The translations under genes were made by a program, and so were the position numbers. Source: Limnochordia bacterium (GTDB lineage Bacteria; Bacillota; Limnochordia; DTU080). From it: a stretch of DNA of 64,000 nucleotides. Location: positions 160,001-224,000 of the forward strand of contig JBMNJG010000005.1 in assembly GCA_050951545.1 (NCBI GenBank), given 5' to 3'. Below, in pieces: positions 1 to 64,000 of this stretch (position 1 is its first letter; each line of letters opens with the position of its first letter). Below the pieces are notes generated by a model, which saw only the letters and a list, made by a program, of their open reading frames with translations, did no database searches and was not told where the DNA came from.

Positions 1-174
1 TCTGCCATAGTGGCCCAGAACCACACCAGCAACAACAGCTACCGCCGCACTTACGGCAAACGGGATTGCATCGGGTTCCCGACAGACCAACGCAACAAGA
101 AGGGGCACCAACATCGTCGCCCCTAGAAAGCGTAACAACGAACCCAAAACTTGACTGATGGCATGGATGTTCAT
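1..174 (-). CDS. trkH: TrkH-family potassium uptake membrane subunit (5' part only, runs off the window)
   Basis: ATG at 174-172 overlaps the trkA stop (ATGA). It translates as hydrophobic MNIHAISQVLGSLLRFLGATMLVPLLVALVCREPDAIPF..., typical of a TrkH N-terminus, and lies directly downstream of trkA. Confidence 0.8.
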   Translation of the reverse strand, partial: MNIHAISQVLGSLLRFLGATMLVPLLVALVCREPDAIPFAVSAAVAVVAGVVLGHYGR

Positions 175-1571
175 GTACAGAAAGACCCCTCAAAACCTTG
201 CTTTCGACTGTCGACATTCTTGCGTCCCTGGAAGAACACGGCCACATCGTCAACTGCATCCGCAGCCGAGAAGACAATCACCCGATCCCCTGAAAGGACG
301 CGAGACTCGCCATTGGGAATGATCACATCGCCCGACCGGACAATGGCACCGACTAGCGCCTTCTTGGGGAAATCAACCTCACGCAGCCTGCGATTCGCAA
401 TGCGACAGCCCTCGGTAACACAAAACTCCAGCGTCTCTGCACCACCCTGGAGAAGAGTCATGGAGATGATCTCGCATTCCCTAACCAGACGTAATACCGA
501 ACTGACCATCAGCAAGCGAGGAACCACCACGGCATCAGCCCCGGCTTTCGTCGCCAACGGCGCATAATCCTCACGCGATATCTTCGTGATCACCTCCGAC
601 ACCCCCAGCTCTTTCAACAGCATGGTTGCGAGAAGATTGGTGTGGTCTTCGCCAGCCACTGTCACGAAAGCGTCGAGGGTGGATGCGCCTTCATCGCGCA
701 ACACATCGATCTTTGTGGCGTCACCGTGAATCACCAGCAGCTGCGGCAGGTGTTTTGCGAGCCTCTCCGCAACTGGCGCATCCTTCTCGAAGAGCGCAAC
801 AGATAGACTGGGCCGTCTCTTAGAAACCAACATATCAACCAGGTACTGTCCAATCCGACTGCCACCTACGATACCTACAGTCTTGATCTGCTGAACAGGG
901 GGTCCGATGAATGCCCGAATCTCACGAAAATCCTTGGTACGACCCACGATGAAAACCCGATCTTCGGCTCGCACAACGCTATCGCCTCTGGGGATCTCGA
1001 GCTCATCGCCCCTATCAACAGCAACCAAGAGACAGTCAGGCAGCGAGCACTCTGCTAGCGCACGCCCAACTATTGGTGACTGTTCGTCGACCTTTAGCCC
1101 CAACATGAAAACGCGGCCATCTGCAAAGTACTCGATATCGCTGGCCGCAGGAACTGCAAGGAGGCGCAGAATCTCCTGGGCAGCCAAGCGCTCCGGGTTG
1201 ATAATGAGATCGATACCCAGACGCTGTAGCGAAAGGCTGTGGGAAGTATCAACGGTGTATTCGGGGTTGCGAATCCGAGCTACGCAGACGGGTACCCCGT
1301 ACTGCTTCCCTGTCATGCAGGCGATCATGTTCACTTCGTCAACATCCGTTACTGCGACTAGAATGCCAGCCCGATCTGCACCAGCTTCATCCAACACCGC
1401 AGTGCTCGCCCCATTGCCGTAGAGCGTCATGATATCGAGACGTTCGCCTATTTCACGTAGGGCCTCTGCGTCTTTGTCTATGACAATGATATCGTGCCCT
1501 TCCCGCGAGAGCCTAAAGGCTATCTCGAAACCAACATCTCCGGCTCCAATGACAATGATCTTCAAACGCAA
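171..1571 (-). CDS. trkA: Trk system potassium uptake NAD-binding subunit TrkA
   Basis: 466 aa with two RCK (TrkA_N/TrkA_C) repeats; Rossmann motifs IGAGDVG and VGGSRIG. Confidence 0.95.
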   Translation of the reverse strand: MRLKIIVIGAGDVGFEIAFRLSREGHDIIVIDKDAEALREIGERLDIMTLYGNGASTAVLDEAGADRAGILVAVTDVDEVNMIACMTGKQYGVPVCVARIRNPEYTVDTSHSLSLQRLGIDLIINPERLAAQEILRLLAVPAASDIEYFADGRVFMLGLKVDEQSPIVGRALAECSLPDCLLVAVDRGDELEIPRGDSVVRAEDRVFIVGRTKDFREIRAFIGPPVQQIKTVGIVGGSRIGQYLVDMLVSKRRPSLSVALFEKDAPVAERLAKHLPQLLVIHGDATKIDVLRDEGASTLDAFVTVAGEDHTNLLATMLLKELGVSEVITKISREDYAPLATKAGADAVVVPRLLMVSSVLRLVRECEIISMTLLQGGAETLEFCVTEGCRIANRRLREVDFPKKALVGAIVRSGDVIIPNGESRVLSGDRVIVFSAADAVDDVAVFFQGRKNVDSRKQGFEGSFCT

Positions 1572-1770
1572 GCTCCTTTAGTAATCGCATAGTCCATAGC
1601 GTTCGTCGCGGCCGCTCAAGCTCCTGTAAGCTACTTCTATGTAGGTCCAGGGATTCGCTGACGGAAGCCTATCTGCTATACTAATAAGGTGGCAAGAGCA
1701 TAATCTATGTAGCTTCGGCCGTATGGCCTGAGTGTGGTTCGCAGAGGATTTTCAAAGGGAGTTGCCGCTT

Positions 1771-3447
1771 ATGAGTGAGCCAACCGCCAAACCATCCCAT
1801 TTCATCCAGGACATTGTCGATGAGGATATGAGAACGAATCGCTATGGCGGACGGGTACATACACGTTTTCCGCCGGAGCCTAATGGCTACTTACACATTG
1901 GTCATGCCAAGGCCATCTGCCTGGATTTCGGTGTGGCCGCTGCCAACGACGGCCTGTGCAACCTACGCTTCGACGATACAAACCCCATCAAGGAAGAGGA
2001 GGAGTATGTGCAGTCGATTATTGAGGATGTGCGCTGGCTCGGCTTCGATTGGGGTGACCGTCTCTACTATGCCTCGGATTACTTCGAGCAGATGTATGAG
2101 TACGCGTTAGTGCTGATCAGAAAAGGATTAGCCTATGTGTGCGACCTGTGCCCGGATGAGATACGTGAGTATCGGGGCACGCTTACCGAACCGGGACGCA
2201 ATAGCCCGTATCGTGAGCGGTCTGTCGAGGAGAACCTTGATCTGTTCCAGCGCATGCGAGCCGGCGAGTTCCCTGACGGCAGCCGCGTCCTGAGAGCCAA
2301 GATTGACATGGCCTCACCCAACATTAACATGCGAGATCCGGTGATATATCGTATCTTGCGAGCCACTCACCACCGTACCGGTGACGACTGGTGCATCTAT
2401 CCTATGTACGATTACGCTCACCCGATATCGGACGCCCTAGAGGGCATCACACACTCACTGTGCACACTTGAGTTTGAAGACCACCGTCCTCTCTACGACT
2501 GGTTTCTTGAGATGCTGGAGTTCCCTTCACCGCCTCAGCAGATCGAGTTCGCTCGTCTGTTTCTAAGCCATACCCTCACGAGTAAACGCAAGTTACGACA
2601 GCTTATTGAGTCAGGCTATGTCGAGGGTTGGGACGATCCTCGCATGCCCACGCTCTCCGGCGTACGCAGGCGTGGTTATACACCCGAAGCCATTCACGAC
2701 CTGTGCAACCGGGTTGGCGTGGCCAAGAACAACAGCGTCATCGATCTCGCTATTCTTGAACAGTGTATTCGTGAGGATCTCAATAAGCGAGCTCAAAGAG
2801 TCATGGCTGTCCTCAGGCCCCTAAGGGTAGTCATTACCAACTATCCCGAGGGCCAAACTGAGGAACTGGACACTGAGAACAATCCCGAGGACCCGGATGC
2901 CGGGACCCGCACTATCCCGTTCTCGCGTGTGATCTATATTGAGCACGAGGATTTCATGGAGGATCCGCCCCGCAAATTCTACCGCCTAGCCCCAGGGCGT
3001 GAGGTCCGATTGAAGAGCGCCTACATTATCAAGTGTGAGGAAGTCATCAAGGACCCAGAGACTGGCGAGATCATCGAGCTGCGCTGCACTTACGATCCCG
3101 AAAGCCGCAGCGGTAGCGTCTCTGGCGGACGCAGAGTGCGCAGCACTGTACATTGGGTCTCAGCAGCTCACGCGCTTAAGGCCGAGGTGCACATGTATAG
3201 CCCCCTCTTTCTGACACGCGATCCTGAGGAAGGCGGCGATTTCCTGGCCAACCTCAATCCTCACTCTCTCGAGGTCATCACAGGTTGCCTCGTGGAGCCG
3301 AGCCTGGCCACAGCAGGTCCGGGCGATCGCTTTCAGTTCTTGAGACAAGGCTACTTCTGCATTGATACCAGTGCCCGAGAAGGGCAGCTGCTGTTTAACC
3401 GCATTGTCTCACTGCGAGACACCTGGGCTAAGGTAAGCCGCCAGTAA
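1771..3447 (+). CDS. glnS: Glutamine--tRNA ligase
   Basis: [17 protein letters not shown] (HIGH), [17 protein letters not shown] and FQFLRQGYF motifs. Start set at ATG 1771 after AAGGGAG. Confidence 0.96.
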
Positions 3448-3498
3448 GTGGAAAGGTCCAGGCACCCATCCGGGGAGCCTGGACCACCTAGCTGAAGG

Positions 3499-4272
3499 CT
3501 ACAGATGACGATAGCGACCTCTTGTGCGAGGTTCCGGAATGCCTCTGTCTTGATCAGCCTCTTTGCCATGCCCTGTCTCTACGTTGGCACTAATCCAGGT
3601 GGCCACTTTCTTTTGCTGCGAGCGCAACCGAGCCGCGGCCTCGATGGCGATGGCGTTCACAATAGCGGCTCCCGTGATAGTACTCAAAGGTCCCATACGG
3701 CAACCCGCATCATCCACGTCCACAAGAGCATCACCGTAGGGCGCACCGTTATCGATCAGAATGTCGACCACTTCAAACAGACGTTTCCCGGACGGGTCAC
3801 GCGAGACAACCTGCGTAGAGTGCGCGAGTGAAGTAATCCCGATCGTAGTGATCTTGCGTTCCTGGGCCACACGAGCCATCTCTACTGGCAGAGCGTTACG
3901 TCCCGAGTTGGAGGCAATCATCAAGACATCCTGGGATGTGATCCCCCGATGGTCCATGAGAGTCCTCGCATAACCTGGCAGACGCTCAAGATAAGAGCTT
4001 TGCAGTGCCGACTCGTGCAACATCAGACCGCTCTCCAAGATGGGGACTACCGATACCAACCCTCCGGCCCGATAGAAAGCCTCTTCAGCAAGCATATGCG
4101 AGTGACCAGTACCAAAAAGATACCAGAGTCCCCCGTCTGCCATGGCCTGGGCCACTGCTACCCCCGCCTCGGCAATAGCTTCCTGTTGCGTCCTCGCCAA
4201 CCACTCCAGCCGTTCGTTTACCTTCTGGAGGTACGCTTGGGTGTTTCGCGATAGAGGATTTGTGTAGGTCAT
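3499..4272 (-). CDS. SIS-domain sugar isomerase family protein (UPF0309-like)
   Basis: FGTGHSH, AEEAFYRAGGL and SNSGRN motifs. Confidence 0.88.
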   Translation of the reverse strand: MTYTNPLSRNTQAYLQKVNERLEWLARTQQEAIAEAGVAVAQAMADGGLWYLFGTGHSHMLAEEAFYRAGGLVSVVPILESGLMLHESALQSSYLERLPGYARTLMDHRGITSQDVLMIASNSGRNALPVEMARVAQERKITTIGITSLAHSTQVVSRDPSGKRLFEVVDILIDNGAPYGDALVDVDDAGCRMGPLSTITGAAIVNAIAIEAAARLRSQQKKVATWISANVETGHGKEADQDRGIPEPRTRGRYRHL

Positions 4273-4277
4273 GCCGC

Positions 4278-5315
4278 TTATCGAGCCCCCTTCTCTCCTG
4301 GCCCGAGACCAGGCATACGCGATCGGAGCTTGGCCACGACTGACTCGGGCACCTCAAGCCCCCAGAGTGTTGCTGACGATGCCTTTGCCGCCTGTCCGAG
4401 TCTCCACGCATGCAGGGCAGCCCCAGCCACAGGAGCTAAGACAGGCTCATGCACCTCGGCTCGGATCCTGCGCCGAGCAATGTCGTCCGTGAAGCAACGC
4501 CGGAGAGTATCCGAACGGAAAACACCGCCAGAGAATGAGATGCGGACCTTGGGCCAGTCCAGACAGCCCAGACGGCGAGCGACCGCTTCCACCGCCCCTG
4601 CGAGCTCCTCGGCGGCTTTCTCGAGCAGTCCCTTGGCTGTAGGGTCACCCAGCGCTGCCGCCACTTCGATCGCTGGCGCAAGCTGAGCAATGTCGCTGGG
4701 CGCACGCTCCTCCATATAGACCCAGTCACGCACTGCATAGCAATCAGGCAGCTCGAGCTTACTCAACACAGCGGTTGTCAGCGCGGTGAGAGGTCCGCGT
4801 CCGTCCTCCGCCTTGCATACGGCACGCAAGGCTTCCTTTCCGAGCCAATACGCGCTGCCTTCATCCCCTATTCGCCAACCCCAACCACTAGCCCCGGCAC
4901 GACGTCCGGCTGCGTCACGTCCATAGGCGATGGCCCCTGTACCAGCCGTGACCACAATGCCCGCCTGCCCTCCCAGAGCTCCCTCCAGCGCCATGACAGC
5001 ATCACTATCGAAGACGATCGGTAGTGACCATACGGACTCCGGCAGAAGCCGCCGTGCGGTCCCCAGATCGCCAGGCTCCTCCAGGCCGCTGCTACCAAAG
5101 GCGACAGCGCTTGGCTGTAGACGCTGTTCCTGCAGCGCCTCTTCTACTGCTTCAGCAATCGAGGCGCGGGCGACGACTTCGCCGAGAGAGACATGGTTGG
5201 CTGCTCCACCTCTACCTATGCCGAGCACGTCACCGGCCCCAGAGATAGCTATGGCTAGGGTATGCGTACCGCCCGCGTCAATTCCCAGATAGACTTGTTC
5301 TGATTCTCGTGTCAT
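4278..5315 (-). CDS. BadF/BadG/BcrA/BcrD-type ATPase, N-acetylglucosamine-kinase-like sugar kinase
   Basis: LGIDAGGTHT, AGTGAIAYG and GWGWRIGDEGSAYWLG motifs. Confidence 0.88.
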   Translation of the reverse strand: MTRESEQVYLGIDAGGTHTLAIAISGAGDVLGIGRGGAANHVSLGEVVARASIAEAVEEALQEQRLQPSAVAFGSSGLEEPGDLGTARRLLPESVWSLPIVFDSDAVMALEGALGGQAGIVVTAGTGAIAYGRDAAGRRAGASGWGWRIGDEGSAYWLGKEALRAVCKAEDGRGPLTALTTAVLSKLELPDCYAVRDWVYMEERAPSDIAQLAPAIEVAAALGDPTAKGLLEKAAEELAGAVEAVARRLGCLDWPKVRISFSGGVFRSDTLRRCFTDDIARRRIRAEVHEPVLAPVAGAALHAWRLGQAAKASSATLWGLEVPESVVAKLRSRMPGLGPGEKGAR

Positions 5316-5355
5316 GCTGGATTATCCCTTCGCCAATCAGTTGGCATTGCTAGAC

Positions 5356-6621
5356 TCAGTCAGATAGCCCGGCGTAGCCCATGCCTCGCCGCGAACGCCG
5401 ACCCACGAGTTGCTCGCGTCCTTCCCACAGTTTGGCCACCGCGGTCACGATGTCATCCATATCTTCCTTAGTTCCCAGAAGTATCGATTGGGTCAGCCAC
5501 ACAGCCTCCGAACTCGCCTTCTCTGTTACGGACAAGAACAGCTGCTGGTAGTCAACGCGTGCCAACTGATCGCCAATCCCCTCCCATGCAGCCGGACACG
5601 ACTGCCCAAAGGGGATAAACGCTGGATCACGGTATAGCGGCAGGTAGCCACGCGAACACGGAATCCCTTCGGCGGACAATGCCTCGAGGAAGACATTCAG
5701 CGGGATACCCCATACCGATGCGTCAAAGCGGAAGACAAACAAGTGATATGCGTGACGTGTAGTACGCTCGTCTCGCTTCAGCGGACGAATGCCTTCGATC
5801 TCGCTTAACTTCTCGGCCAAGTAGATCCCGTTTTCGTTACGCAGGCGAGTCTGCTCATCGAGTCGCTTCATCTGAGATAGCAGAAGTGCTGCCTGCATCT
5901 CAGTCATCCGCAGATTGTAGCCAAGAACCCTACGGGCACCCGACCCGCCTTCCCAACGACCGCAGTTGCGATAGGCCAGGCACATATTCGCCAACAGCTC
6001 GTTGCAGGAGACGATCATGCCTCCTTCTCCGGAGGCTAGGTTCTTGGACGCCTGGAAAGAAAACGTCCCCAGATCGCCATAGGATCCGACGCCGCGCCCT
6101 TTCCACTGTGCTCCGTGTGCTTGAGCCGCGTCTTCGAGCAGTGCCAGTTTGTGCCGCTTGGCGATCTCACCCAAGCGATCGAGATCCGCTGGATGTCCCG
6201 CCACGTGAACAGGTACGATGCACGCTGTACGAGGTGTGATTGCAGCCTCCGCTGCCTCCGGATCCATGCAGTAGGTATCGGGATCGATATCTACCATAAC
6301 AGGCACAGCACCAGCCTGCAGAACCGAGGAGGCAGTGGCGATAAACGTATAGGCAGGGATGAGCACCTCATCACCCGGACCCACACCCAGCGCAATCAAA
6401 GCGAGTAACAAGCTTACAGTGCCATTGCATGTAACCACACCGTAAGGCGCATCTTGATAGGCTGCAAACCGTTTCTCGAACTCGGAGATATTCCTGCCCC
6501 CAAGTCCCCAGATACCGCTGCGAATAACGTCAGCAACTGCCTGCGCATCGCTTTCGTCATGAATAGGCCAACTTGGGAACCGCTTCTGCCGTACGGGAGT
6601 TCCTCCTGTAAGTGCCAGCAT
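5356..6621 (-). CDS. DegT/DnrJ/EryC1/StrS-family PLP aminotransferase (RifK/BtrR-like)
   Basis: LLEDAAQAHGA and FSFQASKNLASGEGG (PLP lysine). Start MLALTGG follows AAGGGAGG. Confidence 0.9.
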   Translation of the reverse strand: MLALTGGTPVRQKRFPSWPIHDESDAQAVADVIRSGIWGLGGRNISEFEKRFAAYQDAPYGVVTCNGTVSLLLALIALGVGPGDEVLIPAYTFIATASSVLQAGAVPVMVDIDPDTYCMDPEAAEAAITPRTACIVPVHVAGHPADLDRLGEIAKRHKLALLEDAAQAHGAQWKGRGVGSYGDLGTFSFQASKNLASGEGGMIVSCNELLANMCLAYRNCGRWEGGSGARRVLGYNLRMTEMQAALLLSQMKRLDEQTRLRNENGIYLAEKLSEIEGIRPLKRDERTTRHAYHLFVFRFDASVWGIPLNVFLEALSAEGIPCSRGYLPLYRDPAFIPFGQSCPAAWEGIGDQLARVDYQQLFLSVTEKASSEAVWLTQSILLGTKEDMDDIVTAVAKLWEGREQLVGRRSRRGMGYAGLSD

Positions 6622-6642
6622 CTCAGTGTCGCCTCCCTTAGG

Positions 6643-6667
6643 ACTGTTAATATAGTATACTAACAGT
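6643..6667. promoter_or_regulatory. 25-bp palindrome, probable ROK-repressor operator
   Basis: ACTGTTAATATAGTATACTAACAGT is a near-perfect AT-rich palindrome between a sigma-H-like promoter and the aminotransferase RBS; the ROK regulator gene is adjacent. Confidence 0.6.
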
Positions 6668-6746
6668 GGTTCGGTTCGACACCTCCTCACCATTCTCCTT
6701 CGCGAAAAATGACCTTGTCAGTCTTTTGCTGATCTTTTTTTCAGCC

Positions 6747-7943
6747 TCAGCCAAGGGAGTTGGAGTAGGGCGTGAGCCCTTCTAGAATGACTGGCAACAG
6801 CAGACCCGCGGTACCAGAAACACCCGTATGTGCGTGCATGCCCGCCAAGCGTAGTTCCGCTTGGCTTGCAGCTGGCTCGAGCGACCTCTGGTGAAGGCTT
6901 TTGCGCAATAGAGGGTAGAAGACCCCGGGGTAGGCCGCTATCTCTCCGCCTACAAGAATCAGATCGGGATTCAGCAGGTTGACCAAAGCGGCCAAGCCCA
7001 TGCTTAGGTGATCGGCCATCTCTTGACACGCCTGTCGTGCGCAGACATCGCCCTCTTGGGCACCCTTAGCGACATCCTCAGGCGAAGTGCCCCTAAACCC
7101 CAGCTCTTGAGCCCGGCGGAGCAAAGCTGGCCAAGAGGCCACAGTCTCCAGACAGCCACGGCGTCCGCAGGCACATAGTCGTCCATCGGCCATCACAGGA
7201 ATGTGACCTATCTCTCCTACCAAGCCTGACGTACCGCGGTAGATATCGCCATTGAGGAAAAGCCCAGCCCCCACACCCGTACCGATGTAGCAATAGACCA
7301 CGTTGCGCCCGCTCCAATCGGCCTGGTCCCGATCTTGCTCAGCCACGAGTCGCACATTCACATCGCCGTCTATGCGCACGGGGAGCCGATAGCGCAGCTC
7401 CAGCTCGGCCTGCAGAGGTAGGTTGACTACATCAAATACCGTAGATTTGTGCACGATGCCGCGTTCGCTGTCCACAAGCCCCGAAATCGCTACGCCAATG
7501 CCCCCGACCTGCAACCCCCTGCGCTTGGCTAGGGCTAACAACTGGTCTATCTCCGGACAGACGGTCCCTAACAGATCCGTTGTGCCTACGGTAGAACCAT
7601 AGATTGGCTCGCCATACAGCTCGCCCTTCAGGTCAACGAGCCCAGCCTCAAAGCGCACGTCACTAAGGTCGATGCCCACGACATAGCGAAAATCGCGCTT
7701 GAATTTCAGCAGGCGCGGCTTTGGCCCTGTCTGAGCCTCACCAGCGCCTGCCGCGACCACTACGCCCATCGCCTCGAACTCGCGAATGAGGATGGAGACG
7801 GTCGCCTTGCTTAGCCGTGTCCGAGTTACGACATCTGAACGCGAAAGAGGCCCGTGATCCCTAATAAGCTTCAATATAGTGACGCTGTTATGCTCCCTGA
7901 TGTCGCGCTGCTTGCGACCTCGAAACGGGTTTGCCCCTCTCAT
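6747..7943 (-). CDS. ROK-family transcriptional repressor (XylR/NagC-like)
   Basis: N-terminal HTH (GPLSRSDVVTRTRLSKATVS) and ROK Zn motif GEIGH..CACGRRGCLE. Confidence 0.92.
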   Translation of the reverse strand: MRGANPFRGRKQRDIREHNSVTILKLIRDHGPLSRSDVVTRTRLSKATVSILIREFEAMGVVVAAGAGEAQTGPKPRLLKFKRDFRYVVGIDLSDVRFEAGLVDLKGELYGEPIYGSTVGTTDLLGTVCPEIDQLLALAKRRGLQVGGIGVAISGLVDSERGIVHKSTVFDVVNLPLQAELELRYRLPVRIDGDVNVRLVAEQDRDQADWSGRNVVYCYIGTGVGAGLFLNGDIYRGTSGLVGEIGHIPVMADGRLCACGRRGCLETVASWPALLRRAQELGFRGTSPEDVAKGAQEGDVCARQACQEMADHLSMGLAALVNLLNPDLILVGGEIAAYPGVFYPLLRKSLHQRSLEPAASQAELRLAGMHAHTGVSGTAGLLLPVILEGLTPYSNSLG

Positions 7944-7945
7944 GC

Positions 7946-8818
7946 TCACGAACGTCCCTGCCCCCAGAAAAAGAGTGCCAGGGTATCGGGGCCGGAGTGG
8001 GCACCCACCGCTGGACCAATGGCTGCCACAATGCACTCTCGCACCTGCACCTTCTCACGAATCCGAGCCTCCAGATGACGAGCATCAGCTTCGCAATCGC
8101 CGTGACTGATCGCAATAGTCTGCTCGGCAGGATCGACAATCCTCTCTACAAGGCGCTGGCAGAGCTCTTCTACAGATTTGCGACGTCCACGTACCTTACA
8201 CCAGGGTACTAGGCACCCTTCTTCATCCACACGTAAGACTGGTTTCACCTGTAACAGCGAACCAACTGCGCTGGCGAGATGCGAGACCCGCCCTCCGCGG
8301 CGAAGATACTCAAGATCGTCTACTGTGAACCAGTGGTTCATGCGCAGCTTGTTCGCCTCTACCCATTGGACCACCGCGTGCAAAGATGCTCCCTGCTTGA
8401 CCAACCGGGCCGCCTCTAAGACTACAAGGCCAAAACCCATTGACGCGCTCAGTGAGTCGACAATGCGTATCTCCGCATCAGGCCGGTCTCGCAAGACCGT
8501 CTTGCGAGCCAGAACCGCTGCGTTGAGCGTACCAGAGAGCGCAGAGGAAAAACCGATATACAGGACATCATGGCCACTGTCGAGGCTTTCTAGAAACAGG
8601 GTAGTGAACTGATTAGCGATCACTTGCGAAGTCGTAGCCAGGCCCCCAGCGCGCAAGTCGTCGTAGAAGGCCGAGGCCTCTCGCGTCACCCATGAGTCGT
8701 CGGGGTACGATGCACCTGCGATCGTGTAGCTCATAGGGGCAACCAGTATCCCATATTGTTCACGAATGGCTACTGGCAAGTCGCAACAAGAGTCCGTGAT
8801 GATCTGGATCGGGTTCAT
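7946..8818 (-). CDS. DegV/FakB-family fatty-acid-binding protein
   Basis: IITDSCCDL, TTSQ, SSALSGT, DDLEYLRRGGRVS and GAHSGP motifs. Confidence 0.93.
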   Translation of the reverse strand: MNPIQIITDSCCDLPVAIREQYGILVAPMSYTIAGASYPDDSWVTREASAFYDDLRAGGLATTSQVIANQFTTLFLESLDSGHDVLYIGFSSALSGTLNAAVLARKTVLRDRPDAEIRIVDSLSASMGFGLVVLEAARLVKQGASLHAVVQWVEANKLRMNHWFTVDDLEYLRRGGRVSHLASAVGSLLQVKPVLRVDEEGCLVPWCKVRGRRKSVEELCQRLVERIVDPAEQTIAISHGDCEADARHLEARIREKVQVRECIVAAIGPAVGAHSGPDTLALFFWGQGRS

Positions 8819-8999
8819 ATCTACCCAGTCACTCCCGCAAGAGCTTTGTATGTGCTACTGCTGTATCAGCTACGCCGCAAGCTTCAATACTCCTGCTTAA
8901 CGAGTGGGAAGCAGGAACGATGGTGCGAACAGCGAAGCGGTCTTTACATCCACAACTCCCAGCCTAAGCTGCATCAGGGTATTCAGGAAGGAGAGAGCC

Positions 9000-10085
9000 A
9001 TGGCTGTTACAGATCAGCTTACCTTCCGGGTTTATATCGGTACGTACACCCAAGGCGAAAGCAAAGGCATCTACGTCTATCGTTTTGATGGTTCCACTGG
9101 CAGCTGGCAGTTGCAGAGCGTTACACCGGATCAACAGAGTCCTGCTTTCCTGGCCATTCATCCCAACAGGCGCTTCTTGTACGCCGTCAACGAGGTCCGT
9201 GACTTCGCAGGCCGCACAAGCGGGGCTGTCTCAGCGTATGCCATCGAAGATGCCACTGGTAACTTACACCGACTCAACCAACAAGCAAGCATGGGCCCGG
9301 GGCCATGTCACCTGAGTGTCGATCCCACCGGACGCTGCGTGCTGGTAGCCAACTACGGCGGTGGTAGTGTTGCTCTGCTACCAATCAATGAAGACGGCTC
9401 TCTGAAAGAGGCTACATGCTTCATCCAGCATGAAGGACGGGGCTCAGACCCCAAACGCCAAACGGCCCCTCATGCGCACAGCATCCTGTGCGATCCACAG
9501 GGGCGCTTCGCCCTGGCGGCAGACTTGGGGTTAGACAAGATAATGATCTATGAGCTCGACCTCATCGGAGGTAAGCTCATGGCGCACACTCCGCCGTGGG
9601 CTGCCCTCCGACCGGGAGCCGGACCGCGACACTCCGTCTTCCATTCTAACGGCCGATTTCTCTATGTGATCAACGAACTGGATTCCACAATCACGGTGTT
9701 CGCTTACCGCGCAGAAGAAGGGGAGCTCACTTCGCTCCAGACAGTCTCCACTCTCCCCACAGGGTTCTCCGAAACGAACTACTGCGCTGATATCCACATC
9801 CATCCATCGGGTCGCTATCTCTATGGCTCTAACCGCGGACATGACAGCATCGTTAGCTATCGTGTGGATCCTGCCACAGGTCTTCTCGGCGCAACGGCTC
9901 ACTATTCCACACATGGGCGCACACCGCGTGGCTTTGCCATTGATCCAAGCGGAGCTTTCCTGGTCGCCGCCAATCAAGACAGTGACAACATTGTGGCCTT
10001 TCGCATCGATGAGCAGACTGGAGCGCTGCAGCTACACGGTGAGCCAACGCGGGTTCCCAGCCCCGTATGTGTGAAGATTCCCTGA
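9000..10085 (+). CDS. pgl: 6-phosphogluconolactonase, cycloisomerase-2 (beta-propeller) family
   Basis: YIGTYT, GPCHLSVD, ANYGGGSV, PHAHS, GAGPRH and YGSNRGHDSI motifs. Confidence 0.88.
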   Translation: MAVTDQLTFRVYIGTYTQGESKGIYVYRFDGSTGSWQLQSVTPDQQSPAFLAIHPNRRFLYAVNEVRDFAGRTSGAVSAYAIEDATGNLHRLNQQASMGPGPCHLSVDPTGRCVLVANYGGGSVALLPINEDGSLKEATCFIQHEGRGSDPKRQTAPHAHSILCDPQGRFALAADLGLDKIMIYELDLIGGKLMAHTPPWAALRPGAGPRHSVFHSNGRFLYVINELDSTITVFAYRAEEGELTSLQTVSTLPTGFSETNYCADIHIHPSGRYLYGSNRGHDSIVSYRVDPATGLLGATAHYSTHGRTPRGFAIDPSGAFLVAANQDSDNIVAFRIDEQTGALQLHGEPTRVPSPVCVKIP

Positions 10086-10138
10086 TCAGCGCCTGCCGAT
10101 GATGCAGCGTGGAAGGATTGCCAGAAGGAGTGTTGGCC

Positions 10139-11737
10139 GTGCGCCTCAAGTTCTGTGGTGCCGCACAGACAGTTACCGGATCATCGTTCCTAGTCTCAGT
10201 AGCAGATCGCCATATTCTCATCGACTGCGGCCTCTACCAAGGTAGCAAGGCTCTGCAAGAACGCAACTATGGGCCGTTCCCATTCAGTCCTAACGAGATC
10301 GATGCCGTAGTGCTCACGCATGCCCATATCGATCACAGCGGTCTGCTCCCCAAGCTAGTCAAGCAGGGCTTTAGGGGGCCCATCTACGCCACCGAACCGA
10401 CCAAGGATCTCTGTTCGATTATGTTAGCCGACAGCGCTCACATCCAAGAGACGGAGGTGGAGCGCAAAAACCGCAAGCTGGCCCGGCAGGACAAACCCCT
10501 ACTTACCCCAATCTACACCGTAGCGGATGCGCAAGCGACCATGGAGCAATTTGAGGCTGTAGAGTACTACCGCAGGGTCGCCCTTTTCCCCAATGTAGTG
10601 GCTGTGCTGCGCCCATCGGGGCATATGCTCGGCGCTGCACTGATAGAGCTGCATGTGTTGGAGGGTGACGAGCGAACCACGCTACTGTTCACCGGCGATC
10701 TCGGGGCCACAGACCGCCCGATCGTGCCCGATCCTGAGAAACCGGGAGGTCCTGACTTTGTCATTATGGAGGCCACCTATGGTGACAGAGAACGCCAGGA
10801 ACCCGAAGACAGTTACGCGCAACTGGCCCGCATTATCAAAGACACGTTCCGTCGTGGCGGGAACGTCATCATTCCAGCCTTTGCCGTGGAACGCACCCAG
10901 GATCTGCTCTACGGGCTCAATCGACTCATCCATAGAGGAGCGTTGGCACCACAGCATGTCTACGTCGACAGCCCGCTTGCCGTCGAGGCAACCCGGGTCT
11001 TTGCCCGCCATGTCGATCTGTTTGACGAAGAGGCTCAACGCTTCCGCCACATAACCGGCGATGTGCCCATTCATTTTCCCAATCTGCACTTCGTGCATAC
11101 GCCTCAGGAGTCCATGCAGCTCAACCGTATCAAGAGCGGCGCCGTGATCATCTCTGCCAGCGGCATGTGCACCGCAGGACGCATCAAGCATCACCTTAAG
11201 CACAACCTTTGGCGCCCGGAGTCCTCTGTGGTATTTGTGGGATACCAAGCCCAAGGAAGCCTCGGTAGGCAGATCGTCGATGGAGAACCGCTGGTGCGCA
11301 TCCATGGAGAGTACGTGAAGGTTCGAGCACAAATTCACCAGCTCGAGGGCTTCTCTGCACACGCTGATCAACGGGAACTCGTGGAGTGGGTAACCCACCT
11401 GGAACGCTGTCCACGAGCCGTCTTCCTAGTTCACGGTGAGGAAAGCGCTCTCTCGACGCTGCAGGAGCTACTTCGCCGCAAGCTGGGTGTGCCAATCGAG
11501 GTACCAGCCCATCTTTCAGAGTATACTCTTGCCGAGACATCTACCCAGATTGACTGTGGCAGAGCCGCTCGCGCGGTCCAGCCCACACTCTGGTCTACGA
11601 CTCGTCAGCTTGTAGACGTGCTCCGGGAGCTCGAACGTGCTGACATACCTACAGAGGAGCTTACAGCTTTTCTGGCTCAGGCTGAGGCCCTACGCCAGGA
11701 GGCCGCCCGTACTCTGCGGGATGGGACAGCCGCCTGA
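10139..11737 (+). CDS. MBL-fold/beta-CASP metallo-hydrolase (YSH1/CPSF-73-like ribonuclease)
   Basis: THAHIDHSG, GHMLGAA, ASGMCTAGRI, FSAHADQ and LVHGE motifs. Confidence 0.92.
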   Translation: MRLKFCGAAQTVTGSSFLVSVADRHILIDCGLYQGSKALQERNYGPFPFSPNEIDAVVLTHAHIDHSGLLPKLVKQGFRGPIYATEPTKDLCSIMLADSAHIQETEVERKNRKLARQDKPLLTPIYTVADAQATMEQFEAVEYYRRVALFPNVVAVLRPSGHMLGAALIELHVLEGDERTTLLFTGDLGATDRPIVPDPEKPGGPDFVIMEATYGDRERQEPEDSYAQLARIIKDTFRRGGNVIIPAFAVERTQDLLYGLNRLIHRGALAPQHVYVDSPLAVEATRVFARHVDLFDEEAQRFRHITGDVPIHFPNLHFVHTPQESMQLNRIKSGAVIISASGMCTAGRIKHHLKHNLWRPESSVVFVGYQAQGSLGRQIVDGEPLVRIHGEYVKVRAQIHQLEGFSAHADQRELVEWVTHLERCPRAVFLVHGEESALSTLQELLRRKLGVPIEVPAHLSEYTLAETSTQIDCGRAARAVQPTLWSTTRQLVDVLRELERADIPTEELTAFLAQAEALRQEAARTLRDGTAA

Positions 11738-11758
11738 TGTCTTTCGCATGTCCGCGAG

Positions 11759-11792
11759 CACAGGATCCGTCCCCAAGGCGACGGATCCTGTG
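11759..11792. terminator. Hairpin between convergent genes (likely terminator)
   Basis: CACAGGATCCGTC-N8-GACGGATCCTGTG, a 13-bp stem. Confidence 0.6.
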
Positions 11793-11805
11793 TTCCACCT
11801 AGACT

Positions 11806-12093
11806 CTAGCTTTTCTTGGCACTCTGTGTTGTTTCTGCACGGCTGATCTTGGGAACTGACGGGGTTGAGCCCCGCCCCTTGTCGTGGAAGGTCTTACAGC
11901 ACGTCGCCATGCAAGTGTGAGCTGAAGTGCTCCCTATCTCGGATGCTACCTCCATCATGGTGGTAGCATCGACATGCTCAGGTGCTTTGCTGGCCCCGGC
12001 ATCACTTGTTACCAGAATCTCTTTGGCCAGACAGAGATTCCCCGTCTCCCAATAGTAGCAGTTCTCTACTGTGCAGTGGATATGCTGCGGCAA
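11806..12093 (-). CDS. Small Cys-rich DUF1540-like protein
   Basis: Pattern IHCTVENCYYW..N.CLAKEILV...TCCKTF. TTG start after GAGGGGG. Confidence 0.75.
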   Translation of the reverse strand: MPQHIHCTVENCYYWETGNLCLAKEILVTSDAGASKAPEHVDATTMMEVASEIGSTSAHTCMATCCKTFHDKGRGSTPSVPKISRAETTQSAKKS

Positions 12094-12162
12094 CCAGACT
12101 ACCCCCTCTGCTCTGATCTCCATTCTAGAATGAGCGTTGGAGGGCAGCATTATGCCAGGCAA

Positions 12163-12546
12163 CTAGCGCAGCGTCGCGATGCAGTCTATCTCAACGTCAA
12201 AGCCCGGCAACTGTGCGCCGACAGTGGTGCGGCATGGATAGGGTTCATGAAAAAACTCCCGGTAGACCTCATTAAACGACTGAAAGTGTCGCATATCGCT
12301 GAGATAGGCGTTGACCTTCACCACCAGCGTAAGATCAGAACCAGCGGCTTCCAGAATGGCCTTCACGTTTCTCAGCGTCTGGCGTACCTGGTCTTGTATC
12401 GATCCCTCAATCTGCTTACCAGTGGCCGGATCGAGAGGACCTTGACCCGACACGAATAGAAGATCACCCACCTTGAGCCCCTGCGAGTATGGGCCGGCAC
12501 CGCGAGGCGCTCCCTGGGCGATAACGAGTTCCTTCACATGTATCAC
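12163..12546 (-). CDS. RidA/YjgF/YER057c/UK114-family imine deaminase
   Basis: GPYSQG, FVSGQGP, FNEVYREFF..PYPCRTTV and VEIDCIA motifs. Confidence 0.93.
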   Translation of the reverse strand: MIHVKELVIAQGAPRGAGPYSQGLKVGDLLFVSGQGPLDPATGKQIEGSIQDQVRQTLRNVKAILEAAGSDLTLVVKVNAYLSDMRHFQSFNEVYREFFHEPYPCRTTVGAQLPGFDVEIDCIATLR

Positions 12547-12714
12547 ATCCCTTGCTTATTTCATAGCACTCGGTCAGACTACATCTTCCTCCTCCTTGCG
12601 AGCTGTACCTGCCCCTGAATCACAGTAAATTTCTCTCCACAACCCCAATCAGGAAGGTACAACCGTAAGGAGCGAGAATAAGGATGGCGTTAAAGGAGTG
12701 GGATCGATCGTAGA

Positions 12715-13800
12715 ATGGTAAAGCTGGAATCGGTCAGCAAGATGTTTGGCGATTTTCTCGCCGTAAACAACTTATCTTTGGACGTCGCAGAGGGCGAGTT
12801 TCTCACTTTGTTGGGTCCAAGCGGCTGCGGAAAAACCACAACACTGAGACTGATCGCTGGCTTTGAGCAACCGACATCCGGACGCGTCCATATTGGTAAT
12901 ACCCTCGTCAACGATGTTCCTCCTTTTCGCCGCGATGTGAACACCGTCTTTCAGAACTATGCTCTCTTCCCACACCTCACGGTATACGAAAATGTCGCCT
13001 TTGGCTTGCGTCTGAAAAAAGCCAGTCGAGCTACCATTGAAGAGCGTGTGCGCTGGGCCCTAGACCTGGTCAAACTGGGAAGCCTAGGTGCGCGTAGACC
13101 GCGCCAACTCTCTGGTGGCCAGCAGCAGCGAGTAGCTCTGGCGCGGGCACTGGTGTGCCATCCCAAAGTGCTACTGCTCGATGAACCCTTGGGAGCACTC
13201 GATCTGAAGATGCGCAAGACCATGCAGATCGAACTGAAAGCTCTGCAACGCCAACTGGGTGTGACGTTTATCTATGTCACCCATGACCAAGAAGAAGCCT
13301 TGGCCATGTCCGACCGGATAGCAGTCATGGACGCTGGCATCGTGCATCAACTAGACACCGCAGCCGTCATCTATGAGTACCCACGCACCCGTTTTGTGGC
13401 CGATTTCATTGGCGAGGCCAACCTTCTTCAGGCCCGTGTAGCAGAGATCACCCCACAAACCGCGTGGCTCGAGGTGCACGGCCAACGCTTGCCATGTGCG
13501 CCTTGCGAAGGTGTACGCCCGAACCAGGAAGTGTGGCTTATGCTTAGACCGGAGTATATTCGAGTTCGATCAGCTCAGCACGCCCGCCAAGCAGTTGCCA
13601 CAGAGAGTGCCGCTGTTGTCAGCGGAGTGCTTCGCGAGATTGTCTATCTGGGAGCTACGCTCAAAGCCATCGTAGAGATTGGCAAGGGTTTGAGCATCAC
13701 GGCTGCTAGGTTAAGCAGTTCGAGTGTGGCCACTATCGCCCCTGGCTCCACCGTGCAACTTCACTGGCCTTCTTCTGCTGGCCACATCCTAACCCAGTAG
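12715..13800 (+). CDS. potA: Spermidine/putrescine ABC transporter ATPase
   Basis: Walker A GPSGCGKTT, LSGGQQQRVALARAL, VNTVFQNYALFPHL; C-terminal TOBE region. Confidence 0.93.
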   Translation: MVKLESVSKMFGDFLAVNNLSLDVAEGEFLTLLGPSGCGKTTTLRLIAGFEQPTSGRVHIGNTLVNDVPPFRRDVNTVFQNYALFPHLTVYENVAFGLRLKKASRATIEERVRWALDLVKLGSLGARRPRQLSGGQQQRVALARALVCHPKVLLLDEPLGALDLKMRKTMQIELKALQRQLGVTFIYVTHDQEEALAMSDRIAVMDAGIVHQLDTAAVIYEYPRTRFVADFIGEANLLQARVAEITPQTAWLEVHGQRLPCAPCEGVRPNQEVWLMLRPEYIRVRSAQHARQAVATESAAVVSGVLREIVYLGATLKAIVEIGKGLSITAARLSSSSVATIAPGSTVQLHWPSSAGHILTQ

Positions 13801-13813
13801 GAGTGGATGCTCA

Positions 13814-14716
13814 ATGGCTGTTCTGCCGCAGCTTCGCCGGCAGCGAAGACGCCCCGACGAACCCACTGGCGAAATCGCTGGCGGGGCGCGCCACCGCGTC
13901 ATGCTCCTATTGCCAGGAGTGGTCTGGCTCGTTATCTTTGGTATTCTACCGCTGGCCCTGGTGGTCTTATATAGCTTTGCCCACCGCGGGACCTATGGTG
14001 GCATAGAGATCACCTGGACGCTTGAAAACTACGCCCGTCTGGCAGATCGTCTGTATCTGGCTATTCTGTGGCGTTCGTTCGTGTTTGCCCTGGCCACCAC
14101 CGTCCTTTGCCTCCTTTTGGGCTACCCATTGGCTTATGCTATTGCCTCATCGCCGGAGCCTGTCAAGAACCGGCTGCTACTCCTCATGATCGTGCCCTTT
14201 TGGACGAACTTCCTAATACGTACCTACGCCTGGATTATCATCCTGCGTGGTCAGGGTTTGATCAACGGGCTTCTGATGCACTTGGGGTTGATAAATGAAC
14301 CGCTTAAGATGCTGTATACGCCAGGAGCAGTATTGCTCGGCTTCGTCTACAACTGGCTGCCTTTCATGGTGTTGCCTCTGTATGCTTCATTGGAGAAGAT
14401 TGACCGCTCTTATATTGAAGCAGCTATGGATCTCGGTGCCCGCGGCAAAGCGATTCTCGCCCGAGTTATTCTGCCACTGTCGCTACCAGGTATCGCTGCT
14501 GGTTGCATCTTGGTCTTTATTCCCGCCTTGGCTATGTTCGCCATTCCGGATCTTCTCGGTGGCGCGCGCACGATGCTCGTAGGCAACCTCATCAAGAACC
14601 AGTTTCTTTCGGCACGCAACTGGCCATTTGGCTCCGCGGCATCGGTCTTTCTCATGGTAATCATGTTAATCGCTCTCTTCATCTACAGGCACGTCCTGCA
14701 AAGAACGCAAGGGTAA
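13814..14716 (+). CDS. potB: Spermidine/putrescine ABC permease PotB
   Basis: VPFWTNFLIRTYAW, EAAMDLGA and RNWPFGSA motifs. Confidence 0.93.
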   Translation: MAVLPQLRRQRRRPDEPTGEIAGGARHRVMLLLPGVVWLVIFGILPLALVVLYSFAHRGTYGGIEITWTLENYARLADRLYLAILWRSFVFALATTVLCLLLGYPLAYAIASSPEPVKNRLLLLMIVPFWTNFLIRTYAWIIILRGQGLINGLLMHLGLINEPLKMLYTPGAVLLGFVYNWLPFMVLPLYASLEKIDRSYIEAAMDLGARGKAILARVILPLSLPGIAAGCILVFIPALAMFAIPDLLGGARTMLVGNLIKNQFLSARNWPFGSAASVFLMVIMLIALFIYRHVLQRTQG

Positions 14717-14731
14717 GGGGAGGTGTGATCT

Positions 14732-15499
14732 GTGTCGCGACGCTGCTTGTGGGTCTATGTCACACTGGGCTACCTCTTCTTATACCTGCCCATTGCTGTG
14801 CTCGTGGTCTTCTCCTTCAATGCCTCCCGCTTTAATGTCAACTGGGAGGGCTTCACCTTGGCATGGTACGCCAAGCTTGGCACCAATGCCAATATCCTGG
14901 CAGCGGCCAGCAACAGCCTTGTCATCGCCTGTGTAAGTACCGTCCTTTCCACTGTACTCGGCACGAATCTGGCTCTGGGCATGCACCGGAACACCACCTG
15001 GCTTCGTCCCATCACGGAGTTCTTGGTTTACGTGCCAGTTATCGTTCCCGAGACTGTCATGGGCATTTCGCTTCTGGCCTTCTTCGTCCTCACAGGCATT
15101 CGGCTGGGTCTGGTCTCGGTGGTTATCTCCCATGTGGCCTTCTGCGCCCCCTTCGTTGCGCTGATTGTGCAAGCGAGACTCGACGGCTTTGACGATTCGC
15201 TGGTCGAGGCCGCCCTCGATCTAGGCGCCACCGAATGGCAGGCACTCTACAGGGTCATCCTGCCGATAGCCGCCCCGGGGATTCTTGCTGGAGCCCTGCT
15301 GGCCTTCACCATGTCCTTGGATGATTTCATCGTTACGTTTTTCACGGCTGGTCCGGGTTCTACCACTCTGCCGCTCTATATCTTCTCTATGGTCAAATTT
15401 GGGATCTCTCCCGAGATAAACGCCCTATGTACCGTGCTTCTTGTTGTCACGGCCGTCGCGATCGTGGCCTACGACAAGCTGGTTCGCATACGTGACTAG
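14732..15499 (+). CDS. potC: Spermidine/putrescine ABC permease PotC
   Basis: FLYLPI..VFSFN, EAALDLGA and FTMSLDDF motifs. Confidence 0.93.
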   Translation: MSRRCLWVYVTLGYLFLYLPIAVLVVFSFNASRFNVNWEGFTLAWYAKLGTNANILAAASNSLVIACVSTVLSTVLGTNLALGMHRNTTWLRPITEFLVYVPVIVPETVMGISLLAFFVLTGIRLGLVSVVISHVAFCAPFVALIVQARLDGFDDSLVEAALDLGATEWQALYRVILPIAAPGILAGALLAFTMSLDDFIVTFFTAGPGSTTLPLYIFSMVKFGISPEINALCTVLLVVTAVAIVAYDKLVRIRD

Positions 15500-15547
15500 T
15501 AGCCTGCGCCGCCTGCGCAGAGGGTTGATTTTAGGAGGCTTATTCCT

Positions 15548-16603
15548 ATGAAAAGACTGTTCGGACGGTGGACTGTGCCTTTGGTGGTGTTGGTGGTTGC
15601 TGCGGCGATCGTGGTGCCCCGGGCTATGCGTAGCCGCCGCTTGCCAGAACTGAACCTCTTCAACTGGACCGAGTACATGCCACAGGAGATACTGGATGCT
15701 TTTGCCAAGGAGTTTCGAGTCAGGATCAACTATGACACCTATTCGAGCAACGAAGAGATGCTGGCCAAACTGACCGCTGGTGCCGCAGGTTACGATATTA
15801 TCGTCCCCTCAGATTACATGGTCTCTGTGCTCTTGAAGCAGGGTCTGCTCGAACCCCTTGATAAGCAGGCTCTCACCAACTGGGGCAACCTTGATCCGGA
15901 CTTCCTCAATCTGGAGTTTGACCCGAGCAACCGCTACAGCGTCCCCTACATGTGGGGTACGGTTGGTCTCGCGGTTAATACCACCTTCGTCAAAGAGACG
16001 ATCACCAAATGGGGAGACCTGTGGGACCCGAAATACAAGGGCCGCATCGTGTTACCGGATGATCCACGGGAGATCATCGGGATGGGTCTACAGGTTACAG
16101 GCAAGTCACGCAACAGCACTGAGCCAAAAGATCTGGAGGCGGCCAAGCAGAAGCTGCGGGATCTGATGCCTTCTGTTAAGGCCTTCGACAGCGACAGCCC
16201 CAAGTCGCTTCTGCTCTCAGGGGAAGTGCATCTAGGCATGGTATGGAACGGGGAAGCTGTGTTGGCAGCTGTAGAAAACCCGAAGATCATCTACGTACTG
16301 CCCGCTGAGGGCGGGGGGATATGGATGGACACCCTGGCCATCCCCAAGTCCGCGAAGAACAAGAAACTGGCCCACGAGTTCATCAACTTCATGCTACGGC
16401 CCGAGATCAGTGCACGGCTATCTGAAGCCTTTCCCTATGGGAACCCAAATAAGGCCTCGCACGCACTTACTGATCCTGGTATCTTGAGCAATCCAGCTGC
16501 CTATCCTTCGGCCTCAGCTCTCAGGAAAGCAGAATGGCTTACGGACGTAGGCGAGGCTACAGTGCTATATGATAGAATCTGGACAGAGCTTAAGGGCCAG
16601 TAA
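15548..16603 (+). CDS. potD: Spermidine/putrescine ABC substrate-binding protein PotD
   Basis: LNLFNWTEYM, SNEEMLAKL, YDIIVPSDYMV and PYMWGTVG motifs; N-terminal hydrophobic anchor. Confidence 0.93.
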   Translation: MKRLFGRWTVPLVVLVVAAAIVVPRAMRSRRLPELNLFNWTEYMPQEILDAFAKEFRVRINYDTYSSNEEMLAKLTAGAAGYDIIVPSDYMVSVLLKQGLLEPLDKQALTNWGNLDPDFLNLEFDPSNRYSVPYMWGTVGLAVNTTFVKETITKWGDLWDPKYKGRIVLPDDPREIIGMGLQVTGKSRNSTEPKDLEAAKQKLRDLMPSVKAFDSDSPKSLLLSGEVHLGMVWNGEAVLAAVENPKIIYVLPAEGGGIWMDTLAIPKSAKNKKLAHEFINFMLRPEISARLSEAFPYGNPNKASHALTDPGILSNPAAYPSASALRKAEWLTDVGEATVLYDRIWTELKGQ

Positions 16604-16649
16604 CGCGATGACGGGCGCCCAGCGTAGGGCGCCCACTTGTTCTTCCTCT

Positions 16650-16910
16650 CTAGTTCTTAAAGTGCTTGGCGTTCTTCTCGATGAAGGACTGCCACTCTTC
16701 GGGCACTTCATCCTCAGGGAAAATAGCCTGCACTGGGCACTCGGCGGCACAAGCTCCACACTCGATGCACTCATCAGGATCAATAAAGAGCTGCTCCGCC
16801 TCCTCGAAGCCATCCTCGTCCTTCATGGGATGGATGGCCTCTACCGGGCACACCTCTGAACACGCTGTGTCTTTGACACCAATGCACGGCTCGCAGATGA
16901 CATATGCCAT
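16650..16910 (-). CDS. Dicluster (7Fe-type, FdxA-like) ferredoxin
   Basis: YVICEPCIGVKDTACSEVCPV...IDPDECIECGACAAECP. Confidence 0.92.
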   Translation of the reverse strand: MAYVICEPCIGVKDTACSEVCPVEAIHPMKDEDGFEEAEQLFIDPDECIECGACAAECPVQAIFPEDEVPEEWQSFIEKNAKHFKN

Positions 16911-17044
16911 TTCGTGATCCTCCTTCGTTAGTTACGATTATTCGCCCCGCAACTCGCTGTCCCTTCGTGTTGAGGAATAAACAGGAGCCACGTGTCCACC
17001 GCCGTATTATAACATTTAGCTATGCTCCGTAGGAGAGATGCCAT

Positions 17045-17776
17045 ATGGGTTTCTGGAACGAGTTCCGCCCAACACGACCCCACCAATGGGACGGCTCGCT
17101 AACCGATGTACGAACCGCGCGTTTTGAGGGCCTCGTCGCCTACGGTGAGCCCGTCTTTGTGGCCAAAGCTGGCGCACTGGCTGGGGCAATCGTGACCGTT
17201 ATTCTGCGCTTCTTCCCCCTCAGTCCTGTCCGCCATAGCACGTTCCTCTTCTCCGTGGCCTTTTTCTCGGTGCTTGGGGCACTGCTGGCTCTGTGGCGAC
17301 GCCAGGCCCTGCTGAAGGAGAAGCGTTACCGGCTGTTCAACCGTGACTTTCTTCCCCACACGCTGTTTACCTATGCCTTTATCCCTTTTCTGCCGATGCT
17401 ATACATGTTCATTCTACCCGACATCTCTGAAGACGTGAGCTCTAGCCTCGACACGTTTACTGGCGGCGGGATACTCCTACTCATGACATTCTGGACTGGT
17501 GCGGTCTTCGATTACCTATGGGAGGCATTCCACAACTTTAGTTTGATCCGCCTTGGGCGAAGCAACCCTGACCACATCGGCAAGCTGACCCTGCGTCGCT
17601 GGATCATGCAAGAGGAAGCATTGCATCAGTTCCATCTTGACGATCTAAGCTATTGCGACGGCCACGTGGTGGTAAAAGGCTGGTTCGAAGACCCCAGCGA
17701 GCTTCGCCGGAAGCTCCTGTTGTTGGATTTTGTCACAGAGGCCAAGATAGACCAGCAAGACGAGCCGCCGCTATAG
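17045..17776 (+). CDS. Hypothetical membrane protein (about 4 TM segments)
   Basis: 243-aa ORF with RBS AGGAG, a sigma-H-like promoter and hydrophobic segments; no recognisable family. Confidence 0.7.
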   Translation: MGFWNEFRPTRPHQWDGSLTDVRTARFEGLVAYGEPVFVAKAGALAGAIVTVILRFFPLSPVRHSTFLFSVAFFSVLGALLALWRRQALLKEKRYRLFNRDFLPHTLFTYAFIPFLPMLYMFILPDISEDVSSSLDTFTGGGILLLMTFWTGAVFDYLWEAFHNFSLIRLGRSNPDHIGKLTLRRWIMQEEALHQFHLDDLSYCDGHVVVKGWFEDPSELRRKLLLLDFVTEAKIDQQDEPPL

Positions 17777-17813
17777 AAATGGCCGCTCGTCTCGCTACTG
17801 TATGCCATGCATG

Positions 17814-18503
17814 TTACCTTGTCAGGTAGTGCTGCAGAGTCGCCAAACCTGCAGCCAGGTCTTCGTTGCGTACCACAATTTCAGACGGTACGACAAGGCT
17901 AACCGGGGCGAAATTCCAGATGGCCATGATGCCAGCCTCGACCATCGTATCGGCCACCGCTTGCGCCTCCGCATCTGGCACCGTGATAATCCCCAACTGA
18001 ATGCGAAGCCGTTGTACCAGATCTCCGAGCTTATCTACGGGCAAGATGGCCTGCCCTCCACTCCGCGCTCCCGGAAGCGGCTGCCCAACCTTGGCCTCAT
18101 CCGCATCAAACACAGCCACAATCTCTATTCCATAGGCGCGGAATCCTGAGTACCCACACAGCGCCAAGCCTAGCTTGCCAGCACCTACCAGCACCGCATC
18201 GGTGATATTGTTGAACCCCAGTACATCCTCCAAGCGCTGTAGTAAATCCGCCGCCTTATACCCCAGTCCTGGGCGTCCCTTCCCCCATACGCAACTCAGG
18301 TCGCGACGCACTTGGGCATCGTCGATCTGCAACCGTCGTCCCAGCTCCGAACTGGCAACATAAGCTTCGCCGGACTTCACCACTGCTGCCACAACTCGGT
18401 AATACGCGGGCAGCCGCTCCAGTGTAGGGCGAGGTAAGGCGACTGACTCTTGGCTCAAGCGCTCTACACTCTTGCTTTCATCCGCTGCCTGCTGTGGACT
18501 CAC
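17814..18503 (-). CDS. rex: Redox-sensing transcriptional repressor Rex
   Basis: PTLERLPAYYR, QVRRDLS...GRPGLGY, VGAGKLGLAL and IWNFAP motifs. Confidence 0.95.
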   Translation of the reverse strand: MSPQQAADESKSVERLSQESVALPRPTLERLPAYYRVVAAVVKSGEAYVASSELGRRLQIDDAQVRRDLSCVWGKGRPGLGYKAADLLQRLEDVLGFNNITDAVLVGAGKLGLALCGYSGFRAYGIEIVAVFDADEAKVGQPLPGARSGGQAILPVDKLGDLVQRLRIQLGIITVPDAEAQAVADTMVEAGIMAIWNFAPVSLVVPSEIVVRNEDLAAGLATLQHYLTR

Positions 18504-20548
18504 TCGCTTGTCTCACTCCTTGTCGCTTTCAGAGCGTCCATGATCTCCCTCATCACATCGTCAGTCTTGCTGGGAGAAAGTCCTCCTAGCATCTTTCCTC
18601 CCACACGCACTGAAGGTGCACCAGCACAGTTTTCGAGGCAAAACGCAGCCCGCAGATCGACCCGGTCCGCATAGCCTGAGTTCTCCAAGCGCTTGGTGAG
18701 ATCTGCCAGGATCTGGCCCGACCCCTTGACAAAACAGCACGTCCCTACACAGACCTCTACATCCACCTTCTGCTCAGTTGACTGACCGCACAGTACCGGT
18801 ATCCCATCTGACTGGATGCGCCGCCTCTGGACGTATCCAGTGTGTAGGGCCTCATGCGCAGCAATACCGCCTACGTCTCCGAGCCATTTCCCGTACATAG
18901 AGGCCACCAAGGGATTCTCCTGCGCCTTGCGGAGCTGTAGAGCAGTATCAACCCTGTAGATACCGCCTGCCCGCTTCTTCCGCAGATCAGGTGACGACGT
19001 GCCAGGCTGACCTCCACCGCCAATACAGCCACCGGGGCAAGCCATGACCTCTACGATATCGTAGTGCACTTCGCCATCTTGTAGTTGGCGGATGATCTCC
19101 TTGGCACGAGACAACGTATGCGTTACACAGACTCGGACCTCTTGACCAGCCACCGTTACGGCAGCCTCCCGCACGCCAGCCTGTCCACGCACTTCCTGGA
19201 AGTTGACCTGTGACAATTCTTCACCAGTGAGAACGTAGTTCGCCGAGCGCAATACCGCCTCAGCTACACCGCCCGTTACGCCGAAGATCACACCCGCACC
19301 CGTGGTGAAGCCAAAAGGCATGTCCAGCGAATCATCTTCGAGTTCAGCGAAGCTGATACCTGCCTCCTTGATCATGTGCCCGATCTCTTGCGTGGTCAGC
19401 ACAAGATCTACATCACGAACTCCGTCATGACTAAACTCCGGTCTCTCCGCCTCGAACTTCTTTGCGGTACAAGGCATGATAGAGATCACATAGAGATCCT
19501 GCGGCTCTATGCCCAGCTCACGCGCGTAGTAACGTTTGGCCAACGAGCCAAACATCTGCTGCGGGGAGCGACAGCTCGACAGGTTCGGCAACAGCTCCGG
19601 ATGGTACTGCTCTGCATACTTCACCCAAGCGGGACAGCAGGAGGTAAACTGCGGCAACCGCTCCTTTTTCTGCAGCCGACCGATGAACTCAGTGGTCTCT
19701 TCCATCGCGGTGAGATCCGCAGCAAAGCTGGTGTCGAAGACCTTGTCGAACCCCAGCATCCGCAACGCCGTTACCAGCTTGCCTAAGCTGAGTTCTCCGG
19801 GCTTCATGCCGAAGAGCTCGCCCACGCTAACCCGCACCGCAGGGGCAATCTGAGCCAACACGATCTTCGTCTTGTCATGGATGGCTCCCCAAGCCTTATC
19901 CGTCTCCGACTTCACGATAAGTGCACCCGTCGGACAGACCGCCACACACTGCCCGCAGTTCACGCACTCCACATCGGCCAGATTCTTGCCGAATGCTGGC
20001 GTGACCACCGTCTTGGAGCCTCGATGGGCGAAATCCAAAGCCCCTATGCCCTGAACCTCCTGACACACTCTTACACAGTCACCGCAGAGAATGCATCGGT
20101 TGGGGTTGCGCACGATCGCCGGACTTGACAAGTCCAGTGGCATTTTCTCATCGCGCTTACCAAAACGCACAGTATCGATGTGGTAGCGTTGCGAGAGATC
20201 CTGAAGCTTGCACGACCCACTTTTGCTGCATGTCGTGCACTCGCGATCGTGGTTTGCCAGTAGCAACTCCAAAGCGATGCGCCGTATCTTCTGTACCCTA
20301 GGCGTATGAGTCTTGATCACCATGTTCGGCGCAGGTGGCGTGCTGCAGCTGGCCAGTATCTTGCCGTCCTCAGTCTCAACGAGGCACTGCCGACAAGCTC
20401 CATAAGCCGATAGCTCCGAGTGGTAGCAGAAGGTAGGCAACTCAATACCCGCCTTGCGTATCACTTCTAGGAGGTTGGGCTCGCCCTCTATCGCTACTTG
20501 TCGGCCGTCGACGGTGATTGTGGCCTTCTGGTTGTCTGATCTGCCCAT
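18500..20548 (-). CDS. hydA: Group A3 [FeFe]-hydrogenase catalytic subunit with C-terminal [2Fe-2S] thioredoxin-like module
   Basis: H-cluster motifs TSCCPAW, MPCTAKKFE and EVMACPGGCIGGGG. N-terminal 2Fe-2S, His-ligated 4Fe-4S and 2x4Fe-4S; C-terminal CVGTCC...FCLENC. Confidence 0.95.
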   Translation of the reverse strand: MGRSDNQKATITVDGRQVAIEGEPNLLEVIRKAGIELPTFCYHSELSAYGACRQCLVETEDGKILASCSTPPAPNMVIKTHTPRVQKIRRIALELLLANHDRECTTCSKSGSCKLQDLSQRYHIDTVRFGKRDEKMPLDLSSPAIVRNPNRCILCGDCVRVCQEVQGIGALDFAHRGSKTVVTPAFGKNLADVECVNCGQCVAVCPTGALIVKSETDKAWGAIHDKTKIVLAQIAPAVRVSVGELFGMKPGELSLGKLVTALRMLGFDKVFDTSFAADLTAMEETTEFIGRLQKKERLPQFTSCCPAWVKYAEQYHPELLPNLSSCRSPQQMFGSLAKRYYARELGIEPQDLYVISIMPCTAKKFEAERPEFSHDGVRDVDLVLTTQEIGHMIKEAGISFAELEDDSLDMPFGFTTGAGVIFGVTGGVAEAVLRSANYVLTGEELSQVNFQEVRGQAGVREAAVTVAGQEVRVCVTHTLSRAKEIIRQLQDGEVHYDIVEVMACPGGCIGGGGQPGTSSPDLRKKRAGGIYRVDTALQLRKAQENPLVASMYGKWLGDVGGIAAHEALHTGYVQRRRIQSDGIPVLCGQSTEQKVDVEVCVGTCCFVKGSGQILADLTKRLENSGYADRVDLRAAFCLENCAGAPSVRVGGKMLGGLSPSKTDDVMREIMDALKATRSETSE

Positions 20549-22452
20549 TAGACGACCTCCTCAATGGCATCAAATCGGCAAGCCTCTACACAGGCGCCGC
20601 AGCGTATACACTTTTCCGGATCAATGGTGAAGGGCTCCTTGATCTTGCCCGAGATAGCCCCCGCCGGGCACACACGAGCACAGCGACCACAACCCTTGCA
20701 CAACTCTGCCATGATTCTGTAGATCTTGAGCGCCTCGCACACATGCGCGGGACAGCGATGGTTCTCGACGTGTGCCAAATACTCCGAACGAAAGTGCTTC
20801 ATCGTGGTGAGTACCGGATTGGGCGCTGTCTTACCCAGACCGCAGAGAGAGCCCTCTTTTACCGCGCACCCCAGCTCGTCCAGAAGGTTGAGATCACTGG
20901 GCCGGCCCTCTCCGATGACGATCCTCTCAAGAATGTCGAGCATCCGACGAGTGCCCTCACGACACAGAACACACTTGCCACAGGACTCATTCTGTGTGAA
21001 ACCCATGAAGAAACGGGCTACATCCACCATACAGGTGTCGTCGTCCATCACTACCAAACCGCCCGAACCGATCATAGCCCCAGCCTTCTGCAACGAGTCG
21101 TAGTCCAAGGGCAGGTCTAAGTGTTCTTTGGTGAGGCACCCTCCTGAGGGTCCTCCGATCTGGACCGCCTTAAACTCCTTACCCTGACGAACACCGCCTC
21201 CAATGTCGAACACAACCTCGCGCAGGGTCAACCCCATGGGTACCTCAATGAGTCCCGTGTTGGCCACATCGCCAGTGAGAGCAAACGTCTTGGTACCGGG
21301 GCTCTGCTCGGAACCGTACTGCTTGAAGCTCTCCGCTCCATGCAGGACGATATAAGGCACAGCGGCCAGAGTCTCGACGTTGTTGATCACTGTGGGTTTT
21401 CCCCACAATCCCTTCTGAGCCGGGAACGGTGGTTTGGGCCTAGGCATACCCCGCTCGCCTTCGACGGAGGCAATGAGGGCACTCTCTTCTCCACAGACAA
21501 AGGCTCCGGCCCCTTCCTTGATGTGAAGCTCAAAGGAGAAGTCGGTTCCTAGGATGTTCTTGCCCAACAGCCCGTGAGCCCGCGCCTGGTCCAAAGCGCG
21601 GTACAGGCGCTTCACCGCCAGAGGGTACTCTGCTCTGACGTAGATATAACCTTCGGCCGCCCCGACTGCATAGCCAGCGATGAGCAGGCCCTCCACAATG
21701 CGGTGTGGGTCACCCTCCATGACCGAGCGGTCCATAAACGCGCCCGGGTCGCCCTCGTCACCATTGCAGATGACGTACTTCACATCCGCGGGCTCCTGTC
21801 TAGCAGCTGCCCACTTGCGCGCTGTGGGAAAGCCAGCCCCGCCTCGACCACGCAGCTTCGAAGCGGCGATCTCATCGATCACCTGCTGCGGGGTCATCTC
21901 GAGCACAGCCTTGGCCAGGGCCGCGTATCCGTCATAGGCGAAATACTCATTGATATCATCAGGATCCAAGTGACCGCAGTTTGCCAGTGTCAACCGCGTC
22001 TGACGAGCATAGAAAGGTATCTCATCTTGACGGGCAAAGCGCTTTTCCGTTACGGGATGCTTGTAGAGCAAGCGCTCGACTACCTCACCACGCTGGACAG
22101 TGCAGGCAATGATTTCATCGACATCCTCGGGCTTCACCTTGCAGTACAACAGCCCTGACGGTTCAAAACGGACCAACGGCCCCATTTCACAGAAGCCATG
22201 GCAACCGCTGTGCTTCAAAGCAACACCCTGACCGATCCACGCCTCGCCGCCACACAAATCGCCTTCATGTAGCACCACATCGGCCACATCATTGACATCG
22301 CGCAGCTTCTCACTCAAGCGCTCGTATACGTCAAGTGCACCATTGGCCACGCAACCTGTCCCCGCACATACCAGAATCCGCAAGCGACAGTTGTGCACAG
22401 CCGCCTTAGCAGCTGCAGCATGCTCTTTCAAGACAGCCATCGAATCGATCAA
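20548..22452 (-). CDS. hydB: [FeFe]-hydrogenase diaphorase subunit (NuoF-like)
   Basis: LRGRGGAGFP, NGDEGDPGAFMD, GAFVCGEE, GGPSGG and ESCGKCVLCREG motifs; C-terminal 2x4Fe-4S. Confidence 0.95.
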   Translation of the reverse strand: MIDSMAVLKEHAAAAKAAVHNCRLRILVCAGTGCVANGALDVYERLSEKLRDVNDVADVVLHEGDLCGGEAWIGQGVALKHSGCHGFCEMGPLVRFEPSGLLYCKVKPEDVDEIIACTVQRGEVVERLLYKHPVTEKRFARQDEIPFYARQTRLTLANCGHLDPDDINEYFAYDGYAALAKAVLEMTPQQVIDEIAASKLRGRGGAGFPTARKWAAARQEPADVKYVICNGDEGDPGAFMDRSVMEGDPHRIVEGLLIAGYAVGAAEGYIYVRAEYPLAVKRLYRALDQARAHGLLGKNILGTDFSFELHIKEGAGAFVCGEESALIASVEGERGMPRPKPPFPAQKGLWGKPTVINNVETLAAVPYIVLHGAESFKQYGSEQSPGTKTFALTGDVANTGLIEVPMGLTLREVVFDIGGGVRQGKEFKAVQIGGPSGGCLTKEHLDLPLDYDSLQKAGAMIGSGGLVVMDDDTCMVDVARFFMGFTQNESCGKCVLCREGTRRMLDILERIVIGEGRPSDLNLLDELGCAVKEGSLCGLGKTAPNPVLTTMKHFRSEYLAHVENHRCPAHVCEALKIYRIMAELCKGCGRCARVCPAGAISGKIKEPFTIDPEKCIRCGACVEACRFDAIEEVV

Positions 22453-22976
22453 GCCACCTCGCCACCTTCCCGCTTCATGATCTCATCCAGAATAATGTCG
22501 ACCGCCTCTGGCGTCATCTGACCATGGATCTGGTCGTTGATCATCAGCACGGGAGCAAGACCACAAGCCCCCAGGCATGAGACCGTCTCCACAGTGAACA
22601 GACCGTCCCTCGTGGTTTTCATGCCCTCTGCGAGACCGAGTTTTTCACGGATGGCCTTGAGAACAGGCATCGAGCGCCGCACGTGACAGGCCGTACCGTC
22701 ACAGACACGGATCACGTACTTCCCCTTAGGCTCTAGCGCGAACTGAGCGTAGAATGTGGCCACCCCGAAAACTGTCGCCGGAGGAATCTCAAGCACCGTA
22801 CCCACATAGGTCAAGATGTCTTCGGGCAAGTAGTGGTAGATCTCCTGAATTCGTTGCAGTATAGGTATCAGCGAGGCTTTCTTACACCCATACGTCTCAA
22901 TGGCTCTGTTGACTTGCTCCAGTTGGAGCCGATCACCGTTGGCCGTTCCGTTTTGCCTATCGACTGCCAGTGCCAT
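22449..22976 (-). CDS. hydC: [FeFe]-hydrogenase [2Fe-2S] subunit (NuoE-like)
   Basis: GVATFYAQF, VCDGTACH and SCLGACGLAP motifs. Confidence 0.95.
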   Translation of the reverse strand: MALAVDRQNGTANGDRLQLEQVNRAIETYGCKKASLIPILQRIQEIYHYLPEDILTYVGTVLEIPPATVFGVATFYAQFALEPKGKYVIRVCDGTACHVRRSMPVLKAIREKLGLAEGMKTTRDGLFTVETVSCLGACGLAPVLMINDQIHGQMTPEAVDIILDEIMKREGGEVA

Positions 22977-22997
22977 CGCCCTCCGCCCTTTCTTCGA

Positions 22998-24176
22998 TTA
23001 GAAGCAGGTTGTCGTCACATGCTTGCCTTGCGCAACCAACTCTCGCCGTAGCTCTTCGATCACCTGAAACTTCAACGCCAGCCGTCCCCCCAAGCTCGGG
23101 TTCTGATGTGCAGGGTTGATCGCCCGGCCTATGACAAAATGAACATCATCCGCCTTTGCGAGCAGCCGCGCCAAGCGGTAGGGAGCTTCTTTCCGCTCGC
23201 TCAGTGGCTTGCCACTCTTGAGAAGGTCCAAGGCGCGACTTATGGTGATAATGCCTTCAGTTGTGAGGTTGACGCCTGGCATATGGGCCAACGGCGGTTC
23301 CTCAGGCCCTATAGTGTCGAGATCCACACGCAGAGGAACCTGCCATTCCCTGGCGATCAGACTGGCCGTCGTACCCCCGCAGACCACTCTGACTCCCCCG
23401 GCTTCACGCAACAGCTCTGCCACAGTGACATCATCCTTGGGGTTCTCGGGAGGGCCCACGACCATCGTCAACGAACTAGGCCGCCGCGGCCTCATGACGA
23501 GCACAGTCGCGTCATCGCCGGGCTTGTCCTCGTACAAATGCCTGCACGTCTTCTCCACCCGGCGAGCTAGATTCAGCGCCGTCTCTTGATGCACCGAATT
23601 TCGGCGCACGTACTCGGCCACGTTATCCCAGCGCCACCCCAAAGGGATTAGCCCGCCGATGCCGGCATGCACTACACCGTCGCTCACTATCACCAGAAAA
23701 TCATCCTCCTCAAGCTGCACCGATGCTTCGGTTACTGCATGATCCCCGATCCGGCGCGCACACCGCTCCAGTTCCACAAACTCGCCATCACGCACCAGAA
23801 TCGCAGGAGGATTATCAAACTCAGCCAGATACGCAGCCCGTCCCGCCTCGACAACGACTATCGTAAACGTCGAGTAGGCTAGATTGCGCACTTTGCACAC
23901 TGGTAACGTACTGCTGAGCGTATCTACCACCGCATCAAGCGGCAAGCCCTTGTCGAACAGCGTCGCCGCAATACGAGTCGTCATGGTCGACAGGATGCTG
24001 GCTTTCACTCCACTCCCTAAGCCATCAGCGAGCACTGCAATCGTGGCGTCACCCCGAGAGACAATCTGCGTGCTGTCGCCACACAACTCCTCACCAGCCT
24101 TGGGCATGCTCACCACAGCGTGCTCGATCACAGTCTCACGTTGCTGATCTGAGGGAAGCACGGCCATCTGGCTCAT
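22998..24176 (-). CDS. SpoIIE/PP2C-like Ser/Thr phosphatase associated with sensory hydrogenase (HfsC-like)
   Basis: EELCGD, LADGLGSGVKASILS, SDGVVHAG, PGDDATV and GRAINPAHQNP motifs. Confidence 0.9.
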   Translation of the reverse strand: MSQMAVLPSDQQRETVIEHAVVSMPKAGEELCGDSTQIVSRGDATIAVLADGLGSGVKASILSTMTTRIAATLFDKGLPLDAVVDTLSSTLPVCKVRNLAYSTFTIVVVEAGRAAYLAEFDNPPAILVRDGEFVELERCARRIGDHAVTEASVQLEEDDFLVIVSDGVVHAGIGGLIPLGWRWDNVAEYVRRNSVHQETALNLARRVEKTCRHLYEDKPGDDATVLVMRPRRPSSLTMVVGPPENPKDDVTVAELLREAGGVRVVCGGTTASLIAREWQVPLRVDLDTIGPEEPPLAHMPGVNLTTEGIITISRALDLLKSGKPLSERKEAPYRLARLLAKADDVHFVIGRAINPAHQNPSLGGRLALKFQVIEELRRELVAQGKHVTTTCF

Positions 24177-25888
24177 GAGCGACCCCCACTTCCCTGAAAA
24201 AGCTCCATGAGCTGTGTGAGAATTGCCTTTGTCTCGGCTGTCGTCTCTCCAAGCAATCCGGCGATCTCTTGGGCTACTCGCATCTGCTTGTCGATCACTT
24301 CCTGAGCCCGTTCCAGCGAGGCTTCCTTGAGATCGGCGAAATGCTCTTGCCGCTTGGTCTCCTCCGTAATATCCGAGAGCATTATGATCACTAGGTCGTT
24401 CTTGCTGTCGTAAACGAGGTGTTCCCGAATTACCCGGTCCTGCTTCTCAAGGCGTACGACTGCCGAAGCTGATGCTTGGCGAGCAAAGACGCTCTCGACA
24501 CGACTCGGATCGCCAAGCCGCCACAGCGGGCGACCCACATGCTCGGCCGCTTGACATCCCCAAATGCGCTCTGCCGCTGGGTTGAAAGCCAGCACGTGCA
24601 GTTCGCGGTTGACCACCACGATGCCCGTGGGGGTGGCCGCAATGGTTACGTCAGCCATTGACTCCGCCTTGCGACGCATATAGGGAATGCACATCTCGCG
24701 CTCTGCCATACCCTGATACACCGCCACAGCTTTCTCTCGACAGGAGTCGTATCCGCAGGCGCCGCAGTTTAGCTCATCCTCCGGCTCACGCTTCCCGATG
24801 CTCGCCAGAATCGCCCGAACCTCTTCTTCCGATGGCTGAGGCAGATGCAGACGCTGGTCTTCGTAGCCGCGAGTCAGATCCACTTCACCGTACTTCACGG
24901 AACCCATGGGACGCCGTGGAAGCGAATGCCTGGCATAGGCTCGCACTTTGCGGGCGCGACGGTACACGGGTATATCCGACTCTACTCCAGGTCCACCCAC
25001 ACAGCCCTCATCGCAGGCCATCAGCTCCACCATCTTGGCGGGCATCCCATGACAGGGGATGTCTGTCAGAAGCTCCGCACACTGCGTAATCCCTGTGACC
25101 ACAAGGACGTCGTTGTCCTCAGGATCTGCCCCATTCGCCAACAGGGGCACCATCCCGCCGGGCAGCGGGAAACGACGCTGGTCCGCTACCTCGTTGGCGG
25201 AAACTGAGGCGACAAAGGTGTCGAACGGCTCAGGCTCTAGCTCCTCCCACTGTGGTAAGAGACGCGTTAGAAATTCTTTCAGCTCCGCGAAAGTGAGCAC
25301 AGCATCAACGGCCCCGGAAAGACCCCTTTCGCGCATCTCCTTTTTCTTGGCGATACAGGGGCCGACGAATACCACCCTCGTATCGGCGCCTAAGACCCTT
25401 TTTGCGGTCCGACCATGTGCAATCATCGGTGACACCACATCAGCCAGATGTGGTAACACGCCAGGGTAATAGTGGGTGATCAGATTCACGACGGCAGGGC
25501 AACAGCTCGAGATCACACTGCCCAACGCTTCAGCCCGTTCCCAATGGCGCTGACTCACCCAGCGGGTGACCTCGGAGGTCTCCGCCACCGCATGCGCCCC
25601 CAAGCGACGCAACGCTGCAGCTACGACCCCTGGTTCAGAGGTGAAAGCGGCTGCCAGACTAGGAGCCAAGCTAAAGGCCACTCGCCCTTGCGCCAGATAG
25701 GCCTCCACACGTTCGCCATGCTGCTCCACCTGCTTGGCGCCCTGCGGACAAGCTGCTACACAGGCTCCGTCTAGAATGCAGAGCTCCTCCACCACCTCGG
25801 CATGGCCTACGTTGACACGAATCGCCTTGACCGGACAGGCGCGTACGCAAGCGTAACAGTCATGACAGTTGGCCACGTTGGTCCACAA
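24173..25888 (-). CDS. hydS: Group C sensory [FeFe]-hydrogenase with PAS domain (HydS/HfsB-like)
   Basis: SSCCPA, GPCIAKKKE and ELMACDEGCVGGP motifs; FeS motif LNCGACGYDSC; PAS region and C-terminal DKQMRVAQEIAGLLGETTAETK. Confidence 0.9.
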   Translation of the reverse strand: MWTNVANCHDCYACVRACPVKAIRVNVGHAEVVEELCILDGACVAACPQGAKQVEQHGERVEAYLAQGRVAFSLAPSLAAAFTSEPGVVAAALRRLGAHAVAETSEVTRWVSQRHWERAEALGSVISSCCPAVVNLITHYYPGVLPHLADVVSPMIAHGRTAKRVLGADTRVVFVGPCIAKKKEMRERGLSGAVDAVLTFAELKEFLTRLLPQWEELEPEPFDTFVASVSANEVADQRRFPLPGGMVPLLANGADPEDNDVLVVTGITQCAELLTDIPCHGMPAKMVELMACDEGCVGGPGVESDIPVYRRARKVRAYARHSLPRRPMGSVKYGEVDLTRGYEDQRLHLPQPSEEEVRAILASIGKREPEDELNCGACGYDSCREKAVAVYQGMAEREMCIPYMRRKAESMADVTIAATPTGIVVVNRELHVLAFNPAAERIWGCQAAEHVGRPLWRLGDPSRVESVFARQASASAVVRLEKQDRVIREHLVYDSKNDLVIIMLSDITEETKRQEHFADLKEASLERAQEVIDKQMRVAQEIAGLLGETTAETKAILTQLMELFQGSGGRS

Positions 25889-25900
25889 AACTGGCAGCGT

Positions 25901-26152
25901 CTACACCCCCAGATGCGGCTTGATATGCTCGGCGAAAAACTGATCTACATCCTGCGGCAGCACGGCAGGAAACACTGTCTCGCCCACACGTACAGTGACC
26001 CCTTTCCCGCATGCACCGAGGCAGAAACTGCCACTCAGATCGACATGATCCTCGGCTCCATGCGCGGCCACCAGCTCTTGCAGACGCTGAATCACTTCAT
26101 ATGAACCCTTGAGATGGCATGAGCTGCCCACACAGACAATGATCTCGATCAT
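25901..26152 (-). CDS. Small thioredoxin-like [2Fe-2S] ferredoxin (HfsA-like)
   Basis: IIVCVGSSCHLKGS...SFCLGACGKGV. Confidence 0.9.
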   Translation of the reverse strand: MIEIIVCVGSSCHLKGSYEVIQRLQELVAAHGAEDHVDLSGSFCLGACGKGVTVRVGETVFPAVLPQDVDQFFAEHIKPHLGV

Positions 26153-26186
26153 ACTACCTCTCTCACCACACCCTCGAACGCTGTTT

Positions 26187-26204
26187 GAGTTAAGCAAATA
26201 ACGC
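26187..26204. promoter_or_regulatory. Possible second Rex operator
   Basis: GAGTTAAGCAAATAACGC resembles clostridial TTGTTAA-N4-TTAACAA in the core only. Confidence 0.4.
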
Positions 26205-26283
26205 AATCAACAGTGTGCTGATCGATGCACTGGTCACCATTCGTCCTTAGCTGGTGCTTTGGCAGCGACGAACGGGCCGCACT

Positions 26284-26301
26284 TCGTGATATTTTTCACT
26301 A
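26284..26301. promoter_or_regulatory. Rex operator at the hydrogenase operon transcription start
   Basis: TCGTGATATTTTTCACTA against consensus TTGTGAA-N4-TTCACAA, just downstream of the -10; rex lies in the same operon. Confidence 0.75.
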
Positions 26302-26303
26302 TC

Positions 26304-26332
26304 ACTCTACCACAGCATGCCATGCTGGGCAA
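26304..26332 (-). promoter_or_regulatory. Sigma-A promoter of the hydrogenase operon
   Basis: TTGCCC-N17-TAGAGT with extended TG on the minus strand. Confidence 0.6.
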
Positions 26333-26467
26333 TAGAGCGAGAGCCCTTGGATGCAAGGCAAAACATTCTGACTTTTATCGGGCTATGGGTGGGAACTAAG
26401 AGGGATGAAAAAGGCAGCATAGACGGCGGGCAAGCGAGCCCCTATGCTGCCCCGAGGCAGTTATCTG

Positions 26468-27694
26468 TCAGGCCTTGGCGAAGTGGGTCGCTACCTTCGT
26501 GATAGCTTCGATAGTCTCGTCGATATCCTGGTCACTGTGGAACTCGTTAATAGGAAGTCTGCACGAAGTGGCTAGGACTTCTTCCGCCACGGGGCAGGCT
26601 CCCATGGCGTATTCAACGTCGGCGTGTACGCCCACAAATGGCCAGCGTGTGTTCTTTAGCACCTGGTGCTTCGTGAGGATATCGTAGCAGTACACGGGAC
26701 GAGGGATATACCCTGCGCTGCAAGAGACGCCTTCTGCCCGCACCGCTGCGGCGAACTCATCTCTTGAGATGCCCAAGGTTTTCTCATCGACCCGCAACAT
26801 GTAAAACCAGTAGGTGCCCCAACCCCCTGGCGTGATCTGGTGGGGGTAGATACCCCGCAGGCTGGCAATACCTGCAGTAAGCCTGTCACCTAGAGCGTTG
26901 CGGCGCTCACATATCCAACGAAGCTTCTGCAGCTGAGCGAGGCCGACAGCCCCTTGGAGCTCAGTCATGCGGTAGTTGGCGGCCAGCCACTCGGGGTCTC
27001 GGCCAGAACCATCCCGATGATAATGCTTGTCGGCATAGTAGGCAGCATGCCGAGCGAGCTCCGGATCAGCAGTAATGACCAGACCACCATCACCAGCGGA
27101 AATATGCTTGTAGTCGTTCAAGCTGAAACAGCCCATGGCACCCATGGTGCCAACCAAACGTCCCTTGTAGGTAGCCAAGTAACTCTGAGCGCAGTCCTCG
27201 ATCACCGGAATGCCATGGCGCTCGGCCAAAGACATGATAGCGTCCATGTCGCAGGGGTTTCCCGCCAGATGCACAACCAGAATAGCTTTGGTTCGAGAGG
27301 TGATCTTGGCTTCGATAGAAGCCGCATCCATATTGTAGGTATGTGCGTCCACGTCCGCGAAAACTGGGATCGCGCCTTGAAATAGAATACCCACCAGCGT
27401 CCCCATATCCGTGATGGGTGAGGTGATCACCTCATCACCAGCCCCGACACCTATCGTGGCAATCGCCACGTGAATCGACGCCGTACCGGAACTGGTAGCA
27501 ATGCAGTGCTCTACCCCATGCATCTTAGCGAAAGCGCCACATAGCTGTTTGACCTTCTTGCCCGACCAGTAGAAAAGCGTGTTCTGCGCTAGCGCCTCCT
27601 CGAGCTGCGCCAGCTCTTCCTGGCCAAACCTCTTACCTGTGCCATACGGAACAGTTTTGGCCTTCGGGCCGCCGTGAATTGCCAACTTCTGCAT
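26468..27694 (-). CDS. DegT/DnrJ/EryC1/StrS-family PLP aminotransferase
   Basis: SSGTASIH, IEDCAQS, FSLNDYKHISAGDGG and NYRMTELQGAVG motifs. Confidence 0.9.
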   Translation of the reverse strand: MQKLAIHGGPKAKTVPYGTGKRFGQEELAQLEEALAQNTLFYWSGKKVKQLCGAFAKMHGVEHCIATSSGTASIHVAIATIGVGAGDEVITSPITDMGTLVGILFQGAIPVFADVDAHTYNMDAASIEAKITSRTKAILVVHLAGNPCDMDAIMSLAERHGIPVIEDCAQSYLATYKGRLVGTMGAMGCFSLNDYKHISAGDGGLVITADPELARHAAYYADKHYHRDGSGRDPEWLAANYRMTELQGAVGLAQLQKLRWICERRNALGDRLTAGIASLRGIYPHQITPGGWGTYWFYMLRVDEKTLGISRDEFAAAVRAEGVSCSAGYIPRPVYCYDILTKHQVLKNTRWPFVGVHADVEYAMGACPVAEEVLATSCRLPINEFHSDQDIDETIEAITKVATHFAKA

Positions 27695-27721
27695 TGTAGC
27701 CCCCCTTAGCTATTCCATCGC

Positions 27722-28375
27722 TTATCTCATCATCTCCCGGCCCTCTATGACCGTCGCGTACACGGCCTCAGCGATGAGCAAATGCCCAAGCATGTTGGGG
27801 TGTACCGGCTCTGGGCAATAGACGTCGGGATCGTTGAAACGCAGATGGTGCTGGAAGATGTCGTGCATCCGCACCAACATCGTGCCGTACTTCTGACTCA
27901 GCCTGTGAACGGTATCAATATAGTGCGGCAGATGCTCCAGAACCTGGCTGGGGAAGCTGTTGCCTGATCGGTCAGTGCTGTTATAAAAGGGATCGATAAG
28001 CAGAATGGGACATGAGAAAGCTCGCTTTGTGCGTTCCAGTAGGTCGTGGTACACTTCGGCGAAAAGCTGTGGATCCACGGCTCCCGGTGACTTCCGTAGG
28101 TAGCTGTGTACATCGTTGATCCCGATCTTGATCGAAAGGAAATCTGGGTCTTGCTGGAGCACGTCCTCTTGCCAACGCTTCTGCAGGTCTGTGACCCGAT
28201 TGCCCCCGATGCCCTGGTTAAGGTAGTTAAGCTGTAGCTCGGGATGTCGAACTGTCATCAGCATGGAGAAAAGCTTGACGTAACCGTTGCCCAAAGGAGC
28301 CTCGGCACCCCTGCGACCGCAGTCAGTGATGCTGTTGCCTATGAACAGAAGCGTTTGGCCACTCTTCAGCTGCAT
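27722..28375 (-). CDS. SGNH/GDSL hydrolase
   Basis: FIGNSITD, NQGIGGN, IGIND and EPVHPN blocks. Confidence 0.9.
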   Translation of the reverse strand: MQLKSGQTLLFIGNSITDCGRRGAEAPLGNGYVKLFSMLMTVRHPELQLNYLNQGIGGNRVTDLQKRWQEDVLQQDPDFLSIKIGINDVHSYLRKSPGAVDPQLFAEVYHDLLERTKRAFSCPILLIDPFYNSTDRSGNSFPSQVLEHLPHYIDTVHRLSQKYGTMLVRMHDIFQHHLRFNDPDVYCPEPVHPNMLGHLLIAEAVYATVIEGREMMR

Positions 28376-28469
28376 TCTGCCATCCCTCTCGTGCTGTAGT
28401 ATACTCTAGTTCGACCCCGTAACCATACGCGCCTTCCAGCATATCCGCGGAAACCTCTCTACGGTCTTC

Positions 28470-28600
28470 TGCCACTAGCGGAGCCCGATGTGATCTGTTT
28501 CCAGGAGGTACGGCTGCACGCTGCACGCTGATCGCGACTCCAACAACCACGCGGAACAGCTCGCTGCATATGCATACGTAGCAGGGAATAGCTGGCAGCC
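28470..28600 (+). pseudogene. Degraded fragment of an endonuclease/exonuclease/phosphatase-family gene
   Basis: Translates as EPDVICFQEV, then a 7-bp tandem duplication (GCTGCAC x2, 28513-28526) shifts the frame. Removing one copy restores ...RLHADRDSNNHAEQLAA. Confidence 0.5.
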
Positions 28601-28683
28601 CACTGGCATCATAGGTCGCCGAGCGAACTTTCTGCATGTGCTTGAGCGACGGAGGCCTGTGATCCCCGTCGCTCATTTCTACA

Positions 28684-30300
28684 CTACTCGCCTCGGACCT
28701 CGAATCCATAGACCGCCACAGCGGCCCAACGCGCACTGATCCCACCAAGATGGGGCTGGAATTCCCCCACCTGTGCAGGCAGGTCAACTACCGCCTCGAT
28801 GAGACCATCTATCGCCAAAGCCACCCGGCCCGCCTCGTAGACTACGGCAAGCCGATGGTCGTTCCCGTCGTTATACAGATCACCGATGGCGCCTTGGCAC
28901 AACAGCACCTGCTCGTCTTGGCTGTCTGAGAACGAAATCTGCACGTGATTGGTGTCCTTGAGCCCTCCGCCCATCCAGTAACCACAGCGCAGATGCCGTC
29001 CTTGTCTATCTTGCAGGACGAGCTCAAAACCACCGGGCTCTGTACCAAACTCTCCTGTGAAACGGTACTCGGCCGTCAGTGTCGTGACCCCCTGTCCCCC
29101 ATGGGGCAGGTCGAGAAAGGCCGTGGCATTCGTGGGGCTATACTTTGACCTCCAAGCACTGACGGGTGGGCGCTTCAGATCACTAAGCCTGGTCCGGGCA
29201 AACCAGATAATGCCTCCCTGTGGAGCAGGCATTGTCTCATACAGCACCGTGCCCACGGTCTCACTATCGATCTGAGTGGCTGCCGGATAGGAGCGATCTC
29301 CGCTCAAACTGGCATCGAACACATCGATGCTTGATACCACTTGCCAGCTTGCGCCATGATCCTCCGACACTACCTGCCTTTCGTTGCGTCGCTCGCGAAA
29401 CGAGAAGGTCACGAGAAGACGCCCGTCATGCAACCTGATGATGTCAGGCGGGGTAGATTGCGAGGGGATGCTGGAGGGCCGCGGCGGCTGCCAGCTTCGC
29501 CCACCATCATACGATTCAGTTTGCCACAGAAACGGGTCTGTGTTAGAGCGGATGAGGGCCACTAATCGTCCGTCAGCGGCCTGAGTCAAAGCCCATTCGT
29601 CGCTCACGTTTCTTTGACCCACTGGAGTGACTGGCAAGACCTCGCTGGTGCCATCCTCAGGATGGAAGATCCCGAGGTAGGCTGCTTTCGCCGTACTGAT
29701 ACAGTCATACATGGGCACGAGCCACTCCACCCGCCCATCCGATGTATGCGCTTCCAGAGGGCTGCTGCGCGTACGCAAGAGAGCGTTCTCACCGATTCTC
29801 ACAGGTGATGTCCACGCCCGCCCCTCGTCGCTGCTCGTAGCCAGAAAGACACCGAAGTCTTGGGCCTGCCAGTACTTGTTCCAGACGTGCACGATTCGCC
29901 CATCGGCAGCGCACATCAGCGCTGAATTGCGGTCATCAAGACTGGGATCATCATAGATCAGCCACGGCTGTGACCAACTGTGTCCCCCATCGAGGCTCTC
30001 CGCCATCATGACGCGGCCATCCGTTAACTGCTGGCCTCCGGCATGTGTCAGGCCGTCGCGATAGACCACCAGAAGTCGGCCCTGATTTGTCCGACATATT
30101 CCTGGGAAGGCCACGTGCCGAGAACTTACCACCACGGGGGTCTTCTCCCTGTTCTCCTCAGAACAGGGAGTAGGCAGCGACTCCCAACCTGTACTGTGCA
30201 CGAAGCTCACTGGCCAGGGAAGGGCCCTACCTTTGACGGAAGCCGCCTCAGCTAGTTTGATCAGATGGGCTGTAGATAGGGGATTGGCCGACTGGGTCAT
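28684..30300 (-). CDS. BNR/Asp-box beta-propeller glycoside hydrolase (sialidase-like) with C-terminal beta-sandwich
   Basis: Asp-boxes SLDGGHSW, SSDEGRAW, SYDGGRSW and SEDHGASW; AFPGI motif. Confidence 0.8.
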   Translation of the reverse strand: MTQSANPLSTAHLIKLAEAASVKGRALPWPVSFVHSTGWESLPTPCSEENREKTPVVVSSRHVAFPGICRTNQGRLLVVYRDGLTHAGGQQLTDGRVMMAESLDGGHSWSQPWLIYDDPSLDDRNSALMCAADGRIVHVWNKYWQAQDFGVFLATSSDEGRAWTSPVRIGENALLRTRSSPLEAHTSDGRVEWLVPMYDCISTAKAAYLGIFHPEDGTSEVLPVTPVGQRNVSDEWALTQAADGRLVALIRSNTDPFLWQTESYDGGRSWQPPRPSSIPSQSTPPDIIRLHDGRLLVTFSFRERRNERQVVSEDHGASWQVVSSIDVFDASLSGDRSYPAATQIDSETVGTVLYETMPAPQGGIIWFARTRLSDLKRPPVSAWRSKYSPTNATAFLDLPHGGQGVTTLTAEYRFTGEFGTEPGGFELVLQDRQGRHLRCGYWMGGGLKDTNHVQISFSDSQDEQVLLCQGAIGDLYNDGNDHRLAVVYEAGRVALAIDGLIEAVVDLPAQVGEFQPHLGGISARWAAVAVYGFEVRGE

Positions 30301-30315
30301 CTTCGGATCTTCCTT

Positions 30316-31572
30316 TCAGGGGATTCCCAAGGCTGCCTTCAGGTCTGTTTCGGCATCCGCTATCGCCTGGTTGACCGTCACTGACTGGTTCACGGCCTTA
30401 CCCACCATCGAACCTAGGATACCGAACACCCGATCAGTGGGCACGGTTGGCAGCCTATCCCCGTAGGTGAGTTCCTCGGCAAACAGACGTCGTAGCGGTT
30501 CGCCGCGCAATATCTGCTGATAGGTCTTGTGGGCCATTGATGAGCGGCGTACGGGTAAATAACCGGAGATTGCAGACCACTTGGCGTTGGCTTCTGTGTT
30601 GGTCATCCAGTCGACGAAACGCCAAGCGGCCGCCTCGCGCTGGGGATTCGTCTTGACTATGACCACAGACTCCCCACCGGCAGACGAATAGCGCGCTTTT
30701 CTCTGCGGTTGGGCCACTGCCCCGAGGTTGGTCGTACCGAGAGTCGCATACTGCGGCAGACGATAGCTTCCCTGTACCTCAAAGCCCAACAGACCATTGG
30801 CAAACCCCGTCTGCCATCCCCCTGTGGGCATCGGTGCTATCTGATAGGTGTGGAGAATATCTACCATAAACTGCAGTGCTTCTACCGCTTCAGGCTTGTT
30901 GATGGTGACTTGCTTGCCATCTGCAGAGAGCACCCGTCCGCCAGCGGCGCCGAGGAAATCAATGAAGTGCCGCCAGTCGTTGACAGTGCTAAAGGCGTAG
31001 CGATCAGGAGGGCTAGCGATTTTCTTGCACTGACGAATGAAGTCATCCCATGTCCAGTTCTCTGGTGGATCAGCAACCCCGTACTGATTCAGAATATCCC
31101 TGTTATAGAACATGAGCATGTTATTCGTGTCAAAGGGCAGGCAATACGCGGAGCCTTCATGCTTGCTGGTCTCCCACAGTGCGGGGAAGAAATCTCGGCT
31201 ATAGGCTTCCAGTTTGCCCTCCCTTTTCATGATCTCCTGGAGATTAACGAGGACTCCCTGGTGGGCATAGGCGGCGACAGATATCCAGTTCATCCAGACC
31301 ACGTCAGGCGGGACACCCGCCGCTATCGTTACGGGAAGCTTCTGCGACCAACCACTCTCTAGCACAGTCTCCACCTGTATGTCAGCATGCTCTTGGTTAA
31401 ACTCTTCTGCCAGGCCCTTGACGTTCTCGAAGTTTGGCCCTGCCACATAGAACCAGAAGGTCAGAGGGACAGGCGAAGAGCATGCGGTAACTACAAGACC
31501 TAGCATCGTACAGACCGCTACAACCAACGCCAAGCTGGCTTTCTTTTCTCCTACCTCGTAGGGCTGCATCAC
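30316..31572 (-). CDS. Carbohydrate ABC transporter substrate-binding lipoprotein
   Basis: Lipobox-like VTAC; AAGVPPDV, FYNRDIL, PPENWTWDDF and SGYLPVRRS motifs. Confidence 0.9.
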   Translation of the reverse strand: MMQPYEVGEKKASLALVVAVCTMLGLVVTACSSPVPLTFWFYVAGPNFENVKGLAEEFNQEHADIQVETVLESGWSQKLPVTIAAGVPPDVVWMNWISVAAYAHQGVLVNLQEIMKREGKLEAYSRDFFPALWETSKHEGSAYCLPFDTNNMLMFYNRDILNQYGVADPPENWTWDDFIRQCKKIASPPDRYAFSTVNDWRHFIDFLGAAGGRVLSADGKQVTINKPEAVEALQFMVDILHTYQIAPMPTGGWQTGFANGLLGFEVQGSYRLPQYATLGTTNLGAVAQPQRKARYSSAGGESVVIVKTNPQREAAAWRFVDWMTNTEANAKWSAISGYLPVRRSSMAHKTYQQILRGEPLRRLFAEELTYGDRLPTVPTDRVFGILGSMVGKAVNQSVTVNQAIADAETDLKAALGIP

Positions 31573-31637
31573 ATTTCCACCCTCTCTTTTGTAGTGGCTC
31601 CTGGTCTGGCCCTGATCTAGCCTCGTTCAATCGTCTG

Positions 31638-32432
31638 TCAGCCGATGTCCACCCCCCCATCCATATTCACCTGAGGCTGCTTCCCCCACGCTCCGTGGTA
31701 GCGCCACAGATGCCGCAACAGAATTCCCTGCGCATCAGCCAGATCGCTGGCAGCCAGAGCGTCTCGCATCTGAAGGTGTTCCTGAGCGAACAGTCGTCTT
31801 TGCGCAGGTGTCGTGACTATCCGGTTACGCGGATGCGAGAAGAAATCCTCAATGACCTTGGCCAGCTCCAGAATGATGGTGTTCCCCGCCAGTACGAGGA
31901 GCGTCCGGTGATACTCCATGTCTAGCTTCATGAACAGCGGAGGGGCGAAGATCGCCTTCTCCATCTCCGCCAAGATCTCGTCGAGCTGTGTCAAGCCTTG
32001 TGGCGTAAGGCGAGCACAGACCAGAGGTAGAGCACCTGCCTCAAGTACCAGTCGCGCCTCCCACAGATCCGTCTGAGGTTCGCAGACAAAGCGCAAGCCA
32101 TAGGCCAAGTGCTCCATCAGATCGCTGATCGCTGGCGCCTGTATCACCACGCCGTGTCGCTGCCGAATTTGGACAACCCCCAGCGACTGCAGAAAGCGAA
32201 GCGCCTCACGCACCGATGAACGACTCGCCCGAAACAACTCCGCCAATTCGTGTTCGGTCGGGAGCTTGTCGCCGGGCTGCAACTCCTGTTCCACAATCAG
32301 GATCTTCAATCTATCGGCGATCTGCTGGTACAGTGGGCGCCTGGACATCGGGTCAAGGCGATACAGGCCACGCTGCCTGTCGTCGTCCGGAACATGACCT
32401 GCACCTGAACCAGTTGCGTCTGTGGTTGGCAT
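31638..32432 (-). CDS. GntR/FadR-family transcriptional regulator
   Basis: PGDKLPTEHELAELFRASRSSVREAL HTH followed by an FCD domain (D..YH, EH). Confidence 0.92.
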   Translation of the reverse strand: MPTTDATGSGAGHVPDDDRQRGLYRLDPMSRRPLYQQIADRLKILIVEQELQPGDKLPTEHELAELFRASRSSVREALRFLQSLGVVQIRQRHGVVIQAPAISDLMEHLAYGLRFVCEPQTDLWEARLVLEAGALPLVCARLTPQGLTQLDEILAEMEKAIFAPPLFMKLDMEYHRTLLVLAGNTIILELAKVIEDFFSHPRNRIVTTPAQRRLFAQEHLQMRDALAASDLADAQGILLRHLWRYHGAWGKQPQVNMDGGVDIG

Positions 32433-32448
32433 GCGACAAAACCCCTTA

Positions 32449-32501
32449 TTGTCCTACAAATGACTAGTTCCAATATACCTGACATCCGGAGATGATGTCA
32501 A
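32449..32501 (-). promoter_or_regulatory. Sigma-A promoter with candidate FadR-type operators
   Basis: TTGACA-N18-TATATT on the minus strand; palindromes TGACATC-N7-GATGTCA (32480-32500) and TTGTCCTACAA (32449-32459). Confidence 0.6.
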
Positions 32502-32663
32502 CATCATTACAGACTTTTCGACCCATTGGCTGGCTCGCCAGATTGGAGCAATGCCGATCACCTTTTTCCGCTTCCTATCCCGAAACGTCGCCTTCGTGTT
32601 GCAGGATAAGACACCCGGCATACCGTATTAGTGCATCACTTCACTGCGAATGGGGACAGATCC

Positions 32664-33305
32664 ATGGGTGACCACATCGAGTATGTGCGCAATTACCAGG
32701 ACAGAAGCACCAATGAGGGGTTCCAGTTTGAGTTCTTCTGCGATCGGTGCAGTTCAGGTCTCCGTACCGAGTTTAAGCCATACGCGGCTGGCAAGATCGC
32801 CAGTGTCCTGGATGCAGCAAGTGGTATCTTCGGCGGACTTGGATCCATCGCCCACATCGGTGGTCGCGTCCGCGACGCGGCTTGGGAAAAGGCTCATGAC
32901 ACCGCCTTCAAGAATGCTGTGCAGGAACTGAAGCCGAAGTTCGTACAGTGCCCGCGTTGCTCCACATGGGTATGTCGCAAAAGCTGCTGGAATGAAAAGC
33001 GCGGACTGTGCAAAAGCTGCGCCCCTGACTTGGGTGTGGAGATGTCAGCCGCACAAGCTAGCCGGTCTGTAGAGGAAGTATGGGCGCACGCGGCCATGGC
33101 CGAAGAAGACAAAAAACTCGCCAAGGAAAACTGGCGAGAGACCATCCGCGCCTCATGCCCCAACTGTGAGGCCCCCCTGGCGACAAATGCCAAGTTTTGT
33201 CCAGAATGCGGTGCACAACTGAAAGCAAAAGGCAAGTGTAAGTGTGGCCACAGCCTAGCGCCCGGGACGAAGTTTTGCCCGGAATGCGGTGCCAAACAGG
33301 AGTAG
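32664..33305 (+). CDS. Multi-zinc-ribbon protein (double zinc ribbon C-terminus)
   Basis: FEFFCDRC, QCPRC..WVC..C...GLCKSC and two KFCPECGA repeats. Confidence 0.85.
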   Translation: MGDHIEYVRNYQDRSTNEGFQFEFFCDRCSSGLRTEFKPYAAGKIASVLDAASGIFGGLGSIAHIGGRVRDAAWEKAHDTAFKNAVQELKPKFVQCPRCSTWVCRKSCWNEKRGLCKSCAPDLGVEMSAAQASRSVEEVWAHAAMAEEDKKLAKENWRETIRASCPNCEAPLATNAKFCPECGAQLKAKGKCKCGHSLAPGTKFCPECGAKQE

Positions 33306-33380
33306 GTCATGCCTACTGGCCCCCCAGGGCTGTCATCTAAGGACATGGGGGGCCTTATCCATTAGGGTGAGGTGTGTCTT

Positions 33381-33713
33381 CTACTTGAGTGCAAGCAGAA
33401 GCATGCTTCCGCACATCCCTGCTACGCCTGCCCACTGCAGACCACTCAAGGGCGAGCGGAAGACCCACGAGATCATCACCTGAGCGATAAGAAACGCCCC
33501 GCCTATGGCCACACCATAGGCCACATTCACATTCATCAGTCCGTAAAGCTTCATGAGAAAGAAAATGCTAGGGACTGCGATGGCGTTGCCCACCAGCAAC
33601 GCCTTCAGACCGTGCTCGGGGTAGCGTCCGCCGTAGGTAAAAAGCAGAACCGCCACCACCTGCATTGCCCAGAAAACGAGAAAGTAGAAGACCATGGAAG
33701 GCGTTATCTTCAT
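33381..33713 (-). CDS. Small 4-TM membrane protein (SMR/DMT-like)
   Basis: About 110 aa from MKITPSMVFY with four hydrophobic helices; NVAYG and QWAGV motifs. Confidence 0.65.
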   Translation of the reverse strand: MKITPSMVFYFLVFWAMQVVAVLLFTYGGRYPEHGLKALLVGNAIAVPSIFFLMKLYGLMNVNVAYGVAIGGAFLIAQVMISWVFRSPLSGLQWAGVAGMCGSMLLLALK

Positions 33714-33738
33714 GCACCTGCTCCCAAACGAATGCTCG

Positions 33739-34533
33739 CTAAGATTGTCTTGCGGCAAAGGTGAAGCCCAGTTGACTATAGACATCGACAACCTCACGAA
33801 AACCGCGATAGAGCAGGCCGAAATCTCCTGGCGCGGTGAGAAACTTGACACCCATTTGCATGAGCATCTTGGTGTAGTCCACATCGAGCCCCGGCGTACC
33901 GCAGTAGATGCCGTGTTTTTCACAGGCGGCTACGCTGCGTTCGATAGCCTCAATGATCTTCGGATGCTTTAGTTGACCGGGCACGCCGTAGCTCTGCGAC
34001 AGATCTGCGGGACCGATAAAGATCACATCGATACCCTCAACTGCAGCGATTTCCTCGACACAGTCAACAGCCTCTGCATCTTCGACTTGCACCACAATGA
34101 AAGTATGGTCATTCGCGAATCGGATGTAATCGGGTATAGAGACGAAGCCCATATCTGCGTCAGGGTTTGCTCCGTCAATGCCCCGCTTGCCCAGCGGGTA
34201 GAAACGAGTGTCATAGACAATCTGGGCTACCTCTTCCGGAGTACGCAGACGCGGTATCATCAAGCCTTTTGCCCCGAACTCCAAGGGCCGAATAAGATCG
34301 TCGTGATTGCCCCTAACCACTCTGACCATGACATCCATGCCTGTCAGCCGACCGGCCCGCACGATGTGCTCTAATAGGCTCATGTCGGTAGCCACATGCT
34401 CCGTACAGACCCATAGGCAGTCAAAGCCAAACTGACCGATCAGTTCAGCAAGACTGGCGTTGGGGAAGTGAATGGCTGTGCACAGAATCGGTTCCTGGCG
34501 GCGCATCTTCTCCCTGACTCGGCTCTTCTGCAT
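33739..34533 (-). CDS. HpcH/HpaI aldolase family protein
   Basis: GFDCLWVCTEH, RFYPLGKRG, QVEDAEAV and FIGPADLS motifs. Confidence 0.9.
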   Translation of the reverse strand: MQKSRVREKMRRQEPILCTAIHFPNASLAELIGQFGFDCLWVCTEHVATDMSLLEHIVRAGRLTGMDVMVRVVRGNHDDLIRPLEFGAKGLMIPRLRTPEEVAQIVYDTRFYPLGKRGIDGANPDADMGFVSIPDYIRFANDHTFIVVQVEDAEAVDCVEEIAAVEGIDVIFIGPADLSQSYGVPGQLKHPKIIEAIERSVAACEKHGIYCGTPGLDVDYTKMLMQMGVKFLTAPGDFGLLYRGFREVVDVYSQLGFTFAARQS

Positions 34534-34595
34534 CGAACCTCTCCTCTATCACCTATGAGCCAACGCCCTGGTCATCGCTCGGTGTGACACTACGC

Positions 34596-35483
34596 CTATC
34601 GAATCACCTTAGCGATGGGTATCTCGATGATATCCTCAGCCCCAGCAGCCTTTAGGTTCGGGATAAGCGTGTTAATGCCAGCCTTCTCGACAACCGATTC
34701 CACTGCATAGTAGATCTGTTTGCCACCTGAGAGTTGGGATATGGTTGGCTGCTTCATTGACGGCAGAATGGCCAAAACTGCCTCAAGCGCCGCCTGTGAT
34801 ACGTTCATCTTCATCAAGACCTTACCTCTAGCCTCGAGTACGCCCTGAACCAGAGTAACAAGGTCGTTGATGTGACGCCGCTTCTCGGGATTACCCCAAC
34901 TCTCCTTGTTGGCCATCAAGACCGTGCTAGACTCCATCACCGTGTCGATGATCTTCAAGTGATTGGCCCTCAGACTGGAGCCACTCTCAGTCAGTTCCAC
35001 AGCGACATCCGCGATCTCGGGCACTTTGGCCTCGGTCGTCCCAAACGAGAAATCGATCTTCACAGGTATACCGATCTTCTCAAAATATCTGGTGGCGATG
35101 GCTACATACTCTGTGGTGACTTTGCTGCCGGGCTTGATATCCGAAGGTTTCTCAATGCCGGATGTCTCGGACACCGCCACGACCAGTCTGACCGGACGAT
35201 GGCTTTGCTTGCTGTAGTTCAGATTCATGATAACCTCAACGTCGTTCTCACAACCACGCTCTAACACCCAGTCATATCCACCGATGCCGATATCAAAAAG
35301 CCCCTCGCCCACATACACCGGTATCTCCTGAGGCCTCATCCACCTCACGCGGGAGATCCTGTAGTCGTCAATCGTCGCTTCATAGCAGCGCGCATCGGGC
35401 GTCGAGATACTCAGGTCGGCAGCCTCAAACATCTCAATAGTACCTTTTTGCAGGCTCCCAGAAGGTAACGCTAGCTTAAGCAA
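34596..35483 (-). CDS. hisG: ATP phosphoribosyltransferase, long form
   Basis: LKLALPSGSLQ, RPQEIP, SFGTTEAK and ELTESGSSLRANHL motifs plus the C-terminal regulatory domain (PTISQL, LKAAGAEDI). Confidence 0.93.
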   Translation of the reverse strand: MLKLALPSGSLQKGTIEMFEAADLSISTPDARCYEATIDDYRISRVRWMRPQEIPVYVGEGLFDIGIGGYDWVLERGCENDVEVIMNLNYSKQSHRPVRLVVAVSETSGIEKPSDIKPGSKVTTEYVAIATRYFEKIGIPVKIDFSFGTTEAKVPEIADVAVELTESGSSLRANHLKIIDTVMESSTVLMANKESWGNPEKRRHINDLVTLVQGVLEARGKVLMKMNVSQAALEAVLAILPSMKQPTISQLSGGKQIYYAVESVVEKAGINTLIPNLKAAGAEDIIEIPIAKVIR

Positions 35484-35590
35484 GATAGCTCCTCCCCGCG
35501 AATCGTCCCAGGCTTTCTCCAGTTCGAGAGACACGCTGCACATCTAGAAGAGCTCACAGGTGTCCTACTAGAGCAGACCTGAACGCTTCT

Positions 35591-35619
35591 AGTGTAGCTA
35601 CTTGCAGACCGTAGGGCAA
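35591..35619 (-). promoter_or_regulatory. Sigma-A promoter upstream of hisG
   Basis: TTGCCC-N17-TACACT. Confidence 0.5.
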
Positions 35620-35764
35620 GAGCTACCTCAGATGGGGCCGCCGGACAGCGACAATGTCACCCCTAGGGGAGCGTCGAAACCTCAGTTGCGGTGAAGGGAG
35701 TCATCAACAGGCAACACTTTCGGCATCGTTCCCTCCATCCGAACATCAGTGTGTGGCCTTCGCC

Positions 35765-37336
35765 TTACGTATCGACCAGTATCACTGGTACCTGCGCCGC
35801 GGTCAGCACCTGACGCGTCACACCACTTAAATCGTTCTCCTTTTTGCCTCTGCCCATGACAATCAGGTCAGCGCCCACCACCCCAGCCATCTGCACTATT
35901 TTCTCTGCAGGGTCACCATCCTTGACGCTCACAGTATGCTCTAAGTCCTGCATGCTAGCATGTCTGCTCATCGCCTCGTGGACAAGCTGAGGATGATCAC
36001 TGATGTGGACCACGTGCAGCGTGGCATCTAGCTGACGAGCGATCGCGATACTTTCGTCCAGCACACGGGACGCGCTAGGGGAGTTGCTCAGGGCAACCAG
36101 AAGGCAATACTGCCTACGCACACTGACAGTAGTGGGGTCAACATGCCCGCGGGTCAGCATCCGGGGGGCTGCATAGGAAGTGGCCGCCGCACCCAACGGC
36201 GCCGTCACCAAGATCGACAGTACAGCGACGGCCAATGTCGCTTCCCCGTTTGGCAATCCTAAGGCCATCGGGACAGCACCGATTGCCGCCTGAACCGTAG
36301 CCTTCGGTGTGTAGGCGATGGCCATAAACAGACGCTCGTTCCTGCTAAGCGCAGCGCCAACGGTGGACAACCAGATCCCTGCCCACCGGCCCATGAACAG
36401 CCCCCACAAAAGGATGAGAATCCCCACCGAACCAGCCCGTGACACGTCCGTGACGTTCACTGCGGCTCCTACCAACACAAAGAGCAAGAGCTCTGCGATA
36501 ACCCACGCCCTATCCAGTTCCGCTCGCACGCGGCGGGCCATCACTCGGTTGCCCTCAAGAAGCAGAAAGCCCAACACCATCGTCGCTAGATATCCAGAGA
36601 ACCCAAAACGGTCACCTCCAACCACCAGGCAGGCGGCTGCTCCTCCCACCACAAGAGCCATCCGAGTAGGCTCCTCACATCGTGTCCTCTGTGTTGCTAA
36701 CAGGCACACTCTACTCGCTACGTAGCCAGCGACGGCGCCGCCGAGGACCTGCACAGGTAGCCTCAATGCCTGGACCCCCAAAGTGCCCCCCATCACTGAC
36801 GCGCCTGTACGTCCCAAATCCAGCACAATGCCAAAAAGAGTGATGGCCACCACATCACTCAGTGCCCCACCAGCTAGCATGAGGTCAGGCACACCATGGT
36901 CGGCACCCCACCCCTCCTGCTTGAGGCGTAGCATGCCGGGCACGATGACCGCAGGAGACTCTGCACACACAATCCATCCGAGAAGCCAGGCGCTGTACCA
37001 ATCCCACCGGAGAACCATGCGAGCCGCCACTGCTACCGCAGTGGCCTCCAGTGTAGCTGGTAGCACTCCGAGCCGCAAAGCAACCGAGCCTTGGGACTTA
37101 AGCTGCTGACGATCCAGACCCAGACCCGCCTTTAGCAGAATGACGATAAGCGCACCCACACGAATCGTGTCGCTGAGATCAAGAACATGGGGAGACAGCA
37201 GGCCGAGTCCATGAGGCCCAACCAGCACGCCAGCGAGCAGCATCCCCACCAAACGAGGCAGACCCGCCCGCCTGGCTAGCGCTCCTGCGACTAGGCCACT
37301 ACCTGCAACCACCACCACGTCCCATATCAATTCCAT
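35765..37336 (-). CDS. Cation:proton antiporter (NhaP/NHA-like) fused to a C-terminal universal stress protein domain
   Basis: ILLKAGLGLD, SPAVIVPGM and YTPKATVQAAIG motifs; C-terminal USP (LLVAL, GDPAEKI, DLIVMG, PVILV). Confidence 0.88.
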   Translation of the reverse strand: MELIWDVVVVAGSGLVAGALARRAGLPRLVGMLLAGVLVGPHGLGLLSPHVLDLSDTIRVGALIVILLKAGLGLDRQQLKSQGSVALRLGVLPATLEATAVAVAARMVLRWDWYSAWLLGWIVCAESPAVIVPGMLRLKQEGWGADHGVPDLMLAGGALSDVVAITLFGIVLDLGRTGASVMGGTLGVQALRLPVQVLGGAVAGYVASRVCLLATQRTRCEEPTRMALVVGGAAACLVVGGDRFGFSGYLATMVLGFLLLEGNRVMARRVRAELDRAWVIAELLLFVLVGAAVNVTDVSRAGSVGILILLWGLFMGRWAGIWLSTVGAALSRNERLFMAIAYTPKATVQAAIGAVPMALGLPNGEATLAVAVLSILVTAPLGAAATSYAAPRMLTRGHVDPTTVSVRRQYCLLVALSNSPSASRVLDESIAIARQLDATLHVVHISDHPQLVHEAMSRHASMQDLEHTVSVKDGDPAEKIVQMAGVVGADLIVMGRGKKENDLSGVTRQVLTAAQVPVILVDT

Positions 37337-37378
37337 GTGTGGACGAGCCCCCTTGCTTAGCGATTTCGAAACAGAAAA

Positions 37379-37408
37379 GCCCCTACCTCTGATACAGAAG
37401 TAGGAGCC
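37379..37408 (-). terminator. Riboswitch-linked intrinsic terminator
   Basis: Minus strand GCTCCTACTTCTG-TAT-CAGAGGTAGGGGC followed by TTTTCTGTTT; overlaps the 3' end of the aptamer. Confidence 0.7.
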
Positions 37409-37460
37409 ATTAGCCTAGGCGGTCTGCTGGGAATAGCCCCAGCCAGCAAGCCCCATTGCT
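37400..37460 (-). ncRNA. Fluoride (crcB) riboswitch
   Basis: Minus strand AGCAATGGGGCTTGCT (P1 with pseudoknot loop) ... ACCGCCTAGGCTAATGGCTCCTAC fits the crcB architecture; it precedes an antiporter/USP gene, a known association. Confidence 0.85.
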
Positions 37461-37542
37461 GCGAGTTGATCATATCACGTCCCCCGGGGCGAGGCCAGCC
37501 TCTTCGCCTCATCCTCCAGCAACTTCTTTTGGGGGGAGCGTG

Positions 37543-37684
37543 TGTCGGCGGCCAACCACGCGCGGAGGTCGAGGCAGCTGCGGCAGGTGTTCGCCGCAGC
37601 GTACACCATCGGTAGGGGGCTTTCGTCACAAAAGGCGAACACGGAGAGCAGCCGCCGACATGCCCGCACAGCGCGACACGATTT
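37543..37684. repeat. Structured repeat, copy A (hairpin with about 98-nt insert plus conserved tail)
   Basis: Stem TGTCGGCGGC/GCCGCCGACA; 37649-37684 matches 38552-38587 at 32/36. Confidence 0.75.
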
Positions 37685-37784
37685 TCTGAAGGACGCGTGT
37701 GGAGGGATCATACTACGCCCGGCGTAGTAATATGTGTTCAGCCCTATGGTTGGGCATCATTCCTCTGATGGGAGGTGGCCCCAC

Positions 37785-38528
37785 ATGCTAAAGATCAACG
37801 GCGTCAGCAAAAGCTACGACCGAGGTGCCACATGGGCAGTGAAAGACCTGACACTTCATGTACCAAGCGGTGAGATCTTTGGGTTTCTCGGACCCAATGG
37901 CGCAGGCAAGACCACCACGTTGCGGATGGTCGTCGGCCTTCTTCCTATCGATCAGGGAGAGATCCAGGTTGACGGCTTCGACGTATCCCGAGATCCATTG
38001 CAGGCGAAGCGCCGCATCGGTTTTCTGCCAGACAACCCCGATGTCTACGATCGACTCAGCGGCTTGGAGTATATCCGCTTCATCGCTGATATCTACGAAG
38101 TGCCCGAGCAGGAACGCATTCAGCGCACCGAGCGCCTGCTGCGGATGTTCGAGATGACCGAGGCAGCGCCAGACCTTATCAAGAGCTACAGCCACGGCAT
38201 GCGACAGAAGATCGCTTTGACCGCTGCCTTGGTGCACCAGCCGCCGCTTCTGATCCTCGATGAACCGATGGTGGGCCTGGACCCCCGTTCGGCTGCTCTG
38301 TTCAGACGGACGATGCGGGAGCACTGCGACGAAGGCGGAACAGTGCTTTTTTCTACACACGTCTTGGAAGTAGCCGAGCGAGTATGCGACAGAGTGGGCA
38401 TCATCAACAAGGGGTCTCTGATAGCCCAAGGCAGCATGGCTGATCTGAAGAAGGGTCAGGACGCCAACGCTACCCTTGAAGCTCTTTTCTTTCAGCTCAC
38501 TGAGGCGAACCTCACCGAGATCACCTGA
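37785..38528 (+). CDS. ABC-2 type exporter ATP-binding protein
   Basis: GPNGAGKTT, YSHGMRQK, ILDEPMVGLDP and STH motifs. Confidence 0.93.
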   Translation: MLKINGVSKSYDRGATWAVKDLTLHVPSGEIFGFLGPNGAGKTTTLRMVVGLLPIDQGEIQVDGFDVSRDPLQAKRRIGFLPDNPDVYDRLSGLEYIRFIADIYEVPEQERIQRTERLLRMFEMTEAAPDLIKSYSHGMRQKIALTAALVHQPPLLILDEPMVGLDPRSAALFRRTMREHCDEGGTVLFSTHVLEVAERVCDRVGIINKGSLIAQGSMADLKKGQDANATLEALFFQLTEANLTEIT

Positions 38529-38539
38529 CGAATCACGCG

Positions 38540-38587
38540 TGTCTGCGGCTTCAGCCGCAGACATGCCCGCACAGCGTACCACGATTT
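38540..38587. repeat. Structured repeat, copy B
   Basis: TGTCTGCGGCT-TC-AGCCGCAGACA hairpin with the same tail as copy A. Confidence 0.75.
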
Positions 38588-38606
38588 GCTAGGAGGGCTG
38601 AGTGAG

Positions 38607-40685
38607 ATGACTGGCTTTCTCGTGCTACTGCGAACCATGCTCAGACACTACTTCAGCCTCTCTGTAATGCGAGAGGTATACATAAAACGAAAACAAGAAC
38701 TGTGGAAGCCCGCCCTGGTGCTGTTGGCGATCGTCGCTGGTGTGCTACCGACGCTCTATGCCTATGTGCGTTTTCTACAAACGGCATACGCGGCAGCTGG
38801 CCAACTGCAACAGCCTGGCTTAGTGATCGTCCTCGGCCTCGTTAGTGCCCAATTGGTCATCCTGTTTTTTGGTCTGTCCTATCTGATGTCAGTCTTTTAC
38901 TTCAGCGCAGACCTGGAGCACCTGGTGCCCTTGCCTATCAAGCCTGAAACCATCTTAGCAGCCAAGTTCAGCATAGTACTCATCAGTGAATACATCACCG
39001 CACTGCCCATGGCCGTGCCTCCAATTGTTATCTACGGTCTCGGTCAAGGTGTCGGGCTTCTCTATTGGCTGAGGGCTGCGTTCGTCGTCATCCTCCTACC
39101 CCTGTTGCCCCTAGCCTTGGCGTCCATACTGGTGGTAGGGATCATGCGCTTCACAGGCCTTGCTCGCAACCGGGAGCGCTTTACGGTAATCCTGGGCCTA
39201 GTCACACTGACCCTGGTGTTAGTAGTGCAATGGCAACTGGGGCGGCTTGGCAGTGACCAGCTAGATCCCACCGAAATGCTCATCCAACTGATGAGCACGC
39301 CAAACAGCCTCCTAAACCTGCTGGGCAGACGCTTTCCTCCCGCCCTATGGGGATCCCTGGCACTCAGCAGCCAAGGCTCGGTAGCCTGGCGCTACCTGCT
39401 ATTCTACCTTGGTAGCACGTTGGCGAGTCTAGCTCTCCTTTGGGGACTGGCCCGCAAGTTCTTCTTCGACAGCCTGCTACACGGTTCACCCGTGAAACGT
39501 CATCACCGCCACCCTTCAGCCAGCCTTGCCACTGACCTGGGCGTGCGCTCGCCTCTGGCTGCCTTGATCCACAGGGAATGGCATATTCTGGTCCGCAATC
39601 CCATTTTCGCGATGAACGCCGGGGCCAATGTGCTCCTGCCCCCCATCCTTGTCGCACTGCCGATTTTGGGCGGTGGTGAGCAGTTTCTTGATCTGCGGGC
39701 GGCTCTGGCCAACCCCCGCTTAGCGCTCTGGGGCAGCCTTGTGGTGGCCGCTTTTTTCGCCGTGTCTGCACCTATGTCCGCAATTCCCGCTACTGCCATC
39801 TCACGGGAAGGCCGACTCTTCTGGATCTCTCGCTCCATGCCAGTCGCGCCTCGTAGGCAACTGCTAGCCAAGCTGGCGTTCTCTGTAGCATTGCTTTCTG
39901 CGAGCTCGCTTCTGCTGGTGCTGGTTCTTGTGGCCCTATTGAGACTGCCGCTAGACTTTCTCTTCACGGGCTGCATGTTAGGCGTCTTGGGGTTGCTGGG
40001 TACCTCTGCCATCAGCCTCGCCATTGACACTTTGTGGCCTCGACTTGACTGGGACAACCCACAGCAGGCCATGAAGGGCAATTTCAACGTCGTGGTAACG
40101 CTGGTTATCGTAGGTGCAGTCGGTTACGGCCTGGCCCGTCTTGTCATCCGCTGGGTTGGACAAGGGTGGTCCGATCAAGCTGTTGTGTGGGCAACGACCG
40201 CAGTGCTGGCTGTATTGAGCGTATTGAGCATTCGCCTGCTGCTGTATGTGGGCCCCGCCGTATACACTCAGTATCGCAGATACGAGCCGAGATCTGGCCG
40301 TCGTCTCACCGCTCGTTCTGTGATCACGATTGCCTTGGTCCTTGTCGGCGTCCTGTTTCTTGGGCGGGAGTTGCTCACGATGACTACCCTCGATTACACC
40401 TTTGGACCAGAGGACATCCGCTTCGGTTCGGTCCGAATCGCCTACGACGAGATCACTGAAGTGCAGTACCTGGAGCGTATTCCCTCACTCAGCAATCGAG
40501 TGGGTACCAGTATCGGCGTGTACAAGGCTGGCACCTTTACCGTGGCTGGCATCGGCAGAGGCAAAGTGTTCGCCACCGACTCCACAGGACCAGCGCTGCT
40601 TCTGCGCACACAGACTACATTCTACGTTATTACGCCAGATGACGCACGCCAGCGTTTTCTTGAGCTACAGTCAGACCTGGAGTGA
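38607..40685 (+). CDS. Large ABC exporter permease with C-terminal bacterial PH-like domain
   Basis: FYFSADLEHLVPLPIKP..ILAAKF, TAISREG and PRLDWDNPQQAMK motifs; extra C-terminal RVGTSIG.YKAGTF..YVITPDD module. Confidence 0.82.
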   Translation: MTGFLVLLRTMLRHYFSLSVMREVYIKRKQELWKPALVLLAIVAGVLPTLYAYVRFLQTAYAAAGQLQQPGLVIVLGLVSAQLVILFFGLSYLMSVFYFSADLEHLVPLPIKPETILAAKFSIVLISEYITALPMAVPPIVIYGLGQGVGLLYWLRAAFVVILLPLLPLALASILVVGIMRFTGLARNRERFTVILGLVTLTLVLVVQWQLGRLGSDQLDPTEMLIQLMSTPNSLLNLLGRRFPPALWGSLALSSQGSVAWRYLLFYLGSTLASLALLWGLARKFFFDSLLHGSPVKRHHRHPSASLATDLGVRSPLAALIHREWHILVRNPIFAMNAGANVLLPPILVALPILGGGEQFLDLRAALANPRLALWGSLVVAAFFAVSAPMSAIPATAISREGRLFWISRSMPVAPRRQLLAKLAFSVALLSASSLLLVLVLVALLRLPLDFLFTGCMLGVLGLLGTSAISLAIDTLWPRLDWDNPQQAMKGNFNVVVTLVIVGAVGYGLARLVIRWVGQGWSDQAVVWATTAVLAVLSVLSIRLLLYVGPAVYTQYRRYEPRSGRRLTARSVITIALVLVGVLFLGRELLTMTTLDYTFGPEDIRFGSVRIAYDEITEVQYLERIPSLSNRVGTSIGVYKAGTFTVAGIGRGKVFATDSTGPALLLRTQTTFYVITPDDARQRFLELQSDLE

Positions 40686-40797
40686 GCGCACCCTGCCCAG
40701 GCGCTCATGTCGGTCGATGATGCAGCGTGGAGGAAGTGCTCGGACAGCAGCAGGAAGATGCAAAAGGCAAGCATAATTGGAAAGGAGCAACGTGTCA

Positions 40798-43700
40798 ATG
40801 CATTCCAGTCGGGTCACGTTGGTGGTTCTCCTGCTGTTAGCAATCAGTCTCACTACCGCGAAAGCAGCCTCCTTGGTGTCCAACGGGAGTTTCGAGGAGC
40901 TCGATGTCAGTGACAGGCCCGTTGGGTTTAGCACTTGGGTGGGTCAGGGCAGTCCTGGGTTTGGTGTCGAGATTGGCGAAGCACACAGTGGCCAAAACTC
41001 CTTTCGCATTTCAGGCGATGGTGCAGCCCGAGGCAGTATCAACTGTACACTGCCCTTTGAGGGCGGTACCTACAAGATGAGTCTGTGGTACCGAGTCAGT
41101 GCAAGCATGCCCAAAGACGGCGTGGTACTGCGGCTTATGGCTTTCCACAGCCATGGATCCAGCGAAAATGACAAAGTTCAGTGGAGCATGTCTGAGGTCG
41201 CTCCCGCCCCCGGTACGCGCGTGCAGCTAAATGGGAACAATCTGCATGTCATTGCTGATCAGTCGCTTGTAGCTGGTGAGTGGTACCCTCTGAGCATCAC
41301 CTTTTCCCTACCAGACGAAGTGCAGCGGCTACAAGCCAACATCTTTAACTGGTTAGGCAACGGTACTGTCTGGTTTGATGATGTGCACTTAGAGGCCACC
41401 ACCTTTGACTGGATCGCGTACCAAGAGACCGCCATGCGGGAGCTGGAAGCACGCGAATTGGAGGGTCCATCTATGCTGACCACCCTGCAAGACCAGCATC
41501 CGCGACTTCTTGTTTCGTCATCCGATCTCGCGCACCTGAGGCAGCTCATTGAGAACGAACCCCAGGCCCGAGAATGGTACACTGCCCTTAAGATCAGTGC
41601 GACCAACGTACTGCTTCAGCCAGTATCGCAGTACGAGATACCTGATGGCAAGCGTCTGTTGGCCACGAGCCGTCGAGTACTGGACCGTGTGCTTCTCCTG
41701 GCCTTTGTCTATCACATGGAGGAGGATGTGCGCTTCGCTGAGCGGGCTTGGAAGGAACTGGAGGCCGCAGCCCACTTCCCAGACTGGAATCCGAGCCACT
41801 TCCTTGATACCGCTGAGATGACCCATGCCTTTGCCATAGGCTATGACTGGCTCTACCATGTGTGGACGCCAGAGCAGCGAGATGTGCTACGCAACGCCAT
41901 CGCCCACATGGGTCTCGAGCCTGGTCTCCATGCGTACAGAGGCACCGCACCCTACGGTTGGTGGGTAAATGTAACACACAACTGGAACCTGGTGTGCAAC
42001 GGTGGCCTGGCCATGGGGGCACTAGCTATCGCTGACGAAGAACCAAGACTGGCTGAGCTCATCTTGCGTGCTGGTATCAAGAGCGCACCGGCAGCCATTG
42101 CCCAATTCGCACCGGATGGTGGTTGGGACGAGGGTGTCGGCTACTGGCACTACTCAATTCGCTATTTGATCCCCTACATCGCCGCCCTTGAGAGCGCACT
42201 CGGCAGCAGCTTTGGTCTGGCCGAAGTGCTGGGCCTAGGGCTAGCGGGGACGTTTCCGATGTACCTCACTTCTCCCGCGGGGGTGACCTTCAACTTTGCC
42301 GACGGCGGCACTGGTGTGGTCAACGCGCCTGAACTATTCTGGATGGCCAGACGTTTTGAGCAGCCCAGCTATGCCTGGTGGCACAGCCAGGTATCTGGAG
42401 GCAAAGCAAGCGTTCTGGCCCTTGTGTGGTATGCCCAAGATCTTCTAGAAGGTTTCGCACCGTCCGATCTGCCACTGGACAAGCACTTTGGTCATATAGA
42501 AGTGGCCAGCATGCGTAGCTCGTGGGAAGAGAAAGACGCCCTCTTTGTCGGCTGGAAAGCTGGCGATCTGAAAGCCAACCACGGCGATCTCGATATGGGC
42601 TCTTTCGTGCTCGATGCCCTCGGAGTACGCTGGGCAGCTGATCTGGGCTCTGATGACTACAACATGCCCGGCTACTTCGGGTCACAGCGCTGGTCATACT
42701 ACCGCAAGCGGGCGGAAGGACATAACACACTGGTGCTAGACCCCTCTGCCGCAGCTGATCAAGATCCAGCTGCCGTAGCCCGTATCGTCTTCCAGGGAGC
42801 CAGTGATGGCGAGGCGGTCTCCATCGCGGACCTCACACCAGGCTATCGTCGTCATGCCAGCTCTGTAAAGCGCGGTATCGCCCTGATCGATGGACGCAGT
42901 CAAGTCCTGGTGCAAGATGAAATCGAGGCACCACATCCCTCGGAGATCTGGTGGTTTATGCATACGCGGGCCAACGTCTCTTTGGATGGCGACGGGTCGA
43001 CAGCGATCCTTGAGCAAGGGGGGAAGCGCTTGGCTGTGCGTGTTCTTTCCCCAGAAGGTGCGGCTTTCACTGTCATGCCTGCCGCGCCCTTACCCACCTC
43101 TCCCAATCCTTCGGTGCAGGCTGTGAACCATGACGTGCGTAAACTGGCCATCCAACTGCACGACGTCACCAGCACCTGTATCGCAGTGCAATTGGTGCCA
43201 CTGACAGAGAATGAAGCGGCATCCGTAGCGCCCGTGATCAAACCACTGCATGTCTGGCAAGAGACAGTCCAGGCGAGTGAGCGCCTGTGGCCAGCCTTGG
43301 GACGGATCACGGTCGACGTAAGTTCACCGCCGGAGCGGGGACAGACGGTGCGAGGTGTGATTCCTGTTGACATTGAGTTGGGCGTGCCTACCTCTGGCAC
43401 ACTGGAGAAAGTGTCTGTCCTGGTCGATGGTGAGCCGCTCTTCAGCGGTCCGATGCTACCGGAAGAGCTTCTGCTCAACACCTACACTCTGACCGATGGT
43501 ATACATCGCCTCCTAATCGAAGCCACAGTGAATGGCACCCTAGCGACACGTGCCTTCTCATTTAGAGTGGAGAACTGGTGGAATACCACCGATCGCATGG
43601 AACCGCCCCTCGAGACAGGCTGGTTTGGCACGCTGGTACGCTCACAGACTAGCTCAGAGAGTGACGGTTGGAGATATACCACTGGCATCTCACGAACTCA

Positions 43701-44046
43701 ACTGGGCGGTGCAGATCGCCGTATTCGCGAGCATGACACAGAAGAGCACCTAACTTGGGAAACACCGAACCTGCGGAGCGTCAAGATCATGGTACAGGCT
43801 CCCCGGACTGCCGTTGAGTCTGCACTGGAGCTGTTGGTCTCCCAGAATGGCCAGAAATGGGACAGTCTTGCCTACACGGTGCAAGAGCTGGAGTTGTCAC
43901 CAGAGGGACTTCATGAGCTAGCGCTAGTCGCCGAACTACCTGCAGGAACCCCTGCCCACTGGTGCAGACTGCGCGTGCTCCCAGGGCACTTTGCCCCAGA
44001 CGAGCTGCAGATTGCACAAGCCGAACTTACAGGTCTGCACAAGTAA
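40798..44046 (+). CDS. Secreted heparinase II/III-family polysaccharide lyase with N-terminal CBM-like and C-terminal Ig-like modules
   Basis: Signal peptide; LVSNGSFE...VWFDDV CBM4/9-like module; HPRLL, WNPSHFLDTAE, HNWNLVCNGG, EGVGYW, HGDLDMGSF and GHNTLV motifs. Confidence 0.85.
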   Translation: MHSSRVTLVVLLLLAISLTTAKAASLVSNGSFEELDVSDRPVGFSTWVGQGSPGFGVEIGEAHSGQNSFRISGDGAARGSINCTLPFEGGTYKMSLWYRVSASMPKDGVVLRLMAFHSHGSSENDKVQWSMSEVAPAPGTRVQLNGNNLHVIADQSLVAGEWYPLSITFSLPDEVQRLQANIFNWLGNGTVWFDDVHLEATTFDWIAYQETAMRELEARELEGPSMLTTLQDQHPRLLVSSSDLAHLRQLIENEPQAREWYTALKISATNVLLQPVSQYEIPDGKRLLATSRRVLDRVLLLAFVYHMEEDVRFAERAWKELEAAAHFPDWNPSHFLDTAEMTHAFAIGYDWLYHVWTPEQRDVLRNAIAHMGLEPGLHAYRGTAPYGWWVNVTHNWNLVCNGGLAMGALAIADEEPRLAELILRAGIKSAPAAIAQFAPDGGWDEGVGYWHYSIRYLIPYIAALESALGSSFGLAEVLGLGLAGTFPMYLTSPAGVTFNFADGGTGVVNAPELFWMARRFEQPSYAWWHSQVSGGKASVLALVWYAQDLLEGFAPSDLPLDKHFGHIEVASMRSSWEEKDALFVGWKAGDLKANHGDLDMGSFVLDALGVRWAADLGSDDYNMPGYFGSQRWSYYRKRAEGHNTLVLDPSAAADQDPAAVARIVFQGASDGEAVSIADLTPGYRRHASSVKRGIALIDGRSQVLVQDEIEAPHPSEIWWFMHTRANVSLDGDGSTAILEQGGKRLAVRVLSPEGAAFTVMPAAPLPTSPNPSVQAVNHDVRKLAIQLHDVTSTCIAVQLVPLTENEAASVAPVIKPLHVWQETVQASERLWPALGRITVDVSSPPERGQTVRGVIPVDIELGVPTSGTLEKVSVLVDGEPLFSGPMLPEELLLNTYTLTDGIHRLLIEATVNGTLATRAFSFRVENWWNTTDRMEPPLETGWFGTLVRSQTSSESDGWRYTTGISRTQLGGADRRIREHDTEEHLTWETPNLRSVKIMVQAPRTAVESALELLVSQNGQKWDSLAYTVQELELSPEGLHELALVAELPAGTPAHWCRLRVLPGHFAPDELQIAQAELTGLHK

Positions 44047-44081
44047 GTCCTGTTGACAGATCGAACTGAGATAGACGGACC

Positions 44082-44123
44082 CACACAAAAACCCCAACGT
44101 CAAGGCGTGGGGGTTTTTGTGTG
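44082..44123. terminator. Bidirectional intrinsic terminator
   Basis: CACACAAAAACCCC...GGGGTTTTTGTGTG between convergent genes. Confidence 0.75.
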
Positions 44124-44150
44124 TCGAAGGGTTATCATCAGGTTCAGACC

Positions 44151-45473
44151 TTACTCTCTCTGCGAGGCCACGTGTGCCAGAACCGCAGCCCGCATACGCC
44201 GTGTGGCCTCAGGCGTGTTGACATGACCTGCTGCGATGTCGTGGTAGATCGCTGTCCCCGTGTTCACGTTGTTGTAGGCAGCGTAGACAGTTGCTGGTGG
44301 GCAGGCGGTGTCGACAAACCCGACGGTGAAAAAACCGTCCGCCTTGATACGCGTAGCGAAGTTCATCCCATCAAAGTAGCGCACGGTCTCCAAGACGTCT
44401 TTCACCTTGCTCACATTGCTATAGACACCCATGCCAGGCCACCCCATGGGTCGGTGTGCTGCTATTCCGGTCAGGTCAGCCATGGCAGGTACACCTGCCA
44501 CGAAAAAGGTGACGCGAGGGTCGAGTGCGGAGCCAGCCAGCGACTGAGCTGCGCCCTGGCTGGTGCCGTAGAGAATGAGAGTCTTGCCATCCCATTCTGG
44601 CTGTGACGCAAGAAAATCGATGGCTCGGACCACCCGCAGAAACATGCCCAAGAAGTAATATGTGTCGCGTGAGTCGCGTCCACGCATACTATATCTGCTG
44701 AGAGAACCCGTAACCAGCCCATCATAGTAGGCTGCGGGTTTGCCGTTGGGCACCCCGTGGGCGTTGATATCCATCGCCAGCATGCCCTCTTTTGCCCAAC
44801 CCGTAGGGATGCCAGCACTGCGTACTCCCGCCCCATGCAAGGTCAGGATGGCTGGCAGGCTCCCCGGCTCCGCATCGGCAGGCCGCACAAAGTAGCCAGA
44901 TACCGGCACTCCACCGATACTATCCGCTTGAACGTCGAAGATCTCAAAGCCCTTAGCGCTTGGGCTGACGGGTACCATCCGCGGATTCATCGGTATCTCA
45001 GCCAGCAGTGCCTTCTTAGAAGCCCAGAAGGCATCGAAATCGTCAGGAACAGGCAGGCTGGGAGCGATGTCTTGCGGATCGACTCCCGCGCCCGCCAATG
45101 CGACAGTTTCGGCGCCACCAGCTTGAAAGGCAACTCGGCACTGCAAGAACCCGGGTTCGCTCAGGCTAGCCGATACGCGGGCCTCACCGTTCTCTAAGCG
45201 GATACTTCCCTGTTCGATGGTTGTCTCACCATTCTTGCTGATCCGCCATTGCACGTCGGCTTCGCCTAGAGGTTGCCCATGGTGAAGCACCCGGATAACA
45301 AACGTTGCGGTTTCACCCACATGATACAGCGCATCGGTACGGTCGGTAACCACCGAGACCGTATACGCAGGCGCCATTTCCTCGGCAGCTACCAGACCGG
45401 GCGACAGTGTAGCTACCGAACCAAGAATGAGGCAGGACCTCCAGACCAGCTTCTTCAGACCCTTAACACCCAA
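44151..45473 (-). CDS. Secreted acetylxylan esterase / cephalosporin-C deacetylase-like alpha/beta hydrolase
   Basis: PDDFDAFW, nucleophile motif GTSQG, YFDGMNFA and GFVDTACPP; signal-like N-terminus; start approximate. Confidence 0.85.
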   Translation of the reverse strand: MGVKGLKKLVWRSCLILGSVATLSPGLVAAEEMAPAYTVSVVTDRTDALYHVGETATFVIRVLHHGQPLGEADVQWRISKNGETTIEQGSIRLENGEARVSASLSEPGFLQCRVAFQAGGAETVALAGAGVDPQDIAPSLPVPDDFDAFWASKKALLAEIPMNPRMVPVSPSAKGFEIFDVQADSIGGVPVSGYFVRPADAEPGSLPAILTLHGAGVRSAGIPTGWAKEGMLAMDINAHGVPNGKPAAYYDGLVTGSLSRYSMRGRDSRDTYYFLGMFLRVVRAIDFLASQPEWDGKTLILYGTSQGAAQSLAGSALDPRVTFFVAGVPAMADLTGIAAHRPMGWPGMGVYSNVSKVKDVLETVRYFDGMNFATRIKADGFFTVGFVDTACPPATVYAAYNNVNTGTAIYHDIAAGHVNTPEATRRMRAAVLAHVASQRE

Positions 45474-45547
45474 TCGACTCTCCACCTCCGCATGGCATAG
45501 ATGAATTGGCACAGATAAATGCGGAACGGCACCAGCCCCAGGATGCC

Positions 45548-47077
45548 TCAGTCAAGAAAAAGCTGCTCACACAGATCATCGTACTCGCCCCCGAGCTCAC
45601 CGAGGTTCTCGTAGAGCTCAAGACGCTCCACGATGAAACGGCGCAGTCGGTAGACGAGTTCTGCAAAGCGAGCGTCCGTAATACGTCCTTGTGCTTCCTG
45701 ATAGCGATAGAAGTCCCGCAGGTCTAGGGGGAATGACTTGGCGTCTGACTTCGAGTTGGGGAAACGTCGAATGTAGGTCCAGAAGAAAAAGGACTCCAAC
45801 GCCCCCTCATCCACGTCCAGAAGATGCCCGGGCACCTCAGGCTCATGGCTTTGACTCTGCAGGTAACTAGCGAAGAGCAAAAGGTGGTTGATCTTCCTAC
45901 GGTGAAGGGTATCGCTGATGCCTTGCTTTTCCAGCTCGGCGTCCCATTCCGCAATGAGCTCCTCATGCGTTGGCTTGAAAAGCAGTCGAACCACACCGCG
46001 TCTCTCGCTCGGAAGCACTGTCCCGTCCTCTCGCAAGCCCAGTCGTCCTGCCTCTTTAGCCCGCGCCTGCCGCAATCTCTCGGGATGCTCCATGATCGCC
46101 TCGTACTGCTGGCGCTCCCATGCGCCAGACCTAGCGACTACCTCGTCGTGCCGTCGCGTGCGCTTGGTGTACGCAGGTCCATCAGGGTGGGCAATCGCCC
46201 ACCCTTCAAAGAGTGATTCCTCATCTCTGATGAGTCTCATGCGAGTGTCTGACCATACGACTCTAGAGAGTTCCGAGCCAGGAGTCTGACCCAACTCGGG
46301 ACACTGAGCGTATGCCTCCAGATACAATGACGACAGCGGTACAGCGTATGCCATAGGTAGACGGGAGACGAAGAAATCGGCCAGGATCCTGTCCTCGGCC
46401 TCCATGCTTGCCGGATCATCGCTCCCCGGAAGGCGGAGAGAAACCACCAGTGCACCGCCCTGTTGATCCCACCGGACGATAAGGTCACCGATGTAGCCCG
46501 ATTCACTCACAGGAAGCTTGTCAAGGTCTAGAGGAGTAAGGTCAATCACTCCCATGTCAAACCTGTCGAGGTCATGCATCGACAAAATGTCCTCATCCGA
46601 GAGGCGTGCGACCAACCGTTGGCTTAGCCGGCTCTGCTCATGCAAGGTAGCCCTTAGGCTGCCTGCAAGAGAGCGATCGTCTTCGGGAGTGCTCACGTCT
46701 GACCAGAAGAGCGTCCTAAGCGGATCCCCCTCTTCGGTCTGCAGGGGAGGGTAGTTAAGAGCTTGGTAGAACGGCTCCAGACGGGTCTTCTTCAAGGCAG
46801 CCCGGTCGATGTCCATATGATAGATGACGCCATCGCTGATGGTCACACGAAAAGCCTTACCATCTAGGACAACGCGGGCAGGACCATAGACTTCTTCGCC
46901 ACACCGTATGATCCCCGGCTCTTGCGCCAAGACCTCGCTCACAAACCGAGGTGTATTCTTGGTAATCGGCCTGCCGGTTCGACTGGCCACCTCCTGGACA
47001 ATAGTCCTAAGCGAAAGGGGCCTCGTCATCCCTAGTGCAATCCCTGAAGCAGCTGCGTGTATGGTGGGTCTTCCCAT
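45548..47077 (-). CDS. Hypothetical protein with N-terminal wHTH-like and C-terminal integrase core-binding-like helical domain
   Basis: About 510 aa with RBS AAGGGGTG. N-terminal PLSLRTIVQEVASRTG; C-terminal WDAELEKQGISDTLHRRKINHLLLFASYL...LRDFYRYQ. Confidence 0.65.
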   Translation of the reverse strand: MGRPTIHAAASGIALGMTRPLSLRTIVQEVASRTGRPITKNTPRFVSEVLAQEPGIIRCGEEVYGPARVVLDGKAFRVTISDGVIYHMDIDRAALKKTRLEPFYQALNYPPLQTEEGDPLRTLFWSDVSTPEDDRSLAGSLRATLHEQSRLSQRLVARLSDEDILSMHDLDRFDMGVIDLTPLDLDKLPVSESGYIGDLIVRWDQQGGALVVSLRLPGSDDPASMEAEDRILADFFVSRLPMAYAVPLSSLYLEAYAQCPELGQTPGSELSRVVWSDTRMRLIRDEESLFEGWAIAHPDGPAYTKRTRRHDEVVARSGAWERQQYEAIMEHPERLRQARAKEAGRLGLREDGTVLPSERRGVVRLLFKPTHEELIAEWDAELEKQGISDTLHRRKINHLLLFASYLQSQSHEPEVPGHLLDVDEGALESFFFWTYIRRFPNSKSDAKSFPLDLRDFYRYQEAQGRITDARFAELVYRLRRFIVERLELYENLGELGGEYDDLCEQLFLD

Positions 47078-47176
47078 GTCAAACACCCCTTGTCAGCAAC
47101 CCGTTGCCACCACGGCAGGGCCACCCCGGCCGCATAGCAACGCTGAAACGCCTTTGATCCCTGCCCTGCAGCGTGT

Positions 47177-48400
47177 TCACTGCTCTTTGTGCTTGGACCA
47201 CTGCACGTTATGTGGCTCAACCTCCAGGCGGGCCTGCACCGCCGCCACATCAGTCTCCCGGGGCATGCGGTTGGTTGCGGCCGCCTGGGCAGCAGCTATA
47301 CCTGCTGCCTGGCCTATCGAGCTCACCGTAACCATGACACGAAAACCCGACATGGCAATATGCGTTGCGGACAGACAGCGGCCAGCGACCAAGAGCCCAT
47401 CTATACTGATCGGTACCAAGGCCCGGTAGGGAATATCGTACATCGGTGAACGGCCGTAGAAGATCTTCTTGCGATCCGGCTCCCAGCTATCAAGACCGCG
47501 GGACGACGAACTGATGGCATCTGCAAAGCGCCGCCCTTCATTGCAGTCGTTCTCGGTGACGATTACCTCACCGACAATGCGGCGAGATTCCCTAATACCT
47601 AGCCTGGGCGCCACCCAGGTCACGGCGAAGCCATTCTCCTCCAAAGTGGCCCAGTTGGGCAGCATTGCTTCCCAAGCTGCTTTTTCTGCTCGGGCTAGAG
47701 CTTCGGCATCGGTCGTGTCTTCACACTCTACCTTGCATCCCCAATGCAGGTATTCGCCGAAGCCAATATCTCGATTGTAGTCAAAATCGGGAACGTAAGT
47801 CGAACAGGGATCGAGCCGACGGCTCCTATACATCCAGGTACATTGCTGCACCCTGGAATCTGCCACCTCGGGAGCGTGCGGTTCATTGAACTCCGACCGC
47901 GCTTCGCGTCCATAGCGACACTCTGCGCCTGATGCAACTGCGATGTCAGCATCGCCCGAACAGTCGATAACGACATGAGCCTTGATCTTGCGTTGGACGT
48001 AGCCATGATCTCGCCCCGCGCGGGTCTGAGCGACCACCCCTGTCACCCTATCGCCCGCTTGGATCACATCGATACCCGTCGTGTGGGGCAAGACAGTCAG
48101 ATTAGCCTCATGGGCAGCTATCATGCTGCAAGCATGGGCATACCAGTGGCTTGAAAACTCCGAACGCTTGTGCCTAAACGTGTAGTCTTTCCGTGTAAGG
48201 ATGTTACGTATCTCTTGGTTGACGCCGCAGACGATCCCTGGGCTGAAGCCCTGCACCCCATAGTCGACAGCCGCACCGCCCAACACGGCATCCTCTTCGA
48301 GCAAGAGGACGCGAGCACCCTCGCGCGCCGCTGAAATTGCGGCACCAAAACCACTGGGCCCTCCGCCTACGACAACAACATCGGCGCGCAACGTATCCAT
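47177..48400 (-). CDS. FAD-dependent oxidoreductase (FAD_oxidored family)
   Basis: DVVVVGGGPSGFGAA, IDCSGDAD, GIRESRRIVG and YDIPYRALVP motifs. Confidence 0.9.
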   Translation of the reverse strand: MDTLRADVVVVGGGPSGFGAAISAAREGARVLLLEEDAVLGGAAVDYGVQGFSPGIVCGVNQEIRNILTRKDYTFRHKRSEFSSHWYAHACSMIAAHEANLTVLPHTTGIDVIQAGDRVTGVVAQTRAGRDHGYVQRKIKAHVVIDCSGDADIAVASGAECRYGREARSEFNEPHAPEVADSRVQQCTWMYRSRRLDPCSTYVPDFDYNRDIGFGEYLHWGCKVECEDTTDAEALARAEKAAWEAMLPNWATLEENGFAVTWVAPRLGIRESRRIVGEVIVTENDCNEGRRFADAISSSSRGLDSWEPDRKKIFYGRSPMYDIPYRALVPISIDGLLVAGRCLSATHIAMSGFRVMVTVSSIGQAAGIAAAQAAATNRMPRETDVAAVQARLEVEPHNVQWSKHKEQ

Positions 48401-48540
48401 TGCATCCACTCCTGACTATAGCGCAAGTCACAAATGGTCTTGCCGAGGGTCACTATAGCTATCATAAATTGCCTTTGCTGGAAAGGCAAGCCTTCTCACC
48501 GCGCCAGAGACGGGGGAAGGGGGCGGGTTGCCCCCCCGCC

Positions 48541-49827
48541 CTACACACCCTCAGCGAGCAACGCCTGCGCCTGTTCGTGAATCCGCTGAACTGCTGCTTC
48601 GGGAGATAACTGCCCTTTCCACACCTGACCAGTGACGCTACTCACCAGAGACTCTAGACGCGCATCCTGGTACACATACGGAGCATAGCTTGCTGGATCA
48701 AACCCCGTGTCAACAAAGGCCATCCAGTTTTCGGGCAGTAAGTCCATGACCTTCGGGTACTGCAGCATGGCTTGGCGAAGGGAGGGCATCCGACCCGTGA
48801 CCTTCGTGAACTCTAGCTGGCTATTCACGTTTCCCGCGATGAACTTAACCCACCCCCAAGCCGCTTCGCGATGCTTACTGCTAGCCAAGACCTGGAAGCC
48901 ATCGGGATTCACGCGCGCAGCTCTGCTGGCCTCACCCTTCGGTTGAGAGGCGATGTCCCAGTTGAAGCTGACGTTGCGAAGGTAGGTGTTGATAACCCCG
49001 GGACCATAGGCGAGTGTCATGGCGGCTTTCTCATTCCACACCGTGTAGGAGCCACCCAGCGAGTCCACCTTATTCACGGCCATGAGGTCGTGCAACCAAG
49101 TCATTGCCTTGAGAACCTCGGGTGTGTTAAAGAAGCTCTTCGTTGGGAAGACCAAGCGATCCCAGATCTTGCCGCCTGCCTGATGTACGTGCATCTCCCA
49201 GCGCCAGTTCTGGCGATAGGTGCCGTAGATATCAGTCACTCCATCCCCGTTCGTGTCCGTAGTCAATCGCTTTGCGCTCCTGGAAAACGCATCCCAATCC
49301 CATTTCTCGCCTAACTGGGAAGGCGTAAGCAACCCCATCTGAGAGAACATGTCTGCATTAAAGAAGGTGACCATGGGGTAGATGCTGATGGGAAAACCCC
49401 ACATCATCCCGTTGGGAGCCTTCACTCCCTCCACTGCGGCAGGGGGCATCTGATTGACCGGAATGTTGTCGCGCTCAATGTAGGGCCGCAGATCCACAAA
49501 TACGCCCTGCGAGGCAAACGGCCCGGCGATAGCGGGATGGCCGTCTGTCACGTCTGGCGCCACCCCCCCTGCTAGCATCGATGTCAACTTAGGTTTCCAT
49601 TCCGCATTGCTACCAGTGACCAGAAAGCTGACCTTGACTCCTGTCTCTGCCTCGAATCTGGGAGCCATCGTCTCCAGGTACTCAAGCCACTCCCGGCCAT
49701 GCCCACTGTAGGTAAAGTGCGTGATCTCTACGCTCGCAGCGACAGCCATCGCTAGCCCACCTATCGTGACCAGCAACACCCCTACACAAACGATCCATCG
49801 TCTTGCCAATACGTGAGCGCTGCCCAT
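48541..49827 (-). CDS. Carbohydrate ABC transporter substrate-binding protein
   Basis: Signal peptide; FEAETGVKV, FFNADMF and WDWDAF..AKRLT.DTNGDG..DIYG motifs. Confidence 0.88.
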   Translation of the reverse strand: MGSAHVLARRWIVCVGVLLVTIGGLAMAVAASVEITHFTYSGHGREWLEYLETMAPRFEAETGVKVSFLVTGSNAEWKPKLTSMLAGGVAPDVTDGHPAIAGPFASQGVFVDLRPYIERDNIPVNQMPPAAVEGVKAPNGMMWGFPISIYPMVTFFNADMFSQMGLLTPSQLGEKWDWDAFSRSAKRLTTDTNGDGVTDIYGTYRQNWRWEMHVHQAGGKIWDRLVFPTKSFFNTPEVLKAMTWLHDLMAVNKVDSLGGSYTVWNEKAAMTLAYGPGVINTYLRNVSFNWDIASQPKGEASRAARVNPDGFQVLASSKHREAAWGWVKFIAGNVNSQLEFTKVTGRMPSLRQAMLQYPKVMDLLPENWMAFVDTGFDPASYAPYVYQDARLESLVSSVTGQVWKGQLSPEAAVQRIHEQAQALLAEGV

Positions 49828-49948
49828 GCTTGCGACCTCCTGTTCGCACCTCGGATGAGGCACAGATATAGTCTGATCCTTCAGCATGTGCGGCGGGCTA
49901 TCCTCCCCATGTGGGTTGCCATCGCGTGCGGATAAGCCCCCAGCCAGC

Positions 49949-52900
49949 CTACCGCACAGTGAAGTAGACGCACTGTGGATGATGGAAAACGATCGCGCTG
50001 ATCGAAGCTGCGGGATCCATCATTAGGGTCTCCGTGAGCTCAACCCCGATCTCTTCTGGCTGAAGTAGACGAAAGAGGTCCTTCTGCAAAGCGAGATCTG
50101 GACAGGCGGCATGGCCAAAGGAGTACCTACGTCCCCGGTAATGCCCCTGCAAGATCCGCTGTGTGGGTAGTGCCGGGTCATCTGGAAATCCCCACCAGCC
50201 GCGCATTCGGGCGTGTAGCCACTCCGCCGCTGCCTCTGCGGTCTCGATGGCCAGCGCCTGAAGTACATGACTGCGAAGGTAGTCCCCCTGCTCTTTGAGC
50301 CTCTCCGCCTCACGGGCGATCCCATGGCCGGCGGTAACCACGAAAAGGCACACACTGTCGCGGCTGTCACTCGTAACTGGTAGGGTGTAATCAGCCAAAC
50401 ACAAGCCCCGCTTGGCGTGCTGACGGGGAAACACCCACTCTGCGAGTACATCCCCGTTTTCAGGATGATACAGAATCAGGCAATCGCCTCTGCTAGCAGC
50501 GGGGAAATACTGCCAGACCGCACTGGCCCGCATCAACCCCTGGCGGCACTCGGCCTGCACCTCCTCAACCAACGCCCGCAGCATGTGGGCCCGCTCATCT
50601 TGGGCAGCCCAAGCCCGGTGCACTGGTGTCTTCAGCCCTAAGTGATGATTGTAGAGACTAATTGGATTCATGTAACCCCAGACACTATCCAGGTCGATGG
50701 CGGTCAACACATGTCTGTCGAAATCGGCCGGCTCGGGCACCGCGCTCGGCATGGATACTGCAGAAAGCTGCTGTGGTGCCGCGGCTGTGAACTCCCTACT
50801 CCCTAATGGCGACAGCTGAGCCGCCTCTTGCACCAACTGATCCACCAACACCTGGCGCTGGTCAGAATCCATAATCTGGTTGGCCAGCGCCAAACCATGC
50901 ATCACATCGCTGGCGTAGGCAACCAGACCCCCATAGGCAGGAGCGATCCTCTTGTGGGTAAAGCTCTGAGTGAGCGCCGCTCCGCCAACCAGCATCGGCG
51001 GACACAGGCCTGCTCGTGTGAGCTCCTCTGCGGTCACTACCATCTGTTGCGCCGATCGCACTAAGAGCCCCGACAGGCCTATAAGGTCCGGTTGGTGCTC
51101 CCGAACCGCTTTGACGAGCTCCGCTGGTGCCACCTTCGTCCCGAGATCGATGATGCGGTAGCCACTGTTTCCGAGAACCATTTCCACCAGATTCTTGCCG
51201 ATATCATGCACGTCTCCCTGTACGGTAGCCAGGATCACGGTTCCCTTGGTCATCAGAGCCGTCTGATCGATGCGAGACTCCAGATAGGCGACGGCGGCCT
51301 TCATGACCTCCGCGCTCTGCAACACCTCGGTAACGATCAGCTCATTGCGGTTAAACAACCGCCCGACTTCATTCATGCCCTCCATCAAAGGTCCGTTGAC
51401 GATCTCAAGGGGCGATGCCTCCTCAAGCTTCAGAGCCAGATCATCAACCAGCCCATTCTTGCTACCCTCAACGACATGCCTGGTCAGTCGCTCATCAAGG
51501 CTGAGTTGTGGGGTCGGAGGCGCCGTGCTCCTGACGTCCCGATAGTGCGCAGCAAACGTGCCGATTGTCTCGTCATCCGGACAAAAGAGCACCTTGAGTG
51601 CCAGGTCTCTCTCACGGGCGGAAAGACTTGCATAGCGCCTCAGTCGTTCGGTGTTCACAATGGCCAGGTCAAGACCCGCTTCCGTACACTCGTAGAGGAA
51701 CACAGAGTTCAGCACTTCACGCGCTCCAGGGGGTAGACCAAACGACACGTTACTTATCCCGAGCAGCGTCTTGCATGTCGGCAGAGCCTTCTTGATCAGG
51801 CGTAGCCCCTCAATTGTTTCCCGTACCGAGCCGACGTACTCCTTATCACCGGTGGCACACGGGAACACCAAGGGGTCCATAATGATGTCCGTGGGCCGCA
51901 TGCCGTACTTCACCACTAAGATCTCGTAGGCGCGCAGAGCGATCTCCAACTTGCGCTGCCGAGATACGGCCATGCCGCCTTCGTCAATCAGCCCCACGAC
52001 CAGGGCAGCCCCGTAGCGCCGGACAAGCGGAACCACCTCGTCAATGCGACGCTCGCCGGCCTCCAGATTCACCGAGTTGATAATTGCTTTCCCCTGACAG
52101 AACGTCAATGCAGGCTCAATCACCCGAGGGTCCGTGGAGTCGATCATGAGGGGCGCCCTCACCTGGCGAATGACATTGGAGAGAAGAGCCTCCATATCCT
52201 GACGCTCATCGCGGTCAGGATCACTCACGCAGATATCGAGGATCTGGGCTCCGCTGCGCTCCTGCCGCCGCGCCACTTCAGCTGCTTCCTCGTACTGGGC
52301 CTCGTGAATCAGACGGCGGAACTGACGCGAACCGATTACATTGGCCCGCTCACCAACCAGCACGGGCCGGTTACTCTCGCCGATCTCCAGATTGTCGATC
52401 CCGGAGACGAAAGTTGCAGTGATAGCCTTTGGGGTGCGTGGCGAGTAACCACTCACTGTCTCGACCAGAGCCCGAATGTGCTCCGAAGTCGTGCCGCAGC
52501 ACCCGCCCACGACGTTGAGCCAGCCTTGCTGAGCAAAGCGTTCAACCGCTCTCGCCATATGATGAGGCGTCTCGCCATAGTGTCCGTCCTCATCAGGCAT
52601 TCCCGCATTGGGCACACACGCCACCGCCACCGCGGCCCGCTCAGCCATCACTCGCAAGTGATCTGCCATCTGCTCCGGCCCGGTGGCGCAGTTGAGCCCG
52701 AGATACAGCAGATCTACATGCTCGAGACTTGTGATCAAGGCCTCCATATCTTGGCCAGCCAGCATGGTCCCCCCAGGCTCGATGGTGACCGAGACGGCTA
52801 CCGGAATAGGCCTGCCCCACTCCTGGGAGAGCTGCTCGATGCCCACCAACCCCGCCTTTATATTCCGCGTGTCTTGGCATGTCTCTAATAGAAGATAGTC

Positions 52901-53389
52901 AACGCCCCCATCAACCAGAGCTCGTGCCTGTTCCCGGAAAGCACGAACAAGCTGATCGAAACGAACCCCCCCTGTTACGGAGATAGCCTTGGTGGTTGGC
53001 CCCATAGACCCTGCTACAAAGCGAAGCTTGCCCGATGTGCTGTAGCGATCAGCCGCTTTTCGAGCGAGCCTGGCTGCTTCATAGGTAAGGGCGTAGGCTT
53101 GATCTGCGAGCTCGTACTCCGCCAAGACGAGGGAGCTGGATCCGAAGCTGTTGGTCTCGATGATATCAGCGCCTGCCCGCAGATAGCCCTCATGGATGGC
53201 CAGGATCACATCGGAGCGAGTTCTGACCAAGTGCTCGTGGCACCCCTCGTAGCGAGGGTCTCCAAAATCAGCGGCAGACAGGCCTCGTTGCTGAATCGCA
53301 GTGCCCATGGCCCCGTCGAGAACCAAGATCCGTTCCTGCAGCGCCCGACGAAAACGCTCGACCCGGTGATCCTGACTCGCCATGCTCAT
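49949..53389 (-). CDS. metH: Cobalamin-dependent methionine synthase
   Basis: LDGAMGT, GLNCATGP, GGCCGT, VGERANV, GDVHDIGKN and the activation domain RYSFGHAACP. Confidence 0.96.
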   Translation of the reverse strand: MSMASQDHRVERFRRALQERILVLDGAMGTAIQQRGLSAADFGDPRYEGCHEHLVRTRSDVILAIHEGYLRAGADIIETNSFGSSSLVLAEYELADQAYALTYEAARLARKAADRYSTSGKLRFVAGSMGPTTKAISVTGGVRFDQLVRAFREQARALVDGGVDYLLLETCQDTRNIKAGLVGIEQLSQEWGRPIPVAVSVTIEPGGTMLAGQDMEALITSLEHVDLLYLGLNCATGPEQMADHLRVMAERAAVAVACVPNAGMPDEDGHYGETPHHMARAVERFAQQGWLNVVGGCCGTTSEHIRALVETVSGYSPRTPKAITATFVSGIDNLEIGESNRPVLVGERANVIGSRQFRRLIHEAQYEEAAEVARRQERSGAQILDICVSDPDRDERQDMEALLSNVIRQVRAPLMIDSTDPRVIEPALTFCQGKAIINSVNLEAGERRIDEVVPLVRRYGAALVVGLIDEGGMAVSRQRKLEIALRAYEILVVKYGMRPTDIIMDPLVFPCATGDKEYVGSVRETIEGLRLIKKALPTCKTLLGISNVSFGLPPGAREVLNSVFLYECTEAGLDLAIVNTERLRRYASLSARERDLALKVLFCPDDETIGTFAAHYRDVRSTAPPTPQLSLDERLTRHVVEGSKNGLVDDLALKLEEASPLEIVNGPLMEGMNEVGRLFNRNELIVTEVLQSAEVMKAAVAYLESRIDQTALMTKGTVILATVQGDVHDIGKNLVEMVLGNSGYRIIDLGTKVAPAELVKAVREHQPDLIGLSGLLVRSAQQMVVTAEELTRAGLCPPMLVGGAALTQSFTHKRIAPAYGGLVAYASDVMHGLALANQIMDSDQRQVLVDQLVQEAAQLSPLGSREFTAAAPQQLSAVSMPSAVPEPADFDRHVLTAIDLDSVWGYMNPISLYNHHLGLKTPVHRAWAAQDERAHMLRALVEEVQAECRQGLMRASAVWQYFPAASRGDCLILYHPENGDVLAEWVFPRQHAKRGLCLADYTLPVTSDSRDSVCLFVVTAGHGIAREAERLKEQGDYLRSHVLQALAIETAEAAAEWLHARMRGWWGFPDDPALPTQRILQGHYRGRRYSFGHAACPDLALQKDLFRLLQPEEIGVELTETLMMDPAASISAIVFHHPQCVYFTVR

Positions 53390-55437
53390 TTGCCCACCTC
53401 ATCGCCTGATGACCGTACGTGCTGACGAACCTGCTCCACGAACGTGCAGATAGGCTCATGCTTGCCAAAAGAGAGCACCACGTAGATCCCGGCAATAAGC
53501 GAGCTGGCCTGCGTCACGAGTTCAGCGGCTTGCGTGAGGCCGACCCTGAGTCCATCGTCCCCGGCGAGTTCAAGCTCGCGGCGGATGGCCTCCGGCACAG
53601 TGATCCCGGGGACCTCATTGTGAAGGTAGACCGCATGCCTGTAGCTGTGGAGAGGCATCACTCCCAGCAAGATAGGCACATCGCAGCCCCCAATCTCATC
53701 CAAGACCCGATGCAACGGGGCCAGATCATAGACGGGTTGCGTCATCACAAACTGAGCCCCGGCTGCCAACTTCCGGCGAAAACGATCTGTCTCACGCGCC
53801 AGATCGTCAGCGTTCGGGTTCAGAGCACAGCCTACTGCGAAGTCCGTGGCCTGCCCAGTCGGGTTGCTAAGCAGGTCACGTCCAGCGTTGAGTTCGGTAA
53901 GCACACGGATAAGACCGATGGCGTCCACATCATATACCGGCGTTGCCTGCGTGACATTGCCCAACGATGGCGGATCGCCAGTCAACGCCAGTATATTGCG
54001 CAACCCCAAAGCATGGGCGCCCAGCAAATCGGATTGCAGCCCCATCAGATTGCGGTCCCGCGTTGTCAGATGCACAATGGTTTCCACGCCAACTCCATGC
54101 TCAATGAGATGCGCACTGGCCATGGCGCCCATCCGCACCCGGGCCATCGGACTATCTGCCACATTGATGCAGTCAACACTAGCAGCCTTGAGCGCTGTGG
54201 CAGCTTCGAGGAACTTCTTGGTCACCGAACCCTTGGGAGGATCCAACTCGACACTGATGACAAACTCACGGCCTAGGTTGGCCCGCAACCCTCGATCAGC
54301 TGCCCGGGGAGTAGCTTCCGTAACCTCCTCCACAGGACGAACCCGCGGGCGAAGAGGGCTCGTACCCTGACCAGCGGGGGCTGCCATCTTCCTCTCCAAC
54401 TTGACGCTTGGCGATACGGCCTTCGACGCCCCGACTGCGTCGCCGTTGGTGCTGTTGGTTTGCCGCGCGTCGAGATACTCTCTCATGGCTGCGATGTGCT
54501 CCGGTGTCGTGCCGCAGCAGCCGCCAATCAAGCGTACACCCCGACTGATGAACCCCTCCATCATCGCTGCGAAGTACTCCGGTGTGGCTGAGTAGAGCAC
54601 GCGGCCGTCTACGTATGCTGGCAGACCAGCGTTGGGCATGGCAGACCACATGACAGGGAACGTGATGCTTTCCTGCAGCGTCTCCAATGCCTCCACCACG
54701 TGGACAGGACCGCTGCTGCAGTTGACACCGATCACATCAGGGTAGGCCGCAGGATCCAAGTCGTTTAGGGCGGCCGCCACGCCCTGCGGCGTATACCCAG
54801 CGGCGGTGGCCTGCCTCACACCATTACCCAGACCCGGCAGATTACGGGGAGCACCATCTGGCCAGAAGGCGAATTGCACAACGATGGGCAGTTTGGAGAT
54901 CTCACGAGCAGCTCGAATGGCCTCACTCGCCTCCACGGGATCTGCCATAGTCTCGATAACGAAAAGATCGACACCACCGGCAAGCAAAGCCTCCATCTGT
55001 TCTCGGAAAAGAGCGCGCATCTCTCGCCGTCCCATTGTGCCCGCTACGCCAATTGGTAAACCTAGAGAGCCCACTGATCCCGCCACCAGGGCGGCCTCAC
55101 CAGCTATCTCGCGCGCTGCTCGAGCAATCTTAGCACCCCACACATTGATATCCCACACCCGCTCCTCCTGACCGCATTTCTGCAGTCTGATCCGGTTAGC
55201 ACCATAGGTGTTGGTCTCAATCAAGGATGCTCCGGCCTGCAGATAGTCCAGATGCGCCTTCTGGACTATCTCCCGATCTGATAGATTCAGACACTCAAAG
55301 GATCTCGCCGCCCGGTCACCTCGCTCGTGAAGCAAGGAACCCATGCCGCCATCAGCCAACAAGACCTCCCCCTGCAGACGTGAGAGGAATGCGCGCACAG
55401 CGGAAGGGACATCCGCTCTGCCAGTAAGTGGAGCCAT
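53386..55437 (-). CDS. yitJ: Bifunctional homocysteine S-methyltransferase / 5,10-methylenetetrahydrofolate reductase
   Basis: ADGGMGS, GVNCS and GGCCGTTPEHI, then VELDPP, NVADSPMARVRM, RDRNLMGLQSDLLG and HNEVPGI. Confidence 0.92.
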   Translation of the reverse strand: MAPLTGRADVPSAVRAFLSRLQGEVLLADGGMGSLLHERGDRAARSFECLNLSDREIVQKAHLDYLQAGASLIETNTYGANRIRLQKCGQEERVWDINVWGAKIARAAREIAGEAALVAGSVGSLGLPIGVAGTMGRREMRALFREQMEALLAGGVDLFVIETMADPVEASEAIRAAREISKLPIVVQFAFWPDGAPRNLPGLGNGVRQATAAGYTPQGVAAALNDLDPAAYPDVIGVNCSSGPVHVVEALETLQESITFPVMWSAMPNAGLPAYVDGRVLYSATPEYFAAMMEGFISRGVRLIGGCCGTTPEHIAAMREYLDARQTNSTNGDAVGASKAVSPSVKLERKMAAPAGQGTSPLRPRVRPVEEVTEATPRAADRGLRANLGREFVISVELDPPKGSVTKKFLEAATALKAASVDCINVADSPMARVRMGAMASAHLIEHGVGVETIVHLTTRDRNLMGLQSDLLGAHALGLRNILALTGDPPSLGNVTQATPVYDVDAIGLIRVLTELNAGRDLLSNPTGQATDFAVGCALNPNADDLARETDRFRRKLAAGAQFVMTQPVYDLAPLHRVLDEIGGCDVPILLGVMPLHSYRHAVYLHNEVPGITVPEAIRRELELAGDDGLRVGLTQAAELVTQASSLIAGIYVVLSFGKHEPICTFVEQVRQHVRSSGDEVGK

Positions 55438-55714
55438 CTCGCCAAATCCCTTCTAGTCTTACGGCTTCGTTCACAATGGAATCAGCCTGCGGATAATGAT
55501 AATGATCAGCCAACTTCAACACCACAGCGGCGATCACCTTTTCCAGAGCACAGTAGCATCACCAAGAACGAACGTGACCATTCCATGGTGCCCCACAAGA
55601 GGCGCAGGGGGTGACCGACACCCGCAATGAGTGGGTTGACTGCTTCGGGAAGCTGGCCGAGCAGTCGGCTGCCAGCGAAACGCAGGTCTGAAGATCCGGG
55701 CAGACAGAACCAGT

Positions 55715-55845
55715 GAGCATCGACCGCTTCTTACCGAATTGGGTGATGTAACCGGTGTGTGCACGGGTCTGCTTTGGCAGGACGGCACTGGTCACCGCTG
55801 CGGGCTAGCGCTGTCCTACCCAGATGCGCCCATCACGACCGGAAA
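55715..55845 (+). repeat. Upstream copy of the repeat family flanking the HTH-nuclease gene
   Basis: 55715-55754 matches 57308-57347 at 34/40; CGGGCTAGCGC..CCTACCC at 55801 recurs at 57601. Confidence 0.8.
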
Positions 55846-55991
55846 ACGTGCCATCGCGCCTCGCTTGGAAGAGCTCGGTGCACGCCGCCTCTGGTTTTGT
55901 CTGAATCGACCTTTTGGTGAAGGAACCCTACCGGAGAGTGTCGAACATGTATTCGGGACCCGAACAGACATTCTGGCTGGAGGTGGCACCC

Positions 55992-57020
55992 TTGGATATC
56001 GAAGAGGTTCGCGTGCCGATCTCGTTGCTGCTCACTAGCCAGTTAAGAGCGACGGATAAGGTAGTTTGGCTGGCTCTCACACTCGACGCTGAATTGGGGC
56101 AGCGAGCCCGTCTGTCGCCCACTCGCCTCGCTGCTCGTACCGGTTTGTCCCGACCCACCATCCGCAAGGCTACGGCAAAGCTAACCACTGAGGGCTGGTA
56201 CAATCTGCCCACAGGCGTCAACCGGGCCCCAGCAAAAGGGCTGTCGGGGCCAAGGGTGGTCATGCCTACTGAGCTGATCATCGCCACGGAGGTCAGTGCT
56301 CAGGCCAAGGTGGTCTATGGTGCACTGCAGGCCACGCCGGATTACCGTAATTTGCAGGGCGTGTTCACATATGCATCTGTGGCCCGGATGATGAGTCTAG
56401 ACGCCAAGACGGTCAAGCGGGCCGCTCGACAGCTGGCCAAGCTGGGCTGGCTGGAGACGCAGCAGGAGCACAAGCAAGCTCCCATTTGCTTCAGCCTCTG
56501 CAACCCGGTCGCCCGCAGGTACATGGATGAACTGCTAGCGGCGCAGCAGCGACTCGACGAGGCTGAGTTCTTCGGACAGACCTTGATGCAGGAATACCTA
56601 TCGGCTATTTTCGACTCCGATGACCATAAGGACAACGCGTCTCCCCGTTTTCTAGTCAACCCGGCTACTGGCATGTTACTGGAGCTCGACCGCCACTATG
56701 ACCTCGAGGCCGTGGCCTTTGAGTTTAACGGGCCACAACACTACACCCCTACCAAACGGTTCTCGGCTGACGTGGTCGCCAAGCAGATGGAACGTGACAA
56801 GACCAAGCGTGAATTGTGTGAGGAGAACAAAGTCACGTTGGTTGTGATCCATGCCAAGGACCTGTCCTGGCTCACCATGAAGTTCAAGGCTGGCCAACTG
56901 CTGCCGTTGCGAAGCGACCTTAACAAGAAACTCCTCAGGTACCTCGATCTGAGGAGTCGCTTCTACCGCGAGACGGCTAAGGGTGGCTGGGCGCCCACCA
57001 GTGACGCCGCCAACGAATAG
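55992..57020 (+). CDS. Tandem winged-HTH protein with C-terminal Vsr/DUF559-like PD-(D/E)XK nuclease domain
   Basis: Two internal repeats (VPISLLL..KVVWLAL..LAARTGLSRPTIRKA..L..EGW and MPTELII..KVVYGAL..VARMMSLDAKTVKRA..L..LGW). Nuclease motifs FLVNPATGMLLELD, AFEFNGPQHY and QMERDKTK..C....LVVI. TTG start after GGAGGT. Confidence 0.8.
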   Translation: MDIEEVRVPISLLLTSQLRATDKVVWLALTLDAELGQRARLSPTRLAARTGLSRPTIRKATAKLTTEGWYNLPTGVNRAPAKGLSGPRVVMPTELIIATEVSAQAKVVYGALQATPDYRNLQGVFTYASVARMMSLDAKTVKRAARQLAKLGWLETQQEHKQAPICFSLCNPVARRYMDELLAAQQRLDEAEFFGQTLMQEYLSAIFDSDDHKDNASPRFLVNPATGMLLELDRHYDLEAVAFEFNGPQHYTPTKRFSADVVAKQMERDKTKRELCEENKVTLVVIHAKDLSWLTMKFKAGQLLPLRSDLNKKLLRYLDLRSRFYRETAKGGWAPTSDAANE

Positions 57021-57300
57021 CCAACGACGGCCAAGAGTGCGCTATAGCCTCGAATCATCTCTCCCCCTTCACCAAAAGGGGTCTCAGCAACCTCTCGCTG
57101 CCGCTCGCTGAAGCGGGTGCCCCTATGCCCTCGCCCAGGTGCCCTCGCGACGAGTCGTGACAATAGCAGACCCGTGGTGCGCCAACGGGCGCTGCGCTTC
57201 CTGCTGTAACCGCCTCGAAATCACAATGTTGCGCCCAATAGCCATCTTGCCTTGCCCAGAACCCGCCTCGTCGCCTGGTCCACTTCCTGTGATCGAAGAT

Positions 57301-57561
57301 GAAACTGGAGCATCGCCCTCTTCTTGCCGATTTGGGCAATGTAACCGACCCCGGGCCCCGACCCGGGCCCCGACTCACCAGCCGGGTCCGGGACTGACGG
57401 AAGTGAAACTGGAGCATCGCCCTCTTCTTGCCGATTTGGGCAATGTAACCGACCCCGGGCCCCGACCCGGGCCCCGACTCACCAGCCGGGTCCGCGACTG
57501 ACGGAAGTGAAACCGAGTGGGCATCGCCCCCTTCTTGCCAAATCAGGCGATGTAACCGACC
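57301..57561 (+). repeat. 104-bp tandem repeat (two near-identical units plus a diverged partial third)
   Basis: Units start GAAAC at 57301, 57405 and 57509; each full unit carries an internal 12-bp duplication CCCGGGCCCCGA. Confidence 0.95.
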
Positions 57562-57801
57562 TGTGTATCGCCCACGACGAGCCTGGGCATCGACACACGA
57601 CGGGCTAGCGCGGCCCTACCCCGACCCAACTGATCACAGTCGGTGCAAACCCTAGCATGGAGGAAGACCACAGTCAGAATCCTAGTCATACTTGAAATGA
57701 ACTGGTGGGGCCTTTCCAAAGGCGGCGCAACAGCGATACGCGAATTCTCGTCACCGTATTCGCCCGTATTCCCCCGTGTTCACGCCGACGAGTATTCGCG
57801 G

Positions 57802-57830
57802 TTGCGTGGCTCGAGGGATAGTGCTATAAT
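57802..57830 (+). promoter_or_regulatory. Sigma-A promoter of tRNA-Arg
   Basis: TTGCGT-N17-TATAAT with extended TG. Confidence 0.8.
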
Positions 57831-57843
57831 GTGAAAGCGGTAG

Positions 57844-57920
57844 GCGCTCGTAGCTCAGCTGGATAGAGTGCTTGACTACGAATCAAGAGGCCAGAGGTTC
57901 GAGTCCTCTCGGGCGCACCA
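57844..57920 (+). tRNA. tRNA-Arg(ACG)
   Basis: Complete cloverleaf: GCGCTCG acceptor, anticodon arm CTTGA-CTACGAA-TCAAG, GGTTCGAGTCC T-arm, CCA end. Confidence 0.97.
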
Positions 57921-57921
57921 G

Positions 57922-57970
57922 CAAGAAACACCTCCACGAAGCGGTTTTCGGGAGGTGTTTCTTGTTTGTT
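57922..57970 (+). terminator. Intrinsic terminator after tRNA-Arg
   Basis: CAAGAAACACCTCC...GGAGGTGTTTCTTG followed by TTTGTT. Confidence 0.8.
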
Positions 57971-58317
57971 GGGGGTTGGGGAAGGGCGGTTTTGTAGCCA
58001 ATGTGTAGCCAACAGGTTCTGCCACGAAGGCTAGGGTATGTACCAAGGCGGTTGTCGAGCAGTCGGGTCGACGCGTCGAACCCGAACCTAGATGCAGCCG
58101 CACACTAATCTATCTGTAGCTTGCGTAATAAGGGACGCTTTGGTGAATATCCATAAAAAGAAACAGGAAAATCCTTCTAGGGTGTGGTAATACTATCCGG
58201 ACATTGAAGCCGCCTACTCGGATGTCCCAGTTACCCGCGGAGATGTGCGCTTGGTCGCGCTAAGCAACAAGAGGTATCCATGTCGATGATGCCACGCCTT
58301 GAATATCAGGGAGGTCC

Positions 58318-59346
58318 TTGATCATGAAAGAGAAAGCTGACCTCGTTCTAGAAGGAGGCGGGGTCAAAGCCATCGCCTTAGTAGGAGCCCTCAACTACGC
58401 CGAATCACAGGGGTACCACTGGAACAACATAGCCGGTACCTCAGCCGGGGCTCTCGTCGGTGCACTCCTAGTAGCTGGGTACTCAGGTAACGCCCTGAAA
58501 GACATGGTGCTCAATATGGATTTCACCGCCCTGTGCGACAAGCGCCTTATCCAACGTCTGCCTGTCGTAGGTCCGGCGGCTGCTGTGGGTCTCTACATGG
58601 GCCTGTGTCGCGGGCAAGCGCTCGAGACGTGGATCCGTGACATACTACTCAACAAGGGCGTGCGTACGTTCGGGGATCTAAAGGTGTATGATGAGCACAA
58701 TCCGCGCTACCGCTATCGCCTGCAAGTCATCGCCTCAGATCTCACACGCGGCCGCATGCTGGTACTGCCCGACGACATGAGGGCCTACGGGCTTAATCCC
58801 GACCAAATGGAGGTGGCCCAAGCCATACGCATGAGCACAAGTATCCCTTTCTTCTACGAGCCCGTTGTGCTGCGTTACGGCAGACTACACAACAAGAGCA
58901 GCTACGTCGTTGACGGCGGCGTACTCAGCAACTACCCTGTCTGGCTCTTCGACTGCCCCCAGTACCGGGCGCCTCGCTGGCCTACCATCGGACTGCGACT
59001 CGTCGACCCGCGAGCAGCACACCCCAACAAAATCAGAGGGCCGTTATCCTTGCTTACGGCCCTGTTCTCAACCATGCTAGAAGCGCATGACGCCCGCCAC
59101 GTCAAAGAGGCCAACTTCGTGCGCACTGTTGCGATAAATACCCTCGGTGTGCGAACCGTCGATTTCGGCATTCCGACAGCCACCCGTCTGCGACTGTATG
59201 ATTCCGGCGTCTCGGCAGCACGAACCTTCCTCAAGACTTGGGACTTCGAGACCTACAAGAACCGCTACAGGCTTCCCCAAACACTAACTACTTTCTCTCG
59301 GGCAGAACGTACTCCGACAACGAGAACAGCGCACCTGCTGCCCTAG
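58318..59346 (+). CDS. Patatin-like phospholipase
   Basis: EGGGVKA, GTSAG and DGG catalytic motifs. Confidence 0.92.
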   Translation: MIMKEKADLVLEGGGVKAIALVGALNYAESQGYHWNNIAGTSAGALVGALLVAGYSGNALKDMVLNMDFTALCDKRLIQRLPVVGPAAAVGLYMGLCRGQALETWIRDILLNKGVRTFGDLKVYDEHNPRYRYRLQVIASDLTRGRMLVLPDDMRAYGLNPDQMEVAQAIRMSTSIPFFYEPVVLRYGRLHNKSSYVVDGGVLSNYPVWLFDCPQYRAPRWPTIGLRLVDPRAAHPNKIRGPLSLLTALFSTMLEAHDARHVKEANFVRTVAINTLGVRTVDFGIPTATRLRLYDSGVSAARTFLKTWDFETYKNRYRLPQTLTTFSRAERTPTTRTAHLLP

Positions 59347-60027
59347 TAGATCCTCCGGCACATCATACTCCTGCTGACAATGAGGACAGACGCTCTTTTT
59401 GGGTGACAAGCCAGGCGAGTACTTGCGCCCAGGATACAACACGACGGTCGACCGCGGTGCCACAAAAGAGGCCCGGACCAGTCCTACCTCGGCCACTGGT
59501 TCTTCCTGGCTCTCCTTGCCCAACACCGTCTCAGCCAACCGCCGCCCTTCACTGAGCGCCAGTGACCATATTTTCTTGACCTCTTCGACTAGAATAGGTC
59601 GCCCAGCCCGTTTCTGGTCAAAGTAGTACTCCGCAATACGTCCTATAGCATAGCTAGACGCAAACACCAGGGGGGCCGCCATGAGCCCTCCCGCGGTTGG
59701 AAGACCCAGCTTATAGAGACTAGCCATCCCATGTTGGGCAAGTAACCCCAAACCGACCATGCCACCGAGTTCCTTCAGGATATCTTCCGCTTGCTTCTTG
59801 CTGATAGGGAATCCCTTTATTTCGCCTATTTTGGCGGCCATGAATACCTGTACAGGGGTGTGTACCAGCACGTCAACAAAAGGGAGCGGCTGAATGGCAA
59901 GCCCCGCGCATACTGCTGCCGTAAGAAAGATCACCCTTTGCACCCGTGCAGCCTCAGCCAAACGAGGGTCATCACTCTCACGCAGTTGGGCTTCAAAGGT
60001 TCTTCGCAGCTCGTCGGCCCGTCGCAT
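59284..60027 (-). CDS. DUF697/YcjF-like membrane-associated protein with C-terminal MJ0042-type zinc finger
   Basis: AIQPLPFVD...VQV.M..KIG.I.G pattern; C-terminal CPHCQQEYDVPEDLLGQQVRCSRC. Confidence 0.7.
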   Translation of the reverse strand: MRRADELRRTFEAQLRESDDPRLAEAARVQRVIFLTAAVCAGLAIQPLPFVDVLVHTPVQVFMAAKIGEIKGFPISKKQAEDILKELGGMVGLGLLAQHGMASLYKLGLPTAGGLMAAPLVFASSYAIGRIAEYYFDQKRAGRPILVEEVKKIWSLALSEGRRLAETVLGKESQEEPVAEVGLVRASFVAPRSTVVLYPGRKYSPGLSPKKSVCPHCQQEYDVPEDLLGQQVRCSRCRSTFCPRESS

Positions 60028-60159
60028 TGAATTCTGCCCTCCCCGCAACTCGAGCGACGCTCAGAAAACCTGTCCACGTTCCTCTTCAACTACATTCTAC
60101 CTGTTACAGGAGTACCCTGGTAGACCACATGACCCGATAAGGTAAAAAGAGTTGCCATC

Positions 60160-62046
60160 TTAGGGATTAGCTGTCTCTGGAGTCGCCTGCTTCTCTTGGT
60201 CCACAAGTATGTCTGCGAGGTGGTTAGGCCAACTGGTGATGATCCCATCTGCATCTGCCTGAATCAGTTGCTTCATCGCCTGCTTGTTATCGGCAATCCC
60301 GACATGAACCTGCATGCCCACACGATGTGCAAGTCGAATGAGCGCCGGGCTTGCCAGTTGCAGAACACCCAGGCGTTGCGGTATCCGCAAGTAACGAGCT
60401 GGTGGCCTGTAAAACACGCCTACCCCTAGACGAGCCATGACGACGAAACGCTTCACTTCTTCTCGGGACAGTGCAGTCGGAATCTCAGGAGCCAGGGTTC
60501 GGAAATACTGTATGGTGGGACCATCTTCTGAGGTCACGATGACGCGGTGACGGGCGCTTGCAGCGTCGAGTACGCCGAGCAGGTTGCGAGCGATATCCTC
60601 ACCACTATCCCTGATATCCACACTGAAGCGAGCTGAGGGATAAGCCAGAAGCACCGCCTCCAACGTGGGTATTCGTACATTGCGACCGCGGTAGGGATAG
60701 CTATTACCATCCAGAGTAAAGCGGTACCCTGCATCGAGCTCTCGTAACTCGGCTACTGGCATGTCGCCCACGGCACCGCTGACCTCAGTAACACCATCGA
60801 GACGCTCCTCGGCAAAAACCACGAGAACACCGTCCATACTGCGGCGAACATCAAGCCCCAATAGGTTTGCTCCGGCCTGCAGCCCTTGTCCAAATGCAGC
60901 GATAGTATTGCCTGGCGCCAAACCCGCAGCACCCTGATGTCCAATCACTACCGGATCCTGCTCAAATTCGAGTCCTGGAAGAAATTGAGTCGAGCGGGGC
61001 AGCTCCGTTACGGTGGACATCCTATCCGGGAGGTGTTCTGCGGTCTCGAGCGTCATAAGTGAGATTCCGATGGCTAGCAGGCCACAGAGGGCCGCTGCCA
61101 TAGCAGAGGAGATTGTCGGCTGAGGCCACTTACTGGGGAGTGGCACGTCAGCGGGAATGGGGTACCCCTTGCCGGGATCCTCCTCATCGGTTGACGGGGG
61201 CTGGGCTGGGCCCAGACCCACATAGCGAAAGAGCGCTGGTGCACCAACCGTGACCCACATCGTCAGCGCACAGTAGGCGAGCATAGAGGCAATGCCGGGT
61301 GCGACAAACCTCCTGCTGACAAGCCAATGGCCCAGCATCAGGCTAGGCCAGCCGAGTGCTAGCCGACCGAGGACTACTCCTGGCGATGGGCGTGCTTCAC
61401 TGTCATCAGGCACATGCCGTGTAACCCCAGTGAGCAACACCCCCATAGCCACACCAGCTATACGAAAGGCATCGTCAGATTGCACCAGAAAAGCCGCCAC
61501 ATACGGCAGCAAGACGCTGTACAGCCAGTCACGCAACCTCGGCTGAGATGGCACTGTAGCCCGATGGACTCGCCGCACAAAGAAGACAGCAATAGCTACG
61601 CCGATAATGATCCCCGCGCAGACCTGATACAGATAGTGCACGCCCAGGTACAAACGAGACAAAGAGATCATGAAAACAACCAACAGGGCACCTGTCGTCA
61701 TGATCGTGCTCCGAGCGTAGAGGGCTAGAAAGCCCCACACGGTGGCAGCCAGCTGAGCGTGGCCTGACGGGAAGCCCGAGCTCCACTCGTAAACCATCAC
61801 ACGTAGCAGTTCGTCCGACGGCCTGGGAATTCCGAGAGCGTCTTTGAGTACACTGCTTACCCACACAGACGTAAGGAGGGCAAGCAACAAACTCCTTCCA
61901 ACGTGTCGGTTCACACACCACAAGACAAACGTAACCAGCAACAGATAGGCAAACTCATTGCCCAAGGCTGATGCCGAGCGGAAAAACCAATCAAGGCTAG
62001 GGATGGAGAATCGCTGTAGCCAGATATTTACGGCCTCGGAGAACAA
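60160..62046 (-). CDS. PAP2 membrane phosphatase fused to a degenerate glycerophosphodiester phosphodiesterase domain
   Basis: PAP2 motifs KDALGIPRP, FPSGH and SRLYLGVH; GDPD-fold C-terminus (LDAGYRF, IPTLE, ADGIIT). TTG start after GGGAGGGG. Confidence 0.85.
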   Translation of the reverse strand: MFSEAVNIWLQRFSIPSLDWFFRSASALGNEFAYLLLVTFVLWCVNRHVGRSLLLALLTSVWVSSVLKDALGIPRPSDELLRVMVYEWSSGFPSGHAQLAATVWGFLALYARSTIMTTGALLVVFMISLSRLYLGVHYLYQVCAGIIIGVAIAVFFVRRVHRATVPSQPRLRDWLYSVLLPYVAAFLVQSDDAFRIAGVAMGVLLTGVTRHVPDDSEARPSPGVVLGRLALGWPSLMLGHWLVSRRFVAPGIASMLAYCALTMWVTVGAPALFRYVGLGPAQPPSTDEEDPGKGYPIPADVPLPSKWPQPTISSAMAAALCGLLAIGISLMTLETAEHLPDRMSTVTELPRSTQFLPGLEFEQDPVVIGHQGAAGLAPGNTIAAFGQGLQAGANLLGLDVRRSMDGVLVVFAEERLDGVTEVSGAVGDMPVAELRELDAGYRFTLDGNSYPYRGRNVRIPTLEAVLLAYPSARFSVDIRDSGEDIARNLLGVLDAASARHRVIVTSEDGPTIQYFRTLAPEIPTALSREEVKRFVVMARLGVGVFYRPPARYLRIPQRLGVLQLASPALIRLAHRVGMQVHVGIADNKQAMKQLIQADADGIITSWPNHLADILVDQEKQATPETANP

Positions 62047-62089
62047 GTTTCTCCCCTCCCGCGACGCTCTCGCCCTCAGCTGGGCTCGT

Positions 62090-62806
62090 CTACGGGCCCA
62101 GCAAGACCCGAGCGTGCTGGTCCAAGGCATCCTTTACATAGGTATCCCAGTAGTCCCAGCTGTGGACGCCTGTATGCTCCCGATAGGTGTGAGCAATGCC
62201 TACCTGCTTGAGATGATCACGGAATCTGCGATTCTGTTCTATAAGGAAATCTTCAGTGCCGCAATCAAAACCGATCACTGGCAGTTCCTTGTCCACAGCC
62301 GCCACGGCCAGAGCATAGATATCGCCTTCCGCGCTCGCAGGGAAGACATGCCCTCTGGCCGCCATCTCGTCCTCAGTCCATACCGCTGAGGAGTGCGCCC
62401 ATACAGAAGCAAATCGTTCGGGGTATTTGAGGGCCAGGCGTAGGCTGCCAAAACCACCCATCGACAGACCTCCGATGGCAGCCTTGCCTGCTCGGACGTT
62501 GTATGTACTACTCAGATGCTGAGCTAGATCCTGCATAATGAAGTCCTCATAGCGATCCCGAGCGCCTACGTTCATCCAGAAACTCAGGGCCCCATCCGGC
62601 ATGACTACCAGGAACGGCAGCTTCGCCACGTGCCGGGCGAGGTTGCTCCGGTTGAGCCAGGCGGCGTGATCGTCGGAGGCTCCGTGGAGCTGATACAAGA
62701 CAGGATACGGGCCGGGCCCAACCTCTTGAGCATCGGGCAATATGGCACTGTAGGTCACATGACGCCCCAACGAGCGGCTTCTCATCTGTACCGTAGCGAT
62801 ATTCAT
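62090..62806 (-). CDS. Esterase family alpha/beta hydrolase (tributyrin esterase / S-formylglutathione hydrolase-like)
   Basis: PYPVLYQLHG, GGLSMGGFG, DCGTEDFL and GVHSWDYW motifs. Confidence 0.9.
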   Translation of the reverse strand: MNIATVQMRSRSLGRHVTYSAILPDAQEVGPGPYPVLYQLHGASDDHAAWLNRSNLARHVAKLPFLVVMPDGALSFWMNVGARDRYEDFIMQDLAQHLSSTYNVRAGKAAIGGLSMGGFGSLRLALKYPERFASVWAHSSAVWTEDEMAARGHVFPASAEGDIYALAVAAVDKELPVIGFDCGTEDFLIEQNRRFRDHLKQVGIAHTYREHTGVHSWDYWDTYVKDALDQHARVLLGP

Positions 62807-62942
62807 CAGTGCTGGCCTCCCATAGCTAGTCATCTCAGTTCTGGTCAGACCCGAAATTGTGAAGATCCCCATCGGATCACGCATGTCTACATAAGTAATA
62901 AGCCCCGAGGCGTGTACACACAACCGCGGGGCTCATTTTCTA

Positions 62943-63037
62943 TGGCGGAAGGGGAGGGATTCGAACCCTCGGTAGGAGTTTATGCCCCTACTACAGTTTA
63001 GCAAACTGCCGCCTTCGACCAGCTCGGCCACCCTTCC
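62943..63037 (-). tRNA. tRNA-Ser(GCT)
   Basis: Minus-strand cloverleaf with long variable arm, anticodon loop TTGCTAA, GGTTCGAATCC, G discriminator and CCA; upstream TTGACT-N18-TACACT promoter. Confidence 0.95.
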
Positions 63038-63234
63038 GCATGATACAGCCACAGTGTAGCACATCGGCTTCGGATCAGTCAACGCCTCTTTTGCCGGTAC
63101 CGCAGACTTTATGGGGCAATACCCGCCATCCATGGCAGGAACTGTGCCCATAGAGGCTAAACGTTCTGTATAGACGCGCCCCCTGTCTGAAGGGTACCAC
63201 GTCAGAAATGCCGCGTAAAGAGATACGCTAAGGA

Positions 63235-63600
63235 GTGAGCGCATTGGCAACACCGCCCCCCGGACTCGCAGTTTTCGCGCGTCCGCAGATCGATTGGTCC
63301 GACTTGGGCAAGGAAGTGGGTCTAGGTGCCATCTTCGGTTTTGCCGTAGGCTATGCCGCAAAAAAAGCTATGAAGGTGGTTCTTGTCGTTGCGGGCGTGC
63401 TCCTGCTTTTGGCAGTGCTTTTCGAGCAAAAGGGGATCATCGCTGTCAAATGGGACGTACTTGAGGCCACCTATGCTCGCACAGTGAAGCCACGCGCTGT
63501 GACAGGCGCACTAACCCAGTTTGCCCAACGCCTTGGCCGCCTTATCCCCGTGTCAGGCGGGTTCGTCGCGGGATTCGTGCTTGGGTTCCGCAGCGGATAA
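63235..63600 (+). CDS. FUN14-family small membrane protein
   Basis: GAIFGFAVGYAAKK...GII.VKW...GGFVAGFVLGF. Confidence 0.8.
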   Translation: MSALATPPPGLAVFARPQIDWSDLGKEVGLGAIFGFAVGYAAKKAMKVVLVVAGVLLLLAVLFEQKGIIAVKWDVLEATYARTVKPRAVTGALTQFAQRLGRLIPVSGGFVAGFVLGFRSG

Positions 63601-63607
63601 GCCAGTG

Positions 63608-64000
63608 CTAGATTCGCCTGGCCACATACACATGCCGCGTGTCCGTCTCCTGCGCCGGAGATCCATCGGTTCGAACCACCTCCAACACCTTGAATTCTGC
63701 CTGCTCTAACAGATGGATGACCTCGGGCATGTAGTAGCCGCACTCAACATGGACTTCAGTGAAACGTTCGTATAGATCTCCACATTGGACAAAAAACGTT
63801 GCAGTGAGGGTCCCTGTATGCGTCACTGGCTCGTACGCATTTTGCCAGATATATACCACGTCGCCGTGATCCTCAACAAATGCATTGTTGCCCCACAGAT
63901 GGCCCAGAGCATAAACGCTATTCATGTCGAAGACAAAAAGGCCACCGCTCTCAAGACAGGCCGCTGTACAGCGAAAGGTGGCCAAGAGATCCTCTTCACG
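63608..64000 (-). CDS. Class I SAM-dependent methyltransferase (3' part only)
   Basis: LESGGLFVFDMNS, YIWQN and YERFTEVH motifs; the 5' end is outside the window. Confidence 0.8.
   Translation of the reverse strand, partial: REEDLLATFRCTAACLESGGLFVFDMNSVYALGHLWGNNAFVEDHGDVVYIWQNAYEPVTHTGTLTATFFVQCGDLYERFTEVHVECGYYMPEVIHLLEQAEFKVLEVVRTDGSPAQETDTRHVYVARRI

Follow-up and report, generated by a model that had tools for sequence, protein, structure and literature searches.

A candidate IS-like element family of Bacillota built around a winged-helix/Vsr-like nuclease gene

To our knowledge, the well-understood bacterial transposons are all moved by enzymes of the DDE/DEDD, HUH, serine, tyrosine or Cas1 type. 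Restriction-fold nucleases also work in transposition, as in Tn7 and R2, but there TnsA works together with TnsB, a DDE protein, and the R2 endonuclease with a reverse transcriptase. The ends of IS605 differ from inverted repeats with duplications. Ty3 and Tf1 are eukaryotic retroelements whose integrases are tethered to transcription factors. Likewise, a nuclease carried by an element need not move it: the TnpB nucleases of the IS605 family aid transposon retention and not transposition, according to a passage of the published account (PMC10055086).

Here we analyze a 64,000-nucleotide stretch of DNA from a Limnochordia bacterium (the window), in which a lone gene for a protein with two winged helix-turn-helix (wHTH) domains and a Vsr-like nuclease domain lies between repeat-bearing noncoding flanks. 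Our main reading, to which we give a probability of roughly 0.55, is that the window copy belongs to subfamily A of an undescribed IS-like element family of Bacillota, with the wHTH/Vsr-like protein driving its mobility. We are confident that a mobile element is built around this gene, and we lean slightly toward the view that the protein itself is the mobility enzyme. No description of this family was found in the abstracts of the open-access literature.

Like classical insertion sequences, the elements are short (1.5 to 4 kb) and have a single gene, and subfamily B adds inverted ends, 9-bp duplications and deletion derivatives; unlike them, they encode no known transposase class, carry long arrays of end-like repeats and insert at a set point, 16 nt upstream of -35 hexamers. 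The nuclease fold, sequence similarity to a phage protein (ORF194), an N-terminal DNA-binding part and a selfish context are shared with EDxHD/Vsr-like homing endonucleases (I-Bth0305I, phage homing nucleases), but this family lacks EDxHD, does not lie in an intron, intein or conserved gene and, where a homing endonuclease has one homing site, enters unrelated sites with 9-bp duplications (subfamily B). It resembles TnsA and the R2 endonuclease in its fold, but no second protein is encoded. A tandem winged-helix pair beside direct-repeat arrays recalls the RepE and pi initiators, although here the pair is fused to a nuclease, chromosomal, dispersed and without plasmid relatives, and the array units measure 94 to 405 bp against about 20 bp for the iterons of RepE/pi. 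REP/RAYT systems, too, tie a gene to a repeat family with hairpin potential, whereas this one has no HUH enzyme and its repeats stay with the gene. Ty3 and Tf1 likewise integrate upstream of a transcription start signal, at a short and constant distance, which spares genes, but as retroelements of eukaryotes with tethered integrases. Finally, TnpB-only derivatives of IS200/IS605 are also multi-copy with a nuclease as their only protein, which is not necessarily a transposase, as the same passage indicates (PMC10055086), but we found here no guide RNA, no RuvC fold and no TnpA-like partner.

Layout of the window copy and its protein

The preliminary description of this locus had reported a lone ORF of 342 amino acids (aa) flanked by noncoding DNA. 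The lone ORF stands, as the sole gene of the element; the length does not. From its TTG start the ORF encodes 368 aa, the first in-frame ATG would give 357 aa, and 342 aa fits a TTG at 55992. Six A paralogues begin with ATG where the window has GTG (55917), and by this comparison GTG 55917 is probably the start codon, giving 367 aa. The noncoding DNA extends upstream for 476 nt, up to a yitJ-like ORF (start at 55437), and downstream for 823 nt, up to tRNA-Arg(ACG).

The window copy spans about 55707 to 57785 (Table 1). Homology among the seven A copies begins within about 10 nt of 55707-55714, and their left flanks are unrelated. The 5' leader is conserved in four or five of the seven and replaced in the C5b and C4 copies. 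The 3' terminal segment, which of the other copies only C16 shares (96% in the first 79 nt, about 70% beyond), probably belongs to the element, judging by the window and C16 copies; the right end of the window copy resembles the subfamily-B right terminus ...CGCGTGTGCACCC, and the sequence that follows the left core is similar to that terminus as well.

Table 1. Features of the window copy and of the adjoining host DNA, in window positions
Feature	Position	Strand	Remarks
Left boundary and single repeat core	55707..55754	+	core 55715-55754, GAGCATCG...GATGTAACCG, then GGTGTGTGCACGGG
5' leader	55755..55913	+	contains direct-repeat segment CGGGCTAGCGC..CCTACCC (55801-55824)
Only gene	55914..57020	+	two wHTH domains, linker, nuclease domain, C-terminal helix
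3' spacer	57021..57294	+	conserved in 7/7 A copies; small stem-loop CCCCTT..AAGGGG at about 57064-57081
Tandem array	57295..57565	+	period 104 x 2.5; cores 57308-57347, 57412-57451, 57519-57558
Putative 3' terminal segment	57566..57785	+	10-bp subterminal repeats 57754-57781; ends ...CCCCCGTGTTCACGC
Target context	57786..57830	+	16-nt spacer, then tRNA-Arg promoter
tRNA-Arg(ACG), host gene downstream of element	57844..57920	+	Rfam match

The repeats of the window are only partly those first noticed. The direct repeats 1800 bp apart are real, as a 24-nt pair at 55801 and 57601 (88% identity), and a 63-nt direct-repeat family lies at 55699, 57292, 57396 and 57503 (62-73%). The downstream direct repeats constitute the tandem array, which the preliminary description had left out; its two and a half periods lie at 57295-57561, and the units in other A copies are 94 bp long and present 2.1 to 4.6 times. 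The perfect inverted repeats said to bracket the ORF, of 14 bp (55910/57066) and 12 bp (55762/57165), do exist, but the 14-bp pair is perfect in the window copy only and the 12-bp pair is perfect in just two of seven A copies. As the other six copies do not retain them, we read both as incidental; by our own rough estimate, a 12-bp inverted pair in 2.8 kb is close to chance expectation. All 34 matches to the A repeat unit in a genome search lie beside A gene copies and none is gene-free, so the repeats are not scattered without a link to the gene. The analogy with RAYT/REP that had been drawn is unsupported, because the A repeats are not dispersed on their own. Nor did the suggested partnership with a repeat-derived RNA find support: an Rfam search of the window at E<=1 returned tRNA only, and a repeat-core hairpin is not preserved from copy to copy among the A copies compared.

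The protein consists, in this order, of wHTH1 (aa 30-95), wHTH2 (114-195), a helical linker (198-232), the nuclease domain (239-332) and a C-terminal helix (338-356). Pfam HTH_36 matches wHTH1 (5e-8, aa 44-95), and MarR/TrmB-type matches fall over aa 148-194. The two winged-helix modules and the nuclease motifs that had been reported are present, and the motifs (FLVNPATGxLLELD, EFNGPQHY, RDKxK) are conserved: D259, E270, G273, Q275, H276, Q291, R294 and K298 are invariant in an alignment of 38 homologues and N272 and D295 nearly so; D259, E270, N272, H276 and D295 are candidate active-site residues. The EDxHD motif is absent from this alignment, which has ELD...FEFNGPQH...RDxxK instead.

Predicted models of the whole protein (pLDDT 88.7) and of the nuclease domain alone (pLDDT 89.5) are consistent with these assignments. 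The alpha/beta core of the domain-only model superposes on I-Bth0305I (3r3p; Z 8.3, rmsd 2.9, 93 of 98 residues) and Vsr (1cw0; Z 8.3, rmsd 2.8, 105 residues), followed by NGO0050 (Z 7.7) and TnsA (Z 6.4, 113 residues); a Z of at least 8 was reached by only 2 of 48,161 chains, and the top 20 are nearly all restriction-fold nucleases. The N-terminal part matches the pi initiator on iteron DNA (2nra; Z 8.2, 165 residues, over aa 26-199) and RepE54 (1rep; TM 0.46 over 222 columns), that is, the tandem winged-helix pair of iteron plasmid initiators. PHROG families of replication initiation proteins (4.5e-9) and homing endonucleases (1.6e-7) were also matched, as was the ORF194 "homing nuclease" of phage 0305phi8-36 (tblastn, 31.7%, E 9e-6); the phage matches cover the nuclease part only. 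Thus, fold, PHROG and phage matches back the Vsr-like and initiator-like domain calls of the preliminary description. The Foldseek comparison it had proposed gave nothing at E<=0.001 with either model; for the nuclease domain the E-values are 0.1 or worse, and TnsA and R2 appear in the list at E 0.3-0.5.

Other searches were negative within their scope. The C-terminal 169 aa matched no Pfam nuclease family at E<=10, and a viral DUF559 cluster in Atlas (score 0.83) is a lead only. Sequence searches of the PDB, with the single protein and with profiles, gave weak winged-helix matches and none for the nuclease domain. PADLOC returned no credible defense-system match (best E 0.019), and no Rep_3-type Pfam family matched the protein. 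The claim that no DDE, HUH, serine or tyrosine enzyme is encoded here agrees with our Pfam and NCBIfam searches, which gave no transposase family of the DDE, DEDD, HUH, serine, tyrosine or Cas1 type.

Copies, termini and insertion sites

The gene is not single-copy, as it would have been had the suspicion of mobility been misplaced: 33 tblastn matches in the 3.64-Mb genome correspond to 28 loci, once the split rows of three frameshifted genes are merged and the C6:159606 fragment is dropped. They fall into four subfamilies, A (7, including the window copy), B (15), C (4) and D (2), with about 48% protein identity between them. Copies are 91-99% identical in DNA, noncoding parts included, lie on many contigs in unrelated flanks and lose homology at the element edges (sizes 1.5-4.1 kb), as insertion sequences do. 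Tandem arrays, with periods of 94-104 bp (A), about 405 bp (B, containing 21-bp sub-repeats) and 262 bp (C), are present in 7/7 A and 12/15 B copies, and C-unit matches adjoin 4/4 C copies. The only ORF common to all four subfamilies is this gene; there is no second conserved ORF. The dN/dS ratio is 0.24 for A (15 pairs, six intact copies) and 0.14 for B (36 pairs). These elements have been copied recently, are dispersed in the genome and evolve under purifying selection.

That subfamily B is a transposon can be demonstrated. Its ends, GGGGCCACGCAAAAAACTGCGG... on the left and ...GCGATTTCGCGTGTGCACCC on the right, form imperfect inverted repeats at the termini, and five of the eight gene-bearing copies with both ends located are flanked by target duplications of 8-9 bp, as is an 1881-bp deletion derivative on C12 (8 of 9). 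The duplicated 9-mers are unrelated to one another. Gene-less and internally deleted derivatives keep intact ends, and both end types recur in the C subfamily, where the gene is inverted. For the B copy on C11 an empty site is available: the flanks are 246 bp apart in G001 and 220 bp in G002, both of the same genus, against 3305 and 3281 bp here, and the empty sites conserve the promoter and hold no repeat. A second candidate empty site, for the B copy on C2, was discarded for missing left-flank synteny. In the 3.64-Mb genome, B ends are confined to B elements and derivatives of these. Beside 20 homologue loci of other genera, B end motifs were absent from 17, and the other three gave weak matches (5-6 mismatches) elsewhere; the inverted termini and target duplications are therefore shown in one genome only.

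These properties could not be reproduced for subfamily A. At plausible positions only partial target duplications of 5-7 nt were seen. A longer match, 8 of 9 (CGACGAGT, 57148 and 57786), was rejected as chance because the C16 copy does not support it. The A copies have no inverted termini, and their right ends are ragged, five of seven stopping in the array. None of the six A copies tried gave a clean empty site. In G001 the yitJ-to-patatin interval of the window locus holds about 3.9 kb of other ORFs, with tRNA-Arg inverted. The genes on either side of the C4 copy are separated by 140 bp in G001 and 113 bp in G002, versus about 3.1 kb here, but besides the 2.0-kb element the extra DNA includes about 1.1 kb of other sequence, which blurs the boundaries. 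The other four lack synteny on one side.

In the best-resolved copies, a gene promoter begins exactly 16 bases beyond the element. A full -35/-10 promoter lies in 7 of 22 B end flanks (4/11 right, 3/11 left), compared with 0.32% of random positions (n=20,000). These promoters fire away from the element, and their -35 hexamers are 16 nt from the terminus in six cases and 11 nt in one; TTGACR stands at exactly +16 in 4/11 right flanks (P about 2.5e-11). The right terminus of the window copy is likewise 16 nt from the -35 of the tRNA-Arg promoter (TTGCGT 57802-57807, 17-nt spacer, -10 TATAAT 57825-57830), as is that of the C16 copy, a geometry that depends in both on the less conserved 3' segment; at the homology-defined right edge, a strict promoter is found in only 1/7 A copies. 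For five of the 28 elements, a tRNA gene starts 60-250 bp beyond the element end (P about 2e-9). Motifs of the TTGACCGCC/ATTTC kind, similar to the TTGAC of the targets, are shared by B arrays and type-2 right ends. No bacterial transposon that inserts at a set distance from a -35 hexamer came up in the open-access abstracts.

Beyond this genome, the family was found in 13 of 40 related genomes, with up to 13 copies, some bearing stop codons, and in neither of the two same-genus genomes. This absence, the 28 loci and the repeats that accompany the gene bear out the early view of a selfish, mobile gene. Both junctions of the window copy are present in three metagenomes, with a depth inside the element of about 4-9x that of the flanks. 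Among the assembled contigs of the sequencing runs X4, X9 and X14 none joins across the element, the only internal skips being of 89 bp and 106 bp. A single 112-nt RNA contig covers 56478-56589, too little to claim expression. The protein P0010 was considered as a second multi-copy case and rejected: it is listed on 149 database contigs, yet turned up once among the genome contigs searched and once in its own genome. The ends of the G009 copies are undefinable, because these are only 65-83% alike.

Mechanism and alternative readings

Going further than our main reading, we tentatively propose, at somewhat less than even odds, a new class of prokaryotic DNA transposon: the sole protein would be the transposase, bind the end-like repeats, make 9-bp staggered cuts, read promoters and always land 16 bp upstream of the -35. 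In our main reading too, the winged helices would bind the repeated motifs in arrays and termini, and the nuclease domain would cut the element ends and make the 9-bp staggered target cut. Joining could be left to host repair (a Ku gene is present in the genome) or to replication primed from the cut target. Promoters might be read through TTGAC directly or through bound RNA polymerase, the site upstream of the -35 being a safe one. The insertion chemistry has a missing step, since we know of no restriction-fold nuclease that carries out strand transfer alone and 9-bp target duplications are typical of DDE enzymes.

Conceivably, the element is a non-autonomous transposon moved in trans by another transposase, and the wHTH/nuclease protein is cargo, serving either in maintenance, for instance by cleaving empty or vacated sites and letting repair put the element back, or as a regulator. 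Inverted termini together with 9-bp duplications are traces of a DDE transposase, and derivatives that are gene-less or internally deleted but have intact ends would allow mobilization in trans. Since the assembly is 93.9% complete, the transposase, or a partner element carrying it, may be unassembled. TnpB provides a precedent for a nuclease that aids retention without being the transposase, again as far as that passage goes (PMC10055086). However, four subfamilies with differing ends and arrays all carry this gene and no other, and the 3.64 Mb contain no other element with B ends. A cargo role alone is also at odds with the purifying selection among copies and with subfamily C, where both end types are kept although the gene is inverted, so that ends and gene stay together. 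We consider this explanation unlikely, at about one chance in four.

Much less probable is a free-standing homing endonuclease gene that spreads among its own repeats by double-strand-break repair, the RAYT/REP-like idea of the preliminary description. The closest solved folds and the phage sequence matches of the nuclease are indeed homing nucleases, and the A element lies between direct repeats of a single core. But there are no gene-free A repeats to serve as targets (34/34 adjoin A genes), and homing would call for one cognate site and an empty allele homologous on both sides, whereas the flanks are unrelated, the left flanks of all seven A copies included. For subfamily B, which duplicates unrelated sequence and whose empty site has no repeat, the idea is largely refuted.

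Slightly more doubtful still is that these are integrated mini-replicons, with the double wHTH as a Rep initiator and the arrays as iterons. Such a reading accommodates the fold matches to pi and RepE on iteron DNA, the PHROG replication-initiation families, the 21-bp sub-repeats of B and the 15-30-bp tandem repeats that many homologues in other genomes have nearby (counted with no control set). It fits poorly with the lack of any match in 72,556 plasmid records or to Rep_3-type Pfam families, and with the termini, target duplications and chromosomal promoter-proximal sites; it may be partly true if transposition is replicative. That an ordinary, immobile host regulator family expanded by duplication, as the database names of relatives ("helix-turn-helix domain-containing protein," "ArsR family transcriptional regulator") might suggest, is scarcely credible and contradicted by the target duplications, the one empty site and the 91-99% identity that extends into noncoding DNA across many contigs and unrelated flanks.

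Implications

We return to our main reading, in which the wHTH/Vsr-like protein drives the mobility of an IS-like family. With 28 copies that encode this protein only, either a restriction-fold nuclease is able to drive transposition by what would be a new mechanism, aided by the host, or there is a hidden partner. The fixed 16-nt offset from the -35 amounts to a precise, orientation-aware target rule. If the protein does read promoters, it may become a tool for promoter-proximal insertion, and such reading would explain how a compact genome tolerates so many copies. Furthermore, our analysis offers a function for several hundred database clusters that are named only "helix-turn-helix protein."

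A multicopy element family in one genome

The lone ORF named in the preliminary description is present, with a length of 368 aa when counted from its TTG. In a comparison of start sites among the subfamily A copies, the ATG of six paralogues aligned with the GTG at 55917, which would give 367 aa, while the first ATG gives 357 aa and the TTG at 55992 the 342 aa originally reported. Comparison of repeats at this locus likewise recovered the direct repeats said to flank the ORF, those downstream forming a tandem array. Of the inverted repeats in that description, the perfect pairs of 14 bp and 12 bp are also present but are not kept in other element copies, and they were therefore treated as incidental. 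Rfam (E<=1) returned no match, and hence no SAM or other known riboswitch, for the 5' part of the minus-strand yitJ-like/metH-like operon (55438-55700).

Features of the window locus (window positions) and tandem arrays of three subfamilies
Feature	Position	Strand	Remarks
yitJ-like gene	start 55437	minus	one neighbour of the lone ORF
Lone ORF	55914-57020	plus	
Downstream direct repeats	57295-57561		period 104 x 2.5
tRNA-Arg(ACG)	57844-57920		other neighbour of the lone ORF
Subfamily A array	downstream of gene		94-104-bp units
Subfamily B array	upstream of gene		~405-bp units with 21-bp sub-repeats
Subfamily C array	downstream of gene		262-bp units

The elements of this family are mobile, as had been proposed, and the gene is clearly not single-copy and syntenic: the 3.64-Mb genome holds 33 gene matches, which we grouped into 28 loci. 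Protein identity to the window copy is 94 to 97% in subfamily A (seven loci), ~47% in B (15 loci), ~48% in C (4 loci), and ~49% in D (2 loci). Within a subfamily, DNA identity of 91 to 99% extends over the gene and the non-coding parts and ends at sharp edges, delimiting elements of 1.5 to 4.1 kb. The gene is the sole ORF common to all four subfamilies. A distinct tandem array accompanies it in each of A, B, and C; matches to the A repeat adjoin A genes in 34 of 34 cases and occur nowhere else in this genome. As judged from sequence comparison among copies, the gene is under purifying selection (dN/dS, 0.24 in A and 0.14 in B), and frameshifts interrupt it in three of the 22 A and B copies. 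Two C copies lie inside a shared ~8-kb duplicated segment (contigs C8:3-8478 and C9:71932-80123; 98.7% identity over ~3 kb in one alignment) and thus stem from a larger duplication or composite element, not from single-element transposition.

Of 40 related genomes searched, 13 have the family, in some cases with as many as 13 copies, and stop codons interrupt some of these copies; it was found in neither same-genus genome (G001, G002). A profile search returned 385 clusters at E<=1e-30, with generic database names and with Bacillota as the named sources; the plasmid records searched held no relatives. Homologues in other genera, too diverged for element ends to be defined, often have 15- to 30-bp tandem repeats nearby in an uncontrolled survey, several of them 15- to 22-bp repeats within ~300 bp of the gene. 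In another genus (G009:C5:232000-239500), tandem units of 223/285 bp with 15-bp sub-repeats lie just upstream of the homologue, an architecture like that of subfamily B.

Element ends and insertion sites

Subfamily B elements have defined termini, duplicate 9 bp of target, and insert close to promoters. Their ends, GGGGCCACGCAAAAAACTGCGG... and ...GCGATTTCGCGTGTGCACCC, form an imperfect inverted repeat when read inward, and a search of the genome found these ends only in B elements and their gene-less derivatives. Both ends were located for eight gene-bearing copies. Of these, five have direct duplications of 8 to 9 bp of unrelated sequence at their flanks (CACGCCCGA, ACCTTCCCT, AGCTGCTT, ACCATACG, and CTTCGCGAA), and in three a clear duplication was not seen. 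An internally deleted derivative of 1881 bp on contig C12 is flanked by GAGTAAAAT/GAGTAGAAT. For the copy on contig C11, both same-genus genomes have an empty site, the flanks lying 246 and 220 bp apart versus 3305 and 3281 bp in the window organism, and the promoter downstream of this copy is conserved in both. Just right of 347441 on this contig, a conserved leader (GTGATGAAGGGGAGGAGTA.CGG...) follows the targeted promoter and is a possible riboswitch or leader RNA. In subfamily C, both end types occur and the gene they enclose has the opposite orientation. At C7:457695-458150 and C16:2079-2332, a second right-end type (GAGTGCACACGAGA.ATGGCGGTCAAC...) directly abuts a left-end-like motif (GGGTCCACGCAAAAAATAGCGG), which points to partial elements, nested or in tandem, within two B copies.

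The ends of A elements are direct repeats of one core; inverted termini, target duplications, and a clean empty site in related genomes were sought for this subfamily and not found. The left edge of the window copy is sharp (55707-55714) and opens with one core, and the right edge is ragged, inside the array, in five of seven A copies. The window copy and that on contig C16 share an extra 3' segment (96% identity over 79 nt, then ~70%), which in both ends in a B-like right terminus, in the window ...GTGTTCACGC at 57785. A tRNA-Arg promoter (TTGCGT, 17 nt, TATAAT) follows, its -35 hexamer at an offset of exactly 16 nt. From this terminus and offset, the window element would span about 55707-57785. 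A strict promoter adjoins the homology-defined edge in only one of seven A copies. Three metagenomes contain the window copy's two junctions, with depth inside the element several-fold that of the flanks, and no assembled contig from these samples skips the element. Depth also rises 10- to 100-fold at 54368-54551 (part of the yitJ-like gene) and 57680-58047 (tRNA-Arg), probably because these conserved stretches also occur in other organisms of the samples. In G001 (C43:4000-11000), the interval from the yitJ-like to a patatin-like gene contains three additional ORFs of 182, 618, and 328 aa, and tRNA-Arg(ACG) lies on the opposite strand; the locus has been rearranged between the species.

A protein with DNA-binding and nuclease folds

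The one conserved gene encodes a product with DNA-binding and nuclease folds. An AlphaFold model built from 38 homologues (pLDDT 88.7, confident) places two winged helices ahead of a helical linker, which is followed by an alpha/beta domain and a C-terminal helix. In this predicted model, the double winged helix superposes on the iteron-DNA-bound pi initiator (Z 8.2, 165 residues) and also on RepE54. The C-terminal domain, modelled separately (pLDDT 89.5), best matches the I-Bth0305I catalytic domain (Z 8.3, 93/98 residues) and Vsr (Z 8.3, 105 residues), followed by NGO0050, RAP domains, and TnsA; Foldseek taken alone gave weak matches only. Sequence searches agree with these structural matches: PHROG returned replication initiation proteins (4.5e-9) and homing endonucleases (1.6e-7), and tblastn the free-standing 'homing nuclease' ORF194 of Bacillus phage 0305phi8-36. 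Pfam detected winged-helix families alone (HTH_36 at 5e-8, second module, aa 148-194), no Pfam nuclease profile matching the C-terminal domain; NCBIfam gave weak matches to regulator families, PDB sequences weak winged-helix matches, and PADLOC no credible match. D259, E270, H276, R294, and K298 are invariant across the aligned homologues, and the EDxHD motif is not present.

The elements behave like insertion sequences, yet their protein belongs to none of the known transposase classes, and it shares with Vsr-like homing nucleases the fold but neither motif nor behavior. Literature searches at the level of titles and abstracts found no description of this family and no bacterial transposon at a fixed offset from -35 hexamers.

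Mobilization and choice of target

In the favored reading, the winged helices would recognize the repeated motifs that resemble the ends, and the nuclease would cut the element ends and make a staggered cut in the target. Joining would require a further step; host end-joining could provide it, or else replication with the cut as primer. The genome has a Ku gene (single PF02735 match, C3:133863-134384), and its location ~150 bp outside the left end of a B copy (C3:130871-133716) is probably coincidental; it would matter if insertion were completed by host end-joining. The main alternative, which we consider less likely, is that a transposase not detected here mobilizes the elements in trans and the nuclease has a maintenance role, as PMC10055086 reports for TnpB. 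The assembly, 93.9% complete, leaves room for such an enzyme, as does the missing insertion chemistry, but gene and ends are paired throughout the four subfamilies and no partner element was found in the genome.

At many B ends, a -35 hexamer lies 16 nt from the terminus (the 9-bp duplication plus 7 bases), with the -10 hexamer 17 to 18 nt further on and the promoter oriented away from the element. Strict promoters occur in four of 11 right-end flanks (offsets 16, 11, 16, and 16) and three of 11 left-end flanks (16 in each), compared with 0.32% of 20,000 random positions. Four of the 11 right flanks have TTGACR at exactly +16 (P ~2.5e-11). This rule accounts for the five of 28 elements that end 60 to 250 bp upstream of tRNA genes. 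TTGACCGCC is present in B arrays and in the second type of right end. That the 16-nt spacing is so exact speaks for a target chosen by the insertion mechanism, and against the view that only insertions doing no harm have survived. The protein may read TTGAC itself or else a promoter complex.
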